64,000 nucleotides of DNA from Rhina ancylostomus. Its lineage: Eukaryota. Numbering within the stretch: position 1 is the first letter of the stretch; each line of letters opens with the position of its first letter. The position numbers were made by a program, and so were the translations under genes. The stretch is taken from positions 16,623,813 through 16,687,812 of the forward strand of contig JARFYF010000050.1 in the NCBI GenBank assembly GCA_030265395.1, written 5' to 3'. The notes below the pieces were generated by a model. It worked only from the letters and a program-made list of their open reading frames with translations, had not been told where the DNA came from and searched no databases. Below, one piece after another: positions 1 to 64,000 of this stretch.

Positions 1-160
1 ATCACCTTAAAAATTATGCCCCCTCATGTTAGCCATTTTCACCGTGGGAAAAAGTCTCTGACTGTCCACTTGATCTAAGTCTCATCATCTTGTACCCCTC
101 TTTCAAGTTGCCTCACATCCTCCTTCACTCCAAAGAGAAAAGCCCTAGTTCATTCAACCA
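1..160 (-). mobile_element. CR1/HER1-type LINE 3' fragment
   Basis: Reverse complement resembles the CR1 RT C-terminal region seen at 20030-20190 and 35710-35880. Confidence 0.7.
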
Positions 161-2679
161 TGGAACTGTGGAGGAAAGTTGAGTCAGTGGACTTATTCAG
201 TAATACCTATGTTCTATTTTGCACACTTGTCCCTCAAATGCTGCAACTTAAGAGATGATGAGAGCTTGTTGCAAGATTACCTTTATGGTGTGCTGGTAAT
301 AACTATATCTTTTACATTCTAGGAGTACCACTTATGCCACCTTGAAGGAATTTTTTTAAGCTTTTGATTCAGAAAACACAATATTAAAAAAAAATGGGGG
401 CTCTCCTTATTTGGATTCATCAGTTTGAAAATCTGTGGTCATGGTGTTGCTTGTCATACCATACAATGCATTGAGAGCTTGGGGTTGTCGGATACAGATA
501 AGTTATGCACCTTGATCTGATCAGTATAACTTTGTACTGCAACAACTGAATCTTAAAAGCAGAGTTCATATTTTATTCTTTCTTTCCTCTATGAATTCTA
601 CAATTGGATTTTTTGTGCATAAGAAAGAAATTATATTAATCTTATGGTATATGCAGACCATTCTTTTCACTCTTGTTTTTCTTTAGTCTGTATCACCACT
701 CTTGTTAGTGACACCTTGCTCATATTACATTTAATTCTCAATGTATGTTAAATTGAAATACTTATCACTCATCCCTGCTGCGACAATTGATATTGCAGCT
801 GGTGTTTAAGGATGAATTGCTTTTAGAATGTTGATTGAGAGCGCCAGATACACCAGTGAAATTCAGATATTTTCACATCTGGTTTAAATGGGAAAGTTTG
901 TGTTTGGAAAGTGCTAATACCCAAATATTAACACTCATCTATATTAATACCACATTATTATATAGATGTGCTTTATAATAATGTTATACAATTACAAACT
1001 CAATTTCAATACAGATTTATCAACCATTTTGGCATAATTCTAATTACTTTCTCATTAGACATTTCCTAATTGGCAGGTGGATTTGGGAGACAAGTAATGC
1101 TGGGACTTTCAGAAGTTTCTATGTAGCAGTCTGTTTTAGAAAGCCCACTCTGTAACAATCAGCTAACGGAGAAATCTTTATAAAACTTCATTACTCTGAT
1201 TTCTTTTTAAATAAGTGCCCTCAGAAAAAAGTATGGTTTTATTGCCAGTTAAGATTTATTGAATCTTGGTTGGTATGTCACCTAACTTGCACTTCTCAAA
1301 GCCATTCATAATCCATGAAGTCAAACTTGGGTGTGGCTGAACCAGGCTATTAAATTTATGGGAATTTAAATAGCATTATATTTATGAAAATTGGCAATGC
1401 TTAAAACTATAAATTAAAATATATCATGTTACAATTTATAAAGGAATTGTTAAAAGAAAACCATGGCTTTATGGCATATTATTTACTGTGATTTTCTGTT
1501 TCCTGCTTTGAAAGCCAGATGTTTCTCTTGGCTTAGCAATTGCTATATTTCTGCCAGAAAGCAGTCAACTGTTTTTATGACAGCTGAGTTCCAGCTCTTG
1601 TTTCATTTTCCAACACGGAAGTGCCATCCATGCAGAAAACCGTTGCAAAATACATTGACACATGCATTAAGATATAGCTTTGGGGTGGGGGCGGGAGGAA
1701 ATCCAGCTGATGGACTGCTGAGTCCACTGAAAGTAATGAGATTTTTTACCTTGTATCCACCCACAATTGCAATTTTAAATTATGCTTTTGATCAAAGGAA
1801 ACTTGCATGGCTGGAAGGATTTTAAATTCTGCCAGTTGTAGATTTTAATAATTTTGGATTTTAAAAAAATATGCATCTCATGCAATAGCAGAAGTAAGTC
1901 CAGGCTGTAAACCAATCCTGTTCAGCAGATGAATTACAGAGGCACATTGTTACTGGGCATTAACATTACTGATGGTTTCAGATGGTTCCTTAAATAAGAC
2001 CAAAGTAGGAGCATTTTGTGAATGTTTGAATTCAAGATTGATTGTTGGCCACTAACTTTTTGCAAGGGATTAATTATTATTGTAAAACACAATGTTTTAA
2101 GCTTTACCTTTTGAGGTGATTTTTTTTGATGTCAGATGGACCTCTGGATTATAAAAATAGTGTAGATAGAAAGAAAAACTATTTTCTTTCTACAATGAAC
2201 ATGAAAGTTGAAGATAAGAAAATGTTACTACTTTATAAATACATTTTATTTATAAAGTGGAAAATCATTCTCTCTTTGTGCTTTCTTCTGGTATCTCAAA
2301 AAGCACTTGTACATCTTTTAACATGTACCAGCAATGCTTCAACACTCCAGCTGCCAGCTTGGATGTGAGTGTTGCCGTGTTATTTTACCCACATCTCTTC
2401 CTGTTAACTTTGACTTTTCATTTGACAGTGTCAAAGAGTGGAAATACTTAGACATGGAATATCTGCTGAGGTGCTTGCTGCTTCCTCAATTAAGCTGGCT
2501 CCAGGCTAATCAATGACCTTTTCCCATTGTAAATGGCAACTTTTGTCCATGGAATGAGTTTGACAGCTGGTTAGGCCCCGGGCTGTGCTGAGGAGTGTTT
2601 TGTGCAAGGCCTTTATTATCCGCACTGTACAGTATGACACTGAAACCTGAACTCTACTTCAGTCAAGAAATGGGATTAA

Positions 2680-3075
2680 GTAGCTTTCACATTACAATAC
2701 CTGAGATATACTCTCAACATAGTTTGGAAGGATAGTGTTCCAAATTCTGGTGGCTTGGGTAAATGATTAAAGAATTCCCAAAGACTATGGAGAACTAGCT
2801 TTGGGGAAAGGCCAGTTGGGTGCCCACAATTGACATCTAAAAGAAGAACCTGAAGGTGCTAGATGACAAGATGGACGTCCAGTGTGCAAGGCAGCCGCTC
2901 TGGCTCACGTTCAGTTGAGCTACAAACTTTGCAAAAGTCTCCATTAAAGCGAAGAGCAGAAACTCTTCCTACCGGAGAGAAAAAACAACACAGAAATGTT
3001 GTTGTCCACCTTCATGTACAGCATGGATTCCCATGTGTGCGGGCTTTTATAGCCATTGCACATGCTGCTGTCCAA
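2680..3075 (+). mobile_element. Decayed RTE-clade LINE 3' fragment
   Basis: Frameshifted LRxILxIxWxDxV and PKDxxYGELAxGKRPxGxP motifs. Confidence 0.55.
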
Positions 3076-3635
3076 AAGAGTGAGAACCTAAAGAAGGCAC
3101 CTCATGTTTCCCAGCATTGATTCAAAGAAATTGAATCAATGTTAATGTCTCTGACAAAAATTGAAAATTAAACATGCTAGTAACTTTTTTAAATTAATTT
3201 TTTGTTTTAAGACAATTTATAACATTTAAGCACTTTCTGGAAAAAAACTAAATGCATTTAAGTTAGCTCAAATGTCCTATACTTATCCTTTGCCCGTTCT
3301 TATCTTTTTAAATAAATGGGCTTGTTCTTGCACCAGGTCTAACCAGATTAGAGTCTCAAACTTCAGCATGGTTACAAAGCTTAAAAGTTGGTAATTCTAC
3401 AAGGACCTGCTAGCTTTTAATGAAAAATTGGACTGTAATTTTTGTACTTTTCCTGTCCATGGTTATGATCAAATTTATTTATTAGGTTCTCATCGCAGCC
3501 TTGCCTATTAAGGTGGGGGGGGGGGGAAGGAAGCATTTATATTTAGTAGATTTATAATCATCTTCTAACTGTTTGTATAAGAAGCTTAATGACCTTTTAA
3601 AGTTGTCAAAAGGCCACCAGTGTGGTCTGCAGCAC

Positions 3636-3717
3636 GGCTCTGGGTCTGCACCCTGAGGCCTAGATGGTGCTTGCAAGGCTCTGGGTCTGCACCCTGAGGC
3701 CTAGATGGTGCTTGCAA
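3636..3717 (+). repeat. Perfect 41-bp tandem duplication
   Basis: ggctctgggtctgcaccctgaggcctagatggtgcttgcaa at 3636-3676 and 3677-3717. Confidence 0.97.
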
Positions 3718-3889
3718 AGTGCTGCTCAGCAAAGCCTAAAGAAAGCATAGTGTGGGATAGCACCAGCGATAGCATTATTTTGCTATTTGGACATTTTTGT
3801 CTTAGTTTTTAGCAAATGAGGTGCTCATTTAACTTGGTACCTTGGTTCATTTTGAGTCATGGATTTCCTTGTGCTCACTTGAGATGGTA

Positions 3890-4045
3890 AATGAAGTCTT
3901 CAATTAACATCTTCCTGAAAGAGCAGTACCTTTGTCAGTGCAGTGCTGATTAGTATCAAACAGAAGTGTCAGGCTAGGCCATTTACTTGAACCTACTGAT
4001 TCGAAGGTGAGGGAAGACTACAACTGTCCCAAAACTGATACAGTT
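3890..4045 (-). mobile_element. Ancient Deu-domain SINE relic (SacSINE1-like)
   Basis: Minus strand ctgacacttctg...cactgcactgacaaaggtactgctctttcaggaagatgttaa resembles the recalled Deu-SINE head/core. Confidence 0.5.
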
Positions 4046-4459
4046 GAGTTTCTGCTGTCCAATGACCTCTGAATAATTGTTTTAAGTAAAGGATTTGAAT
4101 CTACAGAAGATTAGATGATGAATAAAAGGTGGTAGGTTTCATATGTAAATTTGTCTTAGCTTTATTTGTTTTCTTCTTTAAAAGTAATTGTGGAAAATAT
4201 TATTTGATTTATAAAATGAAATTGAAAATGCTACTGATTTGCATTTACTCAGAAGTGATTAGAGTGTGGTCTGTTCTGCTTTGGAATAGTAGCAAATCTA
4301 GTCTTTCCTGTCTCTCTGGAACCAGTTTCAGTGCAATCCAATTCTGCAACTCCAGAGCTGATTTTGCTCTTGAACTTGGCAACATGATACACTTTTGGAG
4401 GCTATCTTGTGTTATTTCTGTTTGAAACAGTGCAGTAGAATTCAAACTGGTTATAAAAA

Positions 4460-4630
4460 CAAAAAACAGAAAAGGCTGGAAATACTCAGCAGGTCAAGCC
4501 GCATTTGTGGGAAGGGAAACAGTTAACGTTTCAGGTCAAAGACCCTTCATTGGAACCAGATGCGGCCTGACCTATGAGTATTTCCAGCATTTCTATTTTT
4601 ATTTTAGATTTGCAGCATTTGCAGTTTTTA
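4460..4630. mobile_element. Penelope-type terminal hairpin element
   Basis: Inverted arms at ~4462-4506 and ~4557-4600 (gctggaaatactcagcaggtca / tgacctatgagtatttccagc). Relatives at 21300-21560, 43905-44065, 55035-55110, 61855-61962 and 63056-63345. Confidence 0.65.
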
Positions 4631-5156
4631 TTTAATTGTCATTTGGTTATAAAAACACTGGTGCTAATTTCAAGAGATGAATTCAAAGTTAGGCAGTCAT
4701 GTAGGTAGCTAAAGTACCTATGCAGCCTTGTGTTAATACATCATAAAATACATACATACAGTTAAATTCTGATTATCTGGCATTTGATTTATTAGGAAAT
4801 CCCGGTGGTCCAGCATTTGGTTCACTCATCAGTCCAGAATGTGAGGGTCCAGAGCACAAGTGGGCGTACAGCTAGGGCTGGGATCTAGTTTTACTTGAAA
4901 TTGAAATGAATTNNNNNNNNNNNNNNNNNNATATGTAAAAAAAATTACATCAAATTGGGTGTTAGTCAAATCTTAATGTACCTTAAATTAATCTTTACTG
5001 ATATTCAAATGTTTCTTGTTTTTTTAAAAAAAATCCTCCAATTTCATAGTTAAAAGTTAATTGGTTATTAACCATTGATCTATTAACTGCTAGAAATTTT
5101 GAATCTGCAGCTTTCAGAGTAGAATACTATATAGTTTTATGTTTGAATTTCTTCAG

Positions 5157-5310
5157 ATTATTCTCTGGATTGGTCTCATTATTCTGGTGATCAGCACATT
5201 TTCTACTCTGACCGCAACAAGTGACCAACTGGTAACACCTGAAAAGTCACCTCAGGACATTAACCATGAGAAGTTACAAAATGACATTAACGTGCAGCAG
5301 AAAATCTCAG
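5157..5310 (+). CDS. SLC38A10: SLC38A10 internal exon: last TM helix and start of the C-terminal tail
   Basis: tttcttcag acceptor and CAG|GTAAGT donor; phase 0 to 1. Encodes IILWIGLIILVISTFSTLTATSDQ...QQKIS, resembling recalled human VVLWVGLGVLVVSTVTTLS. Upstream exons lie outside the window. Confidence 0.93.
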
Positions 5311-7324
5311 GTAAGTGTGGGAGAGGAGAGGGAGAGACCTTGGTGGTTGTGAAGTGTTTAAACCCTTTGTGATCAATTCAAGTGTTGGGAAGAATGAGCA
5401 ATTTATATGGAAGAGTGTTGCAGTTTAGCAGTTTTGGAACTTATTGAATTGAACGTAATTTATTTAGGACAGAAATTGTAATACATACTCTGGGAATACC
5501 AAGTCTGTGAAGGAAAATTAGTGGGATTTTGATTCATTGATTATTTACGGTTTCTGACAAAACTATTTTATGATTGAACTGAATGAATGGGACTGCCTAC
5601 AAAGAAATGAGAGAAACTGTACCTGAAAACTGTTGATGAATGAAACATTATTGACAAGGATGTCATCTTTGATAATAAATTGAAGATTTTTAAAAACTGA
5701 TGGTCATGATTCATCTCTCAAATGCCTCTCCTCCCCACAAGCAACTTTGTTGATAATGCATCCATGTACATTAATTGTTCAAGCCAGTATTTGTTAATGA
5801 TATGCAATCTTTGAGATGAGAAGAGAAAAACAAATGGCTGTGTGACTGTGGGGAAGGGGCAGTGTGAAACAGCTGATTAATATATTGACTGAACCGAAAG
5901 AGTGGATCCAATGAACTCTTTAAAAATGTTTGTTTTCCTGTCATTGCAAGTATTGCATGATACATTGAAGTTACTGAACTTATTCTGGCATCAATTGCTA
6001 ACCACAATTTTAATCTTCCAGAACTAATCCTAGATTTTCATCATTTTAAGCAGCCTGCACTGAGCAGTGTTTCAATTTAAATAAGACTTGTTACAATTTT
6101 ATGTACAATATTCTCTCTCAAATATTCACTAGCAATTTCTGTTCCATGCACATATGGCCTGAAACTGCTAGTTTTGTCTTTTGTAAACTTGTATGACCTG
6201 ATGATAGTTCCATACTTGCAGTTTACAGGATTAAATATAATTTCATGGTATGTGGCAACACTGTGGACTTGTGAACATTTTACAAGGTAATAAGTATTAT
6301 TTTTTCAGATTTTTAGTTCATTTAAGTGAAACCAAAAATAAGAAGTTTACAGACATAAAAGCAAGCGGAACAAAAAAGCTGTAATGGATCACCTATTATT
6401 TGAAAATGCTTTTAGCTGCAGAAAGAAAATCCTAGAATGTTCAGGAATGGCAAGTGATTTTACTTTAAATCATAATGAAGTGTATTTAATGTAACTATAC
6501 AGACAATGCAATGGGGTACTTTGATAATTCCAGGCATTGGAAAATATTCATGAACAATTTTAGATACATAGATTTAAATTTCCTAACTCGAAGTCAAATT
6601 CACAGACTTGAATGTTATTGCATCCTTAAATTGGCAATGCTGGACTGGTACATGTGCAAGTGTATGCAAATCATAAGCAATGTAAAATTTGCATCTTTAA
6701 TTAGAAGCTTACATTTTTCTCTGCCAATTTTCACTCACTTTATGGCCTAAATTTTCTAGTCAGCAGCAAGCCAACTCGCAACTAATCAGCCAGCCAAGAA
6801 ATAAGTTACCTAATTTGCATCAGATTTGAATTTGTTGGACAAAAGCATCCAGATCTTTAGTGAGTTGCTAAACTTAACGATGTAGGTAAGGCATCACTCT
6901 TGGATTCAGAAACATTCAAAAACACTCAGACTGTTGCAAATTAATTAATAAACAAAAATGAAGAGATTTAAAATAACTATTTAACAATTCAGTTCAAAAG
7001 AAGTAAATCTAATAGTTGCCTCTTCCCCTACAGCAGTTCCTCTCAATTGAATGGAGATGGAATCTGGCATGGCTTTCTAAGGCAGCATCTGCAGTTTAAG
7101 TCCTGGGGAGTTGTTGCAACTTTGTGCTCTGACACTGAATTACATGTTGGACACTTGATGGGGGCATAATTGGGAAAATGTCAGCATTTTGATTTCCAGT
7201 ATTTCCTGAAAAATTCATGCCTATGAGTATCAAATAAAGTAGTTGTCTAAAGTGGAACCATACTTCGTCGATGATAAAACTTGGAAGAGGCATAAATAAG
7301 ATAGCCAAATCATCTGAAGTTGGG

Positions 7325-7642
7325 TGTGCAACAATGGTGCAGCTAGTAGTGCTGCTCCCTCACAGCTCCAGCAACTCGTGTTCGATCCTGACCTCTGTAT
7401 GTGTGGAGTTTGCACATTCTCCCTGTGACTGCATGGGTTTCCTCCTATGTCCCAAAGATGTGCAAGTCGGTGGGTAAACTGGCCGCTGTAAATTGCCCTT
7501 GATATGTTGGAGTGGTAGAATCTGGGAGGAGTTGATGGAAATGTGGGGATAAAATGAGTTAGTTTATATGGTTGCTTGACAGGCAGTGAAGACTTTTGTG
7601 GGCCATTAGCTGAAGGACCTGTTTCTGAGCTGTATGACTCTG
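7325..7642 (+). mobile_element. HE1-like tRNA-derived V-SINE
   Basis: A/B boxes (tggtgcagctag, gttcgatcc), V-domain tgtggagtttgcacattctccctgtg, CR1-like tail. Confidence 0.85.
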
Positions 7643-8689
7643 AAATTGTTAAACTTGTTATTGTTGAACTTGGAAGGCTGCATTATGATTTACTGAAAGA
7701 TAAACTGTTGTTCCTGAAGTTTACATTGAGTTTCATTGGAATAAAATAAAGGTATATAAGAGATTGAAAGTAATCAGTAACATGTAGGTTATCAGTAAAC
7801 CATTGTGTAACGTTCAGTTAGAAATCTTGAGATTGAGTAAATTTCTATTAAAAATAATGATTTAGTCTGGAATAACCAGGATTTGTTAAAAATCTATCTG
7901 ATTTTGTTCTTTAATTGCCAGTTTTTGTTGTCTATTTGGATCTGAGGTGAAATGTGTGCTGCAGTCTGTATAATTTGTTGTTAATTTGTGCACCAATAAA
8001 CAATTAGTACATCAGTATTAAATATTTACCATGCAGTTTTAAGTTTATAAATTAATTAATACACAAAGAATGGTTCTAAGATTAAAAATGATAAGAACAC
8101 AATGAATATTTTGTGTTGCCTTTACTTCCTTCCTTGAAGGTTGTATAGTTGTTATTCCCAAGTGAAGTTTGTGTGTTTTTTCATTGGCCTAGTTTTATAA
8201 AACGATGACCTTGATATTGACATTAGTGAAGGATAAGATGCTTTATCGCTCTCTCTCGCATCTGAGTTTTAATTTCCTTCAGTAAACAGTGGAGTAGGTA
8301 CACAGATGATGAATGATAGGGAAATTCCTTTCTAAACATGAGCATTAGAGTGAAAGGTCCACTCAAAAATGGGATTATCTGCAGCCATTATGTTGCATTC
8401 ATGAAAGAAAGTGAATCATGCAGATTATGCTTTTGGTATTTTTGTGCAAGCCTTTTCCCTTTTGATAGGCATTTGTTCTGGAGGTGAAGGAGTGACTTAT
8501 ATTTTGTGGTAGCGGTTTTCATTTGTTGTTTGATTCACAAGTGCACTTTTAACCCCTGTGAAACTGTTCAAAGCAAAATTTACCTTGCCAACAGTATGAA
8601 ACGTTATGGCTGTTTTGCTACATATGTAACAATTAAATATCCACAAATTGATTTATGCTTGTACATGCACAGGCTAATTTTGATTGAAG

Positions 8690-9035
8690 CATACAAAAAC
8701 CTGAGGGTCCTGACTGAAGAGATGTTACCTTTTGTTGGATTATCTAGAACTAGAAGTTGCTATCATAAAAATAAGGGGTCACCCACTTAAAATGGGTGTG
8801 GCTTTTTTTCCCCCTGAGGGTTGTGAGTCTTTGAAAGTCTTGCTCTCAAAGATAAGTGGCGGCAGAATTTTTGAATATTTTTAAGGTAGAGATCAATAAG
8901 CAAGAGGGTGAAAGGTTATTGCAGAGGGCAGGAATATAGAGTTGACGTTGCAATCAGAACAGCCATGGTCATCTTGAATGGTGGAATGGGTTTGAGGGGC
9001 CGATTGACCTACTCCTTATTCATGTGTTCATATGT
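8690..9035 (+). mobile_element. CR1 LINE 3' end
   Basis: Decayed LIEAYK...SRTR motif and a cagccatg...gaatggtgga...gaggggccga tail. Confidence 0.75.
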
Positions 9036-9523
9036 ACTTGTTTTGAAGAGTCTGGGTTTGTGGTAATCTCCAAATGCAACAAATCAAAATGATTTCAAAG
9101 TAAGAAAAAGTCACTTAACAGAAGGATTCACCGAAATTATGCTCTGGAAAAGACTGCCAATTCCAAATTTTGATCTGGCTGATTTTAGAAAAGTTGCTTG
9201 CTCTTCATATATGACTTGATCTATGTCAGTGCAGGTTTTGAAGTTGCAATAATAGTTTAACCTCATAATTCACTCATTTCAGAATAATCAAATTTTGGAT
9301 ATCCCACCCTAAAATCATAACGTAAATTCTGGTGTTTTGTTTTGCTTTGTTACTATATTTCCATCAGTTTACTAATGACACAGCAGATTGAAATACTGCT
9401 TTTAGTCACAGAATTTCATTTCTGAAATATTCAGGAAACAGATGAATTTTTTTTAATTTATTACTGTACATCATCTCAATTCTTTTGATGTTCCAATAGC
9501 CATTGCATATTTCAGGTTTGGAG

Positions 9524-9800
9524 ACCTTGTGTAGCATTTAGCATAATGCTATTACAGCACTAATGACGCTGGTTCAATTCCGGCTGCTGTCTGTAAGGAG
9601 TTTGTACGTTCTCTCAGTGTCTGCATGGGTTTCCTCTGGGTGTTCCGGTTTCCTTCCACATTCCAAAGATGTAGGAGTTAGGAAACTGTGGGCGTGCTAT
9701 GTTGGCATCTGAAGCGTGGCAACACTTGCGCACTGTCGCCCAGCACATTCTCTGCAAAGACTCATTTCACTGTGTTTTGATGTACATGTGACTAATAAGG
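9524..9800 (+). mobile_element. V-SINE subfamily with a different 3' tail
   Basis: ggttcaattcc B box and V-domain ggagtttgtacgttctc...gggtttcctctgggtgttccgg; tail catttcactgtg...gtacatgtgactaataa. Confidence 0.8.
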
Positions 9801-10944
9801 AATTATTATTATTCAAAATTTGCACAAAAGAACGATGTCTACACAATAGACCTAGGTCTAGGGCACCAGCTTCAACAAAAGCCTGTCAGCAAGGTCTTTT
9901 TAAGCAGGTGCTATGTGACCCAGCCTTGACCTTCACCATCTGTGTCCTGTTTTTCCTGATGTAAAAATACTCCAATTCTATATTCAAAAGAGCAAATGTA
10001 AAACATGCATCTTGGGGATTATCTTAACATTGGGGCTGTCACAATAATTGATTACCAAATTAACTAGTCCTGATGAGATAAAATATTGATTATCTTTAGC
10101 ATAATGGTAATGTTTAATGTGATAATTGTATGAGCTGTGGCAGTAATTGTCACTATGTTAATTGTCCAAATCCTTTCATGTGGCTTATCCTGACTTTCTC
10201 AGATGGGAATCGTGTGCTCTTCTAATAGAAGAACAAAAAAGTACTTGCACTGAGTCTCATTTTGGTATGGAAGTTTGCAGTGATTTCTAGTTTTCAATAA
10301 TTTGTCTACCTTCGTCCCCTTCATAATATGATGAAAGAGTGCTTTGAATATTTCTACTTAACCATAAGTACTTCCATTACTATGGCAAGAATCAATCAAG
10401 TACTACTATTCATTTTTATGTTTATATTGCCATCAGAAATGCTTCTTTGATTGTCTTAAATGGTTAACATTTTGGTGTTGGAAATAGTCATGACAGAAGT
10501 TATGTATGAACCCAGTGACCATGTATCTTTCCTTATAGTTGTAGAGTTAAAAACAAAATAGTTGCAATTGTGAATAAGATCTCGTATGCTTTAAAATGTA
10601 TGAGTATTGAACTACCATATGTGAAACAGCTATAAGTTTTGGTTTACTGTCTCCCATTGTTTTGAAAGTCCAAAAAAACTTCTTTAATCTCGCCTTAATT
10701 GCTCAATTTAAAACAAAGCCATTTTAAAACTGAGCTAAATAATATTTATCGCATAAAGTGGTGGAACAGAATGAGCCATCCCAATTTCTAAATTCTTAAC
10801 AGCTGTGACTTTAACAGAAATTCCCCCAGCCACCACACTACCTCCAATAATGCTGAAACAAATATTTTCAGTAATTACACCTGTAAGAGAACGTTATTTT
10901 ATAACATATGCTTTGAGAAGCCCTTATCCCTTCTGTGATATCAT

Positions 10945-11650
10945 AGAAAAATGAGCATGAAAGCTGATAAATCTCAAGGACTGATGTACATCCCAGAGTT
11001 TTACAAAAAGCGCTATGGAGATATGGAAGATCTAGTTATCTTCAAAATTCTATGGATTCTGTTTTAGTTTCTGGAGATTAGAAGGCAGTAAATGTGACCC
11101 TACTACTAAAGAAAGCAGGGAGAGAAAGTTTTTGGGAGGAAGAAAAGGGGAGCTGTCAACTTACGTAAGTACTCCACTTACGTAAATGTGACATATGTAA
11201 TTGGGAAAATATTGGAGTTTGTAATGTGTTGTCAGAAACATAGAAAATAATGATGTGATTGAACAGAATCAACATGAATTTATGATAGGGAAATTATGCT
11301 TGACTAATCTTTGGAGTTCTTAGGATGCATCTTGTAGAATGGATGAGGGGAAATTAGTAGCTACAATACATTTGAATTATAAGATTTTGATGAGGTCCTA
11401 CACAAGCTGGCAAACGATGTGAAATAAATTCACTCGGTGGTGATGGACCCTTAGAATTCTGTACCCTGGAGGGCTGAACTAGTTCAGTCATTGTTTGCAT
11501 TCAGAATTCAAGTTGATAATATCTGATCATTAGCAGAGAAAAGTGATCTGAGTACAGGGTTGGAAAATGGTATTTGGGATGGAAGATCAGCCATGATCTT
11601 GCTAAGCGGTGTAGCAGACACAAGGAGCCAAATGGCCTATTTCTGCTGTT
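10945..11650 (+). mobile_element. Decayed, internally deleted CR1 LINE
   Basis: Remnants of KSxGxDxxHPRVL, ANVTxLxKK, NQHxFxxGKxCLTNL and a CR1 3' tail. Confidence 0.75.
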
Positions 11651-11664
11651 CTCATTTCCTTTTG

Positions 11665-11985
11665 ACACGAGCAGACAACTCAGCCCACTGAGTCTATGCT
11701 AGCTCTGAGCAATCCCAATTCCCCTTATTTTCCAGTAAGCTATTATCTCTCGCATGCTTATCAAGTTCATCCTGATTCTTCTACCATCCACGTAATTTTA
11801 TGGTAACTTATCAACTTGCCATTCAGCACGACGTTTGAGAATTGGAAATAAACTGGAGTGTACAGGGGAAGTCATGCCATCACAGGGAGAACATGCAAAC
11901 CCAATGCAGACAGCACTGGAGATTGGGATTGTATCCAAGTCATTGGATCTTTGAGGCAGTGGTGCAACCTACTGTTCCACTACTT
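11665..11985 (-). mobile_element. HE1-like V-SINE
   Basis: cacagggagaacatgcaaac...cagacagcac is the reverse complement of the V-domain. Confidence 0.8.
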
Positions 11986-12439
11986 CTGTGTTCTGTTACT
12001 TTATTCCATAATTTTTGTTAGATTTGTTTTTGAAACTTAAAACAAAATCTGCTCTAAGTTTCAAAAACAAATTGTACTGTGTGCATCCCATATAAAATCT
12101 GCTTGAAAGCATCTTGTTAAACAGACCTAATATGTTAAAACTCAGTAATTTATGTAGATATACTTAGTATACCATAGTTATCTTAGACCAGTGTTATTTA
12201 TTGTACTGTATTTGTATGTTTACACAAACAACAACCATTTGAAAAGCTGTCATGAGAAGAAATAATTACCTATATAGAATATAGACCCATGGCTTCCTCA
12301 TTTTGTAAAAGTATATAGTCCTAAAGTGTGAAACAAATAATGTATGTAGCCTTCATGATAAACTCTTCATTCTTCATTTTCCTCAGCAGTGCTCTTTTGG
12401 CTTCTTAAAATTTGAGCTTCAACTATTTTTGATGTTTAA

Positions 12440-12760
12440 ATTAAATTGAATGCAGGATTCTCCTTCAAATGAAACATTAAACTAAAGCAGTGTATGCTTG
12501 TTCTCCTGGCTCAAGTAGAGCATTAAAGTACATGATACTGTTTGAAGCAGCATGCTTTCTTGGATCTCTCAACAATTCTGCTAACAACTGATTAATTCTA
12601 AGGTTTCATAGCATCTTCTATTTGGAAGTTTAATGTGTGCAAAATGGTTACTACGCTTGCCTGTACAAGACACTGCACTTCAAAGTAATTCATTGTATAT
12701 AAGCTATTGTCAGTTATTTCTGAGGAATGTAAGGAGCAAACTATATGGATATAAGTTTAT
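12440..12760 (+). mobile_element. Ancient Deu-domain SINE relic (SacSINE1-like)
   Basis: atgaaacattaaac...catgatactgtttgaagcag core and a cacttcaaagtaattcattg...ctgagg...ctatat tail. Confidence 0.5.
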
Positions 12761-14499
12761 CATTTGTTAAATGACTTTGCAATCAGCAGAGCCTCTGAGA
12801 TGTTTTGGGATTTTTGATCTTTTAGTGTCCTTCACAGGGTTTAGTACAGGGCTATGTTTAAAATGCTTCTGAGAGCTATATGAAGTTCAGTTAACTGTTC
12901 AAATGTCATTGTTTTTGCATATTTAGAATTTATAGGATGGGACCTCTGTTGTGTCACCTACCAAGGGTTTGCCAGTAAAATGAATCAGCAACACTCAGCT
13001 AACCCCTAAAACCATCAACAAATTCAAGAATAACAATTGTATCAAAATCTATATTATTGAGTTGTGGACATGCTAAATAACCTTGATTGCTATTGACTAT
13101 TGATAAAGAGATATGGGTCCTACCACCTGTTACTTTCAGTGGATCCTATTTATTCCACCGCTTTTACATCCAACATCTCGGTTGTTTGCATACAAGTACC
13201 CTTTTCTTACAAAGGCAGGTAGCCAGCCCGATAATCAACTCCCTTTGCTTGCCATTCTTCCCGTTGAGTAGGTGCATCACATTGAATGTTGTTTCCGTAT
13301 TCAGAGGCTGGAAGTTGGCCTTTATTTGTTGCAGTTATCTAGAATTGATCTCGGGCAGAAATGTTGGCACTGCACCAAAGCTTATTCTAGCTGGCAATGC
13401 TACTATAATAAAGCAGAGCTATACTTAAAATGACAGTGAGAATGTTGGAAGGGGAGAGTATATTTTTAAACTGGAATACCTTTTAGTATTTTTCAATGAA
13501 TAGGAATGTTCCTTTTTGAAACATACTTTTCAGATGTCTTGTAGTAAAAAATTAAATAGGATGAACCTATTGTGTTTGGAAGGCTGAAAAGCTGGTAGTA
13601 ATTGTCCAGCACCATGGAAACATTTAAAATTTGGAGAATTCTCAATGTTGAACAATAAGTGATAAATGACAGTCAAAAGAATTACATATTTTGATTAAAA
13701 ATATGGTGCAAGATAGATCTGGAATGTTGAATATCTGCCAAATGCAGCCACTTGACAAAGGTCTAATAGAATGATATTTGACAGGCATATCCCAAGCTTC
13801 TTATTTCTTTTGTGTAAGACTCCATGCAAATCAAGATAATTTGCTTAAAATCCCCAAGTTCAATGGGTCAGAAAATACAAGAACTAGCTTTTCTTTCAGG
13901 AGATGTGTAGATGTGGAATTGCTAAAGAAACTGTGCATGAATGACATTGTGCAAAACAAAAAGCTCTTCCCGTGTCTTTCTTTACAAATTATATAAAACT
14001 GAACTGTTTGAGCTCTACCTGGAAAATCACTGTGATGACCCACTACTTACGCTGTTAGATTGCAGTTGCAATGTAATTGGGGANNNNNNNNNNNNNNNNN
14101 NNNNNNNNNNNNNNNNNNNNNNNNNNNNNNNNNNNNNNNNNNNNNNNNNNNNNNNNNNNNNNNNNNNNNNNNNNNNNNNNNNNTGCAATGTAATTGGGGA
14201 AATGGTTAATAAAATAACAATTGAAGGTGGCCATTTTGTCTGTGCAGGTGCTAGCCTCATTTTTATGCTCCCATCTCTACCTTTCCACATTCTTTCTTCT
14301 TTAGATACTTGGATCACCTTTAAATTGATGGTTTGTTTAAAATAGATTAATGTGACAGTGTTCTGCAACTTAACTATCAACATGGGGGAGGAAATGCCCT
14401 TTTGACAATCCTGAGTTGCATCACTCCTACCCTTCTGTTTTGATTTGATTTGTTATCTGTCCCTTTAAAACCTTTTATTTAGCCCTATGTTCTCTCTCT

Positions 14500-15700
14500 A
14501 CTTCAGTGAAAAATTGCTTCCTCTCTAAAGGCTCTTTTCATAATTTCTTTTGCCAGTGTTTTTTCAGTAAATTATTCACTATACCCACTGCATTGGCTCT
14601 AATATCCTGCCTGAAGCTAGACACAATACTCTGAATGTTATCTTAGTATTATCTTTTACAAATTCAGTGTCACTTCTTTGACCTACTATTAAGTGTCACA
14701 TTATTAAAATACTATAATGTCCCTATTATTAAAACCCTATAATACCACTATTATTAAACAACCATAATTCCATTATATTTTTGCAGCCTTTTACATTGCA
14801 ACCCTTTAAATATCTGTGCATAGATAGTCCTTGATCTCTCCACCTTTTTGCTAACTAATTTTACCATTTATGGTAAACCTACCTTTTGCTGTTTTTTTTC
14901 TTGAAGTGCATTATTTCACATTCTCCTCCATTGATTTGTATTTGCCATTTATCTAACTACTCCATTAACCTGTCAATGTCCTCCTGCAATCTTCTTTATT
15001 CTTGATAGATTGTCAGGTTCCTAGTTTCAGTACAATTCAACATCCCTATATTTGAATCTTTAATAGAACTGAAAATCAAATGCCTGTATATGCAACTATC
15101 TGAAAAGTAGACATTTAATTAAACAGCTTTTTAGTCCGTGATCATGACCCTCCACAGAATGATATATTTAATTGTGGATTCTTAATTTTTATCTGATTTT
15201 AAACTCCTTAACACCCATTTGTAAATATCAACTGCCTTTTGATCTGTGCTTCTCTGAAATGTAGTTGAATTGGATTATTATGATCTGCTTTTGGACCAAT
15301 GCTAACTGTTCCTAATTAGCTCCTGCTTTTTCCAAATGTTGAGTAATATAATTTCATTTTACCTTTACTAGAGGATTGCACACAATTGTGTTCTCTGAGC
15401 TTTTTGAACAGGGATGCGTTTGTCTTAGTTCACTTCCTATTGGTACAATTCAGTGGTTAGTGATTCCCTTCCAGCGGATTCTAGATCGTCTTGATCTAAA
15501 GCCACAGTCAAAAGGATTGTTTAATGCCATTATCTTTGAAAATTTATCTACAATAGTTGCTTGAGCATGTACTTGGGTAATTCCTGTAGCTCCCCAATCT
15601 ACTTGGGTGCTGCTTTTAAAGCATATTTGTGATCCCACGTCACCTTTCCTTTTATACTTTAACTTACTATAGTTGTCTTATTCTGTTATCCTCCCCCTTT
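14500..15700 (-). mobile_element. Highly decayed CR1-like LINE
   Basis: Pyrimidine-rich plus strand; the minus strand gives LQEDIDRLMExxDKWQxxxNxxxCExxH remnants (14900-15000). Confidence 0.55.
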
Positions 15701-15899
15701 TGATTTATGTTCATCATCATTTTCTTAGTATTCTTCTGTATTATTCCCATTTATCATGCCTTCAAGAAAAGTATTTACTTTCGTACTCTTTTGTATGGAA
15801 CTCCGTCCAGTGGCATACATCCTTACTGTTTGTTGGACCTGTATTTAACCTTGATCCATTTTCTATTGAAACAGCTCCCACTGCTGGTCTACTCTGAGT

Positions 15900-16280
15900 A
15901 GCTTTAATTAGACAATTTATTCCAAGCTATGTCATGGGACAATGGAGGAAAATATTTGAGGTTTTGCTTAAAATCTCCTTGGGGAAGAGAAAACAACTCT
16001 ACTGATTCTTGGGAATCCCTGTCCCATGAACACTCAGTGGAGAAAGAACATTCGGGACAACATTGAGAACATTGAGTTCACGCATCAAGAGTGGATGGAA
16101 ACCCTATGTCAACAGCAAAAAAAAAGCACATCTGTCAAACTCTCTATCTGCACCTCCTGCCCCTTCTGTGGAAAAAGTCTGTGGTTCTCATCGGCCTCAT
16201 CAGTCAACTCAAGGCCTATAAATCCGGAGTGGAAGCAAGTCATCCTCGATCACGAGGGATCGTTCAAGGAGAAAGAGTTC
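15900..16280 (+). mobile_element. RTE LINE 3' end
   Basis: TDSWESL...TSCPFCGK...GLIS Zn-finger-like terminus; same family as 34790-35030 and 51320-51440. Confidence 0.7.
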
Positions 16281-19189
16281 TCTTTGCTATTCTCAGCTCC
16301 AGAATCTTTACCTTAAATCTTTGACCCTTTATTTTAACTGTGGACCTAGAGGGATTAAATTCACTATTTTGCTCTTCAAATACTTGCCCCGACCCTTGGC
16401 AAGATCTAGCACAATACTTTTATAGTTATAAACCATATACACTAAGAAAATAATTCTGGATTTATTTTTGGAGTGCATCCCAATTTGATCAAACATTTTT
16501 TTTATCCCAATCTATTTTAAGGTAGCTGAATCCTATATAATTTCAATTGTATTAAATTAATAAAGATGGACTCAAGTTATCTAAAAACTGTTCTAGTGGA
16601 TAAATAAAATATTAAAAAATCAACTTAAAGTATTAAATGGAAATTAAAAACTAAGGTGAAACAAGTAAACCTGCACTTCATTTGAAAAGGGTTGCTGACC
16701 CTAAGTAAACAGTGAAGATCATGTTGCTTTTATCTGTGAGGAACTGAATATGGAGTACGTTTGGCCTCTGCTCAAATTCTGTTGCTTCACTGTTGAATTC
16801 ACTGAATGGGAGGTTAGATGTGCCAGTATTTCAATGCTTATGTGCTGAGTCAGATGATATAAACAGCATAGATAACTCTCAGCTAAAGGTGAATATAATC
16901 TAGCCGTAGGTAATGTTACAAGAGTTCTAGCACCTGCATTTTCGCTATGTTATTGTGGACAAGTTTACAGTAAAATAAAAAGCACAACTATAAAAGAAAA
17001 ACTTGGTAAACAACTATGTCTAAGTTGAGTCGGCCTCAGGAGTAAGTAATAAAATCCACTAAATGTGTGTATTAATGGCAATACGGTGATGTTCTCTGTT
17101 CATTAGTGTGCAGCTATGGGAAGGGAAAGCGCTGACTGGTAGTAAAAATTGAAGTCCATTTCCAAGCCACATCCTTGAGGCTTTATTGTTGAAAGGAATC
17201 TGCAAGCATATTTAATAACTTGCATTTAATTGTGCCCTCTAAGACAGTTTCATAGGGATGTAGATAGTAAACCTTGGCCACAAATGCATAGCCCCTATGT
17301 GGTTGTGTTCAGCATAAAAATATCTGATCAAAGTGTGCAAATACAGTAGAGGCCTTTTAATTGTGAAATTTTGTTTCACAGAACAATGCTAATATTTTCT
17401 AGCTGGCAGTTAGATGAAATATAGGAAATGAGCTTGGTTCTGGTAAATCAGGTTTGCTTGTTTACATTATCATTGCAGTGATTCAAAGAATTTCAGGATG
17501 TAAAACGCATGCAATTTAACAATGTGTTGGTCTTTGCTTAGGAAAAAAGTGACAAATTTCATGCCCACTGTGTGATGGTTTGGCTAACTTTTGTATGTAT
17601 AGGGGAATCATGAATCTTTATTGTAGCCTGCAGATAAAACAATTATATCAAAGACTCAGTTTGATGGATGACTGTATTTGAACTACTCATAAAAGGAACT
17701 ATATTAAAACTTGAAGTTCAAATTCCTTTGGCTTTAATTAACCATTAATTGAAATAAACTGAAAATTACTAATAAAATACAATTGAACAGTTAACACAGT
17801 GGAAGCAAGTTAAAAGGAATGGTACGAAAAGTTCTTCTGTGATAGCTGTAAAGATCCATGTTAAAATGAGTTTGAGCAGTTCAATGGGTATTTACCATAC
17901 ATTACATGAAACATAGTGTAGATGACCTTAATTCCAACAAGATATGGGTGCCTGATGGAATAAGTGGGAAAAGAATCAGTGCTGCAATAAAGGGTGCTTT
18001 TTAGAATTGATATTGAAGAATATTGAACTTTCTGTACTATCTTTGCACTATTGATTTATATGAGAGTATTTTAAAAATAGTGTTCTCATCGCATTGTGTT
18101 TATACAACAGAAAATAATGAATATTCTGTTTTCCCTATGTGAGAAAAATCTTTCAAAAGTGGATTAAGCTTTGAATATCATTGTTCAAACATTATGCTTC
18201 CTCCCCATATTACTGATCTATTGAGGGAAATGTGTATTCAAATAGCTAACAGCCCAGGTGAATTAAGCCATAATCAGATCTATCCTTGAAATTGCAGCTA
18301 TTATGGATATGCTGAAGAATCTGGGAAATGTCTCCTTTCTGGTTAACAGCATGTGCACATGTACCAGCACAGCTTTTAGATCACCTGTGCCCCTTAATCA
18401 ATAAACATCTGTTTCCCATTCAATTTACACAAGCTTGTTTTATTTTAACATGTGTTTTTAATTTGAGAAAGTACCTTGTTTTTGCTTTGTGGATTGATTT
18501 TTAATTAATAAGCTGGCTGGTGGAATTGGTTAATGTTTCTGTTAATGAAGAATAAAAATGAAAGCAGTCATCTTGGTCAGAACTATTTATGGAAAATGTA
18601 AAGGAGTNNNNNNNNNNNNNNNNNNNNNNNNNNNNNNNNNNNNNNNNNNNNNNNNNNNNNNNNTGTACCCCATCTTTTTTAAATCATCTATTTTCTGTTC
18701 ATATTAGAAAGCATGCAAGGGTATATTACTGCCACACCTTGTTTCCAGTTTCAGTTACATGCATTGTGTGGATTAAAGTTGGTACTCTACAACTACAAGT
18801 CTATCTGAGACCACATAGGGGACTAATCTAACATCAGGGACATTAATGAAAAATACTACCTGGCAACATGTCTTTGTAGCAATACCACACCAACTTCATT
18901 ATGACATGACACAAATTCATCATTTTCCAACAATCTAATTTCTGTTTGTAATTTCCTTCTACTGCTGTAGCACAATTCAGTCTACAATGAACAGTGTTCC
19001 CTGCATCAGCAAAACTAAATTCATCAGTAATTACTATTTTAAATGTTTCATTGTGGGCAACAGAATATGCACATTATTTGGTGGGTGAGGAAGTAAAATA
19101 CCAAATGCGATTTCATTTCTATCCAATGCATGAGCTTAAGGTTCCCGAATGCTTCATCTGTGTTTTGAACAGCAGGCCAAAGATTCCGA

Positions 19190-19533
19190 GACAGCACGAT
19201 GGTGAAGCTAGTAGAACCACTGTCTCATGTCAGAGACCTGGATTCAATCCTGACTCTGGGTGCTGTCTTTGGGCTGTTTGCACGTTCTATGACCATGTGG
19301 GTTTCCTCCAGGTGCGCTAGTTTCCTCTCTCATCCCAAAGACGTGCAGGTTGGTAGGTTAAGTGGCTGCTGTAATTTGCCCCTAGTTTGTGAGTGAGTAG
19401 TGGAATCTGGGGGCAGTTGATGAGAATGTGGGTAAAATGGGGTTAATGTGGGATAAGCTAAATGGGTTGTTGATGGTTGGTGTGGATTTGATGGGCCAAG
19501 TGGCCTCTTTCCCTGCTGTATTTTTCTATGAAT
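19190..19533 (+). mobile_element. HE1-like V-SINE
   Basis: Colinear with 7325-7642 and 31235-31575. Confidence 0.88.
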
Positions 19534-19849
19534 CTAGGAGCCATTTATAATATGATATCCCTGTCATCCACCTTACAAACCCCACTTGGTAAATTAAGGG
19601 GTTGGGGATGCAGAGTTGAAGGGTTGCCTGTCTTTTTTTCTTTCTATTTTTGAATATGATGCTTTACTACTGAGTCGCAATGTTCAATTTCCCAGCCGAG
19701 GACTGATGGTGCACAAGTGTGATTTGAGAAAAGCTATCTTGACTTTCATTTGCTTTTTAAAAGCCAAGCCACTTGATGTTATTTCTTTCTCTACGCATTT
19801 TCCCAACGATAAGTAGACTGATTAAGTATTTTCAAAGTAAAGAACCTGT

Positions 19850-20430
19850 GATATTGAGGATAAAAGTTTGAAGTCATGTTGCAGCTGTATAAGACTTTGG
19901 ATAGGCCACATCTGGAGTATTGTGAGCTGTACTGGTTGCCACTCTGTAGTAAGGATGTGGAAGCTTTGGAGAGGGTGCAGAAAAGGTTCACCAGGATGTT
20001 GCCTGGAATGAAGTGTATTAGCTATAAGCAGAGGTTGGACAAACTTGGATTGTTTTCTATGGAGTGTCAGAGGGGTGAACAGATAGAAGTATAAAAATTG
20101 AGGGATGTGGATAGGGTTGATAGGCGGTCTTCTTCCAGGATGGAAATGTCAAACTTCGCAGGGCAAGTTTAAGGTGAAAGGGAGAAAGGTTAAATGAGAT
20201 TGGCAAGTTTTTTACACAATGGTGGGTACCTGGAATGTGCTGCCAGGGGAAGTGGTAAAAGTGGATTTGATAGCAATGTTTGAGGCATTTATTCAAACAC
20301 ATGAACAGGCAGGTAATAGAGGGATGCAGATCACGTGCAGGCAAATGGGATTAGTTTAGATTGGCACCATGCTTGGCACATATATGGTGGCCCAGGGCCT
20401 GTTCTTGTGCTGTACTGTTCCATGTTCTAT
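19850..20430 (+). mobile_element. CR1/HER1 LINE 3' portion
   Basis: MLQLYKTLDRPHLEYC...ALERVQKRFTRMLPG...RLDKLGLFS is the canonical CR1 ORF2 C-terminus. Confidence 0.92.
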
Positions 20431-23400
20431 AAAAGATCATATAGTCTACACTTGTACGCACATGAATGTACTTCACTTTTTAAACCCATGTCTGTTTATC
20501 AATGGATAAATTGTCTGCTCTTCCTTGCTAGCTCCTTAACAACAAAACAAAGGTTGAGGTTACCTTTCATGAGGCTGACTTGTTGATGTCAATCATAGTA
20601 CTGCCCATTGTGTGATCAGGGAAGAAGAAAAGCTATCATCATTTTGTGGAAATTGTCTAAGATATAATAATGACTCTTTCCCTCTCCCTCTTGGCAACTT
20701 AAAGACAATTATTCCTCACCATCAGCAGCAACTGGATTAATGCAATAAAGTTAAAACCTCTGCATGTTGATGCTGGATGTTTTGAGATTTTGTGGAAACA
20801 ACTACAAGCATTGTGTATATTTTCAGTTAGCTTTGGAGGCAGTAACAATACTAAATCCAGATATAGTATGAGATAATTGAAATTATCCAGGTAGGTTTAT
20901 AAATTTAAGAAAATCTCTTAATTTGCATAAGTATATTGCTGCTATTATTGTTGTGTGTTTTGCTGTTTTGGAATTTCATTTGTTCTTGCTACTGCCCAGG
21001 AACTACTTAACTGGTGCCTCCAAGCCGTACCACAAAGCCTACCCCACACTTGATATTCTGCATCCTTTTCTCTCTGCTGTATTTGGGTTCACTTTGGAGT
21101 TTTCCATTTTTGGTGAAGCTATTCATGCAGGTTTTTTATAGTGCTTATGTTAAATGCAACTTGTAATAACATTTTATCAGCCCCCAGTTATAGGCATTAT
21201 ATACCATTGCTCCTGTACTTAATGGCCTGTTGTATGTAATTGGACGATAAGTGTAGCTTTTTTGCTCAGTGATAAATGAGGGAAGCAGGGCAGGATGATG
21301 ATGGGGTGTCAGTGTGATGCAGAAGCTCATGCGTGCTCACTCTCTTCCTTCCTCGTTTCAAATTTCCAGATTTTTCTCAGTTGCATCTATTTACACCTCT
21401 AAACAGATTCACTGGCATTAACAAATCTTTTTTCCTGGTCTCCACCCCATAACAGACAATTTACTTTGTTGTTTTTGCCCTTTCCTCTGCCCTCCAACTT
21501 AACTATGCCTGCGTTCTAAAATGTCCATTCTAATGAAAGATCTGTATGAAACATTAACTCTTTCAAATACCCCCTGCAGAAGGTTGTGTCTGACTGTGCA
21601 TTAGTCTATCTGTTGCCTTGGATGAAGATCCCAATGTTTGAATGGCTTGCTGAAACTATTCAAATTCATTTTGTATATAGGTAGCAAGTCATTGGGAAAG
21701 ATATAGGAAGACATCTGAGGCTGCAGAACAACTCATAAGACATTATAGGAAATATTTTTATCTTCAGGAAACACAATTTTGTAGCAAAAGGACGAAAATT
21801 GCAAATTGCTTTTGCTTTGTGTTCTTGCATTGAGACAAAACAAATAAATGATGCCAGTAATTAACCTAAGCAGAGAAGCAACCGAAAGACCACTTTTGCC
21901 AACATAGTGCAGTTGTAAATGGCATCTGCAGAATACCTGCATCTTCCGTCAGATATATTTGGAAGTGGTGGTTATGATCTGAACTTGTGCTTGGCATAAA
22001 GTTCAAATGATTCTAATCTACCTGATCAAAAATGAGTAGGTGTTCAAATTTCCACTGAGCTTCACTGTGATCCCTTCAAGTGGAAAATGCTTCAAAAATG
22101 TTGATGCAACTCTCAAACCAAACAAAAAAAAATTGAGACTGTAAGGTACGCTTGAATGAGGGTTTTTAAATGATTTAGCAAGTTACGTGGCTCTTCGTTT
22201 AGTTGGAGTTAAGGAACTGAAATGGGATCGCATTCCACAACTTGGTTTGTTTTTTGTTTACAAAAATTGAAACTCAGTGGTCCTGCGTGATAGGGTAAAG
22301 CAGCTGTTTAAATGTAATGGTAGTGAGACACCTGCTGTGACTTCAGCTAAAGTTTTCACAGTATTCCATCCAGTGATGGGAGCAAGAGGATATGGTGCAG
22401 GCCCACAGGGGGAATGGAACTAATAGCATTTTCTCTGCTGGAAGCCAGCATGGACCTGATTGGCCAAATAGCTTTCCACATCATAAGTATGAGTTCTATT
22501 ATAGCAAAACAAAATCAAGTATTATATTCAAGGAGAGAATCTATATTGTAAGAACACCAAAGTGTGTTTCTGCAAACTATATGATGGACTCTGACCTGAG
22601 CACTGTGTATTCCTGGAGTCTACATCGTGAATCTTTAAGCTTTCTGATGTCAGACTCAACAATGACTCTCTTCTTAAGATCAATCTTATGTTTGAATATG
22701 CTAGTGTTTTCCACTCCTGTTCCTGGCAGTTTGCTTTGTGTACAGGTTATCTTTCAATGTTTATGGCTTAAATACCATTAATTGAACTAATGTGATCAAT
22801 TATTCAGCTTTTAGCACTTTTGAGAATAATTCTGTTTAGGATTGTACTGGTATGTGAGTATTCTTTGTGAATGAAGACATTATGCATTATTATGGGCCAA
22901 CACAGACAGGATTGGGAAACCCCGGTTAATGAAAATGTAGAAAGCTACTTTCTACAGGATCCTTTAGTATAGACTCTAAGTTAAGAGAGCAGTACCTGTA
23001 GCATAAACTATTCTTAAATCAACAACCCATCAAAAAGGTCTTTGTAACTCATTTTAAGAATCACTGGTTGAAATAATGCAACATTTGGATAGATCTTGGC
23101 CTATAGCAGAACCATGGCAAGAATACACTTATCAAGGGCTTTGCATGTTCTAATGAAATGTGTTGTGCTGTATATACTTTCACAAGATTATTCAGAAGAG
23201 TTTGTTTAAAGCTACATGAATGAAATAAGAGGATTAGGCTAAAGGTATTTGCTAGTTAATGGGAATCGGTGATAAAGTTTGGCGCTCTGCCATCACAAGT
23301 TGTAAAATGATACTTGGCTGAACTGCAGTAGAAGGCACTTGGCCAAAATGTAATAAATAGAAGTTCTGACAAGTACCTGGAAAAAGCGGTATCATTTAGA

Positions 23401-23554
23401 ATGTAGCCACACACTCATCCCACCTCGATGCTAGCATTTGCCTGATGTACCAGGAGTTATTGATGCAATTCATACAAAATTTCGAGGATAATCTATATCT
23501 GTGTGAGGCAAAACCAGAAAAAAATTACTAAGTTTGAATTTTGTTCATAGGAAT

Positions 23555-23715
23555 ATTGGTTTATTATTGTCACTTGTACTGAGGTACAGTGAAAAACTTG
23601 TCTTGCATACTGTTCGTACAGGCCAATTCATTACACAGTGCAGTTATGTTGGATTAGTACAGAGTGCCTTGATGTAGTACAGGTAAAAACAATAACAGTA
23701 AAGTGTCACAGCTAG
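23555..23715 (-). mobile_element. Retroelement 3' tail fragment
   Basis: ggtttattattgtcacttgtac...acagtgaaa is the reverse complement of a tail similar to 9765-9800. Confidence 0.55.
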
Positions 23716-25414
23716 TTGCTGGAAGTGGGTACCTTAAGGGAAGATGCAAGTTGTTTATAGTAATATAGAACACTTGTGATGTACATAATGAAGATTAAAT
23801 AATGATTTTGGTTTAGCCTGCTGAATATTTTGGTGGTGGTTTGCTGTAATGTCATTGTCTAACCTTTATTTGTTACTTTTAACCTGCAAGCAGATCTTTA
23901 CAAGCAGTAATTTATTTGTGGATATTTATTTAATCCACTCAGATAATGAGCATCATTAGTAAAATTTAGAAAAGGGTACTTTTTAGTGAACTTGACCATC
24001 TATCGTTATTTGTCAGTTCATTATTTGTTGATGGCTGACTGAAGCATGAAGTATATGAATGGACAAACCTTCACATTGTTTTCTCCCTTGGACTGATCTT
24101 TGAAGTCCCTGAAGGGTAATTTGCCAGAAGCCAACAAAGCTACAGTTTAGTTTAACTGAATTTGAATATGAATTTTAGTTGCTCTGGCAAAAGACATTAA
24201 GAGGGAACTTTTATTGATGTTTTAGACTATTGAAGTAATTCTGTGCATTATACTTATTGTGTTCTGTATGGCCAGAACATCACAGTGAGAAATTTTGAGT
24301 GTATGAAGGGTAAACAGAAATCAATGGATCAGGAAGCAATTTTGTAAATTCAAGTAGATGAGCTAGCCTGGTCTGGTATACTTTCAGGGCAGTGTGACAT
24401 GTAGAACATGTAGCAAGTTTATATCATAATTTGTTATTTGCATTTTTATACTGTCTGAATTCAAGTTTGTTTACTTACAACACGGAGGCTATTTGTATCC
24501 ATGTCAGCTCCCAGCAGAGCAATCTTATTCCCCCTCTTAGTCACCTGAAGCCCCACAACTTATTCTCTCTAGGAAGAAAATTGGAAATTTTTTGCCTGAA
24601 TGATAACTACCAACATTTCAGTTCCAATTTGTTCAAGAAATGTAGGTGTAAGTTAATAAATCCAGAATATTCTATACCCTGAAAAATATCACCAGCACAA
24701 AAAAGGCATTGACGAGTCTGTGAGACAGATTTCCTAAAAAAAATAGGATGCTTGTGTAATGAAAGAAGGTAGTTTAAACAATGAGAAATAAAAGGATGAT
24801 CCTGATAACTGTGGGTGGCCTTGTGTATTTTAAAGTTCTGTACATGGGGAAAAACCCTAATTGACAATGTAATAAGCCAAAGAGTTGACTTTTTAACGTG
24901 TTTGCTGAAACGTTGCCCAGTCAGTTCCACGACTTGAGAGAATCACTTATATTAAGAACGTGCAACTGTTATTAAGTGATTTAAGCATACAAAATACTAC
25001 ATTCATGCAGTATCTATACAGGTTGTTGGCTTATTGCTCATGCAGACTGTAATAAAATGAAATTTCAAATTGATAACCAANNNNNNNNNNNNNNNNNNNN
25101 NNNNNNNNNNNNNNNNNNNNNNNNNNNNNNNNNNNNNNNNNNNNNNNNNNNNNNNNNNNNNNNNNNNNNNNNNNNNNNNNTGCAGAATGTAATAAAATGC
25201 AATTTAAAATGGAGAACAAATAGCGGGGGGGGGGGGGTTAGAAATTCATCCTATTGGTGGAATGGAGCACCAGATTTAGTGTAGGGTCTTTTAAAAAGGT
25301 TCAAATTCCACCTTATTTTGAAATTTTTATCACTGAAAATTCTTTACTCAAATTACTTGATTTATTAACCAACTTGTGGACTTTTTTTAGGGAGCTTATT
25401 CCTGTAGTTCTTAG

Positions 25415-25745
25415 TGACATATGAGACTGCCAATCAACCCATAAGGTTCATGTTGGCTCCTAGATGAGCAAGTAAGTTAGTCCCATTCCCCCTGTATTTC
25501 TGATTCTGTGCAACTTGCTCTTTCTTGAATATACCCATTAGCTCTGATTATTTTTGCCATGAACCTATGCTATTGGGTAGCTAATTAACCCATCTGAACA
25601 TCTTTGGAATGTGGGAGGAAACTGGAACACATAGGAAACCTAAGTGTCACAGAGAGACATGCAAACTCTGCACAGACAGCACCCAAGGTTCGGATTGCAC
25701 CTGGGTGCCTGGACTTGAGGTAGCAGCACTAACTGTTTCATAACC
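25415..25745 (-). mobile_element. HE1-like V-SINE
   Basis: tttggaatgtgggaggaaactggaacac...acatgcaaactctgcacagacagcacc. Confidence 0.82.
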
Positions 25746-27169
25746 GTTGAAAGTATTTAACAAAATAGCCAGGGCAAAATATACCTTAATTCAACAAGTC
25801 TTACTGATGTTGACAAGCTTGATAGCTAATTATTTCAGTCGTGTCTATAGAGTGGGTGCCTGGACAATGGAGTCTGATTGCAAATCTAAAGTTCAAAAAT
25901 CCTTCAATTTACCTACATTTTAAAATCAATTTACAAGAGAGGGAGAAGTGTTCTGTAATTATCATTGAAAAGATCTTTTAAGTTACTGGTATCTTTCTAA
26001 ATTAAAAAAAATAATTAACTGTTAACAGTAAAATTGGACTTTTACTCATTAACTTGTTAACAGTGCCTTACTACATTGAGTTTTCAAAATTGGCTGCAGA
26101 TTTGGACAAATACTGAACTTTGAATCTGTGTTGGCATCAAGAATAATCCTTTTGCCAGTGCTTTCATGTTTAAACTTGCAGATTTAGGATATAACTGAGG
26201 TCTAAGTTTGGATAGATATATAATCCTATGATGCTGTTCTTCTACAGCTTTGCTACAACTCCACCAGAGGTAGCTGTTCCACTTCTAATCCAGCTTTTAT
26301 TACTGTTGTTTACCCCAATAAGAACCCTACTACCTCAAGGTTATTCAAAAGGAAGTTGCTTTCCATTACAAATCTCTTCATAGCTTTCTAAATATGCACA
26401 TTTCACATTTACAAAGGTAATGTGAATATTTACTATTAAATATTGTTAACTGGAAATTTTGAAACAAAATTTAGCCTGCTGATAAATAAAGTTTTTTTGT
26501 ACAAAAGAATGCTAACTTGTTTTTTGTAAGTAAATGTTATTAATTTTAAGTAAGGTGTCATATCTGTTCAATTCAATGACATTTGTGTTGAATTAGNNNN
26601 NNNNNNNNNNNNNNNNNNNNNNNNNNNNNNNNNTTAGCCTGTAAGAATTTGTTGATTGTAATGCCAGGAGAAAGCAGGTTTTATAGTCCAACACACTCGG
26701 CTTGTAAAACCAGACACCACTCATAAAGTCTTAAGTGCCATACTATTTTGCCAACATTATACAAAACAACCTCCAGGGTGATTGCTAGATTACAGTAATA
26801 ATTATGTATTCCAACTTAGATTGTTTCTTATGAGATGAATATAGCTCCTTGATGATCATTTAACTCTAAGAATATGTTAACTTGCATCCTCTTGCTCCCT
26901 TTAATTCTATATCCTGCTGCGAAAATGGCTAGCTTGAGAGAAGCTTGTGTGGTCACAATGCAGTTTACACATTTGTGAAATATTTTAAAGCAATGTTTAA
27001 TATCCTTACATAACAGTAATGCTTTTGAAGTGCTTTTAGCTATTTTCTTTGAAATAAAAGTCTACTTACAATCTAAAATTTAAATTAAGGTTATTAAACA
27101 TTACTGGCATTTTCCACATTAACGTTGTACAGTATTTAGAGCTAAGGGTTTGTCTTGTTTCTTGTGGGT

Positions 27170-27790
27170 TACAAATTTCACTGTTAACCTGCTCATTGGA
27201 TCACTTGGCTTCAAACCTCCAAGCATGGACTTAAGACCATTGTTCCGAGGGTGAGCTGAGTTTGGCTGCCCATAACATTTAACACAATGTTGCAGCAAGG
27301 AGGCCTGGTAAACCTGAACTCACTAGGTATCAAATGGCTGGAATCCTACTGCACACAAGGGAAGATGGTTGTTGTCGGTGGTGAATATTCATCTCAGGAG
27401 TACCTTTGCTCAGTGTGCTGAGTCCAACAATGTTTACTTATTACATCTATGATCTTCCTTCTATCATAAAGTATAATGTGGAAATGCTCAATGATTATGT
27501 AGTATTGGGTTTCATTTGAAATACTGAGGAAAATGATGCTGCTGAGACTTGGATATCATGTTGGCAAGTAACATTTCTGCACACAAGTACCAGAAATCTC
27601 TACCACGAACAAGCCCAATACCTGTTCATCTCAATGAGGTTACTATTACTGATTTCCCCCACTTTCAGCTTGAGGAACCTGCCACGTGCAATGGCTATAG
27701 GAGTAGGTTAGGAACTCGGTATCCTGCAGTAAGTGAAACAACCCTTGTCTCATTCAGGAGGCATGAGTGTTCTCCAGCCATGCTTAAGAA
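27170..27790 (+). mobile_element. Decayed CR1/L2-group LINE RT fragment
   Basis: Remnants WLESY...KMVVV...GVPxxSVLxP...IxDLPSII. Confidence 0.6.
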
Positions 27791-30700
27791 ACCCAATACC
27801 AGGATATTTAGACCAGTAAACCTAGACTTGCAACTGTTGCCATCACAAGGTAATTTATTCTGGTTGTTCTCCTAATTGACATCTATAGACTGAACCTTGA
27901 GATGAGAGCTATAAAAGCAGAGACTACAGGACAGATGTGGTGTGCAGGACATAAGCCTATGAAAATTCACAAGAAAAGCAAGCCAATATACTTTAATATC
28001 ATTTAAATGTGAACTAATGCCTGTTCAGGAAAAGGTGAAAAACTGCACACGGTAAAAGTAAACTTTATTTCCCCAACATTTAGAAGATTATACATTTTAT
28101 GTGAATTTCATTTGTCATTGATTTTTATTCCTTTTGTATATGCTACTGCTTTAAGCTTTTATAGAGAAAGCATTTTTTCCTTAGTTGTTTCTGAAAATTT
28201 GCTTGAAAGCATCAATTCATTTTTCTGATTTTTGCAAGTTGATTTTTTGGTAATTTTTTTTCAAAACCTGTTGTGAATATTTACATTCAATTACATCACA
28301 CCCAACATCATTATCACGGGGTTCATTGTTGGGATTTAAATCACGTAGACCCAATACATGCTGATTTTATGAGAGAAAAACTTGTTTGAAGTTTACTTTC
28401 NNNNNNNNNNNNNNNNNNNNNNNNNNNNNNNNNNNNNNNNNNNNNNTGTTCAATATGTGCCTATTGAATTTCCACTTCTTTAACTATTTATCTTATTTAC
28501 TGACCAGCTGTGCTCTGTTTTCAAATGTCTTAGGATCCTGATAAATCACAGGACATGTTTTAAAGGTAGATAACTATTCAGAAAAATAACAGGTGGTACA
28601 GAGTAAACAAAATATGCACAATCCTTCATTGAAATTAATTTTAGAGGTGCAACCACAAGTTTCCATCATGAGGCTCAAAGGAACTTAATCAGTTTTGAAA
28701 ATTCTTTCATTATGAATAATTCCTCTATACTGTTCTTGTTGGGACCTATCTCTTTTGTCCTAAATTGTAGCTAAAACAAACTGCTTTTACCAGTCATTTC
28801 ATAGTTGCTAAGTAGAAATGTTTGCATGCTTTGGTGTTGGCATCTTTTATTTCTGTTAGCTTTGAATTTTGTCATTGTGTTGTTACCTTTTGTAGTTAAT
28901 ATTTAAGGAAACAATGTATTTTGTGATTCTTCCTGGAAATTTAATTGGCATGTCAAGTATGAAAATTACAGATGTGAAAACACCAGCTGGACTGTGCAGC
29001 CTTCCCAGTGAAGTTGCGAATCCTAGAGAAGCAGAAAAAAGTCCAAAGCCAATTAACAGGACAAAAAGTGTAAAAATTTCTTTAGATAGTTGAATCTAAT
29101 CCATGAAAGCATGTTGATCATGTTAAATGGTAAGTGTTTTGCTTGGGTTGAAGATTACATTGCATTCAACAGTGCAAGTTCTCTTAGAGATATAAACCTC
29201 AATTTGTGCCATAGGATTATGGTTATCTATGAGTACAGTCTAATTTCTGACATGTTTCCTCCCTTGTGTACTACGCCCCTGATCCTTCAACCTGTCTCAT
29301 TGAAGCTGTTTGTTAACTTGTAGGCCATTTCGTTTCTTAATTATTTTAGACTCAATCAAATCACTGCTGAATTGATGCTCTTGTAAAGTATATAGGCCCA
29401 TTTATATCAGTGCAACTCTTTACTGAGTGGCTACATTAGGATTAAGCTAAGGTCCTTTAAATGGGGAATTATAGCAGCTCTACTAGCATTTTTGCAAAGA
29501 AGGAGTGTTATCATCAGATGAGGTTTTTGGAATCTTTATGACCACTTGTTTAATTATTCCACTGTGGTAGTTTTTCTTGCATCTTTGAGTATATTTATGG
29601 GCTTATATTCTTGCAATGTAACAGTCAAGTATTTGCCAAGCTTGAGTGACATGCAATGTTAGAAATATAATTCTATGTAAAGCATACTTTCTCTAATTGT
29701 ATTGCACTCAATGAGAAAGTGTGAGAGTGGAAAGTGAGGGATGTATAGAGAGCATTCCAGTTATTTGGTTTAGTCCAGCTTGATTGGAATTTATTGCTTT
29801 TCCATTTCACCTTCATTGCCTGCATTATCTTGTTTTCACTCCTGTTGGGTTTTTAAATACACACTTATTAATGTCCTACGAGTTTGAAGCCCAGCAATAA
29901 GACTTGCCAGTTAACCTCATGTTACGTTGATGAGGTTATCAATAATTTTATTTAAATAGAATTCTTCTCTTGTGATTTCTGATTGTATATAGAGATATCT
30001 TCCAAATACGTCAGCATGTTCAACTAATTTACACATTTGGTAGAATTTCATCTATAAGGGTGTCTTTCAGTGTTTGTTTGTTTTGAATGCACATGAATTA
30101 GGTACAGATCATTGGATAATCAGATCATCTGAATAATGTTTAACAGAATTCTGTGGAATCAGCTAGATTTAGTAGCCATTTAGAAAAACAAATTGCCACC
30201 TGGGTTTCATTGTAACAAAATCATTATAATTGGACCCTGCTTACCCTTTCACTACCAAAAATACGTACTGATTTGAACAGGCTATACTCCAGAATGCAAA
30301 AGAGTTTTTTTATTTATGGACAACTTGTAAGTGGGAATAAACTTCCTGCAGCGTTTCCTTTTGTGCATTTGTGCCTTTTTTGATCTATTTTGCTTCCATG
30401 TCAGGCATTTGCACTGTTTTGGTAAGAATTGTAGCTGTATAGTATTGCAGTTCTCAGCTCTTCAGAGTAGCAGCAAAACTAATAACTTGTAGCATGAAGG
30501 GTCTTTGTCAGCTGACATACCATTCCAATTAGGTTGATAAGATGTGGGCTGTTGGCTCTTCTGTATCATTAAGATGCAGGAGTACAAAGCTTAAGCGTCA
30601 CTTGCAGGTGGAACGCTTCCCTGCAGTGTGGTGCTTGCTTCTATCAGATTATCTGAGCTTGGGTAATGGGTGACCTGGAACATGAGCTCTTCACTGCCAG

Positions 30701-31234
30701 TCGGGAGTCAAATGCTGAACCACTTGACCTATCAGGCAACTCTTAATACTTTAAAGCATGTTGTGAAGCAGATTAAACAGCTCTTCATTATTTTTGTGGT
30801 CCATTCATACTCCACATACTCAGTAAATTGTAAACAATATTACAAACCTTGCTTCTACTAAATAACTGATGTATGTAAGCTCGTTGGCTGAGTATAGGAT
30901 ATGGGTTCAACTGATCTGAAGCTTATTTCGGGGGCAGAATCTACCTACGTGTGGCCTGTTATTAACTTTGATGCTAATGGAGTCTGACTAGCGGTTTATA
31001 TTGACGCCTAAATGCCTTGAAAGGACTCAGCTAGGAGATGCAAGATTCTGGGAAGGATAAATTTGAACTTGCTGACAAAAACCAACTAGGAGGTTTTCTG
31101 TGGTGCAAGAAAAATTCCATATATGTCTGTATCACTTGAGAAAGGTCCCGTGAGTTTCTACAGCCATACAAATGAATTTAATCTGTCATATATCTGCCAT
31201 ATATGTAGATTTAAGATGTTAGAGGAATATATAG

Positions 31235-31575
31235 GGGCGGCACAGAGGTGTGGTTGGGATTGAACTGGTGACCCAGGTTCGATCCCGACCTCCGGTGCTG
31301 TCTGTGTGGGGTTTGCGTGTCTCCCTGTGGCTTTGTGGGTTTCCCCCAGGTGCTCCAGTTTCCTCCCACATCCCAAAGGCATGCGGGTCAGTGGGTTAAT
31401 TGGCTGCTGTAAATTGCATGTGCAGGTGAGTGATAAAATTTGCATGGAGTTGATGGAAATGTGGGGAGAATAAAATGGGTTCGGGTGTGATTAGTGTAAA
31501 AATGGGTGTTTGGTGGTTGGCACAGATTTTGTGGACTGAAGGGCCTGTTTCTGTGCTGTATGGCTCTGTGACTCT
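31235..31575 (+). mobile_element. HE1-like V-SINE (best-preserved copy)
   Basis: ggggcggcacag head, ggttcgatccc B box, V-domain, gaagggcctgtttctgtgctgtatg tail. Confidence 0.92.
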
Positions 31576-34229
31576 TCCTTCTGGGGAATTAAAGGAATGT
31601 GATTAAAGCAGCCTGTTAAAGCTACATTCTGGAAAACATGGATACACTGGCAATATGGAACCATAATGGGAGCATTGGAATATTTGAGTTGGAGGCAGCC
31701 CCATGCTATGTGTTTTCTTCAAGATTATTAAAATCAAACTTTAATTTTGTAGCTTATAAGAGCAGCTTATCTGTTCTTGGAAACCCTTTTGTCCATAGAT
31801 GTGCTGTGAGGCTGCACCTCTTGAGCTATGCACCACAGTGAAGGATTTTCCTGGTTCTAATAAGCCTGTTTTGTAATGCACAAAGGACTCTGGGTTTGTG
31901 TAGATTCCTGCCCTTTTTCAGTGTGGGGGCCTCATTAGAATGCGCATGAAAGCCCTATATGTCATTCTGAATGTACGTCACTGATGAAAAGGCCAAAGGT
32001 TGACTGGTCAGGAAGTTCCTCTTTGTGTGTGGCTAAGATTTAGAACAGTGTGTGGTTCATACTGTTTTAAGCTTTGCACATATTGAAGTTCCCTGAAATC
32101 TGTCCACGTTAATTCGCTTGAAGACTCAGCATTTTAATTCCTGTTCTGTTAACATTTAACCCTTTGTTTACTGTATTCTTAAAATCTTTCTGGAAAAAAA
32201 TGTTTTAAAATAGCATACAATTTCCTTTTACTTCACTAATAAACATGGCAAGAAACAATGGCATCATTAGTAGTATAATCCTTATTACCTTTCACAATGA
32301 AGGTGTGATGTGCTATAGTACTACACAATAACAATTTTAAAACAGCATTTCTTCCAAGAGAATTACTTAATGTCTTGTAGGGGTTTTTCACAGTAAAAGC
32401 ATAGTGGCTGAAGTTTTATGCTTTCTGCATTCTGGTTATTTTACTTTTTCCTTTTCATCTATCCCAAAATGTACTCCTGTAATTTTGATATTATTTGAAA
32501 ACCTCCATGCATATAATAACCCCATTAGATGAGCAAAGCAATGCAGAAAGTAACTGTTTTCCAAGTATGATTCCCTCCTTCCACAGATGATATATTTAAA
32601 AGGGCAGACAAACTGGAAGTAACTTACAGCATTGGACTAACTAACACAAAGTGTGGAAATCCACTGCTTCAGGTTATGGCATTTAAACCAGCTTGCTTTG
32701 ATCTTGATCCTGTGATAGCAATGTCTACTGATTCACAAAATTGTTGGTTCATGTTTCACTCAGACATGAGTGTTTTATATCAGTTGTTTGTTCATTTGCA
32801 GAACTGAGGGAGTGCCTCATTGTTCAGAGANNNNNNNNNNNNNNNNNNNNNNNNNNNNCTGAGGCCCACTTTTCCATCTTACATTTGGGGGGGGGAGGGA
32901 GTGGGGGGGGCAGAATTGGATAAATAATATAAATGCAAACAATTTCAGGGGAAAAGGGAATGAGCCTGATTTTGGAACTAACTTGATACCATGTGCCAAT
33001 TGGCTGTCTTCTGTGCTGTCAAATTCTGAGTTTCCTGTTCTCAGATCTCCAGCAGAGATATGAGGGCAAAATACATGCACTGGTCCAGCTGATGCACTTT
33101 GCTTTAGGGGAATATTTTATATACTCCATGGTTACATTGGGAACTGAAATGCACACATGATTCCTGGTACATTAAGCAAACACTATTTTTGTAAAAAGAA
33201 AAATTGAAGATGCTGCAACCTGACCATCAAAGTTTTTAAGTTATTGAACTATCAGAGTTTGGCAGCAACAACAATTCCCAAAGGAAGCAATGGAGAAAAA
33301 AAAATGGAAGATTGGAAAATACTATATAAAAGTGGAATGTAGAGAATTTTTTGTAATGTAATTGAAATTCCCTTGGAAGAAATGCTGTCTTAAAAATGCT
33401 TGTTACTGTATAGTACTCTGCTACATCAGAGCTTCATTGTTACAACAGGATGCCTGTTAGTGTGCTAACTGCTACCACAAAAATAAAGAATTGATTTATA
33501 AGAAAGTGGTTGGCACTTTTATTACACCACAATAGACTGAGCAGCTGGCCTGAAGTAAGATTTTTAAAAATCAACTTGCTACTAAATTAATCCTCCTAGT
33601 TACACAAAGTAAACTCTTGTAGTTCTCTAGAGGCTGTACAAAACTTTGCAAGCTAAATAAATTGCATATCATTGAGGGTTTGTTCAGATGAAATCTGGCT
33701 CTTTGTACACTATTTTATTCTAACTCTTAACATGAAGGCTATAAATATATTGAGTCATTAGTAGCTGAACTGAGTGCACTTATAGGCTAGGAGCTTGGTC
33801 TCCAAAGGCATGCAAGCATTATCTGTTTACTACAGCTTGTCCACTGAGGTTAGGTTGATCATGGTTCTGGGGTGTAGGCACTGTAAGTTGAACAGTTTCC
33901 CATTATTTCTGAAAATTAACAGCACTCCAAAGGGGTGTTTATTGGACATGAAATACAACATTGCTGCAAGAAAAATTTGGGAGAAGTGTCAAGGCACTAA
34001 TATAGTCTCTCTTGACAGTTTTCACTGGATTTGTCTCTGTTGTAGACCCAATGGTTAGAACCATGCATGCCATTATAAAGCAAACAAAATGATGATGAAT
34101 TTCTGTGGACAGCGAATTGGAGGATATTCCAGTCACTTGCATTTGATGGAATCAAAGGTTTTGGTGAATTTGTATAATAATAGTGTTCCCTGTATTTTTT
34201 AAATATTATCACACACTGAAGATCACATC

Positions 34230-35040
34230 CACTGTGTCTGTATAAATGAAATCCACATGGAGATTCAGGGACTATCATTGCTTTATTCACTGAAATGTAA
34301 GAGAAGATAGGCATAGCACTCAATATCCACAAGACAGGTTCTCCACCAAAGTTCCTGCCCTGACTGCACAACACTTTCCTCCAATAATTAAGGTTCAGGG
34401 CAAGACCATGGAAAGCATGAATCACTTCCATTCTCTGGAGAGCCTCCTTTTCGTGATGAAGGTGGTAACAAACTTCAGTGAGGCAGCAAAGTGTTTGGTA
34501 GACAGAGGAAAAAGGGTTTGAAATTCATGGTATCAGACCTTGCACAAAACTTGTGGCTGTCTGGGTTGTGGTGATCCCTGTCCTTTGTGTCTCCTGAGAT
34601 CTGTACTATGCAGCAGCACCTAACGTCACTGTATAGATTTCATCAGTTCTGTCTCCACAAAGTCCTTCAAATTCACCAGAAGGATAAGCGAGACAAACGT
34701 CTCCAGCATTGAACCCCTAATTGAATTCATTTGGTTCTGTTGAGCGGGCCATTATTTTCCAAGTTCTGTTTTGGGTTGAGGTAGGCAGAGGAAACGATCA
34801 AGCACGTACTCAAAGACCCTATGGGTGGGGTGAAAATCAGAATCCTTCACTGACCTGGGAATTCCTGGCTTATAACCAAAAGTGAAGAAGGAATATTGGG
34901 ATATTTTTGAGAACCTGGTTAATGCATCAGGACTGCACAAACACCCTGTGGTTATGGCACAAGGAGCACACATCCTCACAAATGAATCACTGCTTGCCCT
35001 GTCAGTACCTCCTGTCCAATCTGTGGATCCCATATTAGTC
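34230..35040 (+). mobile_element. Decayed RTE-clade LINE (RT C-terminal half)
   Basis: Frameshifted LNIHKTxVLHQ, HFxxLxS, FGRxRKRVF, TKL..VVIPxL, HQxCLxKxLQI, WAGH and RKRxKxxLK remnants. Confidence 0.75.
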
Positions 35041-35119
35041 TAATCAGGAATCCCAACACCAGAATGGAAGTAAGTCATCCACAAATCCAACTAACTACCC
35101 AAGAAGAAACCCACACTGT

Positions 35120-36078
35120 GTTATATATGAATGACTTGGATGAGATTGTCTGTGGTCTGATGCATTTGCTGATGACACAGACATTGGTGGAGTTGTAGGT
35201 AGTGAGAATGGTTGCCTAAGGATACAGCGGGACATAGATCAGCTAGAAAGTTAGGTGAAAAGATGGCAGATGGAATTGAATCCACACTAGTATGGAGTAA
35301 TGCATTTTGGGTCATCGAATTTTGGCAGGATGTATACAGTGGCAGGAGGGACCTTAGAAGCATTGATGTATAGAGGGAACTTGGAGAGTTCATGGCTCCC
35401 TGAAAATGGTGACACAGGTGTATTGGGTAGTGGAGAAAGCATTAGGTTTGCTTGCCCTCAAAGATGAGTATTGAGTATAAGAGTTCATATCATGTTGCAG
35501 CTTGGAAAATTGTGTNNNNNNNNNNNNNNNNNNNNNNNNNNNNNNNNNNNNNNNNNNNNNNNNNNNNNNNNNNNNNNNNNNNNNNNNNNNNNNNNNNNNN
35601 NNNNNNNNNNNNNNNTTGTGTGCAGTTCTGGTCACCACACTGTAGAAATGATGCGATAGTTCCAAAAAAAAATTGGAGAGATTCAGCAGGATGTTGCCTG
35701 AAATGGCTGAAAGATTGGATAGGCTGAGATTGTTTTCAGTGGAGTTCAAGAGGCTGAGGGGTGATCTCGTGGAGGTTTCTAAAAGTTATGAGGGTCTTGG
35801 ATAGGCTTGATAGTCTTTTTCCAAGGATAGGGGAGTTTAAGACTGGAGGACAGAGGTTTAAGGTGAGAGAGGAAGCATTTGAAGGAGGTATGAGGGGCAA
35901 GCTGTCAGAGGAGGTAGTATGGGCAGGTTGCAATTACAACACTTAAAAAGCATTTGTCCAGGTACGTGAATAGGAAAATAATAAGTTCAGGCCAAATGCA
36001 GGAAAATGGGGCTGGCATAGACAAGCATCTCAGTCGCATGGACAAGTTGGCTGAAAAGCCTGTTTCTGTGCTCTGATG
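35120..36078 (+). mobile_element. CR1/HER1 LINE RT to 3' end
   Basis: YMNDLD...FADDTxIGGVV, WQME, CVQFWSPH and KVMRxLDR motifs, with a terminal cctgtttctgtgct tail. Confidence 0.9.
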
Positions 36079-36202
36079 CTAAGAACTTGCATAGAAATTC
36101 TTGTTGGATAGTTGAATTAAGAATTACCCCATTGTTCTTAATAATATCAGGAAAAAAAATCAATTTGTAATTTCTTTTAGAATTGTTCACAATATAATAT
36201 AT

Positions 36203-36526
36203 TACAGTAAGACTGTTAATCTGGCATACTCAGGACTTTGGTGCCAAGCTGGCAGATTTACCAGACTATTGTATATTACTCCTATTAATACTCCCAACGT
36301 GCTCTTAATTCAATGTTTTTTAGATGATGTGCAATAGTATAAATTTTCCAGTCAACAGCCTGCCAAATTTGAATGGGGTGGGGCATTTGCAGGCCCCGTA
36401 AGTTTAAAGGGGGCATGGGAAGTGGGATCACATCTGTACAGCGAGGGAATCAGCACCTGATGAGCTTGATGCCAAACAATTGGGATTCCCAAACAATGGG
36501 ATAACGGATTATCGGAATTTTACTGG
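36203..36526. mobile_element. Tigger/pogo-like MITE
   Basis: Degenerate TIRs ta|cagtaagactgttaatctggca and cggattatcggaattttactg; a related left end at ~4758 (tacagttaaattctgattatctggca). Confidence 0.6.
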
Positions 36527-39500
36527 AAAGTATTTCTTTGGAGCATGACCCTCTATTTTTTAAATGTTAACTACTTTCTCATTTTTCCTTTTTGGTATCC
36601 CCACATATACGCATTGTGCCTTATCCAAGGCACCGTGTATATATAAATTTCTTTTGTTGGCTACCTGATCGTGTTTCATAAATGGCTACAATTTGTCTTT
36701 CTCTTGCCCCACTTCTTTTGTTAAAGGTGTCCAGTGCCAATGTTTAGTTCAAGTGTTTATATAAAATCAGTACCAGTAGTACTGGCACTGAAATATGCAT
36801 CCCTTACCCCACAGCCCATATCTGGATCCAGAAATGTGTCTTGTTCTTAGCCCAGTTGCTTCCAATTTAGCACTATGTGTCTCTTGCTACATCAGTACCA
36901 AATAAAGCAGAACATCTTGCCTCATTATTGGTCATTGATATATTAAAAATCCTAAAATAATTCATAAGACAACAATTTGCTAAAATAAGTCAACAACCTG
37001 CTAAATTTGAAAGGGGTGGGGCATTTGGGGGCCCCATGAGTTTAGAGGGGGCATGGGAACTGGTGATTTTTGATGACCAGCACCAGTCATATTGCTGGTG
37101 ACTTTTTGTTTTAGTAATGGGTCAAATAGTATGTCTTTTTTGTGCTTCTGAATACCAAGTTGTGCTGATGTACTGGGTATATTTTTAAGAAAAAAAAAGT
37201 TCTTGTATAGTTAAACATACTTGAGTATTTGTCTTTGTCTGCATTTAATGATCTGCATTTAATGACTTAAAAAAAATTAAGTGCATCTCATTCATGTGGA
37301 AAGTTGTTGAGAGTCCCATTAACCAAATATGAAAATTGGTGGTGGTCTTCACTGGAATTTGGATCCCTATTCAAGAAGTTAAGCAGACTTGCATGAGAAG
37401 TTTTGACAACTGATTAGCTATTTGCTGGCACCTTCCCAATCATAGATGCCTTATTCGGCAGGTTTACTTTTGAAAAGTTACAAACATATTGTATTCATTA
37501 CGCAAACTCAGTTTCTCTGCAGCAAGAAACGGTACATTCATACTCTAAATTTAGTGTTTATGCAGAGAGATTTGGGAATCCTATCGTCATTAATTTGTAT
37601 TATGTTAATTGGGTGTCAAGGCTCAAAATGACTGAAATGAAATAAAACTACTATGTACAAAGCACAATGTTCTCCTTTGCTCTGGTATTTATGGAACTTG
37701 ATTACAAATTTAGCTATCCTCACACTACTTTGATGCAAATGGTAATTTAGCAAATACTCTGTCTTTCAGCCAATTACATTTTCTATCTGCTGGTGGTAAT
37801 ATTATAAAGCAGAGGTCTAAAAGAAATAATAAAATAAGAGAAGCTTTTGTAAAGATTTTTTTGAAACTTTTTTTATTTTCTGCATAAACAGTTTGGGGTT
37901 TTGACACCCAATGTCTTTAACACATTTTCTGCATTACACTCCATGGATTCATTCACTAATGGTATTAACTTTGCCAAGCCCGCAGCAATGGAAATGTTTT
38001 TCCTTTCAATGAGTTTGGAATGCTGTTTTCTAACCAACTAGATTGAATATATACTTTAATGCATGTTTTGCATTAGAACTAACCGAAGGAGCTGATGAAA
38101 GCACAAGAATAATTGTTGACAGCTTTAATCATGAGGTAGTTTGTTCCAGGATGGAAATTCCTGTTTATCAAAAATGTAAAGAAATATTTGTTTAAATTGT
38201 TTTAAGCTTATAGTGATACATGGCTCTTAAAGACCTGTATGATACAGTTTTTTAAATTTGTTGTTGTATAAGACAAGACTTCTAACTATAGGTTGAATTT
38301 TAATTTGCCTATTACTATAACATATTTGGATGTTATGGGTTTGGTTTTCCTAAAAGAAGGAATATTTAATTGTCAAGGCAACTTTGCTTACAATGAACCA
38401 ATGTCTTTGTGCACATTTCTAGACAAGACCTTTATGTTAGGAAATGGACTAAAATTATTATTTTAAAAAGTGCTTTGTATAATACTATACGTTGTACAAA
38501 ACTATCTGCAGAAGTAATTTTCTGATACTTGGTAAGTGGATTTGGATAGTAGAGTTATAACTGGTCAGTGCACACGCTATGATGCTGGTCTGTGCCATGA
38601 TTCTTCAAAAGTGGTGTTCCTGTGATTAGATCACCTTGTCAGCAAGAGGAGAGCAGCAGGAAAGTCCTCTTTCCTGGCAGCTGCTTAAAGGATAATGTTC
38701 TCCTGATAACAAGTGATTTTCTTGCAGAGCAGAACAATTTTCAACATTAGAAATCAGCAGTGCAGTATTTTGAGAATAAACTGGAACTTGTTTATTTTCT
38801 TCAGTGTGCTAACATCAACAGGTCATAGGATGGTCACGGTAGATAAAGTCTTGATAATCCCTATCCTTTGACCCAAATTCTTGGGTGTATGTGCAAAGGC
38901 AAACCTTTAACAAACAACAAACCTGTTTCTGAAACTGTCAGAAGTGGAATGAACTCCCTAGTGGTAGGTTGTGCTATGGTCCATTAGCCTGGTTTCTACT
39001 ACACGTGTGGTCTGTAATGCTTATGAGCAAATGAACTATCAGGAAATAGAAAACCATTTGTCTTCCAATTTATGATTGCCAACCAATCAAAGTAAAATTG
39101 GAATTTGCATTTCAGAAAACCAGCAGGCACAAAAAAAGTTTGCTTTTTGAACACATCTGTCCCGTGAAAGATGCACAGAGGAGTACAAGTTTAGAATTAG
39201 TTTGTTAGAATTAAGTATTGTTTAATTCTGTTCTAAATATTCAATAATAGAAATTCATGAAAATATTTTAGGCAGCTTTCAGCAGCAATGAACATTCAAT
39301 ATTCCAATAAAGTTAAATATGACACAGTTAGTTCCAGACATAATATTTCAGGTATGTTTTTTTCACATACCCATTCTTGTAGTGGTGTACAATGCCACCT
39401 ATAGTTCATTTTTAGGGACTGTTAGTTGAGAGGCTGAATGAAATTTTCTAGTTATTCATGTGTTAATTAAATATTTTGATTGTGGAAAAAAACATTGCAT

Positions 39501-40101
39501 CGTGCAGTTATATGTGTTTTTCATCCTATTCATTTGTGATCCTAATTTTTTTTGAAGTTATTAATTTGAGCAGTTTCAGACCCAGTATCTTAATATTTTA
39601 ACACTATACTTGGATCTATGTGCTCAGCTCAATAATGACTGCTAACTTGACTTGGACATGTTTCATGAAAGCCAGTGGAACATGGTACACATAGTATTTT
39701 ATAGCTGAAGTAATCCTTTTGTAAAGAAAAATGAAAGGAATGCACGCATTCTAATGTGTATATTGAATTGGGTTGAAAAAAATAATTCAGCTAAGCTGTC
39801 TAGAACTAATTTAAGGCCAGTGGTGAAATTTTAATGGAGTGATTTCTGTAGGGTCACTTATGGACAATCTGAGGATTAAAACCTCAATCAAATTGAATGT
39901 AATTATGCTGCTGCAGATATAAGGAAGCTTGAATAAAGAGAATGTAAAATCATTGAAGTTATCTAAGCATTGCCTAAATTTGTTTAATTTGGCTGCTAAA
40001 TATATGCTTGCTAAGTATTAGTCAGTTTGGCAATAATTGTTCAAGTCACTAAGAGTTTTTGAATGTGAAATAATGACATTTTTGGATTTCTGTATTTTTA
40101 G

Positions 40102-40257
40102 CTCAAAACATTGTGATTAAGGAACCAAATGATGATAGAGACCGTCCAAAATTAGAGAAAGATGTTGTAGAACAACCTCAGATAAAGGTCCCAATGGAGC
40201 CACATGAAGATAGAAATGACAAGGGTGAGGAAGTCCAGCTGGATCGCCCTGACCAAG
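40102..40257 (+). CDS. SLC38A10: SLC38A10 internal exon
   Basis: tttttag acceptor and AAG|GTACGG donor; 156 nt, phase 1-1. Encodes AQNIVIKEP...QIKVPMEP...EEVQLDRPDQ, cf. human QIKGPVDVP...EEAQLDRPGQ. Confidence 0.95.
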
Positions 40258-40739
40258 GTACGGCTAGTTGTTTCCATGTGGAAATTCACTTTGAACGGGA
40301 CTTGAAGATTTTATTTATGAGCTGATTGCTTAGACCTGCCCTCTGGCATCATATGTTTTTTTAAATTCTGTTTTTGTTCCAAACGTTGTGCTTAAACTTA
40401 ATTTTCTTGTGTCGAGGAGGAAAACTGGAGGGGTTTAATTTCTTTGTTCTTTTTCCTTTTTATTTTGCAAGGCAGTTTCTGTTTTTGTTCTCTGTTGCAC
40501 AGGTTAACCCTTGGAAATTTGTAAAAAGTGGCTTATCTCCCCTCCAGCTTTCCTCCTCAATGTAGAGAAATGCCAAGCTATGGAAGCTCCGGAGTGACTG
40601 CAATATTGCATCGATCCCACAGTCATTTTAAAAGTGAGACTAACTTTAAAGGATTGCTTCAGGATAAAAGCCCATAACCTACTAAAAGAGAGTGTCTTCC
40701 AAAGACGTACAGGTTTGGAAGTTGTGGGCATGCTCTGTT

Positions 40740-41547
40740 NNNNNNNNNNNNNNNNNNNNNNNNNNNNNNNNNNNNNNNNNNNNNNNNNNNNNNNNNNNNN
40801 NNNNNNNNNNNNNNNNNNNNNNNNNNNNNNNNNNNNNNNNNNNNNNNNNNNNNNNNNNNNNNNNNNNNNNNNNNNNNNNNNNNNNNNNNNNNNNNNNNNN
40901 NNNNNNNNNNNNNNNNNNNNNNNNNNNNNNNNNNNNNNNNNNNNNNNNNNNNNNNNNNNNNNNNNNNNNNNNNNNNNNNNNNNNNNNNNNNNNNNNNNNN
41001 NNNNNNNNNNNNNNNNNNNNNNNNNNNNNNNNNNNNNNNNNNNNNNNNNNNNNNNNNNNNNNNNNNNNNNNNNNNNNNNNNNNNNNNNNNNNNNNNNNNN
41101 NNNNNNNNNNNNNNNNNNNNNNNNNNNNNNNNNNNNNNNNNNNNNNNNNNNNNNNNNNNNNNNNNNNNNNNNNNNNNNNNNNNNNNNNNNNNNNNNNNNN
41201 NNNNNNNNNNNNNNNNNNNNNNNNNNNNNNNNNNNNNNNNNNNNNNNNNNNNNNNNNNNNNNNNNNNNNNNNNNNNNNNNNNNNNNNNNNNNNNNNNNNN
41301 NNNNNNNNNNNNNNNNNNNNNNNNNNNNNNNNNNNNNNNNNNNNNNNNNNNNNNNNNNNNNNNNNNNNNNNNNNNNNNNNNNNNNNNNNNNNNNNNNNNN
41401 NNNNNNNNNNNNNNNNNNNNNNNNNNNNNNNNNNNNNNNNNNNNNNNNNNNNNNNNNNNNNNNNNNNNNNNNNNNNNNNNNNNNNNNNNNNNNNNNNNNN
41501 NNNNNNNNNNNNNNNNNNNNNNNNNNNNNNNNNNNNNNNNNNNNNNN
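40740..41547. other. 808-N assembly gap in an SLC38A10 intron
   Basis: N run. The flanking exons join in frame and are contiguous with the recalled human protein, so no constitutive exon appears to be missing. Confidence 0.95.
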
Positions 41548-41570
41548 GCTTTTTACTTTCTTCTTTTCAG

Positions 41571-42044
41571 GGGTTGCTCATCCTGTCGGAGAAGCTCATC
41601 GACATGAACCACCCAACCCCCACGACGAGGTTATTGTAGATGAAGGTATGGATGGTGATGAATCAAATGAAAAGAAGCTACCAGTGATGAAAGCTGAGCA
41701 GGCAAATGATGTAAAGCAGGAAGCCAACATTAATGTTAAAGAAAAAGAGGTAAAAGAATCAAAAGAGGAAGCAAAAATTAATCCTGTAGTAAAAAAACAG
41801 GGTGAAAAAATTGGAAATGACATCAATAATCCTGGAAATGCTCCAGAAGCTAAATCAGAGCAAAAGGAACAGCCAGCCAAGATGGAAGTGGAAATGAATG
41901 CAAAAGGTGCAGTGCCTCAAGCAGGCGTAGAAATACATCAACAAAAGATGGATAAACATGGCAAAATTCCTGGAAAAGATGATTCTGTGATTCATAATCA
42001 AGAAGGAATGGTAGAAAACATGAACAACAAAGATGTTAAAAATG
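41571..42044 (+). CDS. SLC38A10: SLC38A10 internal exon
   Basis: ttcttttcag acceptor and ATG|GTAAGC donor; 474 nt, phase 1-1. [26 protein letters not shown] matches the recalled human hallmark [26 protein letters not shown]. Confidence 0.96.
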
Positions 42045-44257
42045 GTAAGCTGCATCTGGTCAGATCCATCTTAAACTTTGGCGGGTTACTGCATTAGTTC
42101 CTGTAGACAATGTAAATTGTAGCCACAGTGCACTAAAGGGAAGGGATGGACTGCTTATCAAATTCATTGGCAGAGGCATTGATCAGGTGATCTGCTTTGT
42201 GTGGAATGCTGCTTAACAATTTTTCTTATGTTTGCAACCAGCATAGAAGTGCAGAACTTGCCATCACACTTCTAAGCCATGTATATTTGTAAGAAAAGTT
42301 GTTGAGTAGACTCGGAAGAATCAAGTGGTGAGCTATTCATCCCAAAGAGTGTAACATCTGCATTGTTGCTTTAGCCATGATATTAATATGGCTTGTAATT
42401 CAACTGGCTTCTGATTACCAGTGACCTTTCACTCCTCTCATCATATCCACCCACACATCCCAAATTTAATTGTAGGGATTTGGCAGCGGTTGTATGGTTT
42501 CCACCTCCTTTCTCCTCGCTACCATTCAGTTGATTTGCCAATTTATGAAAAGCTGGAAGAGACTAAGTGATGTAAAAAAGAATTGCAGCAGTCTATCTGT
42601 TGAGCTTCAGTTTTCCTGTTTGGACAGTTCAATTGAATTAATCCATTCATCTAATTGTTTCCTGCAGAAATTGGACATTTCCTCAATGACTGCTGACGCT
42701 TATTTTGGCCAAAAATATTTTAATATTAGTTGGCCTGTTCACAAAAATGGTTTTGCATTTTAATTTGCTGACTTAAATTTCTTCAATGCTGCTAACATCA
42801 GCAAAGCTGCACTCTTTAAGACCTGATTAATCTCCCTGTGGTCAGGGCAGAAACTGAAGTGAAGTTGGGGATAATAATAAAATGTAACCAGCACCTATAC
42901 AGATAATGCTGTGACACCTATTAACGGGTTATCTCTGCCATTTTAGTGGTAAGGCAGTCTTATTTCTTCTTTAGAATATTCTGTACGTTACTCGTATATT
43001 TTGAGCCGGTCACCTGTTGAGGTTGTCATCAATCTATAACTTCAATAATTTACAGGTCAAACAGCACAGAACCATTTTCTGTATTTCCATCTGTTCCGCT
43101 GAAACTGTAATGATTGCCTTTCAGTGAAAAGACTTCCTGTCAACAGGTGCAGTGCCATTGCCATATAGGTAGTGTAATACCTAGCCCTTTGTGAGTACAC
43201 TGTGGGAGAGTCACCAATATTCATTGACTGGCTGTCTACTGACAACAAACTAGAACTACAGGTTAAATGAAATGCACAACTAAAACTTACAGATTGGGTT
43301 TAGCTCTATTTGAGGAGAATTTCATTGAATTTACTAAAGGCATTGAAGCCCTCTAGTGTCACAAAAACATGATTGCAATTACTGAACAAAGCAAATAACA
43401 GAAAAACACTGGTCTGGATTTCATGGAAATGTGATTTCCCTGCTTAAATGCCACAAAGTGTGGGACTTATGGGTGAATTTTGAAGTCCTAATTTTGTGGC
43501 TGGTTCCTTCCCAGCCATTGTAAGTTGGAGTCCTCATGGAATCTAGCAAGGAACATACATTTGTGAAGTTCCCCAGCACTTGCACTGGGGAAACTGCTGA
43601 CTCAACCTTTGCCAAATTGCACTTGGCACAGGAACAGCAGTGCCTCTCATTTCATTGGAGAGGAACAGCTGTGAGGGTTATTGGGTAGTATTTTTTGAAC
43701 ATGTTGAGGTTTTAGTTTCATTTGTTTTTAAGTTTTGATTGTTAAATGTTTCAGAGTATCAGAGACATTTCTAAATGTGTAAAGTCTTCAACAGGTTTTG
43801 CAGCCAGGTAGTTCAACAGCTGGGTGTAGCCAATTGTCAAGGTTGTTTTTCAAACACCTTTATGAGTTTTAGGTCCCTGTTCTCTGTGCAATAGTATTTT
43901 GCATACAAAAACAGAAAATTCTGGAAAATCTGGTTGTTGGTCTGACAAAAGGTCACAGACCTGAATGTTGACTGTTTCTCTTTCCATGGACGCAGCATGA
44001 TTTGCTGGATTTATCCAGCATTTTCTGACTTTGATTGCCAGCTTCTGCATTTTTTTTTGATTTAGCATTTTGCACGCACAACCATGGACAGCTGGCTGCT
44101 GCTAGGAAATTCTGTGCATTTTTAACTAAATTTATGTTGTAGTTTAGTACACACCCAGTGTTTTATTCTTCGGCATTTGCATGTAACATAGTTATAAAGA
44201 ATTTTTTGTTTTCCCATTTTCTTTTCCCAACCTTGCATCCTACTCCTCCCCATAAAG

Positions 44258-44386
44258 GCAACAAGAAGGATTTTCCATCTTTGGAAAAGGTTGATGCAGC
44301 TGGAGAATCACAGTTACACATCAGAGATGAGAGAGACAATGAAAATGCAATTGTGGAAGGAAAACAAGATGGAGAAGTAGTAGAGG
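44258..44386 (+). CDS. SLC38A10: SLC38A10 internal exon (poorly conserved, acidic)
   Basis: Pyrimidine tract plus aag acceptor and AGG|GTGAGT donor; 129 nt, phase 1-1. Open purine-rich frame GNKKDFPSLEK...DGEVVE keeps frame between the neighbouring exons. Confidence 0.85.
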
Positions 44387-45234
44387 GTGAGTGGTGACAG
44401 GAAGTATACTGGGCTCTAAAGCTCTTGGAAAGCTTTTGGTTCAAAGCAAATACCACTTTAAGCATTTCATTGGCCAGTGTCTTTGACATTAAAATCTATA
44501 ACTGCACAGCCATTTTAAGGTTTTGAAATACTCTATGGTACAAATGCAGTTTTTTTCCCCTCAGTCCTTCGTATATTCTCTTGCCGCCTTTAGCCTTATC
44601 ACTGTCTCTCCTCTCTCTCGCACACCTCTGATTCACCAACTATTTAACTTTTTAGAGTTAATTTTTCCACTTCTTTTAAAACCTCTCCCACAACATCATA
44701 AATTGCTAAAGTTCGTTGCTGCAAAGAAAATTGTGACTTCTAAAAAATGCTGGTCTATAGCGATTTTACTTGCCCAGTAAACAGAATGCACCATGCTGAT
44801 CAATGCAGTACGTAGCTTTCTCCTTTTATAATTCATAACTCAACAGATCAGATTAAGAAATAAAACTGCAAAGCTTTGTGGTCTGAAGGTTGTACTCAGC
44901 AGAATTTACATATTAAATTATTTTGCACATTCAGTCATTTATCTCTCCAGTTTTATTCCCCACCTCGTTATCCAATTTAAAATATTGAAAACCAGCTAGC
45001 AGTTAGATGACATTTCTTTCCTCCTTGTGGATCAACATCTGTAGTTTGCTCATTGTGAAAATGGGGAATTATAACATGGCCCCACTTCCTACCACACTTT
45101 GGAAACTGAAATTTTGATGAAATCTGTATTTATGGACCTTGAATTAAATTCAAGTTTCTACATCAATCAATATGTTGATGTTTCTTCACCATTGGAACCC
45201 CAACTCTCAAAAAAAAAGTACAATAAAAGTGCCT

Positions 45235-45830
45235 TTGTAGTAATCTATAAAAGGGTACTGGAAAATAAGATGGAGGATTTTGTATTTCAAAAATATGGAG
45301 TTTTGGTCAAACCCCATCAGAAGTACCATATTCATTTTTAAGTACCATCTTTTAGAAAAGCTTTATTCTTGGGCATTTGGCGCCAGAAGATAAGAAATGT
45401 ATTGGAGTTTAGAAGGTTGAATTGTGAGGATAAATTGCATAAACTTGACTGGTAGTCCCTTGAGTTTGAGTCATTGAGTGAACTGATGAAGGTGCATAAA
45501 ATGTGAAAAGGAATGGATGAGGTTGACGCAAGGAAACAATTTCCTCAAGAGCTGGGGTTGGGTGGGGAGAAGTCGAGAACATCAGGCTTATGAACTTAGA
45601 ACTAGGTCATGTAGTGTTAAGCTAGAGTGAAATTAGGGAGCATTTTTCTGCACATGGTAAAAATTTAGAATACTTCTCCAGGAAAGGCTATAAATGACAG
45701 AATGGTTAGAGCTGGTAAATAGCTTTTGTTTGGTAAAGGTATCAAAAGCTGACCAAGTGAGGCTTAACTGCCAATCAGTCATGCTCTGATTAAATGGCAT
45801 GAACGACTGATAGGGATACTTTTGTTCTCA
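45235..45830 (+). mobile_element. Decayed CR1 3' portion
   Basis: YxxLVKPHxxYxxxF remnants and a CR1 tail. Confidence 0.7.
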
Positions 45831-45931
45831 AAATTAATCCAAAGACTGTAATCATGTGGATCTAAACATTTAGAGCAATGTAGCTTTGATGAAAAATATT
45901 AATTTCATCTTTACTTTTTTTCCTCATGCAG

Positions 45932-46099
45932 GTGAGGGAAAACACATGGATCATGTAGCTTTACTGAATGTGATTAAAGAGCAGCAAGAACAGCAGAAGC
46001 GACTGTTGGACCAACAGGAGAAACTGTTGGCTGTCATTCAGGAACAACACAAGGAGATCCACCAGCAAAAGAATGATGATGAGGACAAAGGACAGCTGG
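45932..46099 (+). CDS. SLC38A10: SLC38A10 coiled-coil exon
   Basis: tcctcatgcag acceptor and TGG|GTGAGA donor; 168 nt. [41 protein letters not shown] is nearly identical to the recalled human sequence. Confidence 0.97.
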
Positions 46100-46593
46100 G
46101 TGAGAGCCATTATAAAGAACACAGTAAAGATGGGCAATTCTGTACTAATTTGGGTGACAATTCTTTAAGAGGTAGATTCATTTAGCATTGTTCAGTTTGG
46201 GACATTTTTACTGATGTATTTAACATTATAGACAAGATTAATCATAACCACTCAATAGGTTGCTGTGGTGTGATGTAACTAGCAAAGCAACTTAATGCTG
46301 CAGAGAGGAACTGAACATGATGGTTTACTCTGGATTGCAAATCTAAATGAAAATTCAATTGATGTAGGTCTTTTATAAACAATATATTTAAATAGTTGGG
46401 TAAAATTATATAACATCTATGGAACAGCAAGAAAGAGGCAAATGCGCAAATTCTGCCCATTCAGCCAAATGAGCAGAATGGCCACTAACAGTATTATAAA
46501 GTTTTTATTGTCCTATAACTAATAAATCTGATCATTTTTCATGCTTTTGCTTATTACTCTTGCATCTCCTTTACTTTTTTGAAATTTCTGTAG

Positions 46594-47786
46594 ATAATGA
46601 AAATCCCGTGAAAGAGAAAATTGATCAAGGAAGTGAAGATAGGGTAAAAAATGTCGAGGCTGTGAATGGGCAGAAGGAGGAGAAGCCTCATATAATCAAT
46701 GCTGGTTTGCAGAGTGACTCTCCTCCTAAACTTGACCAAGATTTGCTAGCAGCTGATCACAAGAAAGATAATATTGAACTTAAAAATGTTATGCACAAAG
46801 CTCAGCGCAGTGCCCTAGAAAATCAGGATCGAGTTCATGATCCTAAGCAAGATGCTAAAATTGATGTTGACGTTCATAAAGTTGCCCCTCAGCTGAAAGA
46901 TGGAATCAAAGAAATTGACCAAAACATTGGGGCTCCAGGACTTCTCTTGAAAAGCAAAGATGGTGAAAAAATGATGCTTCAGAATGATGTTGAAGTTCCT
47001 GAAGCAGCAGCTAAATCTGCCCAAGAGCATGGATTTAGAAATCCAAATATTCCCTTGGAGAATGTGATCAGAGTTCAAAGGAAAGAAGCTGAAGCTGGGT
47101 TTCGAAATCTGAAGATCCCAGATAAAGACACAAAGTTTTCTGAAGGTCTCAATGTTGAAGTAAAATCAAAAAATGAAGTTCATGGCATTGAGTTGAAAAT
47201 TGAGCCCAATCCTTTAATAGAAAAACCGAAGCATGATGAGAAGAATGAAAAAGTAAGAGTTGGAGCTAAGGATGTATTTGAGGGAAAGGATGATCACCCA
47301 GTTGGACACATGGAAGATGGGAAGGAAAAAATTGAGCAGCCAGTGAATGCAGCTAGAATTCCAAAAATTTCAGAGGAAAATCTCAAAGACAGAGCACAAG
47401 AATCTGACAAAAGGAAAGTTGAAGACGATTCTTTGAAAAATCATAGAAAAGCTTCAGATGACGAGATGCAGCCAGACCCAAACATTGTGCCACAACACAA
47501 GGAAAAGAATCCAAGCCAGAAGAATGGTGAACCATACAAAGACCTGAAAGTCGATGGAGGTGGCGATCTACGCAGAAAAAAGAGGGACCTAAGGTCACAA
47601 ATAGATGAAGGCCATCCGGATGATGGGGATAAACTGATCATCAACCTTGATCCAGTGCCAAACTTTAAAACTGACGATCTCCGAAGTGCCCTGGAGAACC
47701 AGCTGAAACAGGTAGCAGGAGGATCATTCCAAATAGTTCAGAGCCGAAAGATGAAACAAGTGACCAGCACCGAAGGTGATACATGA
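46594..47786 (+). CDS. SLC38A10: SLC38A10 terminal coding exon
   Basis: tttctgtag acceptor, phase 1, open to TGA at 47784-47786. Ends DLKVDGGGDLRRKKRDL...DDLRSALENQLKQVAGGSFQIVQSRKMKQ, cf. human DLKLQAGSDLRRRRRDL...NDLRGALDAQLRQAAGGALQVVHSRQLRQ. Confidence 0.96.
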
Positions 47787-49870
47787 TTCCTGTCCCAAGT
47801 TCCAGAGGATACATTTGAGGTTCAAGCAAAATAGTTCTTGGATGGTATGGGTATGAAGATTCCTTTTGTGTGCCATGTGCAGCTTATACAGTGTCCTGAC
47901 TGCATTGCATTGTGTGAATGAAGTCCACTTACAACAAATCAGTAGGATTTTAAGAAGCATTTTGAAGTAATTCAGAAAGTTTTTGGAATTTGGTTACCTG
48001 CTAAATAGCAATTGTACAAGGAGATTAATTAATGATGTCATCTGGATCATTTGATATATGTACTGAAGCTGATGATTATCGGAAGGGAGTGGGTAATCCA
48101 GAAATTCTTTAAAAAAAGTGTGAATTACAGGAAATCTCGAATCCTGTTGTTCTGTGCATCTATTAATAGAAGCCACCAAGAATGAATAAAAATATACTGC
48201 AACCTATGGGATTGTGACAGCTAAATGTACCATTGATTGTATGAAGGCCATGTTCAAACCTTTGAAATGCAACTAAACCACCCAACTACTAGTGTCTTCA
48301 ATTTCCTCTCAGGGACAACAAGCTGCTTCAATGCAAACAGCAAGCTTTTCTTATTGGATATTTCTAAATGGATATTCATTAGGCAGTTGATTGTATATTT
48401 TAATAATATAAAGATTTGTGTGATTAATGCCTAAATTTTTTACATGTGTGCACGAGTAAGTTATCATCTAAACTCTCACCAATATTTGATTTAAGACCTT
48501 CCTTTTCTTGCTAAAATAAACTACTTTGGATCACATTTTATGCCTTAAAATGTGCTCGATTCTCCATTAATCCATTGTGCATTGAATTTTATAATGACTA
48601 CCTTATAATCTTGGCATTCTGAAAAACTGATGAATTATTTTGCACGAGTTCTTTTCACAGTAGTGTTTTGAACTAATTGTGTATTTTATGATGGGTGAAA
48701 GGTGCAATATTTAATTGTGGCCATTTATCTAACTCTTGCACAGCATACCTGTTGGCAAAATATGTAGGTCAGCTGTTATGCCCAGAAAATGGAAATGTAT
48801 ATTTTAAATGAATAATCCAGAATAAGTTCCTGAATAATGCATTATTTATATAAGAAACACTTTTTTCTCTGTATACTTTAAGTTTACAAAAATTCTTCAT
48901 AAACCAATTTTAAGTGTTCAAAAAAAATTGGGTTCTCAATTCTGACTGTACACAAGATTTCATTTGTATCTTCCATACCCATTTGCAACAGGTATCAGAT
49001 CAAGGGCCAGTCAGTGTTGGAACATGGGGTGTCTATTTTCACTTCATAGAAATGCCTTAAAGCCAAAGTAGATACCAAGTTTCTCTTTTCTCACAGGGCT
49101 GGGAGATAAATATTTTAAAGGTTCAAATATCCATGTTTTTAGATGTAATCCATATGAATGCAAGTCCCTGGAATTAGTTGCATTTAATTAGGTTGACTAT
49201 TCAAATAATGCCATGCTGGCACTACCACCAAGTTGTTCCCATTTACAAGCTTTCACACATGTAATTTTTTTTTTGTTAGAGTGTTTTTAATTTACTTTTA
49301 ATATCTATGTTCAAAGATGTATAAACTCGGCACACTTGTAAATAATAGTATTAAAACAAATGGTATGATAGATTCTATGCGGGGTTCAGAACAGGCAGTA
49401 ATTTTTCAATTTCCAAATACTTATTAGAATATCAGTTTTATTTATGGAAACTGATCAGGGCAGAGAAGCAGGTTATTTATAATTGCATAAATTAATGTGG
49501 CCTAAATATAGTGACTATTTTTGCAAATATTTTTAAGCCACAAAAATCTTCCAATGACTTAACTTTCCAGTCCATCACCAAGTTGCAAATATGACTGCTA
49601 AGTAAATTTTTCTTAAACTATTTATTACTCATTTATTAATTGCCTTCTGTTTATTACCAATGCTACAAGGAATCAAAGGTTAAAATCATCCATGTCCCAA
49701 CAACTATTGTTATGTTTCATTTTACGTGACTTAAGTTGATGCATGTGTTTCTGTGTCCTTTTACAACATTACAAAACTGTAAATGTTACTATCTTCATAC
49801 AAGTAGTATACCAGTTAGTTTACTTATATACATTAAAATAAAGATTCTGCAACATCTCAGCAAAGAGGAT
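47787..49870 (+). other. Probable SLC38A10 3' UTR with candidate poly(A) signals
   Basis: AT-rich and TE-poor after the stop codon. AATAAA at 48185, 48515 and 49837 (overlapping ATTAAA at 49832), and again at 50728. The true end is not determinable. Confidence 0.55.
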
Positions 49871-51319
49871 GGTCTGTACTCAGACCTTGGCTAGTGTTCC
49901 TTAAGCTCCCTGTTGGGAAACAAGCAGGGGAAATTATTATTTTACCATCTGAGTTATTGTTTCTTGTAGATAAGTGCCTGAGTTCCACTTGGTGCCTTCT
50001 TTCGAGGTGCTGTTAGTCTATGAACCAACATATGGGAAGTGAAAACCATACCACTTACTGCAGCTTTTAATAAGCACATTTTTCTTGCTGGAAACATTTG
50101 AATCTGATTTCCAAATTTAATGATTTAAAAATCTCGATGTTTATTACATCTTCTACCTTAATTGTTCTCATCTAAATGCTGTTCAGAATTAAAAATGATG
50201 GCAAATACTCATCTGGTAGAAAAGTTAAAACTTCGGGTCAGTTTTTCTGTCCGTTAATTGCATCTGAGTTTCATAAAGTTGAGGTGAAAGTGAATTTTTC
50301 ACATTACTCGTGGAAGTTATTTACATTTTATCTTTCATTTTGACATTTTCATCCATTGCAGTTTTCAAAATATTGCATATAACTTACTGTACTGTATTTT
50401 AATACTTCCCTAATACTTGTGGTCAGATCTTATGTGTAATCCTGTCATCATTTTGCTAAATGTTTGAAGTGCTGTTGCTCAGTTAATTCAGGATTATCCT
50501 TCAACAGTTCACCTTTGCATTTGAAATAAGGGATGGATTAAGTTTAAGTGCAAAAAGCAACAAGATGAAAATGACAAAGTGAATGTGAACTAAACCACTG
50601 ACAATGTAAAGTAAGAAAGTGTCACTGATGAGAGTCCAAGAAAACATTCCAAATGAATATTAACTCCGCATGGAGAAGGAAATGCAACATGCAGATACAT
50701 TGTTATAATGTAAATGGTTGGCTTATCAATAAAGTGCGATTAACAAACATTGGTATAGAATTGTATTTATTGTATTTCCTGGAAATGTTGCAGATAAATG
50801 GTAAAATCTGTACATTTCCCTGTCAGCAATTTCCATTTTAATTAATCTGCTTAAGGATAGCAAACTGCAAAACTATCTAATGATCATAATTCACTTTGTG
50901 ATTGTTTCCTGAAGAGTTAATTTTGAGATCTGAATCCTAACCCTATTTAATGCCTATCTCACTCAGTTCCATATTTACTTATCAGAATTTTTAATAATTG
51001 TTAGTTGTGTTTTTCTAATAATCTGAATTGATGTTCAGATGCAAGAACTAATTAAAATTAAACTTTATATTGGACATGAAGATTTTATACTGCTGTGGGG
51101 GGAAATTTTATTACAAAGAAGTTTCGAAAACAAGGGATTGTTTTGGTAGGTTCTAACATAACGATTGATTATAAATTCCTTTAGTAATTTTGCATCAGTG
51201 ATGTTTGAGCAGTGTTTGCTGCACACATTTGAGAGCAGTTCAGATAAACGTGTAAAATTGCATGATGGAATATTACAATTCTATATGTACAGGTCCACAA
51301 AATTTGTCACAATTTGGGG

Positions 51320-51995
51320 AGTTCCTCAGGATTGAAGATTATTTGATTCCACTCTTTTTTTGGTTTTGGAGGTGGCTCTTCAGACCAATCTGGAACTGCA
51401 AACTCTTCCACAGATGGGCAGGTGGTGGTTGAAATATTGTCCAGTTGATCCCAAACCTTGCATGGTGGAGTGGAAGTCACCTATGAGCAGCTTCTTTTAA
51501 TGTAAGGTGGCCATTGTGCACCAGCTGCTGCAAGGGCTTCACAGAGGTAGGTCTTGTTCCTGTGGCAAGGGGTATAAGATAAATAGAGATGACTGCGTGG
51601 GAATGCATTGGGGGTACACGTATAGGTCCTGCCTAGCGTGCACTCACACACGTACTGGAGTCCATGCCCACTATCTCCCTCTGGGTTTCTCACCCCCTCC
51701 TTGCCCACATTTCCAGCTATGGTCCAGTGGACAGCTCTTAAGCCCAGCTGCAGACTGACCCACATTGTGAACTGCATTCCCAGTCCCTGGCTCCAGTAGT
51801 ATACTTAACCACTTTGATCCCCAATCCCATGGTCTGCCCACACACTTTGGACTCTGGCTCCAGACGTGGACCGAACCACATTGATCCCTGCCTCTGGCCA
51901 CATACCTGACTACATCGGATCCCAGGTCTAGCCACACACTGGTCCCCTATGGAGATACGGTACTGATCATGTCATATCCTTGTCGTATCTAACGA
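51320..51995 (-). mobile_element. RTE-tailed non-autonomous element
   Basis: 51320-51440 is the reverse complement of the RTE terminus at 16150-16260, joined to ~550 bp of GC-richer sequence. Confidence 0.55.
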
Positions 51996-53708
51996 CTCAG
52001 TTATCAAGCTATCTTTAAGTTTTATATGAGATGCAAATACTACCAAGAAAATGGAAGCACTAATCACAGCTTCTGAGATATTAGTGAAAAGGTCGATTAG
52101 CTCAACTCTGCCTGGTACAGAAACACATGAATGCCATGTCACATGATTGCTTTCAGCTGTGCTGTCTAAGTGACAGAATTGTCCAATGTATACCCAAAAC
52201 CAGCGCAAATAATTTTTAACCTCTTGGGTAAATGTACAGATTAAAAACACAAGCAATATTTATTATTCTAGAAAGATGATATTTAGAGACTGAAAACCAG
52301 TGCTAGGGAGAGAAAGATCTGAGTAAAACAAGCTATTGAGTTCTTTTCATCTGAGAACAAGATTTTACTCCAAGCTACACTGGGAGAATAAAAGACATTT
52401 TCTGACGCTTTAAAGCTAAGATGTAGCAGCTTTGAAGAAGGTTGTATGTAATTGCTGCTGAACTTGATTTGGGGATGCATAATGAGAACTAACTTTTTAA
52501 AATATAAATATCCTAATCCCTCAATTTGGGAATAAAAATATCAGTTTCTCCAATAGCACTAAACAGAATTGCATTAACATATGAAATGAAAGTATCAAAA
52601 TTCTTATATATAAAAAGGCTTCACTATTACATTCACCACACAAAAATTGGGGTATGGTAGATGTTGTATAATCTCATTGTAAGTTCATTACAACAACCAT
52701 TTATTTTGTTTTAAGAGAGTTGCATTTTGCCAAATTCTAAAGCATTACTTTATTAGGCTCATTTACNNNNNNNNNNCCACCCACCCTGCTACTGTACTTC
52801 CATTTGGCTCACCAGTCCTTTGCAATCCATTGGTGTATTTAGGCATTCTCTCACTGTGAGGTTTAGCCTAGTAATAGACACAATGGCACCAATGCTTAAA
52901 AATTCAATGAAATGCAGAGGGATAATTGAAAAAAAAACAGGGTTTTATTGTGCCTGCTTTGTTTTAAATATTGCTGCTTTCACCAGGGTACCACATACTG
53001 CTGAGCTTGAAAGCCCGTGTTTCAGTTTCTCTTGTTAACAAGTGTTTAAATAAAACCATAGGGACAAGATTTCCATTTTCTCTCTCCATTCAAGTCTAAC
53101 CTTACTCCCACTTTACCTTGACCTATTAATGTTCCTCTCCTGCCTTTCAAACCCACCCTTGAAGTACACAGAGCCTTGTTCAACCAATCTTCTCTACTCC
53201 ATTAGTCCTTTTGCACTGTTCTCCTTGATCCTTTTGCCTATCCAAATATTCTATTTTCAACCTTGCCTTTCTAAGACCCAACCAGTTTTCTGCTTTGCTT
53301 CCTCTCTCTTCTCAGCATCAAAAGCTTCCTATTCATTCTTGCCTTTCATCAACCTCAATTTTACTTCTGATTGACCATCTGTTTGCCATTGTGAAGCACT
53401 TTGAGACATCCACTGTGTTAATAATCGATAAAGGTTTGCGAAAGAGTCACTACACTTAGAAATGGATAAATTACCTGGTCCAGATGGAATCCATGATAAG
53501 TTACTGAGGGAAGTAAGGGAGAATATTGCAGATATTGTAGCCATATTCCTCCAAACATCTATAGATTCCGGTGGAGCCTAAGGACTAGAAAATTGCAAAT
53601 GTTACACCCTTTTCAAAAGCAGGATGTGTGGCTAAACCAGTAACTACAAACCTGTCAGCTTAACCTCAGTGGCAGGGAAAGTTCCAGAAACAATAATCAT
53701 TATATATA

Positions 53709-53985
53709 GATGTACAGCATAGAAATAGGCCCTTTGGCCCTTCACGTCTATGCTGACCATCATACCTTTGCTATACTCATCCCACTTGCTGGCATTAATT
53801 CCACATCCCTCTATACCTTGCTCATTGAAGTACCTGTCCAGATGCTTCTTAAATGTGTACCTGTTCCTGGCTCTGACATTTTTGTATTAAAAATGAATCC
53901 CTCTGATCTCCTTTAAACCTCAGTTCTCTTACCTTAAACCTATGCCCTCTAGTTTTAGGCAGCCTTACTATGGGAATCAAAGACT
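53709..53985 (-). mobile_element. CR1 3' end nested in the host CR1
   Basis: gtacagcatagaaataggccctttggcc is the reverse complement of the CR1/HE1 tail. Confidence 0.8.
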
Positions 53986-54117
53986 GAATTAGCAGTCACT
54001 TGGACAAGTAATTGATTATAGAGAAAGCCAGAATATCTTTTAAATTTATTCAAGTCTAAGCTGTTGATAAAGTAACATTGAGAGAAATATGGTTAGTGTG
54101 GTAAACATGGACCTTTT

Positions 54118-54460
54118 TATTATGTGAGCATTGCTGACAAGGCCAACATTTGTTGCCAATCCTTAGTCGTTCTGAAGAGTGATTGCTGGACCCTTTCAAA
54201 GTCAATCAGGTTGCTGTGGGTCTGGAGCCACATGCAGGCCAGGCCATGTAAGGGCAGTAGATTTCTCCCCCTGAAGGACATTAGTGAATCTGTTGGGTTT
54301 TTACAATAATCCAATACCTTTCTGGACATCATTGCTAGGCCTGACCAGTTTGTTTATAATTCCAAATTACTCATTGCATTTACATTTCACAGTTGATAAG
54401 GTAGATTTTTAGTGCAGATCTCTGGTTTAATTGTCCAGTAAGTCAACAACTGCGTCACTC
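54118..54460 (-). mobile_element. tRNA-derived SINE with a Meta-like central domain
   Basis: Minus strand ttcactaatgtccttcagggggagaaatctactgcccttacatggcctggcctgcatgtggctccagac; superfamily assignment from memory. Confidence 0.6.
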
Positions 54461-57265
54461 CAGACTTCAAAAAGCATTTGATAAGCCATTACAAATTAGG
54501 CTTGTCTCAAGACAATAGTATGGAATAAAAAGAGCTGGAGTAGCTTGGATAGAAGTTGGCTAGGTGACAGGAAACAGAGAATGACCATGAAATATTGCTT
54601 TCCTTTTTGGAGGTAAGTGTGCAATTGGATCCACCAGTCTACTGGACTTTTTTTAATANNNNNNNNNNNNNNNNNNNNNNNNNNNNNNNNNNNNNNNNNN
54701 NNNNNNNNNNNNNNNNNNNNNNNNNNNNNNNNNNNNNNNNNNNNNNNNNNNNNNNNNNTTTTAATATATAATAAATCTTTGGACCTTGGATTTGAGGACA
54801 TGAATTTCACATCAAATCACACCAAATTTGGAGGTGTAGAGACCTGGGAGACTAGTGATAGGAGATATAAACAAGCTGGTGGAATAGACTGAGAGGTGGC
54901 AGATGAAATTTAATGCTGAGAAAAAACATGTTACATTTTGGTAGAAAGAATGGCAAGAGCCGATATGCACAGGCAATGACGGGGGAACTATTCCGAAAGT
55001 GAGATATCTGACTGTAGACAAAAACGTAATGGATTGTTCTGAAACATTCCACAGGATGATGCCTGCACTGCTGAGTTTTTCGGCACTTCTTTTTATTTAA
55101 GATCTGAGGGTATCTGTGCATTGTTCCTTTAAACAGCAGAGCAGGTTAAGTAAGGGATTAAAGAAAGCATTAGGGATTTGGGGGATTATAAATAAAGGCA
55201 TGGAGGACAGGGGCAAGGAAGTCACAATGAGCTTTTATATAACACTAGTTTAGCCTCAATTGGAGTACTGTATTGTGTCCAGTGATTAGTAAAGAATGGC
55301 ATGTAGAAAAGTGAGATGAAAATGTTTTATATGGAGAGAGTGGTAGGGTCTGGAGAGCACTGCCAGGGGTAGTGGTGCAGGTAAATTCAATAGTAGCATT
55401 CAATAGGGAGCTGGCTAGTACTGGAATGGAAAGGGTTTGCAGGATTATGAGGCCAGGGCTGGAGCCTGAGACTAGTTAGATTCTCTTCCATAGAGCTGCC
55501 ATGCACTCAATGAGCCAAATGGCCTCCCATGCTTTAACCAATCTACAATTGTGGAAAAGTTGCAATATAAATCTTCTGCCTCTGAACGGCACTATCCAAT
55601 TGATGAGGTTTAGAAAATGGGGCATGGTAGCTTGGCCTTGAATGCAAATGGAAATGAGAAACAAAGCCCCACAGCTGAGCAAATGATTTAAGCAGATGAT
55701 TATGGCATCTTAATCCCTAAATTCCAATTTGTGCATTATAAAACAGGTAACTGTAACTTTATCTGACTAGGGCTTATATCAGATGAGACATTTAAGTGAT
55801 TTTTATTATCCTGTTAAATACTGGCTTAGAATTTGTCTTCAGATTTATTTCTTTTTCTTTATTTGGAAAATTAAAAGTCTGTCTCAAGATCATCTATTTG
55901 GAAAATTTTCCAGAAATGTTAGATGCTCTCATAACTTTTCACAAGGGGCTACTTCATGCTCATTTATTTGTTGTGGAGCAGCAGACAACGAAAAACCAGA
56001 CTTGTGAAGTACCACTGGAGAAGATTTAATCCTCCTATACATAACCAACCAAAAGCAGGTTCAGATGGAGAACATCCCTCAGCAATGTCCATGCAGTTAT
56101 GTCAAAAAGCTTGCATGTTTTGTGAACAACCACTCCCTCCAGCAGACTCAGAATTGGAGAGAAAACCTCCCCTGATTAGATCTCAAAGATGGTATTGGAT
56201 ATCTACTTACACTGCCATCTACCTCACATCTTCCAAGTCTCTGCAGCACCTTAACATGGTTGCGATTCTTTGAAAGCATTTTTCACTGTATCTTTTCCAT
56301 CCTTTTTGTGGACTGTAAAAGGTCCCATGTCAATTCTTCATCCATCTATATCATCCAGACTTAATATACTTCCGCTACTCCCATTTACTCGATCAATCAT
56401 CAAGTGAACAGTTGCTTTACTGTTCCTGATGCTGTCCTGTGGCCTTTCTCAGGAATCATGTCCTGTTTTTTTTAGATGGAACAATAGAACATTAAAATTG
56501 TGTCAAAGAATGCTGCTTTCAAATCCTCGTGAAATTCCCACTTGAAGAATGTGGCTTCATGAGGCATATACGTACTGTAGATAATGCATTCCAGGGAGGT
56601 CAAACTGATATCACACGATGGGTGATGGGTCACATTCAGCACCAGTTGCTTGGGGATGGTGGCCTCCAATAGATATTAACATTCGTCTCAATTACTTTTT
56701 TGGTGTGATCAGGGCAGCCAGGTTGTGGGATATATGTACAGCTGAATCAGGAGAAATGGTGTTTACAGATAAGCCTTTGTACAGAAGAATGTTCTGCTGT
56801 ATTTAGTCTGGGCACTCGAATCAGTTCTGCAGATGCATTTAATAGTTGAATGAATACTACTTTCATGAAACATTCTTAAAATAAACATCAACTTATAGAT
56901 CTCTGAAAGAATATAATTTAATAGGCAAACAATCACAAAACTTACAAAGGCAGAAAGCCAGGTCCAGCAGCAATTTGTCTACAAGATATATTGAGTCTTA
57001 ATCTATTTAATTCTCAAACAAAAACCCATTATTCCAAACAATTCAGACTGCCATTGTTAAAGACTAAAATGAGGAGGAGTGGTGGGAACTCTGAAGTCAT
57101 CCAAGTTCAGTACCTTGGGTCCAGCATCAGTTTCATCATATCCCTTCCAAGTGCAGAAACACCAGATACAAAGTGGTTACATGTTTAATTTTGCACCAGC
57201 TTTCACATAAAAATCCAAAACGAACAAAGCCAAGACAATTGAAAAAATTGTGTTTGAGTTCATTC

Positions 57266-57340
57266 TTTATTAGAATGCTTAATTAGAATGGATAGTGATG
57301 TTCAGATATTCCAGATGACAGGCTGGAGACTCCTTTTATT
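57266..57340 (-). terminator. NDUFAF8 poly(A) signals
   Basis: AATAAA on the minus strand at 57335-57340 and 57266-57271, just downstream of the stop codon. Confidence 0.7.
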
Positions 57341-57384
57341 CAGCAATATTCTTAAGACCTCTTTTCTGATCTCAGGATTGCTTC

Positions 57385-57402
57385 TTACCAAGCTTTCTTG
57401 GC
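57385..57402 (-). CDS. NDUFAF8: NDUFAF8 exon 3 (terminal, AKKAW*)
   Basis: Minus-strand ctttatttcccttag|GCC AAG AAA GCT TGG TAA, cf. human AKKTL; total 69 aa; poly(A) signals follow. Confidence 0.88.
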   Translation of the reverse strand, partial: AKKAW

Positions 57403-57804
57403 CTAAGGGAAATAAAGTGAAATTGTACATTACTGTTACACAAAATATAAATGAAACATTGAAAGAGTGTGCAACATAGTGCAAGAAGCAGTGATAGGAG
57501 CCAAATGAACATGTGTCAGTGATCCCCAATCATCGAAAGCACAAATTTACAATCACAATGAATCCTGCATGGTGGAAAAGGATGGAGACATCAGAAGACA
57601 GGATATTCCGGCTGCTATCAGTGAGAGGCAGAAGTCTGCAAGTGTTAAAGAACCTCGACACTGGCTGTTCTATTTTAAGTGGGTCATGAAAAAAATGGGA
57701 CTTCTTGAAAATTGTTTTGTTGCAATGGTTGTTCCAAAGTCTCAGCATTAGCCTGACTGGAGTTTTCAACAAAACAAAAAGTGGCAAAATGATTAAGTTG
57801 AATG

Positions 57805-58231
57805 GTACGAGAGGACTGGAGGGTGGCAAATGTTGTCTCCATATTCAAAAAAGCTAGTAGGGATAGTCCAGGGAATTATAGACCAGTGAGCTTTACATCT
57901 GTGGTGGGCAAGCTATTGGAAAGGATTCTTAGAATCTAGGATCTATGAGCATTTAGAGAATCATGGTCTGATCAGGGACAGCCAGCACAGCTTTGTGAAG
58001 GGCAGATCATGTCTTACAAGCCTGAGAAGGTGACCAGACAGATTGATGAGGGTAGTGAGGTAGATGTGGTCTACATGGATTTTAGTAAAGCATTTGACAA
58101 GGTTCCACATGGTAGGCTTCTTCAGAAGGTCAGAGGGTATGGGATCCATGGAACCTTGGCCGTGTGGATTCAGAATTGGCTTGCCTGTAGAAAGCAGAGG
58201 GTTGTGGTGGAGGGAGTGCATTCAGATTGGA
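57805..58231 (+). mobile_element. Relatively young CR1 RT fragment
   Basis: PGNYRPVSFTSVVGKLLE, SQHSFVKGRSCLT, VDVVYMDFSKAFDKVPHGRL, WIQNWLACRKQRVVV. Confidence 0.93.
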
Positions 58232-58331
58232 NNNNNNNNNNNNNNNNNNNNNNNNNNNNNNNNNNNNNNNNNNNNNNNNNNNNNNNNNNNNNNNNNNNNN
58301 NNNNNNNNNNNNNNNNNNNNNNNNNNNNNNN

Positions 58332-58945
58332 GAAGAGCATAGGTGTAGGCCACTCAGCCCCTCAAGCCTGTCCTGCCATTCAATATGATCATGGTTGATC
58401 TGCCCCAGGTCCCATCTCCTCTTCTGTGTCAGTTCCCATAGCCCGCAATTCCATGATCTTTCTACAATGTAACTGCTTCTTCTGATGATTAGCTTCCATA
58501 ACCCTCTGAAGTAGAGAATTTTTGAGATTACCCACCAGCTGTGAGGAGTTCCTCTACATCTCATTTTTAATTGGCTGCCCATAATCTTGTAACTATGCCT
58601 CCTTGTTTGAGATTCTTCCACTAGTGGAAGGAATCTCAACCTCTATCCTATTTCTCTTATGTATTTCAATAAGAAATATAAATTTCTTTAACCAGTCATG
58701 ATAGGAATTAGCTTTGTTAATTTATTTTGGACTGCCTCCAATGACAGTAAATCCTTTCTAAATAAGGGTCCAAAACTGTGCACAGTATTTCAGGTGTAGC
58801 CTCACCATTACCCAGAACAATTGTAATAATACTTGCCTCTTTCTAAACTCTAATCCTCTTGCAATAAAAAAAATGCCACTTGCCTTTCTAACCACTCACT
58901 GCACCCACTGGCTAATGTTTTAACCAGTTGTGCACAAGAACATCT
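58332..58945 (-). mobile_element. CR1 3' portion
   Basis: ggtgtaggccactcagcccctcaagcctg tail; the minus strand encodes RLHLKYCAQFWTPYL. Confidence 0.85.
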
Positions 58946-59106
58946 AGAAAATGGCACCATTGTGAAAGATCAGCTGTGACCTTGATGAATGGTGGAGCAG
59001 ACTCGAGGCATCATAGGGTCTATTGCTGCACTTAATTCTCTTGTTCTTAAAAATTTAATTTTGCATTAGTTTTCCCAAAAACATGCAGGTGCTAATAAAA
59101 ACTTAC

Positions 59107-59217
59107 ATTTAATGTAAAGCATTTCTTTAAGGCCTGAAACTCTTTGGCACACATGTTCTTTCTGAGATCCTGACTCCCTTGAGCATTTGCAGCCACACAT
59201 CTTCCATATGCTGATGC
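59107..59217 (-). CDS. NDUFAF8: NDUFAF8 exon 2
   Basis: Pyrimidine tract plus aag acceptor and AAT|GTAAGT donor; 111 nt. ASAYGRCVAANAQGSQDLRKNMCAKEFQALKKCFTLN completes two CX9C motifs (C-AEEASAYGR-C and C-AKEFQALKK-C). Confidence 0.96.
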
Positions 59218-60389
59218 CTTTAAATCAAGAAAAGGGAGATGGAATGAGCAGATATACTGTAGAAAATGAGAAATCACTGTGGAAGGAGAGCTGTTATTAA
59301 TACAACTGCACAAATGTTAAAAATCGAAAGTGATGAACACACAAAGGATAAGTCAGTCAACAACTATAATGAGCAGGTTTTAGATGTAGAACTGCAGAAT
59401 GGAAAAATAGCAACATCGTAGTGTGAAAGAAAGAAAACAGGAGGCAACAGCAGATAATCACAGAGGCTTATCTAAATCATGGGATGAACTTCAAAAATTG
59501 TGGCCGAGTTGTGGACAAAGCAGGTAAAATTGTGGAGAAGTAATTAACTGCAGTAATTTGCAACAGTCAGTTGGCGTAAATGTATCAGGGGTGGGGGGAA
59601 GCTCAAGTTACATCAACAAATATGCAGTCTTTTAAAACACTTAACTCATGCCATTAAATCATATTTGCAGAGTGTTTTATCTGAAGAATTAACATATTTT
59701 CCCCAATACACTTTCCTTGGTTTAGTTCACAAGTGGTGTTAAAAAAAACAGCTAGTTTTGAAGTCTGGGATTGGGTGGGCAGATGGCAAGCATCAGAGGC
59801 ATCTAAGATGGAAGCCAGAAATCCAGAAAGTGAGAGCAGGTTTGAAAATCCATAACATTGTAGTTAGGCCTAATATTGATTGGTAATCACAGAGGGAATT
59901 AATGGGTTGAATAACTTCAGAATGAAATAAAAGATACCATTAAAGATACCACTTAAGAAACTATGTGTCACTGAGAGGGCAAAATACAGTGGAAGAACTA
60001 GACCACATAGGAAATGATAAAAATAAAACTAAGGGTTCTGAAAAAAGAACCGAAAGTGTTGGAAATACAAAAATTATCACCCATCCCGACAAGAGAAATA
60101 CTGTTTAACACATGATTGCTTAAGCTATTTTGACACTGAGTAACATGTAGCACCTTTTATTTATTGGAAGTTTAATTATTTTAGTGTCTCATTAACTTGC
60201 TGTCCAGTAATTAAATCTAGGGAGTCCTCCATGCATTCACCTTAGGCTGTTTCCACTGCCTCATCATTATTATCAACGACCCAGCCTCATTGCCTTGAGG
60301 TTCAGCAGTGATCCAACCAAGCTCTCTCACTCTCAACCCTGCCACCATCTCTATGCTGTCAGGCTGTCTTTTTAATGTTGATTCGTAAA

Positions 60390-61225
60390 TCACAGAGCCC
60401 AGAAACAGGCCTTTCACCCACTGTGTCCGTGCTGACCATCAATTACCCATCGACACTAATCCTAATTAACAGCACATACTTTCTATGCCTTGGCAATTCA
60501 AGTGCTCATCTGGATACTTCTTAAATGTTGTGAAAGTACCAGCATCCACTTTCCACTGAAGCAGTGCATTCCAGATCCTAACACTCACTGGGTAACAAGG
60601 TTCTTCCTCAGATCCCTGTAAACCTTTTCCTCCTCATCGTAAAACTATGTTCTCAATTTTTGTATGCATTAATCAGATCACCACCACACACCCCACCCCT
60701 TACTCCAAGGAAAAACAATCTCAGCCTATCCAATCTCACCTCACAAGTGAAACACTTTATCCCAGGCAACATCCGAGTGAATCTCCTCTGCACCTTCTAC
60801 AGTCCAATCACATCCTTCCTACAGTGTGGTTAATAGAACTGCATGCAGTATTCTAGCTGCGGCTTAACCAATGTTTTGTAAAACTGTACTATAAACTTTC
60901 TGATCTTTTAGTGTCCTAATAAAAGTTAGTATGCCATATACCTTCTTTACTGCCTTATCTGCTGTGCTGCTGCCTTCAGAAATCCTTGGTCACATTCCTC
61001 CCAAAGGGCCCCATCATTCATTGCGTATGTCTTACCCTTATTAGTCCTTCCAAAATGCATATTGCACTTATCAGGATTAAGTTCTATCTGCCTTTTTTTT
61101 GTCCATTTTACCAGATTAGCCTGCTCACTGTCAACTCCACCACTAATTTTTGTCTTTTGCAAATTTACTAATCTCACTTCCAACATCCATATCTGAATGT
61201 GTTGTATTTTTCTCCAACTGATATT
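60390..61225 (-). mobile_element. CR1 RT to 3' end
   Basis: Minus strand TKISGGVDSE, WxxxxQIELNPDKC and LEYCMQF; tail at 60395. Confidence 0.85.
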
Positions 61226-61267
61226 CGCAAAAGAGCAGGAGTTATCCATTTCATTTTTTTTTCCATT

Positions 61268-61840
61268 TATGAGATCTGGCAGTGCTAGCAAGACCAACAT
61301 TTATTGTCCATCCCCAGGTGACCTTGNNNNNNNNNNNNNNNNNNNNNNNNNNNNNNNNNNNNNNNNNNNNNNNNNNNNNNNNNNNNNNNNNNNNNNNNNN
61401 NNNNNNNNNNNNNNNNNNNNNNNNNNAGAAGGTCCAGAGAAAATTTATTTTCAGGTTAGGTGTCTGACGTGCAGGAGAACCTGCAGGTGGCAGTATTCCC
61501 ATGAGCTGCTGCCCTTGATTTTGCAGACCTGCTGCCCTTGATTTTGCAGACAGTAGAGGCGCCGTCACAGTAGCCTCCGTGAACAACTCCAGTCCAGCTT
61601 GTAGACAGTACGCATGGTTTGTACCCCTCCATCCTCATTCGGAAATGCATTGCTGTTCCTTTATTGCTGCTGGGATCTAAATCCGAGAACCCCCCCCCCC
61701 AACAGCACTGTGGGGGACCTTCACCAGGAGGGCTGCAGCAGTTCAAAGTGGCAGCTCACCACCACATACTGAAGGACAATCGGAGAAGGGGCAAGAAATG
61801 CTGGCCTTGCCAGCGACGCCCAGATCCAGAAAAATGAACG
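61268..61840. mobile_element. Two oppositely oriented 3' ends of one CR1/L2-group LINE family
   Basis: gagatctggcagtgctagcaagaccaacattt (61271) is inverted relative to aaatgctggccttgccagcgacgcccagatcc (61796). Contains a 23-bp tandem duplication at 61506-61551. Confidence 0.65.
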
Positions 61841-62315
61841 ACTGAAAAAAAAGTCCTGATGCAGGGTTTCGACTATTCCTTTCCTCCCACAGATGCTGCT
61901 CGACCCGCTCCAGCATATTGCCTGTTGCTCCAGATTCCAGCATCTTTAGTGTCTCATGTCTCAATTAAAAAACAGTCATCTCAGTCATCCTCCCACCCTA
62001 CCCTCACCCTATGTCTCCCTGCTGCCTCAGTTTTCTGCTATCCACTAACGGAAACTGTTGAGAATGTTTCTCAATTAAGGCTAGCCTCATAAATTCACCT
62101 CCATTCTGTGCCTATAACACAATGACATTCAAGCCATTATTTTAACCAATTGACCGACAACATTCCCAGTCNNNNNNNNNNNNNNNNNNNNNNNNNNNNN
62201 NNNNNNNNNNNNNNNNNNNNNNNNNNNNNNNNNNNNNNNNNNNNNNNNNNNNNNNNNNNNNNNNNNNNNNNCCCAAACAATCTGGTGCAGCTGAATAAAT
62301 ACAACGTTCACCCAC

Positions 62316-62396
62316 TTCTTCAGCGCACGCCGCCACGAACTGCGGGAACCTCCTGAGCCTCTCCCTGGTGCGGATCCACACCTCATTTCCCGCCAT
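62316..62396 (-). CDS. NDUFAF8: NDUFAF8 exon 1 (complex I assembly factor, twin CX9C)
   Basis: acgATGg Kozak context; MAGNEVWIRTRERLRRFPQFVAACAEE, cf. human MSANGAVWGRVRSRLRAFPERLAACGAE; donor GAA|GTGGGT, phase 0. Confidence 0.95.
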
Positions 62397-62860
62397 CGTC
62401 CCGAACTGAAGCGAGGGATGTACCCTCCAGCCACCGGCCGTCACGGAGGGGCCATGCCGCGGCCACCGAGCGGCGCGGCGGAATGACGACCTTCCTCCTC
62501 CCACGAAGCCCGCCCTCCGCCGGCGGCTGATTGGCGGGGTGCGTCATGGCGTGTGGTGGGAGGGGACTCTGCGGGCAGCCGATTGGACCAGCGACATGTC
62601 AGTCGGAGGGTGACGTGCGGCCGGGGTGGAGGTGATGGCAACGGTCGGCGAGAAGCTGGCGTTTCTGCAGAGGGTGAGTGGTGGGGGTGACTTCCAGACG
62701 GAGGGGTCCTGGTTGTAGCGTGGGGTCCGACTGCCAGTGACGGAGGGCTGGGAACGGCTGGCTGCCGGCCGCCGCCCCCACTGGGAGGAGCGAGGATGCA
62801 GCCTCTGGGTGACCGGGGGAAGCGCCTTGGCTCCCACCGACCCTTCTGCGGTGGGTCAAG
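62320..62860. promoter_or_regulatory. CpG island / bidirectional promoter of NDUFAF8 and TEPSIN
   Basis: The only GC- and CpG-rich tract in the window; the ATGs are 238 bp apart. ATTGG (CCAAT boxes) at 62530 and 62582, GC box GGCGGGG at 62533, YY1-like CATGGCG at ~62545, CRE-like TGACGT at 62611. Confidence 0.9.
62635..62673 (+). CDS. TEPSIN: TEPSIN (ENTHD2, AP-4 accessory protein) first coding exon
   Basis: gtgATGg Kozak context; MATVGEKLAFLQR then AGG|GTGAGT, cf. human ...LRDRLSFLHR. Head-to-head with NDUFAF8 as in human. The rest of the gene is outside the window. Confidence 0.85.
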
Positions 62861-63055
62861 TACTGCAACCCATTCATGCATGGCAAGATCCCACAGTCAC
62901 GGCCAGGTCAATGTGTTCTGTCACTTGAACATCTTATCCTGGATTCCGACATCACTGAGCACCAGGCTAACACCCAATATGGGAGACACCATATAGGAGA
63001 TACAAGAGACACAATATAGGAGATACAAGAGACACAATAGAGGATGCACGGTATG

Positions 63056-63345
63056 GGAGACACAAGGAGACTGCAGATGTTGGAATCTGGAACAACAAAC
63101 TATCTGCTGGAGGAACTCAGCAGGCCAGGCAGTATCTGTGGGAGGAAAGGAATTCTCCACATTCCAACATCTGAGGTCTCTTGTGTCTCCATTGTACTGC
63201 TCCACTGTGAAGTCTCTTCAAGGTATGCCAATTCTGAAGTTTTCCTTCAGCCCTGAATGCAGGGTTTCGATGTGAGACATCGACAATTCCTTTCCTCCCA
63301 CAGATGCTGCTCAACAAGCTGAGTTCCTCCAGCAGATTGTTTGTA
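63056..63345. mobile_element. Penelope-type inverted termini cluster
   Basis: ggagacacaaggagactgcagatgttggaat pairs with attccaacatctgaggtctcttgtgtctcc; 63095-63155 is inverted to 63285-63345. Confidence 0.7.
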
Positions 63346-63349
63346 ACAT

Positions 63350-63705
63350 CCAACATAGTTTTATTGACCAGAGTTCTGAGCCATTGATTCTGAGATACAA
63401 ATTTGAAAACTACCGTGATAACTGGAGAATTTAAATTCAAGTATTTCAATAATTCTAGTATTTAAATAAAGGCTAGACTCAGTAGCAACAATCACAAACT
63501 TACTTGATTGTTGTAAAACCCTGTTTGGCTGACATGTGTTTGGCTGACATGTTGTTTGGCAAAGGGAATTTGTTGTCCTTCTCTAATTTAGGTTTTCTGT
63601 GACTGCAGAGCCACGTATGAACCTTAATTCCCTCTTTGCAATTATGGGCAGACAATAAATGTCTCAGTTACCAATATTGTCCACATCCTGTGAATGAATA
63701 AAATA
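63350..63705 (+). mobile_element. Decayed Meta-like SINE
   Basis: Colinear with the reverse complement of 54118-54460; ends cacatcctgtgaatgaataaa. Confidence 0.55.
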
Positions 63706-64000
63706 ATGGTGGGGGAGTGTGGTTAGAGCAAAATCATGACCGCTAGTAATTATCTCAAAATATTGTAACATTAAGGATAGGTATGAGTGTCTTTCCTGAA
63801 GTTGGCGGATTTAAATTCCTCTGCATGTTCCTGCCCAGCTGTTTGAAATCATCCAATGTGATCTTTTGTATCCACCTGCGAAGGCAGAACATTTAATATC
63901 TATTCTGAAAGATGGAATGTGCCAGTTCTATCATTCCCACAATCCTCCACTAGAATATCAGCTGGCATTTTTGAGCTCCTATCTCTGTAGTGGGACAAAT

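Follow-up and report, generated by a model that had tools for sequence, protein, structure and literature searches.

Several membrane proteins of the secretory pathway, among them ATP6AP2 and GP73/GOLM1, are processed by furin/PCSK enzymes: a luminal cut at R-x-K/R-R frees a soluble piece from these single-pass proteins, which lose most of their ectodomain. The amino-acid transporter SLC38A10 (SNAT10, S38AA; Pfam family PF01490) bears a tail of about 720 residues for which we know of no counterpart in other SLC38 members. An 'S38AA fragment' is said to have been found in plasma by Hashimoto in 2019, in work that may map the ends of the fragment. Closest to the present subject, Yang 2022 described a luminal C-terminal tail of about 720-730 residues from which extramembrane fragments reach the blood (PMC9364151); shedding of the extramembrane part is thus published, and the accessible portion of that report mentions neither a protease nor a conserved polybasic site or terminal peptide. 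A literature search combining SLC38A10, S38AA or SNAT10 with furin, convertase or peptidome, in which subscription journals were thinly covered, likewise returned nothing on such a site or peptide.

The locus studied here lies in a window of 64,000 nucleotides, by which we mean the whole stretch of DNA that was analysed. An earlier note on this DNA had read the gene as SLC38A10 and proposed that a furin-type site could release a conserved peptide from the end of its tail. The identification was borne out. Among 93 candidate proteins, 15 matched the last 84 residues; 14 of these were full-length and contained PF01490, and 13 of the 14, from sharks and rays, were named SLC38A10. The best match, SLC38A10 of Pristis pectinata (P0001), was 94% identical and itself matched PF01490 (Aa_trans) with an E value of 4e-52, the domain starting at residue 2. 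Six exons in the window match P0001 residues 387-1128 by tblastn, and the earlier transporter exons follow in order upstream of the window on the same contig. Judged by these alignments, the window gene is the SLC38A10 orthologue of a batoid.

Its exons within the window lie on the forward (+) strand. The end of the last transmembrane helix and the start of the luminal tail are encoded at approximately 5193..5315 (residues 387-427) and the first conserved luminal block at approximately 40101..40265 (residues 426-480); two further exons lie at about 41570..42043 (residues 478-635) and 44260..44391 (residues 637-680), all four placed by tblastn. The penultimate exon (45932..46099, residues 683-727) is separated by a GT..AG intron of 494 nt (46100..46593) from the last exon (46594-47786, 1,193 nt). 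In two runs from a single study of a related organism, contigs join the two exons across this intron; the RNA status of these contigs is a tool's guess, and the stretch is absent from the sequencing runs on record as RNA. Read-through of the last splice donor (46100-46185) would add 28 codons and a stop, giving a short form that lacks linker, site and peptide. The 710-residue homologue P0017 ends in exactly this manner, and one contig of the relative, which may be DNA, enters the intron; intron read-through could offer another means of switching off the tail.

The penultimate exon encodes a Gln/Leu-rich helix that is conserved like the membrane domain (identity 0.90, taken over residues 701-725) and is the best-predicted part of the structural model (pLDDT about 80); it is likely a luminal coiled coil. 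A Pro/His/acidic luminal block at residues 450-500 or thereabouts (40101-40265 and 41570-41640) shows identities of 0.6-0.8 and no Pfam match. Candidate AATAAA signals stand downstream of the stop codon at 48185 and 48515; the relative's contigs extend past 48600, so the 3' UTR is longer than these candidates imply. Elsewhere in the window, a 27-codon first exon on the reverse strand (62316-62396, -) sits in a GC-rich stretch tail-to-tail with SLC38A10 and has no Pfam match; we take it to resemble NDUFAF8, with which the human neighbourhood presumably agrees. Broken reading frames at 57949-58642 (-) are presumably LINE reverse-transcriptase remnants.

Translation of the last exon confirmed the layout that had drawn attention to the locus. 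A Cys-free linker of 324 residues (46594..47564), predicted to be disordered and poorly conserved, leads to RRKKR at 47571..47585 (CGC AGA AAA AAG AGG), which is flanked by DL on either side and would be cut after position 47585; 66 codons follow (47586..47783) before the stop codon TGA (47784..47786). The stretch ahead of the site had been described as some 330 residues long and acidic. With 21% D+E and 18% K+R it is highly charged rather than strongly acidic. The 66-residue peptide has a mass of 7.3 kDa and a pI of 4.6, and contains neither Cys nor a terminal Gly-basic amidation signal. RRKKR is the sole R-x-K/R-R in the last exon, and a single such motif was likewise present in each of the 15 first homologue matches. 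Since R-x-K/R-R arises in 15-42% of shuffled luminal tails (4 proteins, 5000 shuffles), the motif alone says little and the evidence lies in its conservation; the five-residue run [KR]R[KR][KR]R arises in 0.3-1.3% of the same shuffles.

We assembled 131 homologues, namely the 15 first matches, the best 120 of 1,189 (overlapping with these) and 10 long ones; the set is bird-heavy and its sequences are not independent. The site is present in 130 of this set, best 120 of 1,189 included, and spans cartilaginous fish, teleosts, amphibians, sauropsids and mammals; the sole sequence without it is P0017, which lacks the last exon. Across these 130, again drawn largely from the best 120 of 1,189, P5 is always basic, P6 is Leu in 129 and P2' is Leu, Val or Ile in 129, while P1' varies (D 118, A 6, E 4, S 1, H 1) and R-x-[ILMV]-x-Q recurs in 125. 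A profile of the tail searched against 1.84 billion representatives (a 50%-cluster library) gave 33 matches, two of them previously in our set. All 26 new tails carried the site, and the five remaining matches, short stretches in unrelated repeat proteins, were set aside. Ten matches named by look-up included coelacanth, lungfish, a frog, pika and a teleost; no recognisable invertebrate or jawless orthologue appeared among the 33, most of which are unnamed.

The pattern of identity along the tail is uneven. Between five cartilaginous fish and 14 tetrapods it is 0.82 in the membrane domain and 0.10 in the last-exon linker, 0.49 in the 12 residues upstream of the site, 0.75 at the site, 0.08 in the spacer behind it and 0.49 in the peptide core. 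For 23 sequences from five clades, the corresponding values are 0.82 at the site, 0.53 at P1'-P2', 0.11 in the spacer of peptide residues 3-16 (47592..47633), 0.52 in the conserved predicted helix DDLRSALENQLKQVA (47673..47717), 0.65 in the end motif IVQSRKMKQ (47733..47759), which is the best-conserved motif of the peptide, and 0.11 in the last residues. An orthologue alignment thus reveals the anticipated spike at the basic site and beyond, from shark to mammal, set against a linker that has diverged as the note had stated. The supposedly conserved 66-residue peptide reduces to the site, the helix and the R-x-I/L/M-x-Q core; its first 16 residues do not share in the conservation, and the length of the spacer varies such that the end motif lies anywhere from peptide position 37 to 64. 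The alignments show the site and the peptide core to be under selection from sharks to mammals.

About 12 residues upstream of the site, the block YKDLKVDGGGDL (47535..47570), are also conserved by identity, teleosts excepted, which keep only D/E-L. The K/R-D-L-K block in this region (47535-47564) is kept in cartilaginous fish and tetrapods and lost in the sampled teleosts, and human cerebrospinal fluid (CSF) holds free peptides that end at it. Two fish models, P0122 (Conger) and P0127 (Engraulis), extend beyond the tail block; at the end of the former, a coiled-coil-like stretch is repeated and R-Q-I-K-Q occurs a second time, with no second polybasic site. These extensions could be either a real exon duplication or a gene-model error. 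In the model P0153 (Myotis brandtii), a portion of the SLC38A10 tail is joined with a protein called Tepsin, probably a neighbour added by mistake.

A convertase cut presupposes that the tail faces the lumen. The earlier note had assumed 11 transmembrane helices, a non-cytosolic C-terminus and residence in the ER and Golgi. Our hydropathy scan gave no hydrophobic segment beyond residue 393 and no window above 0.34 past residue 400, in keeping with a luminal tail. It showed only nine clear peaks ahead of the tail, and AlphaFold modelled the full protein poorly (pLDDT 40), with an unreliable membrane domain. The low helix count and the poor model would suit a cytosolic tail, in which the basic run would act as a nuclear-import or ER-retention signal and no luminal cut would occur. 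We take mouse S1047 to fall within the terminal peptide, assuming a mouse protein of 1,090 residues. This residue is one of the GalNAc-T3-dependent O-glycosites reported along the mouse tail (S429, S636, T769, S819, T821 and S1047; PMC11402288). Labelling with an ER biotin ligase yielded SLC38A10 peptides in serum that all come from the extramembrane part (Yang 2022, PMC9364151 and preprint), the protein is located in the ER and Golgi (PMC6940841), in agreement with the note, and it is named as a FAM20C-dependent phosphoprotein (PMC12721910). In Hellsten 2017, TMHMM likewise gave nine helices, to which two were added by hand (PMC5458457). Published human and mouse data therefore show the tail to be luminal: the O-GalNAc sites, the biotin labelling in the ER lumen and the extracellular peptides that start or end at the site all contradict the cytosolic placement, which is largely refuted and in our estimate very improbable indeed. 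Of the proposed topology, the side of the C-terminus holds, but we could count only nine of the 11 helices as hydropathy peaks.

When a carboxypeptidase trims the upstream piece after a convertase cut, the characteristic result is a sharp start after the basic run together with an end just before it. Such ends are present in a published table of human CSF peptides (Muqaku 2025, PMC12340150), searched with the enzyme set to 'none', up to 65 residues and at 1% FDR. Five of the eight peptides listed for Q9HBR0 start at D1055, right after the Arg run R1050-1054, and are 30, 38, 46, 48 and 55 residues long; two end at L1049, immediately ahead of the run, one ends ahead of an unconserved Lys-Arg at 1023-1024, and none spans R1050-1054 (PMC12340150). 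Internal Arg residues are intact in these peptides, which are thus not tryptic, and the full 65-mer would lie at the length limit of the search, so that its absence from the table says little. The upstream end was also recorded in conditioned medium: a trypsin/LysC C-terminal list contains residues 1043-1049 with the neo-C-terminus L1049 in two of ten cell lines, both non-endocrine tumour lines (Tsumagari 2021, PMC7995609). This evidence is one 7-mer (PEP 0.007), and a metalloprotease inhibitor did not alter its level (log2 0.01 and 0.28, with the columns read by position; PMC7995609).

From the published CSF and medium tables, human SLC38A10 is cut exactly at the polybasic site; the conserved site and terminal peptide are real and the cut products occur in human fluids. 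Cleavage together with release of the terminal peptide we consider highly probable, and in the ray the protein would be cut as in human. The Arg run that the note had placed ahead of the human DL terminus is R1050-1054, between L1049 and D1055, and the new N-termini starting with DL that the note had suggested looking for are present in CSF, accompanied by a trimmed C-terminus in CSF and medium. A cytosolic tail, the lack of any cleavage product or an unconserved motif had been named as grounds for giving up the proposal; we encountered none of them.

The product appears to be scarce or patchy, since the D1055 peptides are missing from the quantified CSF list, where the sole SLC38A10 peptide is an upstream one (PMC12340150). 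No SLC38A10 row occurs in the N-terminal table of Tsumagari 2021 (PMC7995609) or in one small supplementary file of Hobohm 2022, and the mouse multi-tissue peptidomics supplements of Madsen 2022 (PMC9584923) contain no SLC38A10 peptide row and one proteome row. Nor is the protein found in three supplementary files of an in vitro furin screen confined to proteins with a signal peptide (Shiryaev 2013, PMC3545927). According to that screen, Asp at P7 and Gly at P3' reduce furin efficiency in vitro (PMC3545927). The flanks of our site combine a basic P5 and an aliphatic P2' with P7 Asp and, in human, P3' Gly, both disfavoured, and cutting may hence be partial or due to another convertase. An N-terminal antibody has been published to detect about 110 kDa where 116 is predicted, a size that cut and uncut protein would explain equally well. 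Furin specifically is not supported so far as the cutting enzyme; a furin-type convertase is likely.

What does the released piece do? With low confidence (pLDDT 59), AlphaFold predicts a single helix and no further structure in the tail. The helix, which the note had called amphipathic, is so only to a modest degree (moment 0.47; shuffling its own residues gives p=0.08). The terminal peptide matched no Pfam family, a PDB profile search with it returned a single coiled-coil match (E 0.14) and thus resemblance to no solved structure, and a search of the ESM Atlas gave no usable match. A complex predicted between the peptide and the luminal coiled coil (680-732) scored 0.00 with alignments unused, and weighs neither way. 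We propose that in the late Golgi a PCSK-family enzyme, likely furin-type, would cut behind the last Arg and that a carboxypeptidase would strip the Arg run from the upstream piece. The freed peptide of 65-66 residues and 7 kDa would enter the secretory stream with bulk secretion and be nibbled from its C-end. Before the cut, the short helix and V-x-S-R-x-I-x-Q, held on a flexible linker of 320 residues, might bind a partner in the lumen or at the cell surface, which may be the transporter itself; cleavage would end or relocate this binding, switching the core from tethered to free. The conserved part lies 17-58 residues past the cut, behind a spacer of variable length. Selection keeps this core and not the new N-terminus, the peptide has no Cys or amidation signal and the gene is described as ubiquitous, all of which favours a binding module over a hormone. 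That the core is a detachable protein-binding module switched by cleavage, rather than any of the rivals, we find at best slightly easier to believe than to doubt; for the explanation as a whole, cut and module together, we see the scales as level.

The CSF peptides lend themselves to another interpretation, in which the released peptide, whole or trimmed to 55 residues, would be secreted as a signalling ligand, with SLC38A10 as its prohormone- or granin-like precursor. The peptides are free and start sharply, all eight have one end beside a basic site (five after the Arg run, two before it, one at Lys-Arg 1023-1024), and the core forms a conserved island within a divergent charged linker; furthermore, SLC38A10 knockout mice are lighter, and a signalling role has been suggested for the tail (PMC9017388). 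Their C-ends are ragged, however, cutting through the conserved core at 30, 38, 46, 48 and 55 residues, the N-terminal 16 residues are unconserved and variable in length, the gene is described as ubiquitous, and resemblance to any Pfam family or solved structure is absent, as are Cys and an amidation signal in the window's peptide. To our knowledge, no activity or receptor is known for the released peptide. The hormone-like signal of the earlier note fares poorly against a precursor that is a ubiquitous polytopic membrane protein; of its prohormone/granin layout, the conserved island in a divergent spacer survives, whereas the soluble signal-peptide precursor, conserved termini (0.11), amidation Gly and disulfide are all wanting. 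We regard a signalling ligand as unlikely. Equally unlikely, in its boldest form, is a hidden prohormone, that is, a Golgi amino-acid transporter that also gives rise to an orphan secreted peptide signal of the same age as the jawed vertebrates; if true, it would be present in human CSF, missed by furin and prohormone screens based on signal peptides, and would account for part of the knockout growth phenotype.

The end motif could also point to a protease. Site-1 protease recognises R-x-L/I/V-x, and the C-terminal peptide of 7B2 regulates PC2; by analogy, S-R-x-I/L-x-Q might be a second cut site or a pseudo-substrate of a subtilisin-like Golgi protease, and the peptide a regulator of its convertase. 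No part of the peptide is better conserved than this motif, teleosts included, a similar R/K-D-L-K block lies upstream of the site, and L1109, where the longest CSF peptide stops, is one residue ahead of the motif Arg, as a cut and trimming would leave it. Yet this end belongs to one peptide among ragged ones, the upstream R-D-L-K is intact in two CSF peptides, the near-invariant Gln falls outside the protease consensus, and neither Pfam nor the profile search yielded a relative of 7B2 or proSAAS, which renders such a regulator or second cut site improbable. Finally, cleavage might be mere turnover or bulk ectodomain shedding, with a tail that works only while attached, for instance in sorting or retention, and a free peptide that is debris. 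Upstream linker peptides are indeed free in CSF and serum, and detection is sparse; but a degradation site need not keep a five-residue run, a P6 Leu and an aliphatic P2' across the sampled jawed-vertebrate groups, and the L1049 end is insensitive to a metalloprotease inhibitor. This explanation strikes us as quite improbable.

The tail of SLC38A10 gains a defined processing step with an invariant site, a known product N-terminus and a conserved core, and the D1055 product sits unremarked in published human CSF tables. The proteome-wide furin screen required a signal peptide (PMC3545927), hence polytopic precursors were skipped, a blind spot. Processing of the tail separates transport from tail functions when knockout mice are interpreted, and C-terminal tags or antibody epitopes may be lost from the mature protein. 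Cleavage may also explain the circulating 'S38AA fragment', a proposed Alzheimer biomarker.

Set beside ATP6AP2 and GOLM1, SLC38A10 differs in being polytopic, in lacking a signal peptide and in losing a short terminal peptide some 660 residues away from the membrane. The C-terminal peptide of 7B2 (SCG5) and proSAAS are built alike, with a pentabasic site ahead of a short terminal peptide that bears a conserved basic motif close to its end, but they derive from soluble, neuroendocrine-specific precursors with demonstrated convertase inhibition and show no sequence likeness to the SLC38A10 tail. The inhibitory tracts of ENaC alpha and gamma and the heparin-binding tail of SOD3 are cases in which removal of a small extracellular element by a convertase switches the parent protein; ENaC needs to be cut twice within a folded domain, any effect of the cut on SLC38A10 transport would be hypothetical, and the SOD3 tail is basic, unlike the acidic SLC38A10 peptide (pI 4.6). 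Granins resemble SLC38A10 in their long charged disordered region, Golgi modifications and peptides bounded by basic residues; they are, however, soluble, carry signal peptides, have many conserved dibasic sites and are secreted in a regulated manner, as opposed to one conserved site in a ubiquitous membrane protein. With R-x-K/R-R at P4-P1, a site that faces the lumen, and a human neo-N-terminus matched by a trimmed upstream end, SLC38A10 is by these measures a convertase-type substrate, and by the nature of its precursor and its termini it does not belong with the prohormones or granins.
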